Assembly: GCA_038087875.1 (NCBI GenBank) | Contig: CM075989.1 | Span: 23,376,001-23,440,000 of the forward strand | From: Malacoraja senta | Lineage: Eukaryota | DNA: 64,000 bases | Direction: 5' to 3' | Shown: one piece after another, positions 1-64,000 of the stretch | Layout of the letters: each line of letters opens with the position of its first letter | How positions within the stretch are numbered: position 1 is the stretch's first letter | The notes under the pieces: generated by a model | Told to the model about the DNA's origin: nothing | What the model saw: the letters and a program-made list of their open reading frames with translations, nothing else | Databases searched by the model: none | Translations under genes and position numbers: made by a program

Positions 1-227
1 CTGTAAACTATCTATTATCTATTATGTAATTTTCACCTACAGATTAGTTCAGTTTATTATTGTCACGTGTATCGAGGTACAATTGAAAGCTTTTTTGTTG
101 CCAGTGATTCAGTCAGCAAAAAGACAATACATGATTACAATCAAGTGACTTGGCCTTTTCTACAACTTACGAGTCCCTAAGCATCCAGTTACATTGTACA
201 CACACTGAAATCATGTCTCTTACATCC

Positions 228-580
228 CTGAAGGTGGAGTCGCAGGTAGATAAGGTGGTCAAAAAGGCTTTTGGCATATTGGCCTTCATCAGCCAGAACA
301 TTGAGTGTAGAAGTTGGGAGGTCATGTTGCAGCTGTATAAGACGTTGGTGAGGCCACATTTAGAGTATTGTGTTCAGTTCTGGGCACCGTGTTATAGGAA
401 AGATGCTGTCAAACTGGAAAGGGTGCAGAGAAGATTTACGATGATGTTGCCAGGACTAGAGGGTGTGAGCTACAGGCCGAGGTCGAGTAGGCTGGGACTC
501 CATTCCTTGGAGCGCAGGAGGATGACAGGTGATCTTATAAAGGTGTATAAAATCATGAGAGGAATAGATCGGGTAGACGG
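228..580 (+). mobile_element. CR1-clade LINE fragment (HER1-like), ORF2 C-terminus
   Basis: Translation LYKTLVRPHLEYCVQFWAP..KLERVQRRFT..LERRRMTGDLIKVYKIMRGIDRVD is the typical CR1 ORF2 end. Confidence 0.92.
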
Positions 581-1024
581 CTCTCTGCATCGTAAGGATG
601 CTGAGGGATTACATTTTTACAGAGTCATCTGTTGGGCAATGGCTTGGTAGTGTGTCAGTTATAACACTTTCAAGCTCCAAGAATGTGCAATGAATAAATC
701 TAAATAAATCCCCGTGGCTGTGGAAAGAAAAAGCAACATCAAACTGTCATTTTGACATTTAATAAAGAGCCACACAATTATTGTGGTTGCAAGGGGGAAT
801 TCTTTCATTGCAACAGAATAGATGGGAATTAATTGTCCACGAGACAAAAATATTAGAATGCCAATAATGCCTTATCAGAGAGAGAAAAGCAATGGTAGCT
901 CCAGGTCTTGGAGTCACTTGTGCTCTTCAGTCTTCAATGTGTCTTGGATAAACTGTGTATTATCTCATTGTGACACAGTAGCAAAGTTGTTGCCTCATAT
1001 CGCCAGAGACCCAGGTTTGATCCA

Positions 1025-2095
1025 AAATAGTGAAAGGCTTGGATAGAGTGGATGTGGAGAGTGGACCAGAGGTCCCAGCCTCAGAATTAAAGGACGTTCT
1101 TTTAGGAAGGAGGTGAGGAGAAATTTCTTCAGTCACTCCCACTCACTCCTTTCCTTCAATTTTTTCAGGGTGGTGAATCTGTGGAATTATTTGCCACAGA
1201 AGGCTTTAGAGGCCATCAGTGGATATTTTTTAGGTAGAGATAGATTCTTGATTTGTACAGGTGTCGGAGGTTGCCACATTATTACGCAGTAAAAAATAAT
1301 AGTTCATATCAATTGATGGAATTGCTGTAAGACGAGTTTCAGAGACAGCTACCCTGCTACCATGTGATGTATTGAACACTAAAGGCTTAACATTGTTTAA
1401 TGTTGAATCCTTAGACACAGACGGCTGTGGAGGACGTCAATGGATATTGTTATAGATAGATTCTTGGTTAGTACGTGTGTTAGGGGTTATGGGGAGAAGG
1501 CAGGAGAATGGGGTAGGAGGGAGAGATAGATCAGGCATGATTGAATGGCAGAGTAGACTTGATGGGCCGAATGGCCTAATTCCACTCCTATTCCTTATGA
1601 TCTTATGATCTCAGGAGCCGTCTGTGTTCTTTCCATCAAATGCAGAGTCTCGTCATAAGTTCATAAGTGATAGGAGCAGAATTAGGCCATTCGGCCCATC
1701 AAGTCTACTCCACCATTCAATCATGGCTGATCTATCTCATCTCCTAACCCATTCTCCTGCCTTCTCCCCATAAACCCCTGACACCCAAGAGTACTCTTGC
1801 CCAAAGTTGGGGGAAATCAAGAACCAGAGGACATAGATTTAAGCTGAGAGGGGAAAGAATTAATAGGAAGCCTTAGGGAAACCTTTTCACACAAAGGGTG
1901 GTGGGGGCGTGGAACGAGCTGCCGGAGGAGGTAGAGGCATTATCGCAATGTTTAAGAAACATTTAGACATTTATTATCCAGGCACATGGATAGGACAGGT
2001 TTGGAAGGATATGGGCCAAACGCAGGTACAGGGGGCATGTTGGTTGGCGTGGGTAAGTTGGGTCGAAGGGTCTGCTTCCACAATGTATGACTCGG
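1025..2095. mobile_element. Cluster of CR1 3' end/3'UTR fragments (mostly +; inverted copy at 1655-1790)
   Basis: Recurrent CR1 segments gtggtgaatctgtggaatt, ggggagaaggcaggagaatgggg and gatgggccgaatggcctaattc, plus their reverse complement. Confidence 0.8.
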
Positions 2096-2310
2096 ACTGT
2101 ATCTGCAGTTGCTCGTGTGCATAGGACAGAGGGGTCCGTGTGGGAGTAAGTTACTCCAACATTGTTCTACACAAGGTTTCACCCTCGCCAGTCGCTTGTG
2201 TCTCTATTGTTAATTTTAGGCGACCGATGCAAAAATAAGGTGCGGTGGCTCCACCTCTGGTGGGAATAATAACTGCGGCATGAAAGATATATGTGTTTTA
2301 AATATATACA

Positions 2311-2364
2311 GGGGTGGGAGATTGCAACCTTCACGTGGTCCAAGCTGTTTCGACGAATGCAATC
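2311..2364 (+). ncRNA. Minimal HDV/CPEB3-like ribozyme fold (this copy has 2 P1 mismatches)
   Basis: P1 GGGGUGG/CCAAGCU, P2 GAUUGCA/UGCAAUC, P3 ACC/GGU, L3 UUCACGU, GU, minimal P4 UUCGA, J4/2 C-GAA. Confidence 0.75.
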
Positions 2365-2449
2365 AACCTGGCATGCACAAACAGAAGATCAAACAGAACA
2401 AGTTGTCTTACAACTTTAGGCTGTGCACGCCATACACAAGAAGAAGAAG
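2311..2449 (+). mobile_element. Short retroposed element with HDV-like ribozyme head and (AAG)n tail
   Basis: Flanked by aatatataca (2301-2310) and aacatataca (2450-2459); ends in aagaagaagaag; structured body. Confidence 0.75.
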
Positions 2450-3327
2450 AACATATACATAATAATGCATAATTATGAAGAACTTTAAAATGGTGACAAA
2501 TTTAAGTACTTACTGAGTAAAGGTTATGTCAATAAGGGCCGATGGATAAATCTGTAGCTCAAATCTCCACCATAATGTCCTTCAAATAGAAATATCCTGA
2601 GCATGGTCATTATGGATAAAAACATGGTGAACAAGAGGCCTTGAATGAAGGCTGTCTTGCATCTACATTTTCATCCTTCTCGCTCGTGCTAATCAGCTTT
2701 TCAGGTTCACATTTCACAGTTAACAGGCTCTGTTACAGGGATTAGCTTGCCATGGCAAAGACTTTTATCTCCTGCTGTCAGTGTGAGTAACTAATCGCGA
2801 TCAACCAACAACTGCGACAACGTGTACAGTTGAAGCTCTGTAACTCTTCAGCTCTCAAAGCATCAGGACCAGTCTGCTCTTCATCAAAGCAACTTCAGCT
2901 GCGTTACTCAAGGACGCTTCTCCTGATCCTTGTCATATCAGCAGAGCAGAGAGAACAAGAAGGCAGTTAGTTAATGATTGCTCTAATTACGATCCGCGCT
3001 TTAAAGTTACACGGTCAGTGAAAGAGAGTGACGTACACAGGCAGACTGGCGCTTCGTACACACAAGGCATTATCTGCCCAATATCCAATCATGTCTCCCT
3101 ATTTATCTGCAAGAAGCGACAAATAACCTAATCCTTCATAATTCCACTTTCCACGATTCTTTGGGACTTTTCTTTGGGAGTGATACAATCCATTCGTATG
3201 GCAGAATGAATTAAATGTAAATCATGTTAATCTGGATTGAATTTGATCTCTGAATGATATAGTGTGCTGCTGTCCAGACAGCACCCACATTAGATCCACA
3301 GCGGATGTCTGGAGACATCTGCAGCTT

Positions 3328-3613
3328 TAATTTAGTTTAGTTTACTGATACAGCGTGGAAACAGGCCCTTCGGCCCACCGAGTCCGCACCGACCAGTGAT
3401 CCCCGCACACTAACACTATCCTACACACACTAGGGACAATTTAACCGAACCAATTAACCTACAAACTTGTACGTCTTTGGAGTGTGGGAGGAAAGTGGAG
3501 CACCCGGAGAAAACGCAGGTCATGGGGAGAAGGTACAAACTCCGTACAGACAGCGCCCATGGTCAAGATGGAACCCGGGTCTCAGGCGCTGTAAAGCAGC
3601 AACTCTACCGCTG
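3328..3613 (-). mobile_element. tRNA-derived SINE (HE1-like)
   Basis: Reverse complement of the SINE at 4449-4768, with (aaact)n tail. Confidence 0.88.
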
Positions 3614-3769
3614 TAGATGCAAAGAGAAAGTGGAATTTATTTCCATTATTCTTTCTCAATGTTAACAACTTTAAATTTAGTCAGCCATCAGTACACTTGA
3701 TCTTTGCATTATAAGGCATCCAGCAGACCAAAGCTGATACCAATGGGTTCTACAACATTAACAAACGAT

Positions 3770-4218
3770 ACAACTTTATTTATCCCAGGAGGGAAATTGA
3801 TCTGCCAACAGTCAGAAAACACAAGATACATGAATACAAGTTACATAAAAATTAAAGTGACAAGTGGAAAGGATTGGGGATGTGCAAAGATTGGGGGAGG
3901 GGGGGGGGGGCGGAGGGAGAGGGGAGTCAGTCTACCCCACGACAGAAGGGGGAGCAGTTTGATAGCCACAGGGAAGAAGGATCTCCTGTGGCGTTCTGTC
4001 CTGCATCTTGGTGGAACCAGTCTGTTGCTGAAGGTGCTCCTCAGGTTGACCAGTGTGTCATGGAGGGGGTGAGCTGTATTGTCCAGGATGCTCCGCAGTT
4101 TGAGGAGCACCCACCCCTCCAAGTCCACGCCCCATGAATCCAACTCCGCCCCCAGGACGGAGCCAGCCTTCCTGATGAGTTTGTGGGTCCTGTTGGTGTC
4201 CGCCTTGAACACCGACAA
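3770..4218 (-). mobile_element. Rex1/Babar-clade LINE 3' fragment
   Basis: LRSILDNTAHPLHDTL..RLVPPRCRTERHRRSFFPVAIKL is the typical Rex1/Babar RT C-terminus. Confidence 0.82.
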
Positions 4219-4448
4219 AGATATTCAATCACCTGCACTGCTTCAAAATGTTGGATCAACAGGGCACCGTCACACAATGAACTTCAAGCTTAATCAAAAC
4301 ACAAAGCACTGCGGAAACTCAGCGGGTCACGCAGCATCTGTGGAGGGAATGGGCAGATGACGTTTCCGGTCGGGATCCTTCTCAGGATAGGGGGGGGGAG
4401 AAAGATGTAAAAGAGGCAAAGGTAGGCGGGTGATAGGTAGATTTTGTG

Positions 4449-4768
4449 GGCGGCCACGGTGGCTCAGCGGTAGAGTTGCTGCCTTACAGCGCATGTAGCG
4501 CTGGAGACCCAGGTTCGATCCCGACTACGGGTGCTGTCTGTACCGAATTTGTACGTTCTCCCCGTGACTGCGTGGGTTTTCTCCGAGATCTTCGGTTTCC
4601 TCCCACACTCCAAAGACGTACGGGTTTGTAGGTTAATTGGCGTGGTATATGTGTAAATAGTCCCTAGTGTGTGTAGGGTAGAGTTAATGTGCGGGGATTG
4701 CTGGTCAGTGCGGACTCGGTGGGCCGAAGGGCCTGTTTCCACACTGTATCTCCAAGCTAAACTAAACA
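4449..4768 (+). mobile_element. Full-length tRNA-derived SINE (HE1-like)
   Basis: Pol III A box tggctcagcgg (4460-4470), B box ggttcgatccc (4512-4522), CR1-like tail gggccgaagggcctgtttcc, (aaact)n end. Confidence 0.92.
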
Positions 4769-5523
4769 GATGGGGGGGGATTTGATTGGCACATGGGCGG
4801 AGTAAGTCTAAAAGCCATTCAGCAGGGGCACAGGCCCTTTGGCCCAACATGCCCATGTTGACCAAGATACCCCATCTACTCCCAATCCCACCTGAATGCC
4901 TTTGGCCCATATTCCTCTAAAAACGTTCCCATGCATGTATCTTTCCAAATGTTGTGATAGTGCCTGCCTCAACTACCTCCTCCATCAGCTCGCCCACCAC
5001 CCTTTGTGTGAAAATGTTGTCTCTCAGGTTCCTATGAAGTAATTCCCCTCTCACATCAAACCTATGTCCCCTGGTTCTTGATTCCCCTACTCTGTGGCTG
5101 TGCATCTACCCCATGAGGCAGTAGCTCTACCATCTGCGTCACAGGGACCACTTATTAATTTGAGGGGGAAAATAAAATTAAACATCAAGAAACTTCTGAT
5201 GCACAATATTTTCAGTTGCTTTGCCTTTAAAAGTATTCGCAGGCAATGCATGATGATGAAACTGTGAAAATAAAATTGGATTTTAGTACTGTGAAATAGG
5301 TTCCTCCAGCCAGCAAGACATTGCCTCAGGCTAGGTGCCGTCTATTGCCAAGCAGCTCACATTAACCTGGCACAACCCTGAATACTCATCTGATCTCAGA
5401 AATTCCCAGGCACCATCATCCATTCCACCTACACACCAGTCAGATTTAAATCCCTCCCAATACACACATTTACTTGAGTTTAGTTTATTGTCACATGTAC
5501 CGAGGTACAGTGAAAAGCTTTTA

Positions 5524-5962
5524 GAAACATAGAAACATAGAAATTAGGTGCAGGAGTAGGCCATTCGGCCCTTCGAGCCTGCACCGCCATTCAATATGAT
5601 CATGGCTGATCATCCAACTCAGTATCCCGTACCTGCCTTCTCTCCATACCCTCTGATCCCTTTAGCCACAAGGGCCACATCTAACTCCCTCTTAAATATA
5701 GCCAATGAACTGGCCTCGACTACCCTCTGTGGCAGAGAGTTCCAGAGATTCACCACTCGCTGTGTGAAAAAAGTTCTTCTCATCTCGGTTTTAAAGGATT
5801 TCCCCCTTATCCTTAAGCTGTGACCCCTTGTCCTGGACTTCCCCAACATCGGGAGCAATCTTCCTGCATCTAGCCTGTCCAACTCCTTAAAGATTTTGTA
5901 AGTTTCTATAAGATCCCCTCTCAATCTCCTAAATTCTAGAGAGTATAAACCAAGTCTATCCA
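5524..5962 (-). mobile_element. Young CR1 3' end inserted in a Rex/Babar-type 3'UTR
   Basis: ORF 5619-5963 LGLYSLEFRRLRGDLIETYKI..FFTQRVVNLWNSLP; tail (tttctatg)n; near-identical to 15208-15592. Confidence 0.92.
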
Positions 5963-6029
5963 AGTCTTTTGTTACATGCTGTCCAGTCAGTGGAAAGACT
6001 ATACATGATTACAATCACCCGTCATCAGA

Positions 6030-6415
6030 AACTAACCCCATACACTGGTACTGTCCTACACACTAGGGACAATTTACAAAAGCCAATTAACCCACAAACC
6101 TGAACGTCTTTGGGATGTGGGAGGAAACCGGAGAAAACCCACGAGGTCGAACGGAGAACGTACAAACTCCGTACAGACAGCACCTGTGGTCAGGATCGAA
6201 CCCAGGTCTCCGGCGCTGTACGACAATAGCCCTACCACTGCACCACCATGCTCCGGTTTCCTCCCACACTCCAAAGACGTAGAGGTTTGTAGGTTAATTG
6301 GTTTGGAATAATTGTCCCTAGTGTGTGCAGGATAGTGTTAGTGTGTGGGAATCACTGGTCGGTACTGACTCGGTGGGCCACAGGGCCTGTTTCTGCGCTG
6401 TATCTCTAGAAATAA
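6030..6415. mobile_element. Inverted SINE pair (minus 6030-6250, plus 6250-6415)
   Basis: Minus-strand SINE body immediately followed by a plus-strand SINE 3' part. Confidence 0.82.
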
Positions 6416-6597
6416 ACGAAAATGCAAGCTTTTCTTCCTATGGTTTTTATGCTGCTTTGCTAATATAATCCAGCTGCTAATGAGTTTAGATGGACATAAT
6501 TATACTCAGTTTGAATCTAATCCCTGTTATTTTAAATCTCTTTGGATCAGACTCATCAGGTTTTTATTCCTGCACACTTGGGGACATGCATGTCCAT

Positions 6598-7052
6598 TTA
6601 GAGTCATAGAGTGATACAGTGTGGAAACAAGCCCTTCAGCCCAACTTGCCCACACCGGCCAACATGTCCCAGCTACACTAGTCCTACCTGCCTGTGCTTG
6701 GTCCATATCCCTCTGAACCTGTCCTATGTTTAATGTTTTATGAGTCATTCCTAACTGTCACTGTATGTCATGTTGTCACTTGCGGGCAGGGCACCAAGGC
6801 AAATTCCTTGTATGTGAATAAGTGGCCAATAAACTCATTCATTCATTCATTCATATACCGGTCTAACAGTTTCTTAAATGTTGTTATAGTCCCAGCCTCA
6901 ACTACCTCCTCTGGCAGTTCGTTCCATACGCCCTCCACCCTTTGTGTGGAAAAAGTTACCCCTCAGATTCCTATTAAATCTTTTCCCCGTCACCTTGAAC
7001 CAATGTCCTCTGATCCTCGATTCCCCCACTCTGGGCAGGAGACTCTGTGCAT
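6598..7052 (-). mobile_element. CR1 3' end interrupted by an unrelated LINE-like 3' tail with (catt)n (~6727-6855, +)
   Basis: CR1 3'UTR motifs on both sides; insert ends aataaa followed by ctcattcattcattcattc. Confidence 0.72.
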
Positions 7053-7654
7053 TTGATGGAGACGACTACCTCCAAACTCTCAGCTGGGGAATGGACACTT
7101 TCCCATCAACTTCATTAATGAACTGTGTCAAAAATAAAAGAATCTAATTACCCCTCAGCGAGAGCAAAATAACTTCACAGGCATTCACCCCCAACAGGAA
7201 TATTAACAGATGCTGAACACACAGGTGGTCAGTCCAACGTTCTTACATAATTGCCGCGCTAATCCATTCTTAATCACTTTATCTTCAGACCATAGAGCGA
7301 GCGTCACAATCTAATGACAATAATGGTCAGGCTCGTTGCCATCCATTGCTACGTAACTTTGATTTATAAAGAAAGACTTTAATTTCATGCCTTTCACAAC
7401 TTCAAAACACTTTGCAACCATTAAACCTCCTTATAACCAGTTTTGACAATTCACACAATGTGACCAATAATTACACAGAAACATCCCACCCCCATGATCA
7501 GATACTTTCGTTTAATTCCTAGTAGTTGAGACGTGAACACTGTGCTGGCCACTTAGGACAGAGTCATACAGCGTGGGAACAGGCTCTTCGGCCCGACATG
7601 CCCCATCTACACTGGTCCCACCTGCCTGCGTTTGGCCCATATCCCTCTCAACCT

Positions 7655-7873
7655 AAGATAGACACAAAATGCTGGAGTAACTCAGCGGGACAGGCAGCAT
7701 CTCTGGAGAGAAGGAATCGAGGCGAGACCCTTCTTCAGACGAGTCGCCGTTTCAGTTCGAGAACCGTCTTCATAACTAGTCTGAAGAACAGTCTCGACTG
7801 AAAACGTCACCCATTCCTTCTCTCCAGAGATGTTGCCTTTCCCGCTGAGTTACTCCAGCTTTTTGTGTCTATC
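7655..7873. mobile_element. Penelope-like inverted terminal-repeat pair
   Basis: gatagacacaaaatgctggagtaactcagcggg... and its reverse complement; hammerhead-like core at 7781-7808. Confidence 0.8.
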
Positions 7874-8339
7874 GAGTAGTTCAGCACTGCTCTCTGGTTG
7901 TGGCAGGATGATTCAGTTGCCTGGTATAATATGCTATACCACAGATTGAACAGGGCGCTGCGATAGAGGAACCGTCAGCGTGATGTGAATAAATATTGAA
8001 TGGCAGTGAGGGGAGTAGTGGAGATGATGAAAGGCAGGGAGAGGGAAGGCAAACAAATAGAAAGAACTGTGAGATGTATCAAGGGAAGAGATGAAAGGAC
8101 TTTGAGGTAAAGTAAAATGGATTGTGAAAAAAATAAGGAATGGAAGAAAAGGAAGGTTATCAAGGAAAATCAATAATGGAATGTGTTGAGAGGCTGGGAG
8201 GGGAATCAATCAGAGACAAAGGAGTTAGAAACTTTAAACAAATAACTGAGAGAAAGAACATTTGACTGCACTAAAATTGGGGAAATTACAACAATAGAAT
8301 TTTAAAATTAACATGAAATACTGGAATGTATTACTGGAA

Positions 8340-8633
8340 TAGTTTAGTTTAGTGATACAGCGCGGAAACAGGCCCTTCGGTCCACCGAGTCCATGCCGCC
8401 CAGCGATCACGGCACATCATCCTACACACACACTGGGGATCAATTAGATTTCTACCAAGCCAATTAACCTACAAACCTGTACGTCTTTGGAGTGCGTGAG
8501 GAAACCGGAGATCTCGGAGAAAACCCACGCAGGTCACAGGGAGAACGTACAAACTCCGTACAGACAGCACCTGTAGTCGGGATCGAACCAGGGTCTCTGG
8601 CGCTGTGAAGCAGCAGCGTCACCGTGTCGCCCT
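8340..8633 (-). mobile_element. tRNA-derived SINE (HE1-like)
   Basis: Reverse complement of the SINE consensus including the B box. Confidence 0.88.
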
Positions 8634-9087
8634 AACCAAAAATATGGTCTGTCCATTCCCTTCTACACATGTTTAAGAAGGAACTGCAGATGCTGGAAAT
8701 TCGAAGGTAGACAAAAGTGCTGGAGAAACTCAGCGGGTGCGGCAGCATCTATGGAGCGAAGGAAATAGGCAACGTTTTGGGTCGAAACGTTGCCTATTTC
8801 CTTCGCTCCATAGATTGACGTAAATAGGTGGTTGATGGTTTGCATGGAGTCAGTGGGCCGAAGGGCCAGTTTCTCTCTATGACTGGTTGGAATAACTTTA
8901 ACTAATTATCATTCTTGGTTTACTGTTCAGCTCTGTGTCTGCAATAACAATGACCAACTCAACACAGCTTTGTCACATCTGTGTTGCTGAAAGTACTTTG
9001 CATACAAATTCCTTCATGATTGATACAGTCTGAAGCAGCAACTGGCTGAAGAGCTGTACAGCTTTGCTACCTATTAATCTAATTTGC

Positions 9088-9455
9088 ATAGGGAGGAACT
9101 GCACACTCTGGTTTACACTAAAGATAGACACAAAAAGCTGGAGTAACTCAGCGGGACAGGCAGCATCTCTGGAGAGCAGGAATGGGTGACGTTTCGGGTC
9201 GAGACCCTTGTTCGGACTGATGTCAGGGGATTGGGCGATGCATAGATAAGAAAGTGTAAGGTGTGGAAACAGGACAAAGGGAATGGAGATCAAGGAAAAT
9301 GTAGAATAGATCACTTGACTCTGAGTCTGAAGAAGGGCCTTGACCCGAAACATCACCCACTCCTTCTCTACAGAGATGCTGCCTGTCCCGCTGAGTTACT
9401 CCAGCTTTTTGTGTCTATCTTCGATTTAAACCAGCATCTGCAGTTCTTTCCTACT
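9088..9455. mobile_element. Penelope-like inverted terminal-repeat pair
   Basis: Left arm 9088-9220 and right arm 9325-9455 are reverse complements; ctgaagaagggccttgacccgaaacatc at 9327. Confidence 0.82.
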
Positions 9456-9750
9456 CAATGTTCACAACGTTGGGGTGAAGGCTGCCCAAGCGAAATATAA
9501 GGTGCCACAAGCTCCCAGAAACAGAACATATGGTCTGATTCACTAACATTGGATGATGTTGTAGCTACAAAGAATGATTTATTGCCCAAGATATTCTGTT
9601 GCACCAGTTGTCCCACCAGCCTCCCAGGTGGGGAGTTTGCATTTACTTAGCACCTTTTATGACCTCAGCGTGCCACAATGCCTCTGAAAAAAATAATGAG
9701 CTTTTGAAATCCAGAATGCTGTCTGGTTTTGGGGCATTAGCTGCAAGAGG

Positions 9751-10050
9751 AGTTTAGTTTAGAGATACAGCGCAGAAACAGGCCCTTCGGCCCACCAACT
9801 CCGCGCCAACCAGTGATCCCCACACATTAACACTATCCTACACACACCAGAGACAATTTACAATTATACCAAACCAATTAACCTACAAACTTGTCCGTCT
9901 TTAGAGGGTGGGAAGAACTGGAGATCCCAGAGAAAACCCACGCAGGTCATGAGGAGAACGTACAAACTCCATACAGACAGCACCCGCAGTCGGGATCGAA
10001 CCCGGGTCTCTGACGGTGTAAGTGCTGGAAGGCGGCAACTCTACCGCTGC
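9751..10050 (-). mobile_element. tRNA-derived SINE (HE1-like)
   Basis: SINE consensus on the minus strand. Confidence 0.87.
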
Positions 10051-10663
10051 ACCTCTATAAAATCACCCCTCATCCTCCTGCGCTCAAAGGAATAAAGTCC
10101 TGGCCTAAAGTCCAACCTCGCCCTATATCTCAGGCCCTCAAGTCCTGGCAACATCCTCGTAAATCTTTCCTCTCGCATGGTGACCAAAACTGAACACCAT
10201 ACTCCAAATATATATACACTAAGGTCTTCCAATGTTCTAAAATATCTAGCGTTCTCAAAATACACTCTAAAAACATCATTCAATGAATACAGTATGTTCC
10301 AGCATGTAGCTACTTGCATTAGATAGTGAAGCATTCTGGTGCATGGTTTAACAGGGACTGCGTATCATCTGAGTCTTGGGAGGGCATTTGTTAGAATATT
10401 CTGTGAGCTAAGAATATCATTCTCACGCCATTTGACCTCCCCGTGAGAAAAGCAGGGCGAGGAACCAGTCCCAGCCAATCTCATTCCACTCCTTGGCCAG
10501 CTGCTAGCCGGGAAAACACTGGGATTCTACAGTGAAAGGCACTTGGCTTTCCCAATGCTCCCATGAGGAAAGTTGTTTTCCAAGGGTCCTGGCAACACCA
10601 CCATCACACGAACGCACACCGACAAGTCTCCACCCTTCACTTTACCCAGGAGTGACTTCAGAT

Positions 10664-10925
10664 TATTCAGATTCCTGGCTGCTATCAGGCAACTGAACCG
10701 TACTCTCACTAACCAGAGAACAGTCCTGACCTCCCATCCACTTCATTGGAGACACTCGGACTATTCATAAATCGAACTTTATCTTGCATTAAATGCTATT
10801 CCCTTTATCTGGTACCAATACACTGTAAATGGCTCGATGTGCTGCAGTCTTTCTGCTGACTGGGTAGCACGCAACAAAGGCTTTCCACTGTACCTCGGTA
10901 CACATGACCATAATAAACTAAACAG
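10664..10925 (+). mobile_element. Rex1/Babar-type LINE 3' end (abundant family)
   Basis: Family encodes RFRDSFFPAVIRQLN-like terminus, then a 3'UTR ending aataaactaaac. Other copies at ~45-150, 18288-18445, 23008-23282, 31500-31868, 34795-35015, 38137-38390, 40055-40490, 42605-42785, 60410-60600. Confidence 0.72.
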
Positions 10926-11299
10926 AGATTGAGTAGGGGGTGAGGGTGGGCACCACGACCCCCATGGCAAATGTTGTTTGGGAGTAAAGAATCGTGCCTG
11001 GAACACATTGCCAGGGGTGGTGGTGGAGGCAGATACAATAGTGGTGATTAAGAGGCTTATGGATAGGGCACATGGATATATAGGGTATGGAGTGATGTGG
11101 TGAGAAATAGACAATAGGTGCAGGAGGAGGCTATTCGGCCCTTCAAGCTAGCACCACCATTCAATGTGATCATGGCTGATCATCCCCAATCAATAGCCTG
11201 TTCCTGCCTTCTCCCCACAACCCCTATCTTTAGGAGCCCTATCTAACTCTCTCTTGAAAGTATCCACTGCCCTCTGAGGCAGAGAATTCCACAGACCCA

Positions 11300-11425
11300 A
11301 GGGCCTGTCCCACGGTGATTTTTTCGACAACTGCCGGCGTCATTTTTCGACTTTTTCGGTGACCTGACACGTCAGTCAATGATGCCGGCAGTCGCCGAAA
11401 AAAATCACCAAGTGGGACAGGCCCT
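11300..11425. mobile_element. PIF/Harbinger-type MITE inserted in CR1
   Basis: TIR agggcctgtcccac/gtgggacaggccct; 3-bp flanks cca/tca; CR1 text resumes after it. Confidence 0.8.
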
Positions 11426-12466
11426 TCACAACTCTCTGTGTGAAAAAATGTTTCCTCATCTCTGTTCTAAATGGCTTACCCCTTACCAACCCCCACCACC
11501 CACCCCATTTTAATCCAGTGGCTTGTTTCAGTTCCCCACCCAAAACTGGCAAGTCAGGTGACAAGACCAATGAGAAGATATTTAGATTACTTTAGAATGG
11601 AAACAGGCCCTTGGGCCCACCGAGTCCACACAGACCACTGATTCACATTAGTTCCATGTTGTCCCACTTTGGGCCAATGAGGGGGATATGGACCACATGC
11701 CGGCAGAAGGGATTAGTTTAATTTGGCAACATGTTCAGCCCAGACATCATTGACTGAAGAGCCAGTGATATTTTATGTACTATTGTTTGGGTTAGGGAGA
11801 AACAAGATTTCCATTAACCTGCCGTATTTGGAGGCTGCCTCAGAGATTTCTACAGACAAGAATCAGGAATACATTCACTGCAGGGTCAAACACAACCCAA
11901 GAACTAATTTAATCCATTCCTGTTGCAGCCGTTGTATAGATCAGTTGTTAAATTACATTCAGTACGGCACGAACACAAACACAAAACATGCTCAGCACAT
12001 TCCCGCGTGATTAATGGCTGGAAATACATTTTCTGAAGTGTGGTGATCGATCAGAGCAAGATCACGCAAACACAAAGATCTGCGGCGCCTCCGTCTGTGG
12101 CTAATCATGCCGCTTGTCCCATCCCCCCCCCCCCCAGAGACCCTAGACTCCGTCCCAGGATTCTGCCCCAGCCCCCCCCCCCCATTAGAACCTGCGCCAA
12201 AAACCAGCCTAAAGAAGACTCCCAACCTGAAAGGTCACCTGTCCATGTCTACAAAACCATGAGAGGAATAGATCGGGTAGACGCATTGGCCCAGAGCGGG
12301 GGAATCGAGGACTGGAGGACGTAGGTTTAAGGTGGGGGGGGGGGGGGGGGGGGGAGTAGGAGAGAGAGAGATTTCATAGGAACCTGAGGGGTAACTTTCA
12401 CACAAAGGGTGGCGGGTGTATGGAACAAGCTGCCGGAGAACTGAAGCAACTGTCCAGGATACATAA

Positions 12467-12975
12467 TGATAGACACAAAAAGCTGGAGTAACTCAGCGGG
12501 ACAGGCAGCATCTCTGGAGAGAAGGAATGGGTGATGTTTCGAGTCGAGACCCTTCTTCAGACTGAGAAACAGGGGAGAGGGAAACGAGAGATATAGACGG
12601 TGATGTAGAGAGATATAGAACAAAATGAAAGAAAGATATGCAAAAAAATTCCCGATGATAAAGAAAGCAGGCCATTGTTAAATGTGGACTAGGTTAAAAC
12701 AAGTAAGAGACAATGAGATTCAACAAGGTGACTTTGAACCTAGTACAATGACTAGGGCGGGGGAGGGATGGAGATAGAGGGGATGAAAGGGTTACTTGAA
12801 GTTAGAGAAATCAAGAATCATACCGCTGGGCTGTAGGCTGCCCAAACAAAATATGAGGTGCTGTTACTCCAATTTGCATTTGGCCTCACACTGACAATGG
12901 AAGAGGCCCAGGACAGAAAGGTCAGTGTGGGAATGGGAAGGGGAATTAAAGTGTTTGGCGACTGGGAGATCAGGA
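12467..12975 (-). mobile_element. Penelope-like element 3' end (GIY-YIG C-terminus plus terminal repeat)
   Basis: Minus translation PDLPVAKHFNSPSHSHTDLSVLGLFHC..KLE*QHLIFCLGSLQPSGM..DFSNFK*, followed by the terminal repeat. Confidence 0.88.
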
Positions 12976-13335
12976 CTCGGGATACATACACTGGCTCCAG
13001 AACTCAGAGCCGCAGGCTGAAAGCCCAGGTGAGATTGCCGTCGCTAAACTACATCTGACAGCTTAAATACTTGTGCACATGTGCAAGCATTTATGTACTG
13101 AATAGAACGGTTGGTGCAAAGGTAATCCATTAAAAGCATAGATGGTGTATCTTCCCACAACATCTGGGACCTGTTTAACAGCACGTAGCAGCTACTGTAC
13201 TTACTCAGGAAAATATAAACAAAAGATTTCTGATCCTAATTAAAGTCAGAACCTGAGAACACCAGATGGTCGAGACACAAGGAACTGCAGATGCTGGTTT
13301 ACCCAAAAAAAACACACAAAGTGCCTGGAGTAATC

Positions 13336-13608
13336 GGGCGGCACGGTGGCGCAGCAGTAGAGTTGCTGCCTCACAGCGCCAGAGACCCGGGTTCAATCCT
13401 GACCGCGAGTGCTGTCTGTACGGAGTCTGTACGTTTTCCCCGTGACCTGCGTGGGTTTTCTCCGGGTGCTCCGGTTTCCTCCCACACTCCAAAGACGCAC
13501 AGGTTTATAGGTTGATTTTCTTCGGTAAAGTTGCAAATTGTCTCTGGTGTGCAGGATAGTGCTAGTGTACGGGACGATCGCTGGTCGGCGCGGACTCGGT
13601 GGGCTGAA
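13336..13608 (+). mobile_element. tRNA-derived SINE nested in a PLE repeat
   Basis: A-box/B-box head gggcggcacggtggcgcagc..ggttcaatcc. Confidence 0.87.
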
Positions 13609-14486
13609 GGGGGGGATGGGATGGGGGTGGGGGGGGGGGGGGGTGGATAGAGGTGTTATTCTAACACATTGTGTTCTACACAACACCAGCATCTGCAGTT
13701 CCTTGTGTTTCTAAAGATCGGGTAATCTGTATTTGCCAATCTGTAATCATCTCAAACGCCCTGTCTTCTGGTTTCTGAAGAAGGATCCTGACGTGAAAAG
13801 TCACCCATCCTTGTACTCCAGAGATGCTACCTGACCTGCCGAGTTACTCCAGCTCCAGTGTATTGACCAGCATCTGCAGTTCCACGTTGCTAGCAAGTCA
13901 CTAAGCATTTTTGCTCACAGAAATGGCTTTGTGCTTCATTCCACACGACTGACCCCAATCCAACAGCTTCTCTGGGTCACAGTCGGAATTCACCAGATCG
14001 GAGCACACAAACGGTTCTTCTGCCAACTTATTTCACGCAAATCAATGAGCACGTGGCCAAATGTGAGTGAGGACCATCACCCGTCCCCTCAGCCACTGCT
14101 CTACGATACAGCAACACTCCGCTCAGTCCACACACTCATTCCATATTATTTTCTCAAAAAATTCCTTCAGGTTAGACAAACACGGCTCACAAAGGACCAA
14201 TCATCTTTGCCTTTCCAGCATTTATTTGAAGTCTAATTGCCACCTTCAGTAATTCTCTTGCTGTTGACACAAGACTTGCAAATCTGTTCCTTTCCTCCCC
14301 TCCCCCCTCCTTTTCTGGAACAGAGCCCCGATATAATATTTATTTCCTTGGCGCAGTTCCCACGTCCAAAGAATTGAGAAACAAGACGATTATATCTCGT
14401 TGCCTTCTCACTAACCTCCTGCAGAACCCCCGCGCAGATTTGGGCCTCACTTAGTGCGGCGATTGGTGCCTTAATACTTATAGCTG

Positions 14487-15168
14487 GTGACCCCATACAC
14501 TAGTGACCCCGTACACTAGTGATCCCGTACACTAGTGATCCCGTACACTAGTGACCCCGTACACTAGTGATCCCGTACACTAGTGACCCCGTACACTAAT
14601 GACCCCGTACACTAATGACCCCGTACACTAATGACCCCGTACACTAATGACCCCGTACACTAGTGACCCCGTACACTAGTGACCCCGTACACTAGTGACC
14701 CCGTACACTAGTGACCCCGTACACTAGTGACCCCGTACACTAGTGACCCCGTACACTAGTGACCCCGTACACTAGTGACCCCGTACACTAGTAATCCCGT
14801 ACACTAGTGACCCCGTACACTATTACACTAGTGACCCCGTACACTAATGACCCCGTACACTAGTGACCCCGTACACTAGTGACCCCGTACACTAGTGACC
14901 CCGTACACTAGTAATCCCGTACACTAGTGACCCCGTACACTAGTAATCCCGTACACTAATGACCCCGTACACTATTACACTAGTGACCCTGTACACTAAT
15001 GACCCCGTGCACTCGTGACCCCGTACACTAATGACCCCGTACACTAATGACCCCGTACACTAGTGACCCCGTACACTAGTGACCCCGTACACTAGTGACC
15101 CCGTACACTAGTGACCACGTACACTATTACACTAGTGACCACGTACACTAGTGACCACGTACACTAGT
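14487..15168. repeat. 16-bp minisatellite (tagtgaccccgtacac)n, ~42 copies
   Basis: Direct tandem repeat with period 16 (e.g. 14501 and 14517); variants taatgacccc and acactatt inserts. Confidence 0.97.
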
Positions 15169-15207
15169 TCTATCCTACATACCTAGCCTAGGTGATGTGT
15201 CGGGTTA

Positions 15208-15592
15208 GACATAGAAATTAGGTGCAGGAGTAGGCCATTCGGCCCTTCGAGCCTGCACCGCCATTCAATATGATCATGGCTGATCATCCAACTCAGTATC
15301 CCGTACCTGCCTTCTCTCCATACCCTCTGATCCCTTTAGCCACAAGGGCCACATCTAACTCCCTCTTAAATATAGCCAATGAACTGGCCTCGACTACCCT
15401 CTGTGGCAGAGAGTTCCAGAGATTCACCACTCTCTGTGTGAAAAAAGTTCTTCTCATCTCGGTTTTAAAGGATTTCCCCCTTATCCTTAAGCTGTGACCC
15501 CTTGTCCTGGACTTCCCCAACATCGGGAGCAATCTTCCTGCATCTAGCCTGTCCAACCCCTTAAGAATTTTGTAAGTTTCTATAAGATCCCC
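15208..15592 (-). mobile_element. Young CR1 3' end
   Basis: ORF 15293-15556 matches that of 5619-5963. Confidence 0.92.
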
Positions 15593-15671
15593 TTTGAGAC
15601 CCTTCTTCAGTCATGACCTGAAACATCACCCATTCCTTCTCTCCAAAGATGCTGACTGTCCCACTAAGTTA

Positions 15672-15932
15672 GAATCATAGAAAATAGGTGCAAGAGCAGG
15701 CCAATCGGCCCTTCGAGCCAGCACCGCCATTCAATCTGATCATGACTGATCATCCAAAATCAGTACCCCGTTCCTGCTTTCTCCCCATATCCCATGTTTC
15801 CTTTAGCCCTAAGAGCTAAATCTAACTCGCTCTTGAAAACATCCAGTGAATTTGCATCCACTGCCTTCTGTGGCAGAGAATTCCACAGATTCACAACTCT
15901 CTGGGTGAACAGGTTTTTCCTCATCTCAGTCC
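15672..15932 (-). mobile_element. CR1 3' end (second subfamily)
   Basis: RTEMRKNLFTQRVVNLWNSLPQKAV; similar copies at 20305-20535 and 63435-63610. Confidence 0.85.
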
Positions 15933-16279
15933 TCCAGCAGTTACTCCAGCATTTTGTGCCTATCTTCGGTTTAAACCTGCATCTGCAGTTGCTTCCTACA
16001 CATTTCATCTGCAGTTCCTCGCTACACATTGCCACGTTCGACCCTGGATAGAACTCCCATTTGTGTTTAATATCAGCTGGCTGCTGTTTGAAGTAAATTA
16101 GACTATTTACAGTGACCTTTGCCAATTTAGAACTCTGTTTGCACAAGACCCAATGATGTTGACATTACTCATCCTCAATATTGGTATAAATGTAAAACTT
16201 GTCACTTTCAATGGAATGAAGGAAAGTAAACCTTGTACATAGCAAACTAATGAAAGTAACGTTGTTGTTCATTTTCAAT

Positions 16280-16580
16280 TTCAGTTTAGTCTAGTCTAGA
16301 GATACAGCGTGGAAACAGGCCCTTCGGCCCACCGAGTCTGCACTGACCAACTCGTGCACTAGTTCTACCCCACACACGAGGGATAATCATCAGAAGCCAA
16401 TTAACCTACAAACCTGCATGTCTTTGGGATGTGGGAGGAAACCGGAGCACCCGGAGAAAACCCACACAGTCACAGGGAGAAGGCATAAACTCCGTACAGA
16501 CAGCACCCGTAGTCAGGATCAAACCAAGGTCTCTGGCGCTGTGAGGCAGCTACTCTACCGCTGCCACACCGTGCCGCCCG
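16280..16580 (-). mobile_element. tRNA-derived SINE (HE1-like)
   Basis: SINE consensus on the minus strand. Confidence 0.88.
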
Positions 16581-16624
16581 CATTTAAAGAGAGATTTAAA
16601 GCAAGTTACTTAAAATTGCTCAAG

Positions 16625-16918
16625 AATAGAATAGAAACTTTATTTGCCACACGACCAGGGTTGGTGGTAATTGGGTTCGGTACATGATGGTACACTGCTT
16701 TAGCACATTAACACTAACAACAATAATAATAAAGCACATCACAAATCACAAATCTCACCAACAATACATAGTGCAAAAAAAAGACAAAAACCATAGACGA
16801 CACTGTATACATCAAAGTCAAAAAGTTATTAAGTTATTGGAGGGAATTAAGTGTTCTTATTGCTGAGGGGAAGAAACTGTTTTTAAAACGGGTGGATTTT
16901 GTAGCAAGCGACCTCTAT
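16625..16918 (-). mobile_element. Rex1/Babar-type LINE 3' end
   Basis: Minus translation RSLATKSTRFKNSFFPSAIRTLN followed by a 3'UTR. Confidence 0.65.
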
Positions 16919-18689
16919 GCATGGAACAAGTTCTTAACATGCTCAGTTTTGAGGTGGGTGGTGAGGAATGGAGGGCTGGGAGAGGGGAAGGGGAAAGTAC
17001 TTACAATGAGTCAGGTCTGTTACCACGCGGTCACGGGGAGAACGTACAAACTCCGCACAGACAGCACCCGTCGTCAGGATGGAACTATACCCGCTGCACC
17101 ACCGTGCCGCCCTCAATGAAAGCACGGTTTAATGCGAGTTAATTAAAATCTCCTCTGAATCTATGCACCTCTCAGCTGAGGCGTCAGGTTAACTTCTGTG
17201 TTGGTCAAGAGGCGATCAAGCTTAAGAAAGCAACATTAGGTTGAGCTTAGCTGATTGTAAGTGCTGTCCCTCCTCCGCATCTAAAGAACAGACTTGTTAC
17301 TCTCAAGTACTGCACATTTTGTCCAGCTCTCGCTATTCTGGGAAACGGAGGAAGCAGAGAAACTTGAAACAAAGACTTTTCTTTAGCACAAACACCACAC
17401 GACTGCTTATGGAAGGAGGCCTGTGGCAGAGGAAACTTAATGAGAGACCAGATCAAGTGAACTCCCCTGTGTGTGTGTGTGTGATGATCAGTTGGAAAAA
17501 GGAAGAATTAATGAGGAAGGATGAGGGGCTTAGATTTAAGTCACTAGTGATTTACTTGTCACTGAAGTGTCTGAATACTTCTTCAGGCAACAAAGGGCAT
17601 CAGGTCAGGTACTTCACAGTCAAAAGCAACATTCAACATTGGTGGTGAATCCGTGGAATGCATTGCCACAGAAGGCCAAGTCAATGGATATTTTTGTTAA
17701 GGCAGAGACAGACACACACACACAGACTCGCGCACACATTCGTGCTCAAGCACACCACTGTTAGACTCCAAAGATTCTTATTGCATCTTGAAATACTATT
17801 TACTTTTCTCCTTTGATCTTTTTCACTTATTTTGCCACCTACAGAACACTATTGACGATGATAATTGAGACATGGGACACATTTCCAAGTCACGATAGTG
17901 TGTGGTTTGGAGAGAAACCAGCAGGCTGTGGTCTCTGCATCGGCCCTGTGCATGGGACTTGGGACTGCTGCCCGGGAACCCTGGCAGATTGCCACACGGC
18001 AACTGGAGATAACACACACAACTGCCTCCTGTGCCAGTACAGGGTGGCGTGGAATTATAAACCAGTTTAGCTGCCGTCAGGTTGGAGGCTTTGTTCTTGA
18101 CGATTGTGGGCCAGGTGAGCAATGCCCAAACCCATGGTGTATAGAGTACTCCATCATACGACTGACGCTTACTTTGAACATCTTGGAAAGACGGGGACAG
18201 GGGGGGGAGAGTCACTTGGATGGGGCCCAGTTTAACAACTCCGGTGGTTGCACAGTCAAGGAACACACAATGAATGCACAATGAAATTCCAGATTCAGGG
18301 AATTGTATCTTCCCAGCTGTTATCAGGCAACTGAACCATCCTACCACAACTAGAGAGCAGTCCTGAACTACTATCCACCTCATCGGATTGTCTTTGATCA
18401 GACTTTATTGGCCACACCTTGCACTAAATGTTATTTGCTTATCATAGGGGGAGGAAAACTACCCTTTTTACACAGCTTTATCAACCCTACTTATTACTGA
18501 GTGTTTCTGAACTGTGGTTACTGATATAACATAAGAAATATAGCAGGTAGACAAAAAATGCTGGAGAAACGCAGCGGGTGAGGCAGCATCTATGGAGCGA
18601 AGGAATAGGCGACATTTCGGGTCGAGACCCTTCCCCCCCGTAACTCCCCAGAAGTGTTTATTCTTCATCATTGGAGATGTTCAGAGCTT

Positions 18690-18875
18690 ATTTGATGTCG
18701 TGTTTAATAGCCTGATGGCTGTGGGGAAGAAGCTGTTCCTGAACCTGGATGTTACAGATTTCAGACTCCTGTACCTTCTTCCCGATGGCAGTGGTGAAAT
18801 GAGTGTGTGGCCAGGATGGTGTGGGTCTCTGATGTAGGCTGCCTTTTTGAGGCAGCCACTGCGATAGATCCCTCT
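18690..18875 (-). mobile_element. Rex1/Babar-type RT C-terminal fragment
   Basis: Minus translation DPHHPGHTLISPLPSGRRYRSLKSVTSRFRNSFFPTAIRLLN. Confidence 0.8.
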
Positions 18876-19290
18876 ATGCTAAATTCTAATCATAATATTT
18901 ACTCTTAATATATATATAATTTCCTTGGTCCATTTAAAGAATTTAATACTATTAAATCAGAGAACACTCATCACACAGGGAGTTCATTCAGCTCATCAAA
19001 TCTTTAAGCTTTTTAAAGTTCACCGGTTTGAAATAAAAGCAGAACATGTTGGATACACAGCAGTTTCCATATGCACACTATTCCCTGTAAATAAAAACCT
19101 GCCCCGCACATCCCCTTTACACTTTGCCACTCTCACCTGGAAGTTATGCCCTCAAGTCTTTGATAGTAGACCACACCCATGGCTATGTGGAGGAAGGAAG
19201 TCAGATGCTGATTTAAACCGAAGACAGACACAAAAAGCTGGAGTAACTCAGCGGGTCAGGCAGCATCTCTGGAGAAAAAAAAGAATAGGT

Positions 19291-19940
19291 CAGGGGTGGG
19301 GAACCTGCGGCCTTCGAGGCCATTATGTGCGGCCTTTTGGATGAATCCAAATTTTGTAGAACAAATCCTTTTATTTTTATTAATATGTTTTTGTTCGTCT
19401 TTTATTGTTTTTATTTTAATCTTAAAATGAACGTATTTAAAATACCAAAGAGCAAAAGAAGATTCCACAAAATAATCCTCCCCGACTGACGGCCACAATT
19501 AAAACATTAGTAAGTCATGAGGGCTACTTTAACACCTGTTATGCTCATGATTTAGTTCTAATGAGACTCCAGAATGAACGTTAACTTTGACATGCACGGA
19601 AAATGCTTTCTTGCTTTTCAACCACTTATTGCTGCGAATCTACATTCTCCTACCTAATCCAAATCAAGATGCCCTTAAGGTCACAAATGACGGCTATCCA
19701 TCTAGAAGATCAGCTGAAACATTACCTCCATATTACAACCAAATATTCAAATGCTTTCCCACAAAAAGCAGTCACAACAAAGTCATTAAAAGCTTTCTTG
19801 AAGTTTGTACATAGTAGTTAGATTTTTATAAAATAATGTACATTTTGAAGTATATCTAATTGAAGTTTCTTGGATGCGGCCTTATTAGATTACAGCTAAC
19901 TCAATGTGTCATTTCAACAGGAAAAGGTTCCCCACCCCTG
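19291..19940 (+). mobile_element. Non-autonomous hAT (Charlie/Buster-like) element inserted in a PLE repeat
   Basis: TIR caggggtggggaacct/aggttccccacccctg; 8-bp TSD gaataggt; remnant FSTTYCCESTFSYLIQIK..RSQMT..HL resembles the hAT dimerisation domain. Confidence 0.92.
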
Positions 19941-21060
19941 GAATAGGTGATGTTTTGGGTCGAGACGCTTCTTCAGAAGGGTCACCAATTCCTTCTCTGC
20001 AGATATGCTCTCTGACCCGCTGAGTTACTCCAGCTCTTTGTGTCTTATCTTTTGGCTTTGACGCACTAATGGCATCCGCCAGTGAAGTGGTTACATGGAC
20101 TGCACTATTTACAGCACTCTGTCCAGCAACATTTCCAAGGTCCTCCTTAAATAGACATGTTCAGAGCTGGTGGGACAAGCAGGGATGGTGCTGCACGTTG
20201 TGACAACGTCAAGGTTGAACTAAGAGCGAGAACTTTGGTGGGACTACCCCCTCCCCCCTTCTTCTCCATAACTTCCTGGCAGAGGACTGACCATTAAAGA
20301 GGAGATACATAGAAAATAGGTGCAGGAGTAGGCCATTCGGCCCTTCGAGCCATTCAATATGATCATGGCTGATCATCCACAATCAGTACCCCATTCCTGT
20401 TTTCTCCCCATATCCCTCGATTCCGTTAGCTCCAAGAGCTAAATCTAACTCTCTCTTGAAAACATCCAATGAATTGGCGTCCATTGCCTTCTGTGGCAGA
20501 GTATTCGACAGATTCACAACTCTCTGGGTGAAAAAGAAGCTACCAACAGACATGAAAAGTCATGTTGCAATGTTAACTCCGACCCACTGCTAATAAATGA
20601 GGACACACAACATTCAGGATTGTTCAAGGAATCAATAGTATTCATTTTTGGGAAGTCTGTTTTCCAATTTTCTTCTAATACACAATCTGACATTTTCTCA
20701 TCAAAAGGATAACTTGGCAGCAGCTGAACTTGGTAGGAGCTCTTAACTCTGCTGAACAGAAATGCAAATTGATCTTAATAGAAAGTTGTTTATTTTTATT
20801 TAATTTTATTCAGAAACAGAACAAATACTTTAATGGCCTTTGGAAAGTACAACCAAAACCCCCCACTTGTATAGCCGTAATATGATCCTATCAGAAAGCG
20901 CAGATTATGTACACTATTGAATACAGAACATTCTTTAGGCTGGCTAATTCTATGCAAGAATAAATTTACATTTATTCAGCAAGTCTGTAGCACTTCATAA
21001 TCAACAAGTTACTTTATAAATGTCAGTATTGTTGCTCTGTGGAGACTTCCTTAGCCAACA

Positions 21061-21410
21061 AGTTCAGTTTAGAGATACAGCACGGAAACAGCCCCATAGC
21101 CCACCGAGTCCACGCCCACCAGCGATCCCCACACACTAACACTATCCTACACACACACGGGACAATTTTTACATTTATACCAAGCCAATTAACCTACAAA
21201 CCTTTGGGAGTGTGGGAGGACACTGAAGATCTTGGAGAAAACACACGCAGGTCACGCGAACATACAAACTCCGTACAGACAGCACCCGTAGCACAATGTA
21301 AAAATAGTCCCTAGTGTGTGTAGGATCGTGTTAGTGTGCGGGGATCGCAGGTCCGCGCTGACCCGGTGGGCCGAAGGGCCTGTTTCCGCACTGTATCTCT
21401 AAACTAAACG
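21061..21410. mobile_element. Inverted SINE pair (minus 21061-21290, plus 21297-21410)
   Basis: SINE 3' halves in opposite orientation. Confidence 0.82.
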
Positions 21411-21612
21411 AAGGGCCAAATGGCCTACTCCTGCACCTATTGTCTATTGAAAGAAGATGGATCTGGTAGGCAAGAAAAAAGGAATATCCCAAGGAATTCT
21501 ACAGGTATATTTAGAATAAAAGGGTTGCCAGGAAGAGAACAGGTCCCCTTCAATTTGAGCATTGCCATCTCTGTGTGGAGCCACGGGAGATGGGCGAGAT
21601 TTTTAATATATA

Positions 21613-21965
21613 CTAGACGAAGTGCAGACCCGTCGGGTCTGGACCCCGAACGTGCTTCAGCGAAAGGAAAAAAATGCCGGCGTTTTTGGAGCAGAGCCGG
21701 GCGGGAGCAGCCGTTGTGGTGGCTGGCCAGCAGGAGGAGACAAAATGAGTGAGGGGGGGGGGGGGTGTGGGATGGATTTTATTTTAAAAAGTGAACATAA
21801 AAATGTCTAAATCTAATAAGGAGCGTGTTAGGGTATGTAAAAATGTAATGTCTAGCGAAATGGAAAAAATCGTGGAGTTTTCGCGTGTGGTCTTGGCGGA
21901 GCAAGGAATCAAAGGCCAAATCTGACACAAACACACACACCCACACACAGAGTTTTAATAGTATA
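21613..21965 (-). mobile_element. Non-autonomous Helitron 1
   Basis: On minus: hairpin cagacccg-a-cgggtctg, then CTAG 3' end; other end reads tatactattaaaactc. Confidence 0.75.
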
Positions 21966-22428
21966 CTAGACCAAGTGCAGACCCGTTGGGTCTGGTCCCC
22001 GAAAGTGCTTCACACCCCGGGGTGTTGTTCCCGAAGGTGCTTCAGACCCCGGGGTGAAAATGTGCGAAAAAAAGATGGCGTCGTTTTTGGAAAAAATCAT
22101 AGAAAATCGGGGGGAAAATGATGGCGTCGTTTTCGGAGAAAATCGGCGAAAAAAAGATGGCGTCGTTTTCGGAGAAAATCGGAGACAATCGGAGAAAATC
22201 GCGTGGGGGTGGGGATGGATGTTATTAAAAAACGTGTACATAAACACGACCGAATTTAATCAGGAGTGGCTATTCGTAAAGATAAATATCATCTCTTTGG
22301 AAATGGTTAAAAATATGGGCCTTTCCGCGCTGAGTGGGCCAGGGGCGGTATCAAAGGGGATGTGGTGAAAGTCAGGCGGACACAAGTCAGGCAGACACAA
22401 GTCAGGCAGCCACAGAGTTTTATAGATA
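21966..22428 (-). mobile_element. Non-autonomous Helitron 2, head-to-tail with Helitron 1
   Basis: Same ctag..agtgcagacccg..gggtctgg terminus; internal repeats gatggcgtcgttttcggagaaaatc; far end cacagagtttt runs into (TA)n. Confidence 0.75.
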
Positions 22429-22455
22429 TATATATATATATATATATAGATAGAT

Positions 22456-22520
<65 letters not shown>
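22421..22520. repeat. (TA)n microsatellite with taga/tg variants
   Basis: Directly visible. Confidence 0.97.
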
Positions 22521-22521
<1 letters not shown>

Positions 22522-22608
22522 ATTACTCATCAGTTTTTACTTTGGGGAAGATAATGAAAGCTAAGGTGCGGAGGCAAGTGAGTTATGATGTGATAAAGTT
22601 TGACACAA

Positions 22609-22644
22609 AGGTCTGAAGAAGGGTCCCGACCCGAAACGTCGCCT
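22609..22644 (+). ncRNA. Minimal hammerhead ribozyme motif in a PLE terminal repeat (best copy)
   Basis: Stem I AGGU/GCCU; CUGAAGA plus an extra A; stem II GGGU-CCCG-ACCC; GAAA; palindromic ACGU; GUC site at 22638-22640. Confidence 0.72.
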
Positions 22645-25600
22645 ATTCCTTCGCTCCAAAGATGCTGCCTCACCCGCTGGGTTTCTCCAGCACTTTTGTC
22701 TACCTTTGATTTTTCCAGCATCTGCAGTTCTTTCTTAAACACAAAGGTCTGGAGTAACTCAACTGGTCAGGCAACATCTTTGGAGAACAAGAATAGGTGA
22801 CAATTTGTGTTGAACTTTCTGCATCCCGTCCCCTCCCCTCTCTTAACCCTCCCCCCTCACTGCAGTGAAGCAGCTAATTGGCAACAAGCTGGCATAAATA
22901 AACCCATGCAAATCTCCAATGGCACTTCCCACAGCTTGCAAACCCTCTGTTGATGTATCCAGCTGGTGGGGCAATGCTTTCTGCCTCATGAACTCGACCC
23001 TTCCTCAGTTTCAGTTCAGTTTATTGTCACGTGTAACCGAGGTACAGTGAAAAGCTTCTGTTGTGTGCTAACCAGGCAGCGGAAAGACAATACATGATTA
23101 CAATCGAGCCATTTACAGTGTACAGACACATGATAAGGGAATAACGTTTGTTGCAAGGTAAAGCCAGCAAAGTCCGATCAAGGATAGTCCGAGGGTCACC
23201 GATGAGGTAGATGACAATTGAGTACTGCTCTCTGGTTGTGGTAGGTTCAGTTGTCTGGGAAGAAACTGTACCTGAATCTGGAACACTATGTCAAAGTCCT
23301 GGAACTTCCAACGGATAACTTTGTGGGAGTATAGATCATAGTGGAGAGAGACCCTCTATCACTTCTCAGGGGGCACCTTGGGATGGGAAATAAACACTAA
23401 CTTTGCAAGCAATAGCCACGTGACATAATTAACTTTTACTAAAAATGTCCCTCAGCAATGTGTAGTGTCAGTCTTCCAATTAGGAATTTCACATGCCGCG
23501 CATTAGCTAATGAAATAGTTATGCATAGCCATAAGCGATGTGGCATTTAAACAGAATACAGCATGATATTGATGATCTTGCATTGTGTGGGATCATGGAA
23601 AGGCCATACCAATTTGCAGGTTGATCTCACACATAAACCACTACACAAATGCAGATTAGGAAAAATCCATTAAAAGTTTGATGCATATTAAAATTACATG
23701 TAGAGGAAAATTATCAAGCAATCTTTCGTAAAATATCAGTTCAATCAGGATTCACGGCAAAGTTCTAGAGAGGACTATGAACCACAGCTTGGTTGGGAAC
23801 CATGACCCCCGACTCGAACTGAAAGGTGAGATGCCAAAAGTTTATGCCTTGCCCTGCAGACAGTACAAACCATTTATCATCTTAAGTTGCCCCTGACGTT
23901 GCTCTATCTGAGGAGACTACTTTAGATACTTTTGAAATGACAGTAGATCCATCCATCACCTCCAGTGCTGGTGTGAGATCTGTCTCTATTGTGTTTCTTA
24001 ATTCACCTGGGTTGAGTTACAGTCTGGGAAAGAATCTATCGTTTGAGGGTTGCTCAACCAATCCCCACACTTTAGGGATTCAGGAAGCTGGAAAGAAATG
24101 GTTACATGGAAGTTCCATTCAGATGGCGGTGCCGATTTTAAGATAAGTCTATAAGCCACTGTTACATTATGTGTGGGAAGGAATTGCAGATGCTGGTTTA
24201 TATCCAATATAGACACAAAGTCCTGGAGTAACACAGCGAGCCAGGCAGCATCTCTGAAGGAAAAAAAGTAGGTGACGTTTTTAAAAAAACCTTCAGACCC
24301 CTTTCTGGGATTGCTGATCCCCTTTCTCTTCCATCCAATGACAAATTGGGACATGGCCTCCTTACTCTTGCGACCAAAATGTGGTATTCATCCACTCATT
24401 CATGTGGAAATTATTTGCTAGTGTTACATTTATTCTGCAAGCTTAAAGTCTTCCTGCATTTTCTCACATGTGTCCTCTGCTACCCGTTCAAATTTGTCAC
24501 AGACCTATTTTTAAAAATATAAGTTTAGTTTGGAGAGACAGCGTGGAAACAGTCCCTTCGGACCACCATGTCTGCGACCAATGATCTATCCAACACATTA
24601 GGGACAATTTACAGAGGCCAATTAACATACAAAGTCGCACATCTTTGGAACGCGAGAGGAATCCGTAGAAAACACACAGGGAGAAGATACAAACTCCGTA
24701 CAGACCACTCTGACCACATGTGTAACACCACATCCTGCCTTTTGCCAGCTTAAATATTTATCAGAGAGGCCGCGTTTTGTAGTCGGCTCCCAATCCCAAC
24801 ACTATGCTCTGGCATTCACCACAAATAGGGTCAACAAACACGGAAATAGATACTTCGGCCTAACTTGTCCATGTTGACCAAGATGCCCAATCTGAGCTGG
24901 TCCCATGTCCCTCCAACCCTGTCCTATCCATGAACATGCCCACGTGTTTGTTTCAATCTATTGTGTAATACTCCAGTGAAGGCCACTTGCAAATATCAAT
25001 ACATTGCACCGTTATTTCATCATCCTGTTCTGCTCTGTTACTTCTAATAACTCATTTTAATTTGTTTTGCATGACCTTTCCCTTTCGAAATCCACACCAA
25101 CTACATTTCCTTACATTCCTAGTTTCTCAACATTTTATCAGGATATCCTCCATGTAAACGGCCAGCACGTCTCCGGGTACAATTCCCTGGATTGACACAA
25201 TCTGACTAATTTAATATGGGATAGACACAAAAAGCTGGAGTAACTCAGCGGGACAGGCAGCATCTCTGGAGAGAAGGAATGGGTGACGTTTCGGGTCGAG
25301 ACCCTTCGTCCTCTGAAGAAGAGTTTCGGCCCCATCTCCTTCACTCCATAGATGCTGCTGCACCCGCTGAGTTTCTCCGGCACTTTTGTCTACCTTCGAT
25401 TCTCCAGCAGCTGCAATTCCTTCTTTAACCCATTCCTTCTCTCCAGAGATGCTGCCTGTCCCACTGAGTTACCCCAGCGTTTTGTGTCTATCTTCTTTAA
25501 TTTAATATAGGAATCATTTCCATACCCATTGCTTGTCCTGCCGTCAGGTTTCCGAATACTTTGATAGCAGGTTGTCAGCGTGCAATAATATGTGAACAGC

Positions 25601-26019
25601 AATTATTCACTGCACTCTAATGCACATTTCCACTGCTTCTGGTTCAGCTAATTCACACTGGCACTCCCAATCACATTCAGGCTCAACCATCAAAGAAGAG
25701 ATTTTGAAGGACTGCAGCAGCGTAAATGAAATAAAACAGAATGCAGCATAAAATATAAGAAGAATGCGGAAAATTACTTGTCATTGATTCAGATCAATGC
25801 AATTTACATTACTGGGGTAAAACCTGAAAATCTAATTAAAATGTTAATCTATCTGAACAGTTATAGTACAGAATATGTTTCTGCTCTATTGCGATATCTT
25901 ACTTGTACTTATTAAATAAGCTAGCTTTCTGACGATCACTGTGCTTGTATGATACCCTCAGGTCACTCCACCTCACAGTAAGTTGAAGAAAGGCCCCAAC
26001 CCAAAACGTCATAAACCCA

Positions 26020-26430
26020 TGTTTAGTTTAGTTCAGTTTAGAGATACAGTGCGGAAACAGGCCCTTCGGTCCACCTAGTCTGTGCCAGCCAGCGATTCCC
26101 ATACGCTAGCTCTATCCTACACACACTGGAGGCAATTTACAATTTTACCGAAGCCAATTAACCTACAAACCTTCAGTGTGGAATGAAACCAGAGTTTCCC
26201 GAAACCCCCCCACATTGGTCACGGGGAGAATGTACAAACTACGTACAGATAGCACCTCTAGTCAGGATTGAACGTAGGTCTCTGGTGCTGTAAGATCATG
26301 TGATAGGAGTAGAATTAGGCCATTCGGCCCATCAAATCTACTCTGCCGTTCAATCATGGCTGATCTATCTCTCCCTCCTAGCCCCATTCACCTGCCTTCA
26401 GCAACTCTACCACTGGGCCACCGTGCTGCC
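26020..26430 (-). mobile_element. SINE interrupted by a CR1 3'UTR piece
   Basis: SINE text breaks at ctgtaag (~26295) and resumes at cagcaactctacc (~26398). Confidence 0.78.
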
Positions 26431-27131
26431 CTTCTCCAGAGATGCTGCCTGACACGCAGTGTTAGATTTCAACAGCCAATACAAGCAGGCACATTTCACT
26501 GACATTAATGCTTCTGGTCAACACACATACAGAGGAAAGGAGAAGAGGACAGAAGGACAAAAAGGAACAGCAAAGAAATCAAAATGTGTTAGACCAAGTA
26601 ATAAGCTGGTCATCAAGATGGGAGACCATCGACTACATGGAAATAACAGCAGTAGCATGGATAGAAAATTGGCCAAGTGAATGAAAACAATATGTCGTGG
26701 TAAACACATTTTTTTTTTTTTGAGTGTGGAGTGCTTGTGATGGGAGCACGTCAGCACATGGACCACTTTATAAAAGCAGTGGTCCATGTGCTGACTTGTG
26801 TGGAGGACACATTATTCTTTAATGCAAAAAAAACCTAGTTAACCACAACATATTGGTGTTTCTGAATTGCCCCTTGTGTGTAGGAAGACAACATGAAACT
26901 AGTGTGAACGGGTGATGGATGTTGCGCTTGGACTCAATGGGCTGAATGGCCTGTTTCCACGCTGTATCTTTTAATCAATCCCGACATTCAAAATCATTCA
27001 AGAATTATTAAAAATTAAACAAACCATTAAAACTCATTTTAAAACTTGAGGGTTTTTAAAAATCACTTAGAGACTATTAAATAATTAATATATTAAAACA
27101 GATTTGATTAAATCAAAATTATAAATTACCT

Positions 27132-27355
27132 TGTGTAAGAAGGAACTGCAGATGCTGGTTTATACTGAAGATAGACTCAAAATGCTGGAGTAACTCAGCG
27201 GGACAGGCAGCATCTCTGGACAGGAGGAATGGGTAATGTTTCTGGGTCGAGACCCTACTTCAGACCAAGGATCTCGACCCGAAACGTCACCCATTCCTTC
27301 TCTCCAGAGATGCTGCCCATCCCGCTGAGTTACTCCAGCATTTTGTGTCTATCTG
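27132..27355. mobile_element. Penelope-like fold-back element
   Basis: Arms 27170-27262 and 27268-27354 are reverse complements around a hammerhead-derived axis. Confidence 0.83.
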
Positions 27356-27925
27356 AAGTCCCATTTCGTACCATAATTTCTTTCTGATTGAGCGACAGCC
27401 GGCGAATTCCAGCTCAGAATTGGAAATTCCTCCCCAAAGCCCTTGGTGAAAGCGGCACTTTGCAGCCTGTCATCTGGTCTTCAATTCCCCTGGGCCTCAG
27501 TGATTGACAGGAACTTTCCCACATTTAATACATTTCTCACCTCTCTCGTGTTATGAAAGCATAATAATTATTACAGAGGACTTGCAGCTATAGGTTCAAA
27601 TGTGATACTTTTGTATAGTTTATATTTAAGTTTTAATATGTCATTAATCTTCAATTATTCTGGCCTTTTTATAAAAAACTGTTCAGTTTGAGTTGATCTG
27701 AAATGCTAGCACGAAAGCATCACAATATTTTGACAGCTCCTTGACTATATTCATTTACTTCTAACTCTGTGGTAAACATCAGATTTCTGCGAAAATAAAA
27801 ACCTGCACATCTATATAACGTGGGCTCCAGGATATCTACAAGAAGGAATTTTGTGAGATGTAGCAAGTGCTACAATGTTAAAATTACAGCACCATCCCAC
27901 AGCCACCCTGCATTGATCAATACTT

Positions 27926-28410
27926 TGTGTAGGAAGGAACTGCAGATGCTGGTTTTACATGGAAAATATGGATACTGGTTTACATAGACAGGAAATGCTG
28001 GAGTAACTCAGCAGGACAGGCAACATCTCTGGAGAGAAGGAATGGGTGAAGTTTCGGGTCAAGACCCTTCTTCAGTCTGAAAGTCAGGGGAGAGGGGCAC
28101 AAGATAAGGACGTGTAAGGTGTGAAAACGAGACATCAAAAGAGATGCCGGTCAAAGAAAATGTAGAATATATCATCGTTAGACACAAAAAGCTGGAGTAA
28201 CTCAACGGGATAGGCAACATCTCTGGAGAGAAGGAATGGGTCGAGACCCTTCTTCAGACTGCATCTCGACCCAAAACGCCCCTCTGAAGAAGGGTCTCGA
28301 CTGAAACATCACCCATTCCTTCTCTCCAGAGATGCTGCCTGTACCGCTAAGTGGTCCAGCTTTTTGTGTCTATCTTCAGTTGAAACCAGCACCTGCAGTT
28401 CCTTCCTACT
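27926..28410. mobile_element. Nested PLE terminal repeats (direct and inverted)
   Basis: Repeated gctggagtaactcagc..gacccttcttcag and reverse complement; ctgaagaagggtctcgactgaaacatc near 28284. Confidence 0.78.
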
Positions 28411-28734
28411 TAGATCATTGTTAGCTCGGAGAAAGTGACAACAAAACAGACGGTGATAAAAATGACCAGAGAGAATTCACTTGCTTTACTTGTCATGAGA
28501 TTTGCTACATCTCCCTGAGGAGATATTGAACCCCAGTTAAATGATGCAAGCAAGAATCACTCCTCCAACAGTACAGCTCTCGCTCCGTGCAGCGTTGGAG
28601 CTCCAGCCTGGATTGCTTGCTGTGGTTTCAGTTTATTATTATCATCACCTGTACCAAGCGATAGTGAAAAGCTGTGCGTTCATGCCGTCTCTAGGCTCTG
28701 GAATGGATCCTGAACCTGTGACTTTCTAACTCAA

Positions 28735-29200
28735 TGGGGGACCTCATTGAAACTTACCGAATAGTAAGGCGCCAGGATAGAGTGGATTTGGAGAAGATGT
28801 TTCCACTAATGGGAGAGTCTAGGACCAGAGGGCACAGCCTCAGAATAAAAGGATGTATCTTTAGAAAGGAGATGGGGGGGGGGGGGGGAATTCTTTAGGT
28901 AGAGGGTGGTGAATCTGTGGAATTCATTGCCACAGACGGCTGTGGACACCAAGTCATTGGGGATTTTTAAGGATGAGATTGATAGGTTTTGGATTATTAC
29001 GTGTCAGGGGTTAAGGGGAGAAAGGGTTGAGAGAGAAAGATAGATCAGCTGTTCATAAGTTATAGGGAGCAGAATTATGCCATTTGGCCCACCACTCAAC
29101 CCTATTCTCCTGCCTTCTCCCCGTAACCCCTGACACCCATTTGATTGAGTGGCAGAGAAGACTTAATGGGCCAAATGACCTACTTCTGCTCCTGTGACTT
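28735..29200 (+). mobile_element. CR1 3' end
   Basis: GDLIETYRIV..DRVD..MFPL.GESRTRGHSLRIK remnant and 3'UTR. Confidence 0.82.
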
Positions 29201-29707
29201 AAGACCTCAATCGACCAAATGTGGAAAGATGTCAGCCATTTTCATTGTTCTCTAGACCATGACTAAGTTGGCATGCGTTGCTACATTCAATAGATCAGAG
29301 GGATTTTGCAGCAAACAGAACCAAACATTACAACAAAAATTAAACTACCTATTTGGAACTTGTTGCAGTCAGTTTTAATTTAAAAACGTCATTAAATTTT
29401 TTAATGCACTCTGGCAGGAAATGGTTTAGGTGCCTTTAATTAGGTTTGGGAGTGATGGAACATAAACTCATCCTGGACACATACATGAGGTGCAATGTAA
29501 TGGTGCATGCAAAACTGAAGCCAATAGCTAATTTCAACCTCAAACCTCATTTTCTATGGGTAAGGTGCAGACGTTTGTACGTTCTCCCTGAGGGTTTTCC
29601 CCGGCTGCTCCTTCTTCCTCCCACACGCCAGAAACGTACAGGTTTGTAGGTTAATTTGGCTTCATTAAAAATTGTAAATTGTCCTTAGTGTGTGTGGGAT
29701 ACTGTTA

Positions 29708-30258
29708 TGGGCCTGTCCCACTTAGGCGATTTTTTTTGGCGACTGTCACAGTCGTAGCAGGTTGCTGAAAAACCGGCAACTGGACCCCCTTATGACAATG
29801 TCTACAACAACCTACCACCTAGTCGACGTCCAGCTACGGCAAGCTAACGACAACCGGCGACCCATTAGGACGTTGACCTACGGCCACATCTACGTCCACC
29901 CGTGACAAGCTATGACAAGGCAAGACAATTCAGTCGCCGGTACCCGTCGCTAGTTGACGTAGGTAGTCGCCAATGGACTTCACCAAAGTCAGCACCGGCA
30001 ACAACCTATGTCATCCTGGCGACAACAACGACAGCACCTACGTCAGGAGAAGTCAAGCTACGCTCATTGGCATCAAGCCAACTGTCGCCGAAAAGTTTTA
30101 AACATTTCAAAATCCAGCGACGACCAGAAAAACACTACGATTCTTTGGGCGACTGAGGAGACGACTCGCGACCATACAGGCGACACCCCGGCAACCATGT
30201 GGCGACAGCCTAGTCGCCTGCAGTCGCCTAAAAAAATCGCCTAAGTGGGAGAGGGGCA
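29708..30258. mobile_element. PIF/Harbinger-type non-autonomous element inside a SINE
   Basis: TIR tgggcctgtcccacttaggcgattttt/aaaaaatcgcctaagtgggagaggggca; TTA duplicated at 29705-29707 and 30259-30261; SINE continues across. Confidence 0.87.
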
Positions 30259-32970
30259 TTAGTGTACAGGGATCACTGGTCGGCATAGAATCGGTGGGCC
30301 GAAGGGCCTGTTTTCATGCTGTATCTTTAAAACTCAGACCCACTGAGTTACACCAACAATGTTTTTTTTTTTTTAAATCGCGCCCCTTTATCATATTTGT
30401 TTTGTTCTTCCAGCTGTAATTTTAAAATGCAGAGACTCCGTTCTGATCAATAACACAATGTGCTGCAATTTCAGCAGAACCATTAATCCATGATTTGAAA
30501 CAGTTATCAACACTGACAGGATACGTAGGATTAAGCATTCAAACGCTCTTTTCTGTGGAATAATTTCAGGATCATTTTTTTGATATCCTTATATACTTAT
30601 GGAGTAGGAAACAAAACTATACATAGTAACCAGCAATGGCAAAATACAACTCTTTGGTGGATTACAGGATGTTGTAAAATAAAAGTATGGTCTCACCAAC
30701 AACTTGTGCAATTGCACACTAGTTCTCAACTGCTTACAATGAAGTGGAAGCAAAATGTTTCCACATAGAAAGATCTAACGACAGGAATTCAAGGTCGACG
30801 CCAAGATAATGTGAGCCAATCTCATGATAATTGGTTTACCAACAGCCAAGGATGTCCAAATCCACAACTCCCCCAAAATGGTCACAAGTAGATAGAGAAG
30901 GCAGACACAAAATGTTTGAGTAACTCAGCGTCTCTGGATAGAAGGAATGGGTGACGTTTTGGGTCGAGACCTTTCTTCAGACTCAAAGAAGGCATATGGT
31001 ATGCTTGCCTTCACCCATCAGTGTATTAAGTACAAGAGTCAGGAAGTCATGTTGCAGATAGTTTGTGATTGAGAGATGTGAAAATTGAGCAATTGCTAAA
31101 CTATTCTTATTTTAAATTAATGAAAAGTAACTTCTCTTTAAGCAGCATGTCATGATTTAAATGTAACCAGACAACATCAGTGGAAGAATGAGATGGACAC
31201 AAAGCCCTGGAGTAACTTAGCAGGTCAGGTAACATCTCTGGGGGAAAAAAGGGCAGGTGACGATTCGGGTCAGGACCCTTCTTTCGACTTCTGATTTATT
31301 CCAGCACTATGTCACCCATCCTTTTTCTCCAGAGTTACTGCCTGAACTGCTGAGTTACTCCAGCACTTTGCATCCACCTTTGAAACATCACCCATTCCTT
31401 TTCTCCAGAGAAGCTGCCTGTCCCGTTGAGTTACTCCAGCATTTTGTGCCTATCTTTGTCTGTGTAAACCAGCATCTCTAGTTCCTTCCTACACACCTTA
31501 TTAACAACTGGAGAGCAGTCCGAAGCTACCAGCTACCTTATTGAAAACCCTTGGACTATCTTTAATTGGCCTTTATCTTGCACTAAACGTTAATCCCTTC
31601 ATCCTGTATCTTTACACAGTGGATGGTTCGATTAATAGACAATAGGTGCAGGAGTAGGCCATTTGGCCCTTCGAGTCAGCACCGCCATTCAATGTGATCA
31701 TGGCTGATCTATCTAGCTCTCTCTTGAAAGCATCCAGAGAACCTGCCTCCACTGCCCTCTGAGGCAGAGAATTCCAGACTGTAATCATGTATTGTCTTTC
31801 CGCTGACTGGATAGCACGCAATAAAAAGCTTTTCACTGTACCTCAGTACACGTGACAATAAACTAAACGCCTCCATCTGCCTAGATCTTGTCCTCAACAT
31901 CTCTGGGTTGGGGACCAAATCTTCTCATGTAGAAAGAAGGAACTGCAGATGCTGGTTAATACACAAAAGGACACAAAGTGCTTGAGCATCTCAGAGGGTC
32001 AGGCAGCATGTCTGGCGAACATTGGTGGGCGACATCTTGGGTCAAAACCCTTCATCAGACCTCTGATTTACTCCAATATTACGTGCTGATTTATTCCAGC
32101 ACTATGTCACCCATCCTTTTTCTCCAGAGTTACTGCCTGAACTGCTGAGTTACTCCAGCACTTTGCATCCACCTTTGAAACATCACCCATTCCTTTTCTC
32201 CAGAGATGCTGCCCGACTTGTAACCCCGAGTTACTCCACCACTTTGTGACCAAATCTTTTCATCGGGTTATGGTGGGGGAAATGCTCTTGACTGAGACTA
32301 CAAAAGAGTCCACTGGAAATAAATCAGCGGCACACTGACTTCCATCACGAAATATAAATAAAACAATCCAACTGTCATTCCCAGTATAAGCAGGTCTCAG
32401 CTAAAGTAGAGGTGGGAGATGAATGAACAGACACAGCCCATTACACTTCGATGCTCGGCCTCAATAATGAATGGGATTTCATTGCATGATGCTTTCGGCA
32501 GCGAGGACAAGATGTGGGATCTGTCTCCGATCGACCCTCGGGAGTAACAACACGGGGAATGTCCAAAGAACATTTCACCCATTCCTGTCCACATCCAAGT
32601 CAAAATCTCAGTGTCGACATACATCGCTGTGGCTCCCTTGACCGCGAGTAATTGTCCCATCCCACAACAGAAACATGTCCAATTTGCAACTGGGGGGGAA
32701 GAGAGCGGTGCAACGGTTAAGAACAATGAAGAAGCACAACGCTGAGAAAGTGTCCCTAACAATGAAATCAAACCAGGATTGTTTCTCAACAGGGGCGTGT
32801 TACAACCCACTAACCTGTTTTCACCCACTCTTATCTGCACATGTATTTAAATCGAGATTCTCTTCTTTTTTTTTCGCGTGTGTCTCCACAATTCTCCCGG
32901 GAAATATCTGTGCAGATTAAAACAAGGAGTCTAAATGTGGAACAAAGTTTGCAATCTTTCCTGTACATAC

Positions 32971-33085
32971 CTTTGGGATCTTGCAGGAGCGACGCTGCCC
33001 TCTCTCTCTCTCTCTATCTCTCCACAGCGGCCGGTTCTTGCCTCTCTGCACCGGCCCACGTCGGTCACAAACCGCCCACCCCCAT
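32971..33085 (-). promoter_or_regulatory. Candidate CpG-rich promoter and non-coding first exon (minus strand)
   Basis: Donor AAG|GTATGT at 32971/32970, GC box ggggtgggcgg (~33072-33083), (GA)n tract, repeat-free CpG-rich context. Confidence 0.4.
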
Positions 33086-33534
33086 TTAGAAAGTAGCCGG
33101 TGGAATAACACAGGTATTGGGACGAGGCAGGTGAGGCGACCAGCCACAGACTGCAAGCGGAGGCTCAATAACTCACCGAGTGCCAGCTCCCCTGAGCTAG
33201 TCTGTTCAAAACCATCTCCTTCCACCCTCCTCCCTCCCCAATAAGCCACAAGATAGCATTGTAGCTCCCCTTAGCGTCCAGAGATAGTCATACCTTCTCC
33301 ATCTGCCTGGCCAAATTACTGCCAGCTATTTTCACTGATTAATTCATACGTGATAGGAGCAGGATTAGGCCATTCGGTCCATCAAGTCTACTCCGTCATT
33401 CAATCATGGCTGATCTATCTTTCTCTCTCAACCCCATTCTCCTGCCTTCTCCCCATAACCCCTGACACCCGTACTAACCAAGAATATGTCTATCTCTGCC
33501 TTAAAAATTATTGAAAGACACAGCCTCAAACTAT

Positions 33535-34205
33535 CTTAGAGTGAAACAGCGTGGAAACAGGCCCTTCGGCCCAACTTGCCCACACCGACCAACATGTCCC
33601 ATCTGCACTAGTCCCACCTACCTGCGTTTGGCCCACATCCCCCTAAACCTATCCTATCCATGTACCTATCTAGTTGTTTCTTAAATGTTGCAATAGTCCT
33701 TGCCTCATATACCTCCTCCAGCAACTCATTCCATCTTTGATTGGACTTTACTGGACTTTATCTTGCACTAAATGCTATTCCCTTTAAGTTCCACCTGCCC
33801 AAGTTTGGCCCATATCCCTCCAAACCTGTCCTATCCATGTACCTGTCTGTTTCTTAAATGTTGCGATAGTCCCTGTGTCAATTACCTCCTCTGGCAGCTT
33901 GATTCATACACCCACCACCCTTTGTGTGAAAAAGTGACCCCTCAGATTCCTATGAAATCTTTTCCCCTTCATCTTAAACCTGTGTCCTTTGGTCCTCGAT
34001 TCACCTACTCAGGGCAAGAGACTCTGTGCATCTATCCAATCTATTCCTCTCATGATTTTACACACCTCTAGAAGATCACCCCTCATCCTCCTGAGCTCCA
34101 AGGAATAGAGTCCCAACCGACTCAACCTCTCCCTACAGCTCAGACCCTCGGGTCCTGGCAACATCCTCGTAAATCTTCTCTGTACCGTTTCCAGCTTGAC
34201 AACAG
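33535..34205 (-). mobile_element. CR1 3' ORF2 and UTR fragments
   Basis: VVKLETVQRRFTRMLPG..LGLYSLELRRMRGDLLEVCKIMRGID. Confidence 0.88.
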
Positions 34206-34209
34206 GTCT

Positions 34210-34355
34210 CGGATGCATTTGATCCCCCGCGGTGCCAGCAGTCCCGGAAATCCCCAGGGTGCCCGTGGACACTGCGTGTTCCTTTTCGGGGGGCTCTCGG
34301 TCACGGACGTCACCCCGGGAAAGGGGCAAGCAGTCGGCTCGAGCAGAGCCCCTTG
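34210..34355 (-). mobile_element. Possible Tx1/L1-clade ORF2 C-terminal fragment
   Basis: Frameshifted DCLPLSRGDVRDREPPEKEHAVSTGTLG..APRGIKCI resembles Tx1-like ORF2 ends (recalled, not searched). Confidence 0.5.
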
Positions 34356-35181
34356 TGTTGGAGATGAGGAAGGGGTCTCAGTGTGGCACCTGCATTGAGT
34401 GAAAACATTGAGTGATATTGTCACGTGTACTTGGTACAGTGAGATTCTTTGTGTGCATGTATGCAAGAGTAAGCATGCAAGAGTAATCCCTGCCTCAGAG
34501 GCAGGTTCTCTGGATGCTTTCAAGAGAGAGCTAGATAGGGCTCTTAAAAATAGCGGAGTCAGGGGATATGGGGAGAAGGCAGGAACGGGGTACTGATTGG
34601 GGATGATCAGCCATGATCACATTGAATGGCAGTGCTGGCTCAAAGGGCAAATGGCCTACTCCTGCACCTATTGTCTATTGTTTATAAAGGGTGCCAAGAA
34701 AGTTACAAAAGTATTCAACATCATTCCTCTTCCTTCTGCCCCCTGCCCCCCCCCCCCCCGAAATGAGAATTATCACCTCCCTTGCATCAAAATGAAGAGC
34801 AGTCCTGAACTATTATCTACCTCATTGGTAACCCTCGGACTATCTTTGATCAGACTTTGCTGGCTTTACCTTGCACTAAATGTTACTCCCTTATCATGTA
34901 TCTGTACACTGTGAATGGTTCGATTGTAATCATGTATTGTCTTTCTGCTGACTGGTTAGCACACAACAAAAGCTATTCACTGTTCCTTGGTACACGTGAC
35001 ATGAAACTAAATTGAACACTTTCTTCTCTGCCATTCTCAATGATTCTGAATTCCATCCAGACATATTCAGGGTGGATAACGGCATTCCTGTAACGTTTCA
35101 GACACACATTACGTTCCGATAATACGCTGAGTATCCCATGCAGAATTTCCAATCGTTCCTGTTCTGAATCCTTGGTACTAA

Positions 35182-35432
35182 TGGGCCTGTCCCACTTACG
35201 TGATTTTTTCGGCGACTTGCCTGCACCCGTCACAGTCGCAGCAGGACGCCGAAATTTTTCAACATGTTGAAAATCCAGTGGCGACCAGAAAAAGGTACGA
35301 CTCTTTGGGCGACTACTCACGACCATACAGGTGTCACATGTTGACATGTCGACACGTGACGCCTGTATGGTCGTGAGTAGTCGCCCAACGAGTGGCAGTC
35401 GCTGAATAAATCGCGTAAGTGGGACAGGCCCT
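35182..35432. mobile_element. PIF/Harbinger-type MITE
   Basis: TIR gggcctgtcccacttacg/cgtaagtgggacaggccc; TAA duplicated at 35179-35181 and 35433-35435. Confidence 0.88.
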
Positions 35433-35879
35433 TAAGGATATTACGCTGTTCTCTTCCACCATCATATACATTACAGGTCGAAAGGTCTTTGGAGGGGGGG
35501 AATTAATCCCATGTGGTGGCAATAGACCTGCATACAATCTCTTGTGCATATTAAATATTAACTGCAACTGCTTGACTCCACATTCAACAGTGTGTAGGCA
35601 TGGGACAGGTCCAATAACATCTACTGCATGCTTCACAGCTCCACGGACCCAAGTTCAATCCTGATCTCCAGTGCTGTCGCGTAGGGTTTGCAAGTCCTCA
35701 TTGTTATTATGTGGGTTATCCCAGATACTCCCGTAATCCAAACGCATGCCGGCTGCCAGTTGACCGGGTTAATCGGCTAATTTATCTCTGGTGGAGGTTG
35801 ATGGCAGGAGAAGAAGGTCAAGTGAGAGAGGGTAAGAGGAGGAATGGCAGCAAAGGGAATTACTCTGAAAGCTAGTATA

Positions 35880-36130
35880 GTTTAGTTTAGCTTAGAGATT
35901 CCCATACACTAGCAATATCCTACACACACTCGGGACAATTTACAATCTTTACAACAGCCAATTAACCTAACCTACAAACCTGTACGTCTTTGGAGTGTGA
36001 GAGATCCAGAGAAAACCGACGTGATCACAGGGAGAATGTAAAAAACACTGTACAGACAAGCACCCACAGCCAGAATCGAACCTGGGCCCTAGGGGCTGTA
36101 AGCCAGTAGCTCTACCGCTGCGCCACCATG
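35880..36130 (-). mobile_element. tRNA-derived SINE
   Basis: SINE consensus on the minus strand; another copy at 36660-36950. Confidence 0.82.
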
Positions 36131-37019
36131 CTTAGAGAAATGATTTCAGACCTGGAACAGAAGTATCTTTGATAAGGAGGTGGGAATGCGAGGCTTTGTT
36201 GTGTTTTAATTAATTCACGCAGCTGAATGACACTCAATGCTGCGACAGAAGAAGGGTCTCGACCCGAAACGTTGCCTATTTCCATCGCTCCATAGATGCT
36301 GCCTCACCCGCTGAGTTTCTCCAGCATTTTTGTCTACCAATGCTGCTGAAGTTGGGTTGGGTGATTTGCAACCGAGGCAATGCAGACCTAGATGTGTCTG
36401 ATCTTTTGACTACGAAATAACAGCATCAAGCAGAAACGGTGACATCCAGCTGTGTACATCCATCCTCAATAGCCATGCAGATTGTTTAACAAATAGCACA
36501 GTACCTGACATGCAGAACAGCATGTTTAGAATCTTATTAAGTAGATATTTAATGCATGTCGGTCAACAATAAATGCGCCTCCTACCAGGCTGAGAGGAAG
36601 TAATGTTCATTTCTGCTACGTGCCAGATCTCATTGAGTTCATTTTAATGTTGGGTGATGTAGACTTTAAACTTTAGACTTCAGAGATACAGCCCGGAAAC
36701 AGGCCCTTCGGTCCACCGAGTCTGCGCCAACCAGTGATCACCCGTACGCAAGTTCTATCCTACATACTGGGGACAATTTATAGAGGCCTATTAACTTACA
36801 AATCGTGGGAGGAAGCCGGAGCATCTGGAGAAAAACCATGCGCTCAGAGATAATGTACAAACTCCGTACAGACAGCACCCATAGTCATGATTGAACCCAG
36901 GTCTCTGATGCTTTTAGGAGCAACTCCACCGCTACGCCACTGTGCCGCCCATATTCAGACATATAGAGTAATAGGCTATTGCTGAGGGAATTGTACAATT
37001 ACACAATGCAATTGGTATG

Positions 37020-38035
37020 AGCGGGGACCTCATTGAAACTTACCGAATAGTGAAAGGCCTGGATAGAGTGGATGTGGAGAGGATATTTCTGCTAGTGGGA
37101 GAGTCTAAGACCAGAGGCCACAGCCTCAGAATAAAAGCATGTGCCTTTAGAAAGGAAATAAGAAGGAATTTCTTTGGTAAGAGGGTGGTGTATCTGTGGG
37201 ATTCATTACCACAGACGGCTGTGGAGGACGTCAATGGATATTTTTAAGGTGGAGATTGACAGATTCTTGATTAGTACAGGTGTCAATGGTTATGGGGAGA
37301 AGGCAGGAGAATGGGGTTTTGAGGGAAAGACAGATCAGCCATGATTCAATGGCAGAGTAGACTGACATACAGAAAAATAAAATGCCCTCATGATGCAGTT
37401 ATACAGCTCTAAAATATCACCCCTCAATTTCCTGCTCTCCAAGGAACAAAATCCTAGCCTGTTCAACCTCTCCTTGTAGCCCAGGCCTGTTGTGTTTCTG
37501 GTCATTGTTGATCGCCAGGATATTGATGATGGAGTTCTCAGTGATGGTCATTCCATTGAGGGTCAGGTGGAGATGGCTGGACTCTGCTTTCTTGGAGATG
37601 AATGTTGTCTGGCACCAATATTAGTTGACACATTCCAGTCCACATCTAAATGTGGTCCAGGTCTTGCTACATGCTGAATTTACACTGTATATACAATTAT
37701 GAGAGACATAGATAGGGTAGAATTGTGAAAATCTTTTTCCCAGGGTGGACATTTTTCAACACTAGAGGGCGTAGCTATGAGGTGAGATGGGGAAGGTTTA
37801 ATGAAGACATGCGGGGCAAGTTCAGTATAGAGAGTATTTTGGGCGTAGGAACGCACTGTCAGGGGTGGTGGTGGAGGCAGGTACGATAGTGGTGTTCAAG
37901 AGGCTTTTGGATAGGCACATGGAAGTGCCGTGAATAGAGGGACATGGATCATGTACAGGCAAATGAGATCAGTTCAGCTAGGCATCATGTTTGGCACAAA
38001 CATTGTTGGTCAAAGGGCTCGTTCTATGGTCTATG
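37020..38035 (+). mobile_element. CR1 3' fragments (37020-37365 and 37690-38035)
   Basis: GDLIETYRIVKGLDRVDVERIF..RGHSLRIK; second copy older and more decayed. Confidence 0.8.
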
Positions 38036-38827
38036 TTCCGCTGGGATGGGCTGCTTCATTTGTTGAGTAGGAGGAAATAGAATTGAATGTTATAAAATCA
38101 TCAGCCAATATCCTCTCTGACCTTATGATAGAAGAAAGGCAACTGAATCATCCTACCACAACCAGAGAGCATCCCTGATCCACTATCCACCTCATTGGTG
38201 ACCCTCGGACTATCCTTGATTGGATTTTGCTGGATTTACTTAGCACTAAACATTATTCCCTTATCATGTATCTATACACTGTAAATGGCTCGATTGTAAG
38301 CATGTTTTGTCTATCCGCTGACTGGATAGCGCACAACAAAAGCTTTTCACTGTACCTCGGTACACGTGACAATAAACTAAACTAAAACTAATGAAGCAGT
38401 TATGATGGTTGGGTCTAGGACATTGCCTTGAGATCTCCTACAGTGACGTCCAGGGGTTGAGGTGATTGAATTCAATCCCAGCTCTTTGTGTGTGGTATCA
38501 CTACAACTATTGGCGTGTTCTCCTCATTGACCATTGACTTTGGTTTATTGGGGCTTGTTGAAGTCACACACTAAAGATGAACTTAATATCAAGGGCAGTC
38601 CCCTCATTTCATGTCTGGAATTCAGTTCTTGGGTCATGGAGTCATAAAACACAAAAACAGGTCCTTCGGCCCAATTTGCCGATGCTGACCAAGATGCCCC
38701 CATCTACACTAGTCCCACCTGCCATGTTACCTATCCAACTTTTCCAGTCCTTTTCATTAACTTTACCATTTCCCTCATCTTCTTGAATGTGTCCAGAACC
38801 TAAGGGATCCTTGCACACAGTCTAGAA

Positions 38828-39241
38828 CAGGGGTTCCCAACCCGTTTACCCCTGGCAACTTTAATAGCACATAACAATGTTAATTCACTAGGTAGACAAA
38901 AATGCTGGTGAAACTCAGCTGGTGAGGCAGCATCTATGGAGCGAAGGAATAGGTGACGTTTCGGGTCGAGACCCTTCTTCTCTCCTTAGATGCTGTCTCA
39001 CCCGGTGAGTTTCTCCAGCATTTTTATCTACCTTCGATTTTTCCAGCATCTGCAGTTCCTTCTTAAACAATGTTATTTCATTTATTTATGAGCAACTAAT
39101 GATGACCAGATACCAGTATACCAGAACCAAACACAGTCAGTCAATGAGAACAAATATGTACAAATCCACAATCAACAAATTTACCCCCTGGGTAGGCGAA
39201 GTTTACCCCCTGGGGATAAATTTACCCCAGATTGGGAACCC
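38828..39241. mobile_element. hAT (Charlie-like) MITE with nested PLE fold-back (~38890-39067)
   Basis: Left TIR caggggttcccaacc after gtctagaa; right end ttgggaaccc then tagaa (right TIR tip and part of TSD apparently deleted). Confidence 0.7.
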
Positions 39242-40798
39242 TAGAAGTTGCTTATAATATTCCCTCAGGATCTTACAAATGTGGATAAAGTCTGGTGGAG
39301 CAGTATCACCTTTGCTCCCACTATTTTTGCAGGTGAGATTCATGAAAGCAGGAAAAGCACTTCAAAGATGGAAGCAAAGGAACATCAAGACTTTTTTTAA
39401 TTTCCAAATAATCTGCAAAGAATAAGATAAACTTCTCCAGTTTTAAATAAGAGGAAATGAAAGGTTTGGGTGACAGATAGTTCAGACGGATGATGGAAGT
39501 ATCTTAGTGATGACTGCTTTCACAGGTGTGGTTCTGATGAGTTCTTGCAGCCAGCTTGACAGGATCTTGTGTGCAGCACAAAGTACTCTACAAAAGATGG
39601 ACACACAGTGCTGGAGTAACTCAGCGGATCAGGCAGCATCTCTGGAGAATGGACATTTCGGTCAGGACCTTTCTTCAGACAAGTGGTGAATCTGTGGAAT
39701 TCATTGCCACCGAAGGCTGTGGAGGCCGGCAATGGATATTTTTAAGGCGGAGATTGACAGATTCTTGATTAGTGCGGGTGTCAGGGGTTATGGGGAGAAG
39801 GGATGCGAAAGGGATTAGGTGGGAGAGATAGATCAGCCATGATTGAATGGCGGAGTAGATTAGGCTTATTGGCCTAATTCTTCTCCTATCACTTATGAAC
39901 TTATGACTGAATTACTCCAGCATTTTGTGTCTATTTTTGGTATTAACCAGCATCTGCAGTTCTTTTTTAATTACATAAAGTACTCTACAAGTCTGATAGT
40001 CCAACACCTTTGGAACATTGACAGCAGTTCTTCTGGATTAATAGATGTTTAGGTTTCAGTTTAGTGTAGTTTATTGTCACGAGTACCGAGGTACAATGAA
40101 ACATTTTTTCACAAGTTCACAAGTTATAGGAGAAGAATTAGGCTATTCAGCCCATCTAGTCTACTCTGCCATTCAAACGTGGCTGAACTCTGCCTCCTAA
40201 TCCAATTTCCCTGCCTTCTCCCCATAACCCTTGACACCTGTTCTAATCAAGAATTTGTCTATCGCTTCCTTAAAAATATCCATTGACTTTTTTTTTGTGT
40301 GCTATCCAGTCAGTGGAAAGACTATACATGATTACAATCAAGCTGTCCACGGTGTACAGATACAGGATAAAGGGAATAACATTTAGTGCAAGATAAAGGC
40401 CAGTAAAGTCTGATTAAAGATAATCTGAGGGTCTCCAATGCAGTAGATGGGAGGTCAGGACCGCTCTCTGGTTAGTGATAGGATGGTTTGGTTCACTTCC
40501 TATCACTGTTCCAACATACTTTGATGTCATTGTTTTTATTGTCATATGTCCCAAAACGGAACAATGACATTCTTACACAGCAGGATAATAATTTTACAGA
40601 GCTCACAGTGAGTTTAAAGAGAGCAGGACATTATCACACCTGTCTCTGGTTCAGACCACAAACCTAACTGCATCACAAATCCCTATTGTTCCAGATACCA
40701 AATCTGGCCACACCCTCACTTACACTGTGGACACGGACTCATATTTAGAACAATGAGTGAGTCAGATGCTGGACTAATTTAGTTTAGTTTTAACTAAA

Positions 40799-41172
40799 GT
40801 CCAACACTTTAACTCCTCCTCCCATTCCCACACTGACCTCTCTGTCCTGGGCCTCCTCCATTGTCAGAGTGAGGCACAGCCCAAATCGGAGGAACAGCAC
40901 CTCATATTTCGCTTTAGTAGCTTACACCCCAGCGGTATGAACATTGACTTCTCTAACTTCAAGTGGACCTTGCTTTCCCTCTCTCCCATCCCCTCCCCCT
41001 TCCCAATACTCCCACCAGTCTGACTGTATCCGACTACGTTCTATATCTGTACTGCCCCCTCCCCTGACATCAGTCTGAAGAAGGGTCTCGACCCCAAACA
41101 TCACCCATTCCTTCTCTCCAGAGACGCTGCCTGTTCCACTGAGTTATTCCAGCATTTTGTGTTCTTTCCTAC
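40799..41172 (+). mobile_element. Penelope-like element 3' end (GIY-YIG C-terminus plus terminal repeat)
   Basis: QHFNSSSHSHTDLSVLGLLHCQSEAQPKSEEQHLIFRFSSLHPSGMNIDFSNFK, then ctgaagaagggtctcgaccccaaacatc near 41075. Confidence 0.9.
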
Positions 41173-41176
41173 ACTA

Positions 41177-42602
41177 TTAGTTTAGTTTTAGTTTAGTCTA
41201 AGGATACAGTGCGGGAACAGGCCCTTCGGTCCCTCGAGTCTGCACTGACCAGTGATCCCCGCTCACTAACACTACCCTACACACACTGGGGACAATTTAA
41301 TATTTATACCAAGTCAAGTCAAGTCACATTTATTTATATAGCACATTTAAAAAACAACTCTCGTTGGCCAAAGTGCTTTACATTTGTTATAAGAATAGTA
41401 TAAACAAACAAACTACATACATATATACATATAGCCCTCGTTCAGAGGACGTCAAGAAAGGCTTGGGCGTATAGATACGTTTTTAGTCTTGACTTAAAGG
41501 AGTCGATAGAGGGGGCAGTTCTGATGGGAAGGGGGATGCTGTTCCACAGTCTAGGAGCTGCAACCGCAAAGGCGCGGTCGCCCCTGAGCTTATGCCTATT
41601 CAGCAACCCCAAGTCGGCTGATCTGAGGGACCTGGAGGTGGAGTGGTGGGTGAGAAGACTTTTAATGTAGGTGGGGGCAAGCCCATTGAGGGCTTTGTAG
41701 ACATAGAGGAGGATCTTGAAATGTATACGGAACCGCACAGGGAGCCAGTGGAGAGAGGCCAGGATCGGGGTGATGTGGTCCCTTTTTCGGGTGCCCGTCA
41801 GGAGTCTCGCTGCGGCGTTATGGACCAGTTGCAGGCGGGACAGGGAAGATTGGCTGATGCCAGTGTAAAGGGAGTTGCAGTAATCTAGGCGGGAGGAGAT
41901 AAATGTGTGGATGATCTTTTCGAGGTCATCAAAGTGGAGGAATTGTTTTATTTTAGCTATCGTCCGAAGCTGAAAGAAGCTAGCTTTTACCAGGGCATTG
42001 AGTTGTTTGTCAAATTTCAGTGCTGAGTCAAAAATCACGCCTAGGTTTTTGATGTGAGGTTTGAGTAGTGGGGTAAGGCTTCCAAGGCTGCCTGCTATCA
42101 TTTTGATTGAGTCCGAGGGGCCGAGAAGGATGACCTCAGACTTACTCTCGTTTAGTTGGAGGAAGTTCTGGGCCATCCAACACTTTATATCCTCGAGGCA
42201 GTGGGTAAGGTTAAACAGATTTGATTGTTTTTTGGGCTTCAGGGGAGATAGAGTTGTGTATCATCTGCGTAGCAATGGAAGGAAATACCGTGCCTTTCAA
42301 TGACTTGGCCTAAGGGGAGCATATACAGGGAGAAGAGAATGGGGCCAAGGATGGAACCTTGTGGAACCCCACAGCAAAGATTAGCTGGGGAGGAGAAAGA
42401 GTTGCCTATGTTACCAAGCCAATTAACCTACAAACCTGCACGTCTTTGGAGTGTGGGAGGAAACTGAAGATCTCAGAGAAAACCCACGCAGGTCATGGGG
42501 AGAACGTACAAACTCCGAACAGACAGCACCCGTAGTCGGGATCGAACCTGGGTCTCTGGCGCTGTGAGGCAGCAACTCTACCGCTGCGCCACCGTGCCAC
42601 CC
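41177..42602 (-). mobile_element. tRNA-derived SINE split by an L2 insertion
   Basis: SINE 3' part 41177-41313 and 5' part 42412-42602 join at taccaag. Confidence 0.87.
41314..42411 (-). mobile_element. 5'-truncated L2-clade LINE (RT pseudogene)
   Basis: [10 protein letters not shown] and [10 protein letters not shown] (42260-42370), a frameshift, then 244-aa ORF ..SSRLDYCNSL..NAAARLL..HITPILASLHWLPV; (gactt)n tail; taccaag duplicated. Confidence 0.95.
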
Positions 42603-43697
42603 TAGCTTAGTCTAGCTTATTGTCACGTGTACCGAGGTACAGTGAAAAGCTTTTGTTGCGTGCTGACCAGTCAGTGGAAAGGCTAGACATGATTACAATC
42701 GAGCCACCACAGTTTACAGACTCATGGTAAAGGGAATAACGTGAATAATGTTTAGTGCAAGATAAAGCCAGTGAAATCCAAACAGGACTAGCAGGATTTC
42801 CCAACCATCATCTGATGCAGGGTTATCTGAGGTTTACTTTTGTAAAAATATTAAACATAAACCAGGGCATTTTATTATTCAGTATGTTATTGCATTTTTC
42901 TGATACTGAAACTGGCTCCATTTACCTGAGTAAACAGTAAAAATCATTGATATTTTACAAATAATAAGAAAAATATTGTAACAAAGAAAACCCAGGAAGC
43001 ATGTTAATTAATTATAGTTTTCATCACACAGGCTCTGTGTATCTGAAGCATCTTTAATCTTTAAAAAAAAAAAGAGATATATTTATATTGTGTTTATTTT
43101 CACGTCCAATCCACGTCGGCAGAGAAGTTCCAATTATATGAACTACATTGTTCTGCTCCGACATCTTGTTCTAGTTTCCCTGACAACACCATTGCACGAT
43201 GTCAAATGTGATAGGCTCCCCACCACAATTTAGATGCACAAAGCATAATATTAGTAAATACAGATTTCACTCCAGAACTTCACAGTATATGCTTGGAGCA
43301 TTAGGCTGAATAGTTAGACTGCTTCATATAGATTTAATATTTTTATGTTTAAAATTCTTATTCTCTTGGTTAAATCGCAGCCTGTTCCTCCATAGCTCTG
43401 CGGTTTACTACAATCTTATGAATTCTCTTGTTCCTTTGACAATTGCCTCCTGTGCCGCACCACCCCTCCCCCCTGTTCTCTCGCCATCCCCCCACCCCCT
43501 CCCCCATCTCTGCACTGTCAGTGTTCCTCTCAAGCCCACGTCTTTCGATCCCCCCCTCTTTCTTTTCCTTGACACTCCTTAAAATCCACAGCCTACGAAA
43601 ATTCCTTCCATACATTCATTGTGAATTATTCAGTAATTTATCCTGTGCCATTTTCCACACAATCAACTCAGGGGGTACAGTAACTTCAAAGGGTGTG

Positions 43698-44005
43698 GGG
43701 TGACACGGTGGCGTAGCGGTAGAGTTGCTGCCTCACAGCGCCAGAGACCCGGGTTCGATCCTGAGTACGGGCGCTGTCTGTACGGAATTTGTACGTTCTT
43801 TCCGTGACCTGCGTTGGTTTTCTCCGGAATCTCCGGTTTCCTCCCACACTCCAGACATACAGGTTTGTAGGCTAATTGGATTAGTAAAATTGTAAATTGT
43901 CCCTAGTGTGTGTAGGATATTGTTAGTGTATAGGGATTGCTGGTCGGCATGGTCTCGTTGTGCCGAAGGACCTGTTTCAACGCTGTATCTCTAAACTAAA
44001 CTAAA
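43698..44005 (+). mobile_element. Full-length tRNA-derived SINE
   Basis: A box tggcgtagcgg, B box ggttcgatcc, (aaact)n tail. Confidence 0.9.
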
Positions 44006-44007
44006 TT

Positions 44008-44455
44008 AAGAAGATTTGCGAGGATGTTGCCAGGACTCGAGGGCCTGAGCTACAGGGAGAGGTTGAGCAGGCCAGGACTTTATTCCTTGGAGAGCAGGAG
44101 GAAGAGGGGTGATCTTATAGAGGTATACATCATGAAAGGGACAGATAGTGTAAATGCACCAAGTCTTTTACCCAGAGTAGAGGAATCAAGAACCGGAGGA
44201 GGGGGGTTTAAGGTGAGGGGGGGAAAGATTTAATGGGAACCTGAGGGGCAACCTTTTTACATAAAGAGTGATAGATATATGGAACGAGCTGCTGGAGGAG
44301 GTAGTGAAGGCGGGTACTATCACAACGTTTAAGAAATATTGGACAGGTACATGGATAGGGTAGGTTTAGTGGGATTTGGGCCATATATAGGCAGGTGGGT
44401 CGAGTATAGATGGGGCATGCTGGTTGGCGTGGGCAAGTTGGGCCAAAGGGAGTCT
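44008..44455 (+). mobile_element. CR1 3' end
   Basis: MLPGLEGLSYRERLSRPGLYSLESRRKRGDLIEVY. Confidence 0.87.
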
Positions 44456-44959
44456 GTGAGGAGTTTGCACATTATCCCGCCTATTTCCTTCGCTCCATAG
44501 ATGCTGCTGCACCCGCTGAGTTTCTCCAGCATTTTTGTGTACCTTCGATTTTCCAGCATCTGCAGTTCCTTCTTTAACACAACATCCCTGTAACCATATG
44601 TGTTTGCCCTGAGTTTTCGGGTTTCCTCCCACAAGCCAAAGACACGCAGGTTTGTAGTTTAATTGGCTGCTGTAGATCATCCCTCCTGAGTGGGTGAGAG
44701 GTAAAATCTACAGGCAGATGGTGGCAATGTGGGGAGAACAGAAAATATGAGTCAAGAGTCACAATCACAATAATACTTTAGTAGCCAAGTATGTTTTGCA
44801 ACATAAGAGGAATTTCTTTTGCCAAGTCAGTCATACAAATAAAAAGCAACGGAACACACAAAATACATTTTAACATAAACATCCACCACAGTGACTCCTC
44901 CACATTCCTCACTGTGATGGAAGGCGAAAAAAAGTTCAAATTTCTTCCCTTCTTTGCTT

Positions 44960-45815
44960 AGGTGTTTTGTTGTCATAAGTCCCAAAATGAAACAATAAAA
45001 TCCTTCCTTGCAGCAGGACAGCAGACATGTGAACATAATACGCTGCAAACACCCGAATAAACAACAACAATAACAGTGCAAAGACAAAAACAATACCTCT
45101 CAGGTTTATGTAGATCAGAGTTTATTTGGAGGTTGTCGTGTTTAATAGCCTGATTTGTTGTAGGGAAGAAGCTGTTCCTGAACCTGGACGTTACAGTTTT
45201 CAGGCTCTTGTACCTTCTCCCCAATGGCAGGAGTCAGGCACGGAAATCGCTGTCAAAACATGCGGGGGACACAATTTCTTGGCGGCCACGAGCGCGCATG
45301 TGGACACACGCGAGGCTTCGGCCGTGGGCCCTGTGGACGGTAACATCGGGAGCTGACCTGGTTGGTGACCGACTCCAAACTCCAGCAACTTCGTCCGCCC
45401 CGAATCGTTGGGCTTGAATCGGCCCATTCGCGGGGGTCTTTCATCGGCCGGTGGGGGCTTCAACATCGGGAGCCTCGATCGCCTTGATGCAGCAGTTTGA
45501 TTTTAAGCCGCGCCGGGCGCTGAAAGGCCCCGCGAACGGGCCGATTCAGCCCTTAGAAAGCGGCTGATAAAGTCCGGATTACAAAACATGGAGGGGGGAA
45601 TCGTCCCCCACCTCTCAAAGCTGGGGTGGGGGGTGGGAGGGGGGGGGGACATTTCCCCCCTGTCCCCCCAGGATTTCCCGCCCCTGGCAGGAGTAATATT
45701 ACAGCATGGCCAGGGTGGTGTGGGTCTCTGATGATGCTGGCTGCCAGTTTGAGGCAGCGACTCTTGTAGATCCCTTCGATAGTGGGGAGGTCAGTACCTG
45801 TGATGGACCCGTGAT
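44960..45815 (-). mobile_element. Rex1/Babar-type fragment interrupted by a hAT element
   Basis: TDLPTIEGIYKSRCLKLAASIIRDPHHPGHAVI / GRRYKSLKTVTSRFRNSFFP on either side of the insert. Confidence 0.82.
45235..45686. mobile_element. CpG-rich non-autonomous hAT-type element
   Basis: 8-bp TSD gcaggagt (45227-45234, 45687-45694); imperfect TIR caggcacggaaatc/gatttcccgcccctg. Confidence 0.8.
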
Positions 45816-45859
45816 GATTCATGTAAATGGATGTTAGATGGTAGGCCCGGATTTTTTTT

Positions 45860-46160
45860 TTATAGAGATACAGCACGGAAACAGGCCCTTCGGCCCACCA
45901 GCTCCGCGTCGACCAGCGATCCCTGCATATTAACACTATCCTACACACACTAGGGACAATTTTTACATTTACCAAGCCAATTACCTACATACCTGTACGT
46001 CTTTGGGGTGTGGGAGGAAACTGAAGATCTTGGAGAAAACCCATGCAGGTCACGGGGAGAACGTGCAAACTCCGTACAGACAGCACCCGTAGTCAGGATC
46101 GAACCCGGGTCTCCGGCGCTGCAAGCGCTGTAAGGCAACAACTCAACCGTTGAGCCACCC
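45860..46160 (-). mobile_element. tRNA-derived SINE
   Basis: SINE consensus. Further copies at 47685-47980(+), 49485-49765(+), 50740-51265(-, interrupted), 54028-54330(-), 59897-60405(+, interrupted). Confidence 0.88.
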
Positions 46161-46624
46161 AAATTTGATGGGCCAAAGGGCCTGTTTCCTTGCTTGTGTC
46201 TCTCTCGTGACTCTCCCTATCTCTTCATGGAGTGAAGGTTTGTTGCCATTGCTGATGGGCTGCTGATACATGAAACCATTGCACTCGCAAAAGCACAAAG
46301 CAAACACACTCTCTGTAAACTGTCAGGGACTCTGCGGACAATGTAACTTGGAAAAGTTTACCCCAGTTAGACAATGAGGAGACACGTGAGGGACTGCGGA
46401 CTTCATTCACTACACTACGTGCACTCGTAGCATTGACTTGGGGACTTTATCCTTTAAGCCTGCAGGGGGAGACAACTGAAAGGGAAATATCTGAAGATAG
46501 ACACAAAAAGCTGGAGTAACTGGGACAGGCAGCATCTCTGGAGAGAAGTAGTGGGTAACGTTTCGGGTCGAGACCCTTCTTCAGAATGCCAGTGGGCCTT
46601 GCTTTAAGAGCATGCACACAAGAC

Positions 46625-47040
46625 ATAGGCACAGAATTAGGCCATTCAGCCCATCGATTTTACGCCATTCAATCATGGCGAATCTATCTTTCCCTTTCAA
46701 CCCATTCTGCCTTCTCCCCATAACCCTTGATGCCTGTACTAATCAAAACCTATCAATCGCAGCTTTAAAAATACCCAATGACTTGGCCTCCACCGTCTTC
46801 TGTGGCAATGAATTCCACAAATTTACCACCCTCTGTCTTAAGAAATGCCTTCCCATCTCCATTTTAAAGGTACCTCCTTTTAATTTGAGGGGGTGGCCTC
46901 TAGTCTTAAACACTCCCACTAGTGGGAACATCCTCTCCACATCCACTCTATCCAGGCCTTTCACTATTCTGTAAGTTTCAATGAGATCCCCTTCAGGTTT
47001 TTAAACTCTAGCGAGTACAGGCCCAGATCCATCAAACACT
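46625..47040 (-). mobile_element. CR1 3' end
   Basis: KGLDRVDVERMFPLVG..RGHPLKLKG..QRVVNLWNSLP. Confidence 0.88.
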
Positions 47041-48354
47041 AAGCAGTGAGTTAGTAATGGAACGATTGTTTATCCAATGATGTTTTGCAATTGGCTGTAA
47101 GTTGTCTAACAAGAGAGTGTAATGTTTAACCCAGCAATAAGCCGTCATGTGTAATAAGCTCTGCTTGACAGGTGGAAGATTTTTGGAGTTTGGGCGAGGA
47201 TACTGTTGTCATGAACAAGCTGTACCTCTTTTAATTAGTATAAATCTCCCCCTCTTCAGTGTTTCCCCTATTTCGGAAAATTCTTAGCCACAGAAGGCTG
47301 TGGAGGCCAAGTCAATGGATCTTTTTAAGATAGATTCTTGTTCAGTACGGGTGTCAGAGGCTATGGGGAGAAGGCAGGAGAATGGGGTTAGGAGGGAGAG
47401 ATAGATCAGCCATGTGTAGGAAAGAACTGCAGATGCTGGTTTAAATCGAAGGATAGATCAGCCATGAGTGAATGGCGGAGTAGACGTGATAGGCCAAAGG
47501 GCCTAATTCTGCTCCTATCTCTTATGATCTTCCACTTTGCCAATCTGTACACTCATCACTTCCATTAGCCAATTATTTTGTGCGCACCAGGACTCTAATA
47601 ATAACAGTGAGTCAAACGACCATTAATGTTCTTTTATCGGCTGAGGAAAGAACACAGGCCAGACTTTCTTGCTGTACTTTTGGGACTGCACGGTGGCGCA
47701 GCGGTAAAGTTGCTGCCGTACAGCGCCAGAGACCCGGGTTCGATCCTGACTACGGATGCTGTCTGTACGGAGTGTGTACTTTCTCCCTGTGACCTCCATG
47801 GGTTTTCTCCGGGTGCTCTGGTTTCCTTCCACATCCCAAAGACGTGCAGGTTTGTAGGTTAAATGGCTTCTGTAAAATTGTCCCTAGTGTGTAGGATAGT
47901 GGTAGTGTACGGGGTGATTGCTGGTCCGTGCGGTGGGCCGGTGCGGCTGTTTCCACGCTGTATTCTTAAACTAAACTACTAAAGCTATGCAGGTGCTTTG
48001 GTTGACTGCAATGCTCATCGACATGGAGGAACTGGGCAATTGCACACTTAGTTGCGAAAACTGGTTGGTAGAACCAGAGGTCATGGGTTTATGGTGAGGG
48101 GGGGGGAAACGATTTAAATACAACCTGAGGGGTAACTTTTTTTACACATAAGGTGGTGGGTGTGTGGAACAAGCTGCCGGAGGAGGTAGTTGAGGCAGGG
48201 ACTATTGCAACATTTAAGAAACATTTGGACAGGTACGTGGATAGGACAGGTTTAGAGGGATATGGGCTAAACGCAGGCAGGTGGGACTAGTGTAGATGGT
48301 ACCTGTTGGTTGGTGTGGGCATGTTGGGCTGAAGGGCTTGTTTCCACGTTGTAT

Positions 48355-48563
48355 TTAAGAAGGAACTGCAGATGCTGGAAAATCGAAGTTAGACAAAAGT
48401 GCTGGAGAAACTCAGCGGGTGCAGCAGCATCTATGGAGCGAAGGAAATAGGCAACGTTTTGGGCCGAGAGTCTGAAGAACGGTTTCGGCCCGAAACGTTG
48501 CTTATTTCCTTCGCTCCATAGATGCTGCTGCACCCGCTGAGTTTCTCCAGCACTTTTGTCTAC
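48355..48563. mobile_element. PLE fold-back element with 14-bp TSD
   Basis: tttccacgttgtat on both sides; inverted arms; core ctgaagaacggtttcggcccgaaacgtt. Confidence 0.85.
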
Positions 48564-51500
48564 TTTCCACGTTGTATGACTATTACATGCTCAAATCTCT
48601 GGTTATGACCTCTTGCACGGAGGCACGGGTTGAAGGCACCGACCCAAAATTACAACTCATCAACTTCCACTCTGCAAAATTTTTGTTTTCCAGTTATATT
48701 CCCGCACAATCCGCCTCTGGAAGGTGATTAGCCACTCTTCTCCTATTATAATATTACATGGTTCTCATGTGTGATGCTTTCTGTGTCGGTTTCCCATGTT
48801 CATTCATAATTATAACAATCATCTCTTTATATTGTGGTAATAGGAAGGAACTGCAGATGCGGGTTTACAACGAAGATAGGCACAAAATGCTGGAGTAACT
48901 CAGCGGGTCAGACAGCATTTCTGGAGAAAAGGGATGTCGACATTTTAGGTCGGAACCCTTCTTCATGTCTGTATAAGGGTCCCGACCCGAAACGTCACCT
49001 ATTCCGTTTCTCCAGCGATGCTGCCTGACCCGCTGAGTTACTCCACCATTTTGTGTTGTCTCTTTATATTATTTGCGTTTGAGCTGACAGCTTCACTCAT
49101 TTTTCTTTCTTCTGTCTTTGTTATCTATGTAGCTATAGCAACCATCTCTTCTACCCACTGGCTGGAAATATTAAATGCACCACTGTGTGGATGTTATAGA
49201 GCACCCAATGTCATTTCCACTGCTAGTGCCTTTCTTCAGGCGATATTCTGTGCCTGCTTTGTCCAAATAGAGAAAGACAGACTCGCATTTAAAAGCATCG
49301 TGGATGATTTGAGGGGATCCCATCGCCCTTCACGTTTCATGAAGGAGTTTCCAGAGTAATACTGTGAACAGCAAGTTCACACAATCAGTTGCGTGGTATT
49401 AACAAACAAATTGGCTTGAGTGAGATAAGTGTTAGGCTGCTCTGGAAGGTTCGATCGCATGGCATCCATTAGAGCTAGCTGACTGGATGGCATGGTGACG
49501 CAGCGGTAGAGTTGCTGCCTCACAGCGCCAGAGACCCGGGATCGATCCCGACTATGGGTGCTGTCTGTATGGGGTTTGTACGTTCTCCTGCGTGGGTTTT
49601 CTCCAGGTGCTCCGGTTTCCTCCCACATTCCAAAGATGTGCAGGTTTGCAGGTTAATTGGCTTCTGTAAATTTTCCCTAGTGTGTGCGAGTAATCTCTGG
49701 TCGGTGCGGACACGGCGGGCCAAAGGGCCTGTTTCTACGTTGTATCATTAAAATAAAATAAACTAAATTAAAATTAAACTGATTATAGAAAGAAGCAAAG
49801 AGAGTAGCCCCGGTGGAAAATGAGGAACCATCAATAGAGGATCAATAGTGTAAAGGGAACTGAAAGATACCAAAATGAAGTATCGAAACAGAAAGAAAGA
49901 AGTAATGCAATGACAGCAAATCTTCATCTACAAACCCAGAGCTCAACAAAAAAGATTCTCCAATACATTACTAGACATGGTCAGTTGCTGCAGTCCTATT
50001 CCAGAACTGGTGAATGGTTACAATCTTTATCCCATGGTCATCTATCACTAGAGGGCATAGGTTTAAGGTGAGAGGGAAGAGACTGAAAGGGGTCCCGAGA
50101 GGCAACCTTTGCACACTGGAAGTAGTGGGTGTTTGGGACCAGCTGCCAGAGGAAGTGGTAGAGGTAGTTAGGCAAAAATAGCTAGGAAATTTAAAAGACA
50201 TTTGGACAAGAACATTGGTAGGAATAATTTAGAGGGATATGGGCCCAACACAAGCAAATGGGATTTATTCAGTTAGGCAATTTGGCTAACATGGATGAGA
50301 TGGGCCGAAGGACCTGCTTCTGTGACTTCAGGGGTGTCAGGGGTTTTGGGGTGAAGGCAGGAGAATGGGGTTAGGAAGAAGTGACGGATTGGCCATGATT
50401 GAATGGCGGAGTAGACTTGATGGGCCAAATGGCCTAATTCTGCTCCGATCACTTATGACCTGATGACTTTATGACACAAGTGCAGACAAAACCAACCTAA
50501 ATATGTAAAGGAAGAAATAAACATTCATGCACAAAGACTAAGACACACACTTCCAGTAAAGGCTTCTGAATAGTGAAGCAAAACAAAAAGTTATTTCAGA
50601 GACGAGTTTCAGTTTCGTCATCAGTTGAGTCATTTCAACTTTAAGTTTAGCAATAGGTTGCAGTAGTTTCCAGTTTCGACTGAAACTAAGCTTGTCATGA
50701 GTGAATAGAATTACAGACCAAAGACATTTTTGTGAAGCGCTTTAGACTTTAGAGATACAGCGCAGAAACAGGCCCCTTGGCCCATCGAGTCGGTGCCGAC
50801 CAGCGATCACCCCATACACTATCACTATCCTACACACTAGGGACAATTTACAATTTTACTGAAGCCAGTTAACGTACAAACATGCATGTCTTTGGAATGT
50901 GGGAGGAAACTGGAGCAATATACAATAGACAATGGACAATAGGTGCAGGAGTAGGCCATTTGGCCCTTCGAGCCAGCACCGCCATTCACTGTGATCATGG
51001 CTGATCATTCCCAATCAGTACCCCATTCCTGCCTTCTCCCCATATCCCCTGACTCCGCTATTTTTAAGAGCCCTATCTAGCTCTCTCTTGAAAGCATCCA
51101 GAGAACCTGCCTCCACCGCCCTCTGAGGCAGAGAGCACCCGGAATAAACCCACGCGATCACAGGGAAAACGTACAAACTCCGTACAATCACCCATAGTCA
51201 GAATCAAACCCGAGTCTCTGGCGCTGTAAGGCAGCAACTCGACCGCTGTGCCACCATGCCGCCCTTAATCCTCACAAATGCTACTTGACAGTATTTTGTT
51301 AATGTGTAAGGAGCTGCAGCTTACAACGCAGCGGTATGAATATGAGACGGTATGAGTGTGAAAAAGGGCCTCGACCCAAAACGTCACCCATTCCTTCTAT
51401 CTAGAGATGCTGCCTGTCCTGCTGCGTTTCTCCACATTTTGTGTCTATCTTTGGTATGAATATTGATTTTTCTAACTCCAAGTAACCCTTGCTTCCCCTT

Positions 51501-54500
51501 TCTCTCCGTCCCTCCCCCTACCCTAGGTCTCCAACTAGAATCACTGTCCCCGTGATTAAATATTACTGCGGCATTGTCACCTACCCTTCATCTAACTTCA
51601 TTCTACATTTCTTTATCATCGTCTGCCGTGATCTGTCCCTTCAATATCATCTTACCCTTCAATATCTCTAGACTCCCACTCCCGACTCTCAGTCGGAAGA
51701 AGGGTCTCGACCTGAAACCTGACCCATTCCTTCTCTCCTGAAAAGCTGCCTGAACCGCTGAGTTACTCCAGCTTTTCTAATCTATCTTCAGTATTTTTTA
51801 ATGTTCTTGGCTCTAATGTTAAAGTATTGTTCTTGTTACTTGGTTTTGTTAAATTGTCAACTGTCATCATAATATTTAAAGTGCTTAATAATCCCAGTGT
51901 CTTCAAGGTATATCTGAAATATGAGACTTATTTGGAAATTCAATATGAACAGCATGAGATTCAGACCCATTTTTTTCTTTCTTATGATAAACACTCTGCC
52001 TGTTGTAAGGACCAGGCTGCAACTGAGCAGAGACAGCAAGGGCAAGATAGAAGAGATACAGATTGTGAAGAAGCAGAGACATTTATATACGCAAGACGAT
52101 ACATAGGAATTCACAGACACAGGGATAGAGACAGACTAAATGTGATTTTCCTCCGTTGATTGTTGTTGTACTAGTGGACGAGTATGAATGGACAGAAAAA
52201 AATCTGATATTTCCTTTGCCATCTGAAAAGGGTTATCATTGTAAAGTATAATTCATTATATTATTTTGCACCATGAAATCACACCTGGGAATTTTTGTAT
52301 TCCGTAATCAGAACTAGCCTCGGTCTAATCATTTAAAAAAAAAATGGTTTCTGAATATAAATAGGCAATTGGCTTTACACAAGATAACAATAAATTGCAA
52401 GCAGAGATTTCAAAGGGATAGGAAGGGTCAGAGGGGGACTCTGACTATAAAGCAGTATTGTTGGTGATAGAAATTTCTGTTAATTGTTAATTCAGAATCA
52501 AAAGACTACAAATAGGTATGTCATATTGTGTATGGGGGGGGGGGGGGGGGGATGAGCTTCCCAATGTGAAACGAGTCTGGAATAATATGAGAGTAATAAT
52601 GTTACCACCAAGCCTGGATTAATAAAAAATTGTTGATTATGAACTACGTGCCAAGGAAGGTTAAACGCCCAGAAATTTTTAACAGAGATTCAAGACAAAG
52701 CCTTTGGCTTTACACCCAGAACTGCTTCAGCTGATGCAAACGCAAAAAGCTGCACAAAAAATGGCTAAAAATAATTCACCAATAATATTGACATCTATAC
52801 TAGCATTCCTGTTTCAGGTAAGCTTTGTCATCAGGCAGGAACATTTATGGCATGTAGTGGTCTAGAAATTCAGTACAGTGCCAGAAATATAAAACAAAAC
52901 ACATGAAGCAATTTTTGGGAGAGTTATCATCACCTAAACATCAAAGATAGTGTCAGGAGTAGGCCATTCAAGCCAGATCATCCCATAGGATCCTTTATCT
53001 AAATATCTCGAGGGAATGGTATTGTGTGGTACGGGTGTCAAAAGTTATGGGGAGAAGGCAGGAGAATGGGTTTGGGAGGTAAAGATAGATCCGCCATGAT
53101 TGAATGGTGGAGTAGACTCGATGGGCTGAATGGCCTAATTCTGCTCTTAGAACATAGGAAGATGAGGAGGAATTTCTTCAGTCAGACGGTGATGAATCTG
53201 TGGAATTCAATGCCACAGATGGTGGTGGGGGCCAAGCCATTGAATATTTTTAAGGCAGAGATAGATAGATTCTTGATTAGTATGGGCGACAGGGGTTATG
53301 GGGAGAAGGCAGGAGAATGGCGTTGAGAGGGAAAGATAGATCCGCCATGGCCGAATGGCTTAATTCTGCTCCTAGAACTGAACATGTACTTCCTGCTATC
53401 TCCACTCATCCCTTGATTCCCGTTGAGTCCAGAAATGTTTGTTGATGCAGCGGAGAAGGGTTGGAGGGAAAAGGGCGACACAGTGGCACAGCGGTAGAGT
53501 TACTGCCTGACAGTACCAGAGACCTGGGTGCGATCGCCTCTGTAAAGTTGCAGTGAGGCATCCTTGTTTGTGGATACAAACCTATTGCAATTAAAGTCAA
53601 CGCACCAGGTCCTTGCCTCACCTGCAGGTTTACTTCCAATGGCCAGTCGTGTCCATTTTAGGATCTTTCGTTGCAAGATTTACATTACCTCGCATTGTTT
53701 CCTCATCAAAACCGCAAAGTGCTGGAGGAACTCAGCGGGTCTAGCAGGATCTAGGGAGGGAATAGACAGGCTACATTTTGGCTTGGGAACCTTCTGCAGA
53801 CTCAAAGACAGTTTCTCCAGCAACCAGTGGGGCCAGGTTATACCAACAGCATTGCAACACCCAGAATTTGTCTCTTTTAAGCTTTTAAAACAAGACTTAA
53901 TGCACTTAGTAGAGAACCCGGCAAGCTTTTCCTACAGTTGTATGCAAGGTATGCACAACTCTTTGCAAATAAAACCTCAAGTAAACTGACCCACACTGGG
54001 CACCCAGTCACCACATTGCCAGATAGGTTCAGTTTAGTTGTTGCTTAGTTTAGAAATACAACAGGCCCTTCGGCCCACCGAGTCCATGCTGATCAGCCAT
54101 CACCCGTACACTAGTTCTATCCTACACACTAATGAAAATTTATAGAAGCCAATTAACCTACAAACCTACACGTCTTTGGAGTGTGGGAGGAAACCGGAGC
54201 ACCCGGAGAAAACCCACCTGGTCACAGAGAAAACGTACAAACTCCGTACAGACAGCACCCCAGGTCAGGATCGAACCCGGGTCTCTAGCGCTGTTGGGCA
54301 GCAGCTCTACCTGCTGCGCCACTGTTGCCTCTCCTTCAACATTGAACAGCCAGCAAGGTTAGGTTCATATCATATCGGCATCATAATCATCTGATGAGAA
54401 ATGAATAGTAGTAGGAGAGAGACATCTGACTAATGGCACGTAACATTTTCTCTGACCTGATTTCACAGGAAACCACCCGCTTATCAACACTTCCTTGCAT

Positions 54501-54923
54501 AAGACGTACGTTCACAGATTACCTTTCATAAGGCCGTTGTTATTCATGTGCAGCCTCAGTAAATTCAAGATAAATTTCACACAGGTTCCTGCACAGGTCG
54601 GCCTCACTCGGAAACCTTGTCTCAGACTATCTCATCTGATAACATGCTCATTGCTGTTCTATTGACGTCAACGGTCTCGGCAGAGATTGGCTTGATATTT
54701 GGTTAATATGACAGGGGAATTCAATGCTGGCGGGGCATTTGGCAGTGCTTTAAGGCAGGTTTAAGGGGGAGGAAGATTTAATATGAACCTGAAGGGTACC
54801 CTTTTCGCACAAAGGGTGGAGGATGTATGGAATGAGCTGCCGTAGGAGGTAGTTGAGGCAGGGAATATCGCAACGTTTAAGAAATATTTGGACAGGTACA
54901 TGAATAGGATAGGTTTAGAGGGA

Positions 54924-55147
54924 ATGTTTAAGAAGGAACTGCTGATGTTGGAAAATCGAAGGTAGACAAAAATGCTGGAGAAACTCAGCGGGTGAGGCAG
55001 CATCTATGGAGAGAAGGAAATAGGCAACGTTCGGGTCGAAACCCTTCTTCAGACTTCAGAAGGGTTTCGACCCAAAACGTTACCTATTTCCTTTGCTCCA
55101 TAGATGCTGCCTCACCCGCTGAGTTTCTCCAGCATTTTTGTCTACCT
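54924..55147. mobile_element. PLE fold-back element with 14-bp TSD inside a CR1 3'UTR
   Basis: taggtttagaggga at 54910-54923 and 55148-55161. Confidence 0.85.
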
Positions 55148-55473
55148 TAGGTTTAGAGGGATATGGGCCAAACGTGGGCAGGTGGGACTAGTGTAGATGG
55201 GGCATGTTGGTCAGTGTGGGAAAGTTGGGCCAAAGGGCCTGTTTCCGTTCTCTATGACTATTGCACTGTTCCCCAAGGTGCAGGCATTCAGAGAGAGCAC
55301 TGTGACGTCATATCCTTCCACAGGGCCACTCCGATCCCCTTCCTCGGTGGACAGGCCAGAGGCAGCCTCCGATCAGCACCACATACTAAGTCTGGCCGCT
55401 GGAAAACATCGGCACTCTGGCATCAACCAAGGCCATGGGCAAATGAGCCACAGCCAGATCCAATTAATGGTTA

Positions 55474-55658
55474 GGAAGGAACTGCAGATGCTGGTTTAAA
55501 CTGAAGATAGACACAAAAAGCTGGAGTAATTCAGCGGGTTGGGTGAGAACCCCTTCTTCAGCCTGAAGGGTCTCGACCCGAAACATCACCCATTCCTTCT
55601 CTCCAGAGATGCTGCCTGTCCCGCTGAGTTACTCCAGCTTTTTGTGTCTATCTTCTTT
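55474..55658. mobile_element. PLE fold-back element with 15-bp TSD
   Basis: tccaattaatggtta at 55459-55473 and 55659-55673. Confidence 0.83.
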
Positions 55659-57451
55659 TCCAATTAATGGTTATTGGACCAATTCACCTGCATCTCATCA
55701 GCCCCACTCCTTATAAACACAGGAGCCTTGGAGACGTGCATATTGTAGATCAATTCTGATATGTTTTTAAAAAAAAATTAAATCCAGCTGCAGTTCTTAA
55801 AATTTGCTTTAAGTCCAGGGTTGTGATATAATATGAGTCAATGAAGGAAACCAAAGACTCAAAGGTGGAGAGAACACTGCTGCTTGGTTCCTTGCTGTGT
55901 ATGTTTGGGGTAGTTTACATGTTCACACTTACCAATGAGTTCCACTTATAGTCCACAACTGTGTTTTTCTGGTGGTCACATAGTTGGCAGGTACAGTTGA
56001 AAGGAACATAGAACAGGACAGCACAGCAACAACGGGCCCTTCAGTCCACAATGTTTGTGTTGGACATGATGCCAAGTTAAACTGGTCTCATCTGCCTGCA
56101 CCTGATCCATATCGCGCTAATCCTTGCACTTCCATGTGCCTGGGTCTTCCCAATCTTCTGGAAACGATTGGGAAAACCTAAATAAAAATCCCAAATCAGT
56201 ATCAGGACTGGGACAAGGGAAGGACCATCCGAGATGCTTGTTTGAAGAATGGCTCCAACCCAAAACATCACCTGTTCACTCCCTCCACAGATGCCCGGCC
56301 TGCTGGTGCCTGGCCTGCTGAGTTCCTCCAACACTTAGTGTTTTGTTCACAATTTCTGTCCTATTTTGTTGTAGATTAGACCATGACTCGTCATCAATTT
56401 ACCAGATGTATAGCAGAGATTTATGGATCTGGAGATTTATAATCTGGAAGATGATGGCTCTTAATGAAAGCTTCACATATTCTCAATGGGTGAGGTTCAC
56501 ACAATGAGTCTCAGTTCTATGGAATGACCTTCTACTGATCTATTTGCAGCCAGAACCACATCAGTACTGCTGAACAAAATGAAAGAGCTCTTCAAATGAA
56601 TAGTTTTGGTTTCCCTTTCCTGGAATTCCATTGGGGTGCTCCCTTTAATTTAGCATCTTGATTAGTGTGTATCTGTGCTTTAGTTAGGCGTAAATTAAGC
56701 CTGTACATTAAGCCAGCTGCTGGTTTCACTGTCCCCTTGATTAATTTTACTGTTTGAATGCCCTTGTTGTCACCTTCTCCTCAGCCAACAATGAACCATT
56801 CCACATTTCCTTGATCAATGTCTGCTTTGATCTGTCGTTTTCACACCTTATCCTTCCATATCTCAAGTCTCCCTCTCCCCTGACTCTCGGTATGAAGAAG
56901 GGTCTCGACCAGAAACATCACCCATTCCTTTTCTCCAGAGATGCTGCCTGACCCGCTGAGTTACTCCAGCATTTTGTGACATGGGTGTCAGGGGTTATGG
57001 GGAGATGGCAGGAGAATGGGGTTAGGAGAGATTGATAGATCAGCCACGATTAAATGGCGGAGTAGTGTGTATTTGGAACTTGCTGCCAGAGGAAGCGGTA
57101 GCGGTAGGTAGGCAAGAATAGCTATGAAATTTAAATGACACTTGGACAAGAACATTGATAGGAATAATTTACAGGGATACTAGACTAAGTGGGACCCGTT
57201 GGGTCCCATGTTCACACGGGAGGGCTGGTCTCTCAATATTGGTGGCCAGTGGGGGGGGGGGGGGCTTTCTGGAGCGCTGGTATGGGTGTTTTTGGCTGCA
57301 GGGACTACTGGTCTCCAGAGGGCTAGTATGGACATTGTGGGCCAAATGGATTTTTGGGGCGGCAGCTCAGTCCCTCAAGCCTGATGTGCTGGCAGCTCAC
57401 TCACAGCTGGTGGGCTGGCAGTTGACTCATGGCTGTTCCTTGAAATTCCAT

Positions 57452-57895
57452 TTCAAGCAGAGTGCAAGGCACCAAATTCAAATCCATTTTCCTACCATTT
57501 CAAGCAGGGTGCAAGGCCACCAAATTCAAGTGCAGTTTCTTACCTCTTCGAGCAGGGTGCAAGTCCACCAAATTCAAGTGCAGTTTCTTACCTCTTCGAG
57601 CAGGGTGCAAGGCCACAAAATTCAAGTGCAGTTTCATACCACTTCAAGCAGGGTGCAAGGCCACCAAATTCAGGTTCAGTTTCCTACCACTCCAAGCAGG
57701 GTGCAAGGCCACCGAATTCAAGTGCAGTTTCCAACCACTTTAAGCAGGGTGCAAGGCCACAAAATTCAAATGCTGTTTCATACCATTTCATGCAGGGTGC
57801 AAGGACACCACATTCAAATGCAGTTTCATACCATTTCATGCAGGGTGCAAGGCCACCACATTCAAATGCAGTTTCATACTATTTCAAGCAGGGTG
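57452..57895. repeat. 48-bp minisatellite (~9 copies) within the Helitron
   Basis: ttcaagcagggtgcaaggccaccaaattcaagtgcagtttcataccac; explains the 16-aa periodic ORF 57155-57907. Confidence 0.95.
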
Positions 57896-58292
57896 AAACC
57901 ACCATAAAAACCACCATAAAACCACATAAAACACCACACTCACAGTTCAGTAGACATTCAGTGTGTTCAGTTGATTCACAGCTCAGACAGAGTCGTGACC
58001 TCTCCCTCCCCATCATGCAGAGACTGAGTCACACCCACACTTCCGGGTTTTATAATCCCTCTCCCTCCCACCCCCACCAGAAAAGGTGTGGCCTTCATGG
58101 CGTGATTGACAAGAGAGAGATTCTCAACATTTTTTAAACACTAATAACACTTTTGTTTTTCATTGATGGGAAGAATCCTCTGCACATGATGAGCGGAGGG
58201 GGACTGAGTAAGATGGCCAAAAATCACAGCTGTAAGTGGTAGCATTTTATCTAAAATCAATATAGTGCAAACAGGAAGTTGTCAAGTTTAGA

Positions 58293-58580
58293 CAAACAAC
58301 CATTTGCAGGCAGTGCCTTTTCACTTCAACCCAAACCCCCCAGACAACCATTTGCAGGCAGTGCCTTTTCACTTCAACCCCAAACCCCCCAAACAACCAT
58401 TTGCAGGCAGTGCCTTTTCACTTCAACCCCAAACCCCCCAAACAACCATTTGCAGGCAGTGCCTTTTCACTTCAACCCAAACCCCCCAAACAACCATTTG
58501 CAGGCAGTGCCTTTTCACTTCAACCCAAACCCCCAAACAACCATTTGCAGGCTGTGCCTTTTTACTTCAAACCAACCATA
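58293..58580. repeat. 47-49-bp minisatellite (6 copies) within the Helitron
   Basis: aaacaaccatttgcaggcagtgccttttcacttcaacccaaacccccc. Confidence 0.95.
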
Positions 58581-60086
58581 TTTTCATTTTCAAACCACAT
58601 TAATGGCACTCAGTTGAGTAGACATGTGTTCGGTGTTATTCAGAGCTCAGAGAGACGTGACCCTCTGGCTTTCTCCATCTTGCAGAGACTGAGTGAGGCA
58701 CACCACTTCCTGGTTTTATAGTCCTTCCCCCTCCCTCCAGCAGGGGCAGCAGAGAGAATGGTGAATTTTTAAAAAACATTAATATCTCTCTGATATTTCA
58801 TCGATGGGAAAAATTCTTTGGTCCAGGAAGGCGGAGGGGGGCTCTGAGCGAGGTGGCCAATAATGACGGCCGTAGGTGGCAGCGTTCTCTTGGAAATCAC
58901 AGCACAGTGAGCCAAAAGCAGTCAAGATCAGACTTTTAGTAATATAGATGGGCCTAACACAACAAATGGGATTCACTCAGTTAGGCAATTTGATCGGTTG
59001 GGCCGAAGGAACTGCTTCTGTGCTGTATAACTCCATAACTTCAGGGGTATCAGGGGTTATGGGGAGAAGGCAGGAGAATGGGGTTAGGAGGGAAAGACGG
59101 ATCAGCCATGGAGGAGTAGATTTGATGGGCCGAATGACCTAAATCTGCTCTTATCACTTATGAACTAAACCAGTGAATTGTTCCGAGAAGATGGCAAGAG
59201 CCTTCAGTGAGTAAACACTTCACTAGTGTGGTTAACAGATATGAATTAGATGGCCAACATTGCCTTTAACGTAACTAGATCACCTCTCATTCACTGAGTC
59301 CACTGAGAGGGGAAGGCATTGAATGTGTACCTGAAACTTTCCACAAAATAAGTGTTTTACTGTTGCAATGATTTAGCTCCCATGACAAAAAATTTGAGAT
59401 AGGCCAAAGTGGATTTCCTGGACAGAAATGCATTTCTAAAATCAGAGTTCACTTCACTGCTTCAAAGCTCCCCTTTTGAAGATTTTCTGTTCAAATTTCA
59501 AGCTTGGTTAATCACATGGACCTGCAAATTCTTCTGCACCTGCAAGCTGCACAAAACAGTCGGTGCTCCAAGCACTAAAGACAACATTCTCATGGGCCCG
59601 CTGGTGTAAAATCCTATTAGGCTCGTTCCAAAATCATTAGTACCATAGTATCCATCTCAGACATTAGATGTGGTTACAGTTGAATCAGAAAGCTGAAGAA
59701 GGGTCTTGACCTGAAACGTCACCTATTCCTTTTCTCCAGATTCTACCTGACCCGCTGAGTTACTCCAGCACTTTGTGTCTGTTTTCAGAAAGCTGGGTCT
59801 GGGTTTCAAGTGGGTGTGAAGTCATGGGAGATAGACTCCAAAGGGAATCAGTCAACATTGGAAAAGTTCAGGAAGGGAAATTGGATCTAATAATCTGGGC
59901 AGCACGGTGGTGCAGTGGCTGAGTTGCTGCCTTACAGCGCCAGAGACACGGGTCCTGCCATGGGTGCTGAATGTACGGAGTTTGTACGTTCTCCATGTGA
60001 CCACGTGGGTTTTCTCCGGGTGCTCCAGTTTCCTCCCACACTACAAAGACGTGAGGGTTTGTAAGTTAATTGGCTTCTGTAAATTA

Positions 60087-61264
60087 CATCCTAGAACGTA
60101 TGAACTTATGACTAATACCAGGGAATGTAGCATATGCAAAACAATACACCCATTGCAAAATCTACAAAAGCAAAGGTCTGTAAATGCTGAATGTCCATAA
60201 TAAATGCAAAAATGGTGGAAATACTCAGCAGGTCAGGCAGAATCTGTGGAGAGAGAGAATTAATATTGCAGAAATAGAATAATCAAAAGATTAAAGTAGG
60301 GTGTCTTACATTCCAATTAAACTGTAGGTGTGTTGGATGTCAAAGCTTTGAACTAGTGTCCAGTGTGGGCCAAAGGACCTGTTTCCATGCTGTATCACTC
60401 TAAACATGAGCGAGTACCGAGGTGCAGTGAAAACCTTTTTTGTAGTGTTCTATCCACTCAGTGGAAAGACTATGCATGATTCCAATCAAGCCATCCACAG
60501 TGTAGAGATACAGGATAAAGAGAATAACGTTTAGTGCAATATAAAGACCAGTAAAGTCCGATTAAAGCTAGTCCGAGGATCTCCACCAAGGTAGATGGTA
60601 GCTGTCTACTTTTGGTCTCCTTTATGCTGTTTAGCAGCCATAGTATTGGTAGCGAGGGATAAGTTGGTCATGAAGTTACAAGTAGTGCTGGTACATAGTC
60701 GTCATTTTAAACAGAGTCCCAGCAGTACAACCACTTATTCCTTTATTCCTTGGGTACCTAGCTAGTTTCTCCTGAAAGCATCCTTGTTATTCTCTTCAAT
60801 TATACCCAAGAGGACTCGAACCAGTCTCTTGGTTAAACACATTCTGTTTAAAGCCTCCTAAATGTTTCATTTCTGTCAAACCTGCTTTCTTCTCAATGAC
60901 ATTTTCTGCAAATTACCTTGTTTTTAAAATCAAACACAAGTAATTTAAGATGTTCTGGCACAGTTATTAAAGTTCTTTGCTTCTCTATCTCTGACACCTC
61001 GATCTACTGATGAGGAACTCTTCTAAAGTGTAGTTTAACTGGAATGTAAGACACCTACTTTATTTTTTGATTTTTCTATTTCTGCAATATTAATTCTGCT
61101 TCTCTCTCCGCAGATTCTGCCTGACCTGAATATTTCCACCATTTTTGTATTTATTATGGACTTTCAGCATTTACAGACCTTTGCTTTTGTAGATTTTGCA
61201 ATGTGTGTTGTTTTGCATGTGCAACATTTCCTGGTATTAGTCATAAATGTATACGTTCTAGATG
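60087..61264. repeat. Inverted duplication, ~235-bp arms (60087-60325 and 61030-61264)
   Basis: ctagaacgta..cattgcaaaatctacaaaagcaaaggtctgtaaatgctga.. matches the reverse complement at 61030-61264. Confidence 0.9.
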
Positions 61265-61929
61265 CAGAATTAGGGTATTCAGTCCAAGTCTACTAGGCTA
61301 TTCAATCATGGCAGATCTATTACCTCTCAACCCTATTCTCCTGCCTTCACCCCATAACCCATGACACCCTTATTTTCATTGGCTACAAGTGGTTCCCATT
61401 CTTTCCTTGCCATTTGCTGTCCAAAATCAATGTTATCATGTATGCCGTTTATTGTCTTTTCCATGTCCACATTGTTTTGCCCTTTCTCATTTGTCTCAAA
61501 TGGGCACGAGGTGTTCTGAAGGAAAAGAGAATTTAAAGAGTTCACAATCAACAGAACTATTGTGTATTTAGAATTCCGGCATCATTCCTGAAAGGAGCAA
61601 CGTTTGCAGTTTTCAAACCTGCTTTTCCATTTGCTGTGAAATTTCTGTAGGGCTGTCATCCTTCATCACAACATTTCAGAGAAGACACAACGTGATTCCC
61701 ATTGGGAATTTCTTGTTATTATTGCTTTCGAAGAGGAGCAATTGATGGATGGTTGTTGAAGAGGTCCCAAAGGGAGAGGACACGGCAGGAACTGTTTCAA
61801 CAAGGGGAACAGCAACAGCCTGGAGTGAATGCTGAGGAAAAACCACATCCAGCTCAAGGAGCGATCTTGCTTCTCTCAGACAGGCCATCTTCTCATGCCC
61901 TCCAAATCTTCATTACTATTCAAAAGGCC

Positions 61930-62260
61930 ATAAGTGATAGGAGCAGAGTTAGGCCATTCGGCTCATCGTCTACTCCGCCATTCAATCATGGCTGATCTAT
62001 CTCTCCCTCCTAACCCCATTCTCCTGCCTTCTCCCCATAACCCTTGACACCCGTACAAATCAAGAATCTATCTAACTCTGCCTTAAAAATATCCATTGAC
62101 TTGACCTCCATAGCCTTCTGTGGCAATGAATTCCACAGATTCACTACCCTCTGAATAAAGAAATTCCTCATCTCCTCCCTAAAGGAACGTCCTTTTATTC
62201 TGAGGCTATGACCTCCAGTCCACTAGTGGAAACATCCTCTCCACGTCCACTCTATCCTGG
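61930..62260 (-). mobile_element. CR1 3' end
   Basis: Reverse complement of the CR1 ORF2 end and 3'UTR. Confidence 0.85.
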
Positions 62261-62829
62261 CTTATTATGTCAAAAGAGATTGGAGTTTTTGGGAAGGATT
62301 GAACCCGGGTCATTTGCGCTGTAAGGCAGCAACCCTACCAAAGTAACTAAACTAAACTAAACTTGGAGCTTTCCAGAGTTTAGGTGCAGCCTGTGGAATG
62401 TGTGGGATAATGATAGTGTACGGATGATCGTTGGTCGGCATGCCTCTGTGGGCCGAAGGGCCTGTTTGGGTGCTGTATCATCAAAGTGTAAAGTCTAACG
62501 GTGCACTGGAAGGAGTAGTGGAATGCATATGTCAGTAGCATAAACCATATTCTAAGTATTCATAAACCATAACTAGGTATTCCTTAAACATATTACACTA
62601 GTACAATTACTGTACATAATTGTATCTTCATGGTACAAAAATGTCTGGGAACAAAAATGTTAGTTTCTGTATAATTTTCCAAGCATGGAAACAAATGATG
62701 CATAAAAAGTTGTTTCAAATCTATTTGTCTAATTCGCAAGTAGACATGGCTCCATAGTTAATGAGGCATCATTAGTATTTTAAATCATTCTTAAACTTAA
62801 GCAGCATTCAAATGTACAAAAGGATACCA

Positions 62830-63043
62830 AGTGCTGGAGTAACTCAGCGGGTCAGGCAGCATCTGTGGAGAACATGGATAGGTGACGTTTCACAGAGTGC
62901 TGGAGTAACTCAGCGTGTCAGGCAGCATCTGTGGAGAACATGGATAGGTGACGTTTCACAGAGTGCTGGAGTAACTCAGCGGGTCAGGCAGCATCTCTGG
63001 AGAACATGGATAGGTGACGTTTCAGGTCAGGACCCTTCTTCGA
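62830..63043 (-). repeat. Three tandem 66-bp PLE terminal-repeat units
   Basis: gtgctggagtaactcagcg.. starts at 62831, 62897 and 62963. Confidence 0.93.
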
Positions 63044-64000
63044 ATGTACAATATAATGTATCAAAATCTATCCTGCACTATTTTGCCAGAAACATTAACC
63101 AGCATATTTTAAACATATCTTGAAGGAACTATATGCAAGGTCATTGAAAGTGCCTCTTATAGTATCACACATAATTTCAGGGCAACTATATGTACCTACA
63201 ACAACAGATTAGTTAAAGCTAGCAAAGTAGAAAATATAAAGCTATAATTTGTCACACAGCTCTTGTTTGCTCAGAGGACCAATAGTACAGAGTGAATTGC
63301 AGATCTTTAATTTTTTTTTTGATTGGAAAGGGGTTTGTACTATAGATATTAACTAGGAGTTATAACGACAGAATGTAAGATAAGCACTGTCGCCAGTGTT
63401 ATGGGGGCTGTCATTTTTTACTCTGACCATGCATTTTAGAAACATAGATAATAGGTGCAGGAGTAGGCCATTCGACCCTTCGAGCCAGCACAGCTATTCA
63501 ATATGATCATGGCTAATCATCCAAAATCAGTACCCTGTTCCTGCTTTCTCCCCATATCGCTTGATTCCATTAGCTCTAAGAGCTAAATCTAACTCTCTCT
63601 TGAAAACATCCTGTCCAATTCCTTAAGAATGGTTTATTTTTATAAAATTATATATTTTTGTAATGGAATCTGCTATTGTTGACAATTGTTAGATTTCCCT
63701 CACCCACATTAATGGAAGTACCAAGGGACAACATAAATACAAGTTTCACATAGGCTGCTTTTAGCAGTAATTTATAAGTGAAATAGAAAAATGAGGTTAG
63801 AATTAGGAGATGAAAATAAAATAAGAATTGAATTATATCTGCACCCATTGGCCCAAATAACCCTTGAACTTTAACCTCATTCCACTTAAAAACTATAATT
63901 GGCTCCAAGATTCTGTGCACAATACCAGATGGGACTGATTAGCATTTTCCATAAATATTGTTTCTGGAAAGACAGGAAAAACAATTATTGGTCACCATGA

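What the first reader, a model, noticed from the sequence alone, without database searches (positions are those of the whole stretch)
2311..2449. SINE-like element headed by a minimal HDV/CPEB3-type ribozyme, starting exactly at the cleavage site
Seen: 2311-2364 maps onto the HDV double pseudoknot. P1 is GGGGUGG (2311-17)/CCAAGCU (2340-46) with a G1-U wobble and 2 mismatches; P2 GAUUGCA/UGCAAUC is a perfect 7 bp; P3 is ACC/GGU; L3 is UUCACGU; then GU, a tiny P4 UUCGA, and C2354-GAA. The element ends in (AAG)n and is flanked by a 10-bp near-duplication (aatatataca/aacatataca), so its 5' boundary is G1. Known: the mammalian CPEB3 ribozyme has the same L3 UUCACGU, GU junction and C-GAA J4/2, and HDV-like ribozymes process the 5' ends of R2/RTE/L1Tc retroelements. 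Inference: a promoterless non-autonomous retroposon family that excises itself from host transcripts and is mobilised by a LINE. I do not know of such a family described in elasmobranchs.
Basis: partly seen in the sequence, partly recalled or inferred. Interest (0 to 1): 0.92.

Follow-up and report, generated by a model that had tools for sequence, protein, structure and literature searches.

The report
Ribozyme-headed short retroposon family
This is one worn copy of a short mobile element present in thousands of copies, whose first 54 letters have the shape of a tiny self-cutting RNA that would trim the element's own front end, a device it shares with the larger jumping gene that copies it.

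Summary
The element is a real, high-copy non-autonomous retroposon. A whole-genome search gave 2860 first-look candidates, and the 40 that were scored were 96-100% identical. The 35-letter head occurs 1785 times.

The two P1 mismatches are private to the window copy.

Target-site duplications abut G1 in 42 of 61 copies, against 2 of 183 shifted controls.

I found the partner: a roughly 3.1-3.3 kb single-ORF LINE with endonuclease and reverse transcriptase, RTE-like in build. It starts with the same 54-nt head and ends in the same tail. An older subfamily is simply the LINE's first ~100 nt fused to its last ~45 nt.

The head fits every HDV-class constraint I tested, and it lacks P4.

Against the ribozyme reading:
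- No Rfam hit.
- No covariation.
- No excess folding energy.
- Cleavage is untested.

No earlier scan note covers this DNA. Similar proposals on other genomes were rejected.

Verdict: a new member of a known kind.

The parts
2301..2310 (+). Left target-site duplication (aatatataca)
   Evidence: Matches 2450-2459 in 9 of 10 letters and ends exactly at the base before G1.
2311..2364 (+). 54-nt HDV-like head. This copy carries two private P1 mutations, at 2343-2344.
   Evidence: Segment by segment. The family consensus forms 17 of 17 pairs of the fixed architecture, against at most 15 in 20,000 shuffles. The same head sits on the partner LINE.
2311..2317 (+). P1 5' strand. G2311 is G1, the predicted product 5' end.
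   Evidence: 45 of 61 copies start GGGG, and target-site duplications abut this base.
2320..2326 (+). P2 5' strand
   Evidence: 7 of 7 pairs with 2358-2364. 99.0% of cells paired across 28 distinct copies.
2327..2339 (+). P3 (ACC/GGT) closing L3 (TTCACGT)
   Evidence: P3 is paired in 100% of cells. L3 positions 20-23 are invariant and 24-26 at least 90% conserved in 42 copies. U20, C22, A23 and G25 match the positions named for CPEB3 in passages of PMC4836649.
2340..2346 (+). P1 3' strand. It reads CCAAGCT here and CCACCCT in the family.
   Evidence: 24 of 29 young copies have CCACCCT. About half of all exact heads have CCGCCCT, which gives a U5.G32 wobble.
2347..2353 (+). P1.1 partner G (with U), then a 5-nt linker TTCGA in place of P4
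   Evidence: C22-G37 is paired in 26 of 28 distinct rows. No P4 helix is possible in 5 nt.
2354..2357 (+). J4/2 CGAA. C2354 is the predicted catalytic cytosine.
   Evidence: C44 is at least 90% conserved and A46 and A47 are invariant in 42 copies. The second letter is G in subfamily A and T in subfamily B and the LINE.
2358..2364 (+). P2 3' strand
2369..2432 (+). Structured 3' domain: an 11-bp long-range stem (2369-2379 with 2422-2432) enclosing the hairpin 2400-2406 / 2410-2416
   Evidence: For a consensus-like copy the minimum free energy is -23.6 kcal/mol, z = -3.58, and 1 of 200 shuffles folds as well.
2410..2437 (+). Segment shared with the 3' end of the partner LINE: its last codons, the TAG stop and an 18-nt 3' UTR
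   Evidence: LINE 3' ends L056, L057, L069, L074, L078 and L079 read ...LDLQL-stop and then the same tail. The A and B consensus tails differ at 0 of 21 positions.
2438..2451 (+). (AAG)n tail
   Evidence: Its length varies among copies.
2450..2459 (+). Right target-site duplication (aacatataca). Its first two letters overlap the tail.

Best explanation
The window holds a dead copy of a short non-autonomous retroposon that arose from an RTE-like LINE by internal deletion.

Shown by sequence: the family is built of three parts. The first is the LINE's 54-nt 5' head. The second is a variable body. The third is the LINE's last ~30-45 nt plus (AAG)n. Inserts begin at G1 and are flanked by variable target-site duplications.

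Inferred mechanism:
1. Copies are transcribed as parts of longer host transcripts.
2. The head folds into a P4-less HDV-type double pseudoknot (P1, P2, P3 and a one-pair P1.1).
3. The cytosine at element position 44 (C2354 in the window) catalyses cleavage just 5' of G1. This frees an RNA whose first base is G1.
4. The LINE's reverse transcriptase recognises the structured 3' domain and tail.
5. It copies the RNA by target-primed reverse transcription, up to G1.

The window copy itself has two P1 mutations and most likely no longer cleaves.
For: Family and 5' end:
- 2860 first-look candidates; the 40 scored were 96-100% identical.
- 781 exact copies of head positions 10-44, and 1785 of positions 1-35 with Y at position 5 and R at position 32.
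- Target-site duplications of score 9 or more lie within 3 nt of G1 in 42 of 61 copies. Boundaries shifted by 40-80 nt gave 2 of 183. 38 of the 42 lie within 1 nt of G1.
- 45 of 61 copies start GGGG.

Fold:
- The consensus forms 17 of 17 pairs of the fixed P1/P2/P3 architecture. The maximum in 20,000 dinucleotide shuffles was 15.
- A strict descriptor used the letters that PMC6326823 lists as conserved. It hits 32 times in 268,596 bases of fetched loci, all inside copies of the element. It hits 0 times in 50 shuffles of the window.
- ViennaRNA's minimum-energy fold recovers P1 and P3 unprompted.
- Letters and numbering up to position 38 match the positions named for CPEB3: G1.U36, U20, C22, A23, G25, and a P1.1 of one G-C plus one U-U. 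The J4/2 matches C57-G58-A59-A60 letter for letter, as C-G-A-A (PMC4836649 passages).

Selection at the level of source genes:
- The A and B consensus sequences differ at 1 of 54 head positions, 26 of 55 body positions and 0 of 21 tail positions.

Partner LINE:
- Its 3' ends carry the same tail.
- It carries the same head, followed by a ~70-nt 5' UTR and then the ATG.
- It has Exo_endo_phos_2 (E = 1.9e-8) and RVT_1 (E = 1.3e-25).
- The closest database relative is 72% identical. It is an intact 1019-aa ORF on a 3344-nt contig with the same C-terminus.

Precedent:
- RTEs carry HDV-like ribozymes and lack promoters of their own (review PMC6765202, passages).
- P4-less genomic HDV-like ribozymes are reported (PMC6326823 passage citing Riccitelli 2014).
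Against: - No Rfam family, HDV-like models included, matches the window copy or a consensus-like copy, even at E up to 10.
- No pair shows a change on both sides across 28 distinct copies, and the shuffle control is not exceeded.
- Folding energy is unremarkable. The nested fold has z = +0.59 (139 of 200 shuffles fold as well). A crude two-layer pseudoknot estimate has z = -1.35 (53 of 500 as good).
- P4 is absent.
- The LINE and subfamily B have U where the published descriptor asks for a purine, at the second J4/2 position.
- No RNA evidence of cleavage: only assembled contigs could be laid, and contigs cannot show RNA ends.
- Every LINE copy I saw is broken or truncated. The enzyme that drives the young subfamily is therefore unidentified.
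Confidence: 0.8

Rival explanations
1. The conserved head is a 5' module kept for another reason: an internal Pol II promoter like Pr77 of L1Tc, a translation-initiation element, or a protein-binding site. G1 would then be a transcription start. The HDV-like threading would be real but catalytically idle.
For: Conservation of the head across the LINE and all subfamilies shows constraint, not catalysis. In L1Tc the same 77 nt act as both promoter and ribozyme (PMC3383444, abstract in the listing). There is no covariation, no Rfam hit and no excess stability. P4 is absent, and the LINE's J4/2 is CUAA.
Against: It is hard to get every catalytic-core letter and all 17 pairs in the right register without selection for the fold. 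Ribozyme processing is the reported solution for promoterless RTEs (PMC6765202). A promoter role would also not exclude cleavage.
Confidence: 0.13
2. An ordinary Pol III SINE: the head descends from a small RNA gene with internal A and B boxes, and transcription starts at G1.
For: Element positions 39-43 (TTCGA) resemble the core of a B box. I judged this by eye on the sequence; the B-box consensus is recalled.
Against: ARAGORN finds no tRNA-like gene. Rfam finds no tRNA, 5S, 7SL or snRNA likeness at E up to 10 on either strand. The same head starts a ~3.1-kb protein-coding LINE. Subfamily B has an internal run of five T, which by established knowledge terminates Pol III.
Confidence: 0.03
3. 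Chance resemblance: an ordinary repeat whose head happens to thread onto the HDV scheme.
For: Earlier ribozyme proposals for repeat heads in other genomes of this scan were rejected. The thermodynamic z-scores are weak.
Against: The descriptor gave 0 hits in 50 window shuffles, and no hit outside the element in 268,596 bases of loci. The consensus forms 17 of 17 pairs against at most 15 in 20,000 shuffles. The head is the best-conserved part between subfamilies.
Confidence: 0.02

Closest known systems
RTE-clade LINEs with 5' HDV-like ribozymes (Ruminski et al. 2011). I know this only through passages of the review PMC6765202; the paper itself is not held.
   Same: A promoterless compact LINE with an HDV-like ribozyme at its 5' end, proposed to free the element from a co-transcript. 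It has a single endonuclease plus reverse-transcriptase ORF of about 1000 aa and a very short 3' UTR ending in a simple repeat. For example, PMC2887409 describes a 990-aa ORF and a 14-bp 3' UTR holding (GAA)2GA (passages).
   Different: The host here is a vertebrate-type 1.94-Gb genome. The ribozyme lacks P4. A derived ~130-nt non-autonomous family far outnumbers the LINE. RT phylogeny was not run, so clade membership rests on architecture alone.
R2 SIDEs of Drosophila (Eickbush and Eickbush 2012, PMC3414825; abstract read)
   Same: Non-autonomous elements made by joining a LINE's 5' ribozyme to its 3' end. They are propagated by the LINE's target-primed reverse transcription and show variable 5' junctions.
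   Different: SIDEs are rare and confined to rDNA target sites. This family is dispersed, has thousands of copies, and has evolved subfamilies with new bodies.
L1Tc / NARTc / SIDER elements with the Pr77 HDV-like ribozyme in trypanosomatids (PMC4035085, abstract read; PMC3383444, listing abstract)
   Same: An abundant dispersed LINE and its truncated non-autonomous relatives share a 5' HDV-like ribozyme. The many copies sit inside host transcripts.
   Different: A different LINE clade (ingi) and a protist host. Pr77 also acts as a promoter, and the ribozyme sequences are unrelated.
Mammalian CPEB3 ribozyme (PMC4836649, passages)
   Same: The same helix lengths and numbering up to position 38: G1.U36, U20, C22, A23 and G25. 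P1.1 is one G-C plus one U-U. The J4/2 linker is the 4-nt C-G-A-A.
   Different: CPEB3 has a P4 hairpin, is single-copy in an intron, and is known only from mammals. The Rfam library, which holds the CPEB3 model, does not match this head. That the remaining L3 letters are also identical is recalled, not tested.
Minimal P4-less HDV-like ribozymes (Riccitelli et al. 2014, seen only as a passage in PMC6326823)
   Same: Natural HDV-like cores that work without P4.
   Different: By that paper's title they come from the human microbiome and are not part of animal retroposons. I did not compare the sequences.

Membership tests
HDV-like self-cleaving ribozymes (double-pseudoknot class) | Nested double pseudoknot: P1 and P2 interleaved, with P3 inside P1 | tested here: met
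   The consensus forms 17 of 17 pairs, against at most 15 in 20,000 shuffles. 96.8% of cells are paired across 28 distinct copies, against 26-42% when the partners are slid. The structure was drawn from this consensus, so the slide control leans towards it.
HDV-like self-cleaving ribozymes (double-pseudoknot class) | Cleavage-site G1 forming a G.U wobble as the first P1 pair | tested here: met
   G.U in 23 of 28 distinct rows. The wobble is named for CPEB3 and HDV in PMC4836649.
HDV-like self-cleaving ribozymes (double-pseudoknot class) | Conserved L3 letters (U, C, G, with the U.G reverse wobble) and a C-G pair forming P1.1 | tested here: met
   U20, C22 and A23 are invariant; C24 and G25 are at least 90% conserved. 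C22-G37 is paired in 26 of 28 rows. The features are as listed in PMC6326823.
HDV-like self-cleaving ribozymes (double-pseudoknot class) | Catalytic C opening J4/2 (descriptor C-R-R-A), directly before the P2 3' strand | tested here: met
   CGAA in subfamily A and in the window. The LINE and subfamily B have CTAA, which departs at the second letter.
HDV-like self-cleaving ribozymes (double-pseudoknot class) | Compensatory covariation in the helices | tested here: inconclusive
   0 pairs change on both sides. The copies are too alike to tell (mean column identity 97%). There is one subfamily-level one-sided change that keeps pairing: U5-A32 or U5.G32, in 53 and 44 of the first 100 listed.
HDV-like self-cleaving ribozymes (double-pseudoknot class) | Match to a curated covariance model | tested here: not met
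   No HDV-like Rfam family at E up to 10 or at gathering score. Rfam models hold no pseudoknots.
HDV-like self-cleaving ribozymes (double-pseudoknot class) | Mg2+-dependent self-cleavage 5' of G1 | not testable with these tools
   Needs a transcription-cleavage assay.
CPEB3 ribozyme family (as a member, not only as a look-alike) | P4 hairpin, match to the family model, and a single-copy place in the CPEB3 intron | tested here: not met
   A 5-nt linker stands in place of P4. There is no Rfam match. The element has thousands of dispersed copies.
Internally deleted, ribozyme-headed non-autonomous LINE derivatives (SIDE type) | 5' ribozyme and 3' end both shared with an autonomous LINE, with the coding region deleted | tested here: met
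   The LINE 5' end is the head, a UTR and then ATGCCAC. The LINE 3' end is ...CTTGATCTACAACTTTAG plus the tail. Subfamily B joins these two pieces.
Internally deleted, ribozyme-headed non-autonomous LINE derivatives (SIDE type) | Insertion by target-primed reverse transcription: target-site duplications, variable 5' junctions and 5' truncations | tested here: met
   Target-site duplications in 42 of 61 copies against 2 of 183 controls. One or two replaced 5' letters in several copies. Tail-only copies exist.
RTE clade of LINEs (the partner element) | Single ORF of about 1000 aa with AP endonuclease and RT, a very short 3' UTR with a simple repeat, and a total length of about 3.2 kb | tested here: met
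   Pfam hits. The ORF starts at an ATG ~70 nt after the head and ends in a TAG 18 nt before (AAG)n. Relatives are 950-1050 aa on 3.1-3.5 kb contigs. The features are as in PMC2887409.
RTE clade of LINEs (the partner element) | Placement inside the clade by RT phylogeny | not tested
   No named reference set of LINE clades was at hand. The sources' names for the relatives are uninformative.
Pol III SINEs (tRNA-, 5S- or 7SL-derived) | Head homologous to a small RNA gene | tested here: not met
   ARAGORN finds none. There is no such Rfam match at E up to 10.

The most novel reading that the evidence does not exclude
The mammalian CPEB3 ribozyme, and possibly the HDV ribozymes, may descend from this lineage of RTE-type retroposon ribozymes. 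These were already present in early jawed vertebrates. Up to position 38 the skeleton is the same base for base, as are the P1.1 and the J4/2 letters. On this reading, that likeness is homology and not convergence. CPEB3 would then be a domesticated copy that gained a P4 hairpin.
Probability: 0.1. Interest if true: 0.85.

Novelty: new member of a known kind. Interest (0 to 1): 0.6.

Why it matters
HDV-like ribozymes at the 5' ends of LINEs, and of their deletion derivatives, are known from insects, nematodes and trypanosomes. My searches of the held library found no report from sharks, skates or other elasmobranchs.

If the head cleaves, three things follow.
- It would be a very small natural animal HDV-like ribozyme (54 nt, no P4).
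- The genome would carry hundreds to thousands of intact self-cleavage sites: 781 exact copies of head positions 10-44. Any of these lying in sense inside a host transcript could cut that transcript, as was proposed for SIDER elements in Leishmania (PMC4035085 abstract).
- Its close likeness to the CPEB3 core gives a concrete, testable lead on where that mammalian ribozyme came from.

Tried and rejected
- **Rfam.** Searched at gathering score on the whole window, and at E up to 10 on the window copy and on a consensus-like copy. Only chance-level snoRNA, miRNA and coronavirus-UTR matches came back.
- **Pattern hunts that found nothing.** These looked for a LINE with an exact head or tail but a different neighbouring sequence. 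Another looked for a LINE 5' end built on the subfamily-B body.
- My 'not-this-letter' sets were mis-chosen. In effect they asked only that position 66 not be C. The 19 hits were older SINE copies, still useful as diverged members.
- **Predicted 5' ends of five more LINE copies.** Three (L083, L084, L087) showed neither head nor UTR. L086 is truncated inside the head. L085 has its 5' end inverted.
- **Sequencing runs.** All four laid runs are assembled contigs, and their RNA label is a guess. They cannot show RNA ends, strand or expression, so they say nothing on cleavage. I read nothing into the depth dip in the middle of the element.
- **Folding energy.** It does not set the head apart from shuffles.
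- **Covariation.** None, because the copies are near-identical decay products.
- **Earlier scan notes.** Nothing on this DNA.
- **Papers not held.** Ruminski 2011 and Webb 2009 could not be read.

Full report
**1. The observation.**
- 2311-2317 GGGGTGG faces 2340-2346 CCAAGCT. This gives a G1.U wobble, two central mismatches and four standard pairs.
- 2320-2326 GATTGCA pairs perfectly with 2358-2364 TGCAATC.
- ACC/GGT closes the loop TTCACGT.
- GT, TTCGA and C2354-GAA follow in that order.
- The unique part ends at 2437 and (AAG)n runs to 2451.
- aatatataca (2301-2310) is repeated as aacatataca at 2450-2459.

The 35-nt core is unique in the window and absent from 100 shuffles.

**2. It is a large, young family, and the family repairs P1.** A search of the window's own 1.94-Gb genome gave 2860 first-look candidates. 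All 40 scored places were 96-100% identical and nearly all were full-length.
- Head positions 10-44 occur exactly 781 times.
- Positions 1-35, with Y allowed at position 5 and R at position 32, occur 1785 times.
- In the aligned heads, 24 of 29 young copies read CCACCCT where the window reads CCAAGCT.

With CCACCCT, P1 is seven pairs opening with G1.U36. The window's two mismatches are private damage.

Young copies differ from their consensus at 41 of 3625 sites.

**3. The 5' end is G1.** I examined 61 copies. 29 were taken by overall likeness, 16 by a pattern in the head and 16 by a pattern in the tail.
- 45 of the 61 start GGGG.
- 42 have a target-site duplication of score 9 or more that ends within 3 nt of G1. 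38 of these end within 1 nt.
- The same search at boundaries shifted 40, 60 and 80 nt upstream found 2 of 183.
- Several copies have one or two replaced letters at the junction, as is usual for reverse-transcribed inserts.

**4. Subfamilies.** The tail pattern (121 hits) and the head pattern (19 hits) revealed older members.
- Subfamily B is about 4-6% from its consensus. It has the same head, except for T in place of G at position 45, a quite different body, and the same tail.
- The A and B consensus sequences differ at 1 of 54 head positions, 26 of 55 body positions and 0 of 21 tail positions.

The source genes therefore kept both ends while the middle changed freely. The genomic copies decay evenly: in A copies, 1.5% in the head against 0.8% in the body.

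**5. The partner LINE.** Six of the 30 tail-pattern loci end a coding sequence (...CDCGHPDQTIPHIVNDCP...LDLQL, then stop). It is followed by the same 18-nt 3' UTR and (AAG)n. Walking upstream by protein search led to locus L082. In sense order L082 reads:
1. head positions 10-54;
2. a ~70-nt leader;
3. an ATG;
4. an endonuclease domain (Exo_endo_phos_2, E = 1.9e-8);
5. a reverse transcriptase (RVT_1, E = 1.3e-25);
6. the Cys/His C-terminus.

In L082 a ~50-nt foreign insert splits off the first nine letters of the head.

A 30-mer specific to the LINE leader occurs 13 times. I read six of these loci, one of which is the L082 copy again.
- L093 has the complete head GGGGTGGGAG....
- L090 has the head from its second or third letter.
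- Three are truncated further in.
- No two share sequence upstream of G1.

Two further copies (L081, L085) have their first 100-200 nt inverted, and the inverted piece ends at head position 6-11.

Subfamily B is the LINE's head, most of its leader and ATGCCAC, joined to the LINE's last ~45 nt. It is an internal-deletion derivative.

The LINE's closest database relative is 72% identical. It is an intact 1019-aa ORF on a 3344-nt contig with the same C-terminal motif and ending. The other relatives are 950-1050 aa on 3.1-3.5 kb contigs.

A single ORF of this size and a 3' UTR that is little more than a simple repeat are the hallmarks listed for RTE elements (PMC2887409 passages). I did not run the RT phylogeny.

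**6. Is the head an HDV-like ribozyme? Points for.**
- All 17 pairs of P1, P2 and P3 form in the consensus. The maximum was 15 in 20,000 dinucleotide shuffles threaded on the same scheme.
- ViennaRNA finds P1 and P3 by itself.
- I wrote a descriptor after reading which letters a published HDV descriptor fixes: U, C and G in L3, the C-G of P1.1, and C-R-R-A in J4/2 (PMC6326823). It hits only copies of this element in 268,596 bases of fetched loci (32 hits). It hits nothing in 50 shuffles of the window.
- The positions that the CPEB3 NMR paper names recur at the same numbers and with the same letters up to position 38. These are G1.U36, U20.G25, C22, A23, and a P1.1 of one G-C plus one U-U. The 4-nt J4/2 (C57-G58-A59-A60 there) recurs letter for letter (PMC4836649 passages).
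- P4 is replaced by five nucleotides. Natural P4-less HDV-like ribozymes are reported (PMC6326823 passage citing Riccitelli 2014).

**7. Is the head an HDV-like ribozyme? Points against.**
- No Rfam model matches.
- No pair shows a compensatory change, and the shuffle control is not exceeded.
- Folding energy is ordinary.
- The LINE and subfamily B have U at the second J4/2 position.
- The one subfamily-level change inside a helix is A32 or G32 opposite U5. The first 100 listed split as 53 U5/A32, 44 U5/G32, 2 C5/G32 and 1 C5/A32. This change keeps pairing, but it is one-sided and of the CpG type, so it is weak support.
- The contigs of four public runs show the same variable sites: element positions 32, 42 and 45. 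They cannot show RNA ends.

**8. The 3' domain.** Element positions 59-69 pair with 112-122 around the hairpin 90-96/100-106. The minimum free energy is -23.6 kcal/mol, z = -3.58, and 1 of 200 shuffles folds as well. The hairpin's 3' arm and the stop codon are the LINE's last codons. I infer that this domain and tail are what the LINE enzyme recognises.

**9. Mechanism and rivals.** The best-supported reading, at about 0.8, has three steps. Read-through transcripts are cut 5' of G1 by the head. The freed RNA is then copied by the LINE's enzyme from the tail. Full-length inserts therefore start at G1. Of this reading:
- Shown: the family, its boundaries, the target-site duplications, the ends shared with the LINE, and the fit to the fold.
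- Inferred: co-transcription, catalysis, and recognition of the tail.

The main rival, at about 0.13, keeps the conservation but denies cleavage (promoter, translation or protein-binding element). A Pol III SINE (0.03) is disfavoured. Chance resemblance (0.02) is disfavoured.

**10. What is known, and novelty.**
- RTEs with HDV-like ribozymes, and the remark that some LINEs and SINEs use them, are in the review PMC6765202 (passages).
- Ribozyme-plus-3'-end deletion derivatives are the R2 SIDEs (PMC3414825 abstract).
- Abundant dispersed relatives are NARTc and SIDER (PMC4035085 abstract).

In the held library, searches for 'HDV-like' with 'shark' gave 2 papers, neither on this subject. 'HDV-like' with 'skate' gave 0. 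'Self-cleaving ribozyme' with 'retrotransposon' and 'elasmobranch' gave 1, unrelated by its title and abstract. Repeat databases such as Repbase and Dfam could not be consulted.

I file this as a new member of a known kind. It has a notable minimal, CPEB3-like core and a very high copy number.

**11. Open points.**
- Every LINE copy I saw is broken, while subfamily A is young. The active enzyme source is unidentified.
- Near-identical element words occur in runs of at least seven coded organisms. I did not resolve what these organisms are.

Noticed in passing
L050 and L067 (about 1300-1560 in element orientation); also C5:30332795 and C5:30398018 in the list: A different, very abundant non-coding repeat ends in the same LINE tail (hairpin, TTTAGGCTGTGCACGCCATACGC, then (AAG)n). 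The RTE-like LINE therefore seems to serve a second non-autonomous family. This repeat looks like the one that fills the window (families D2, D3, D6 and D8), but I made no direct comparison.
   Followed up: no
L058, L077 and many rows: Many inserts of only about 45 nt consist of the hairpin, the tail and (AAG)n, with unrelated DNA directly upstream. They are extreme 5' truncations or a tail-only micro-family.
   Followed up: no
L081 3640-3760; L085 (last ~200 nt as shown): Two LINE copies carry their first 100-200 nt inverted, head-to-head with the rest of the element. The inverted piece stops at head position 6-11. This looks like the twin-priming inversions known from L1.
   Followed up: partly
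L082 2515-2575: A ~50-nt piece resembling a tRNA-derived SINE (ggcacagtggcgcaatggtagagttgctgcc...) is inserted between the first letters of the LINE's head and the rest. The same motif flanks other copies (L024, L029).
   Followed up: no
window 14432-15048 and 57422-57949: Two tandem arrays, with periods of 16 nt and 48 nt.
   Followed up: no
runs X1-X19: Near-identical words of the element are held by runs labelled with at least seven different coded organisms (share 1.00) and two more (0.67-0.75). The young subfamily is therefore either shared among close species or the labels overlap.
   Followed up: partly
element positions 24-25, 41-42 and 44-45 across copies: Most differences in the head are C-to-T or G-to-A changes at CpG sites (for example TTCAAC, TTTTGAC, TCATGTGG). 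This is as expected for methylated, neutrally decaying copies.
   Followed up: partly
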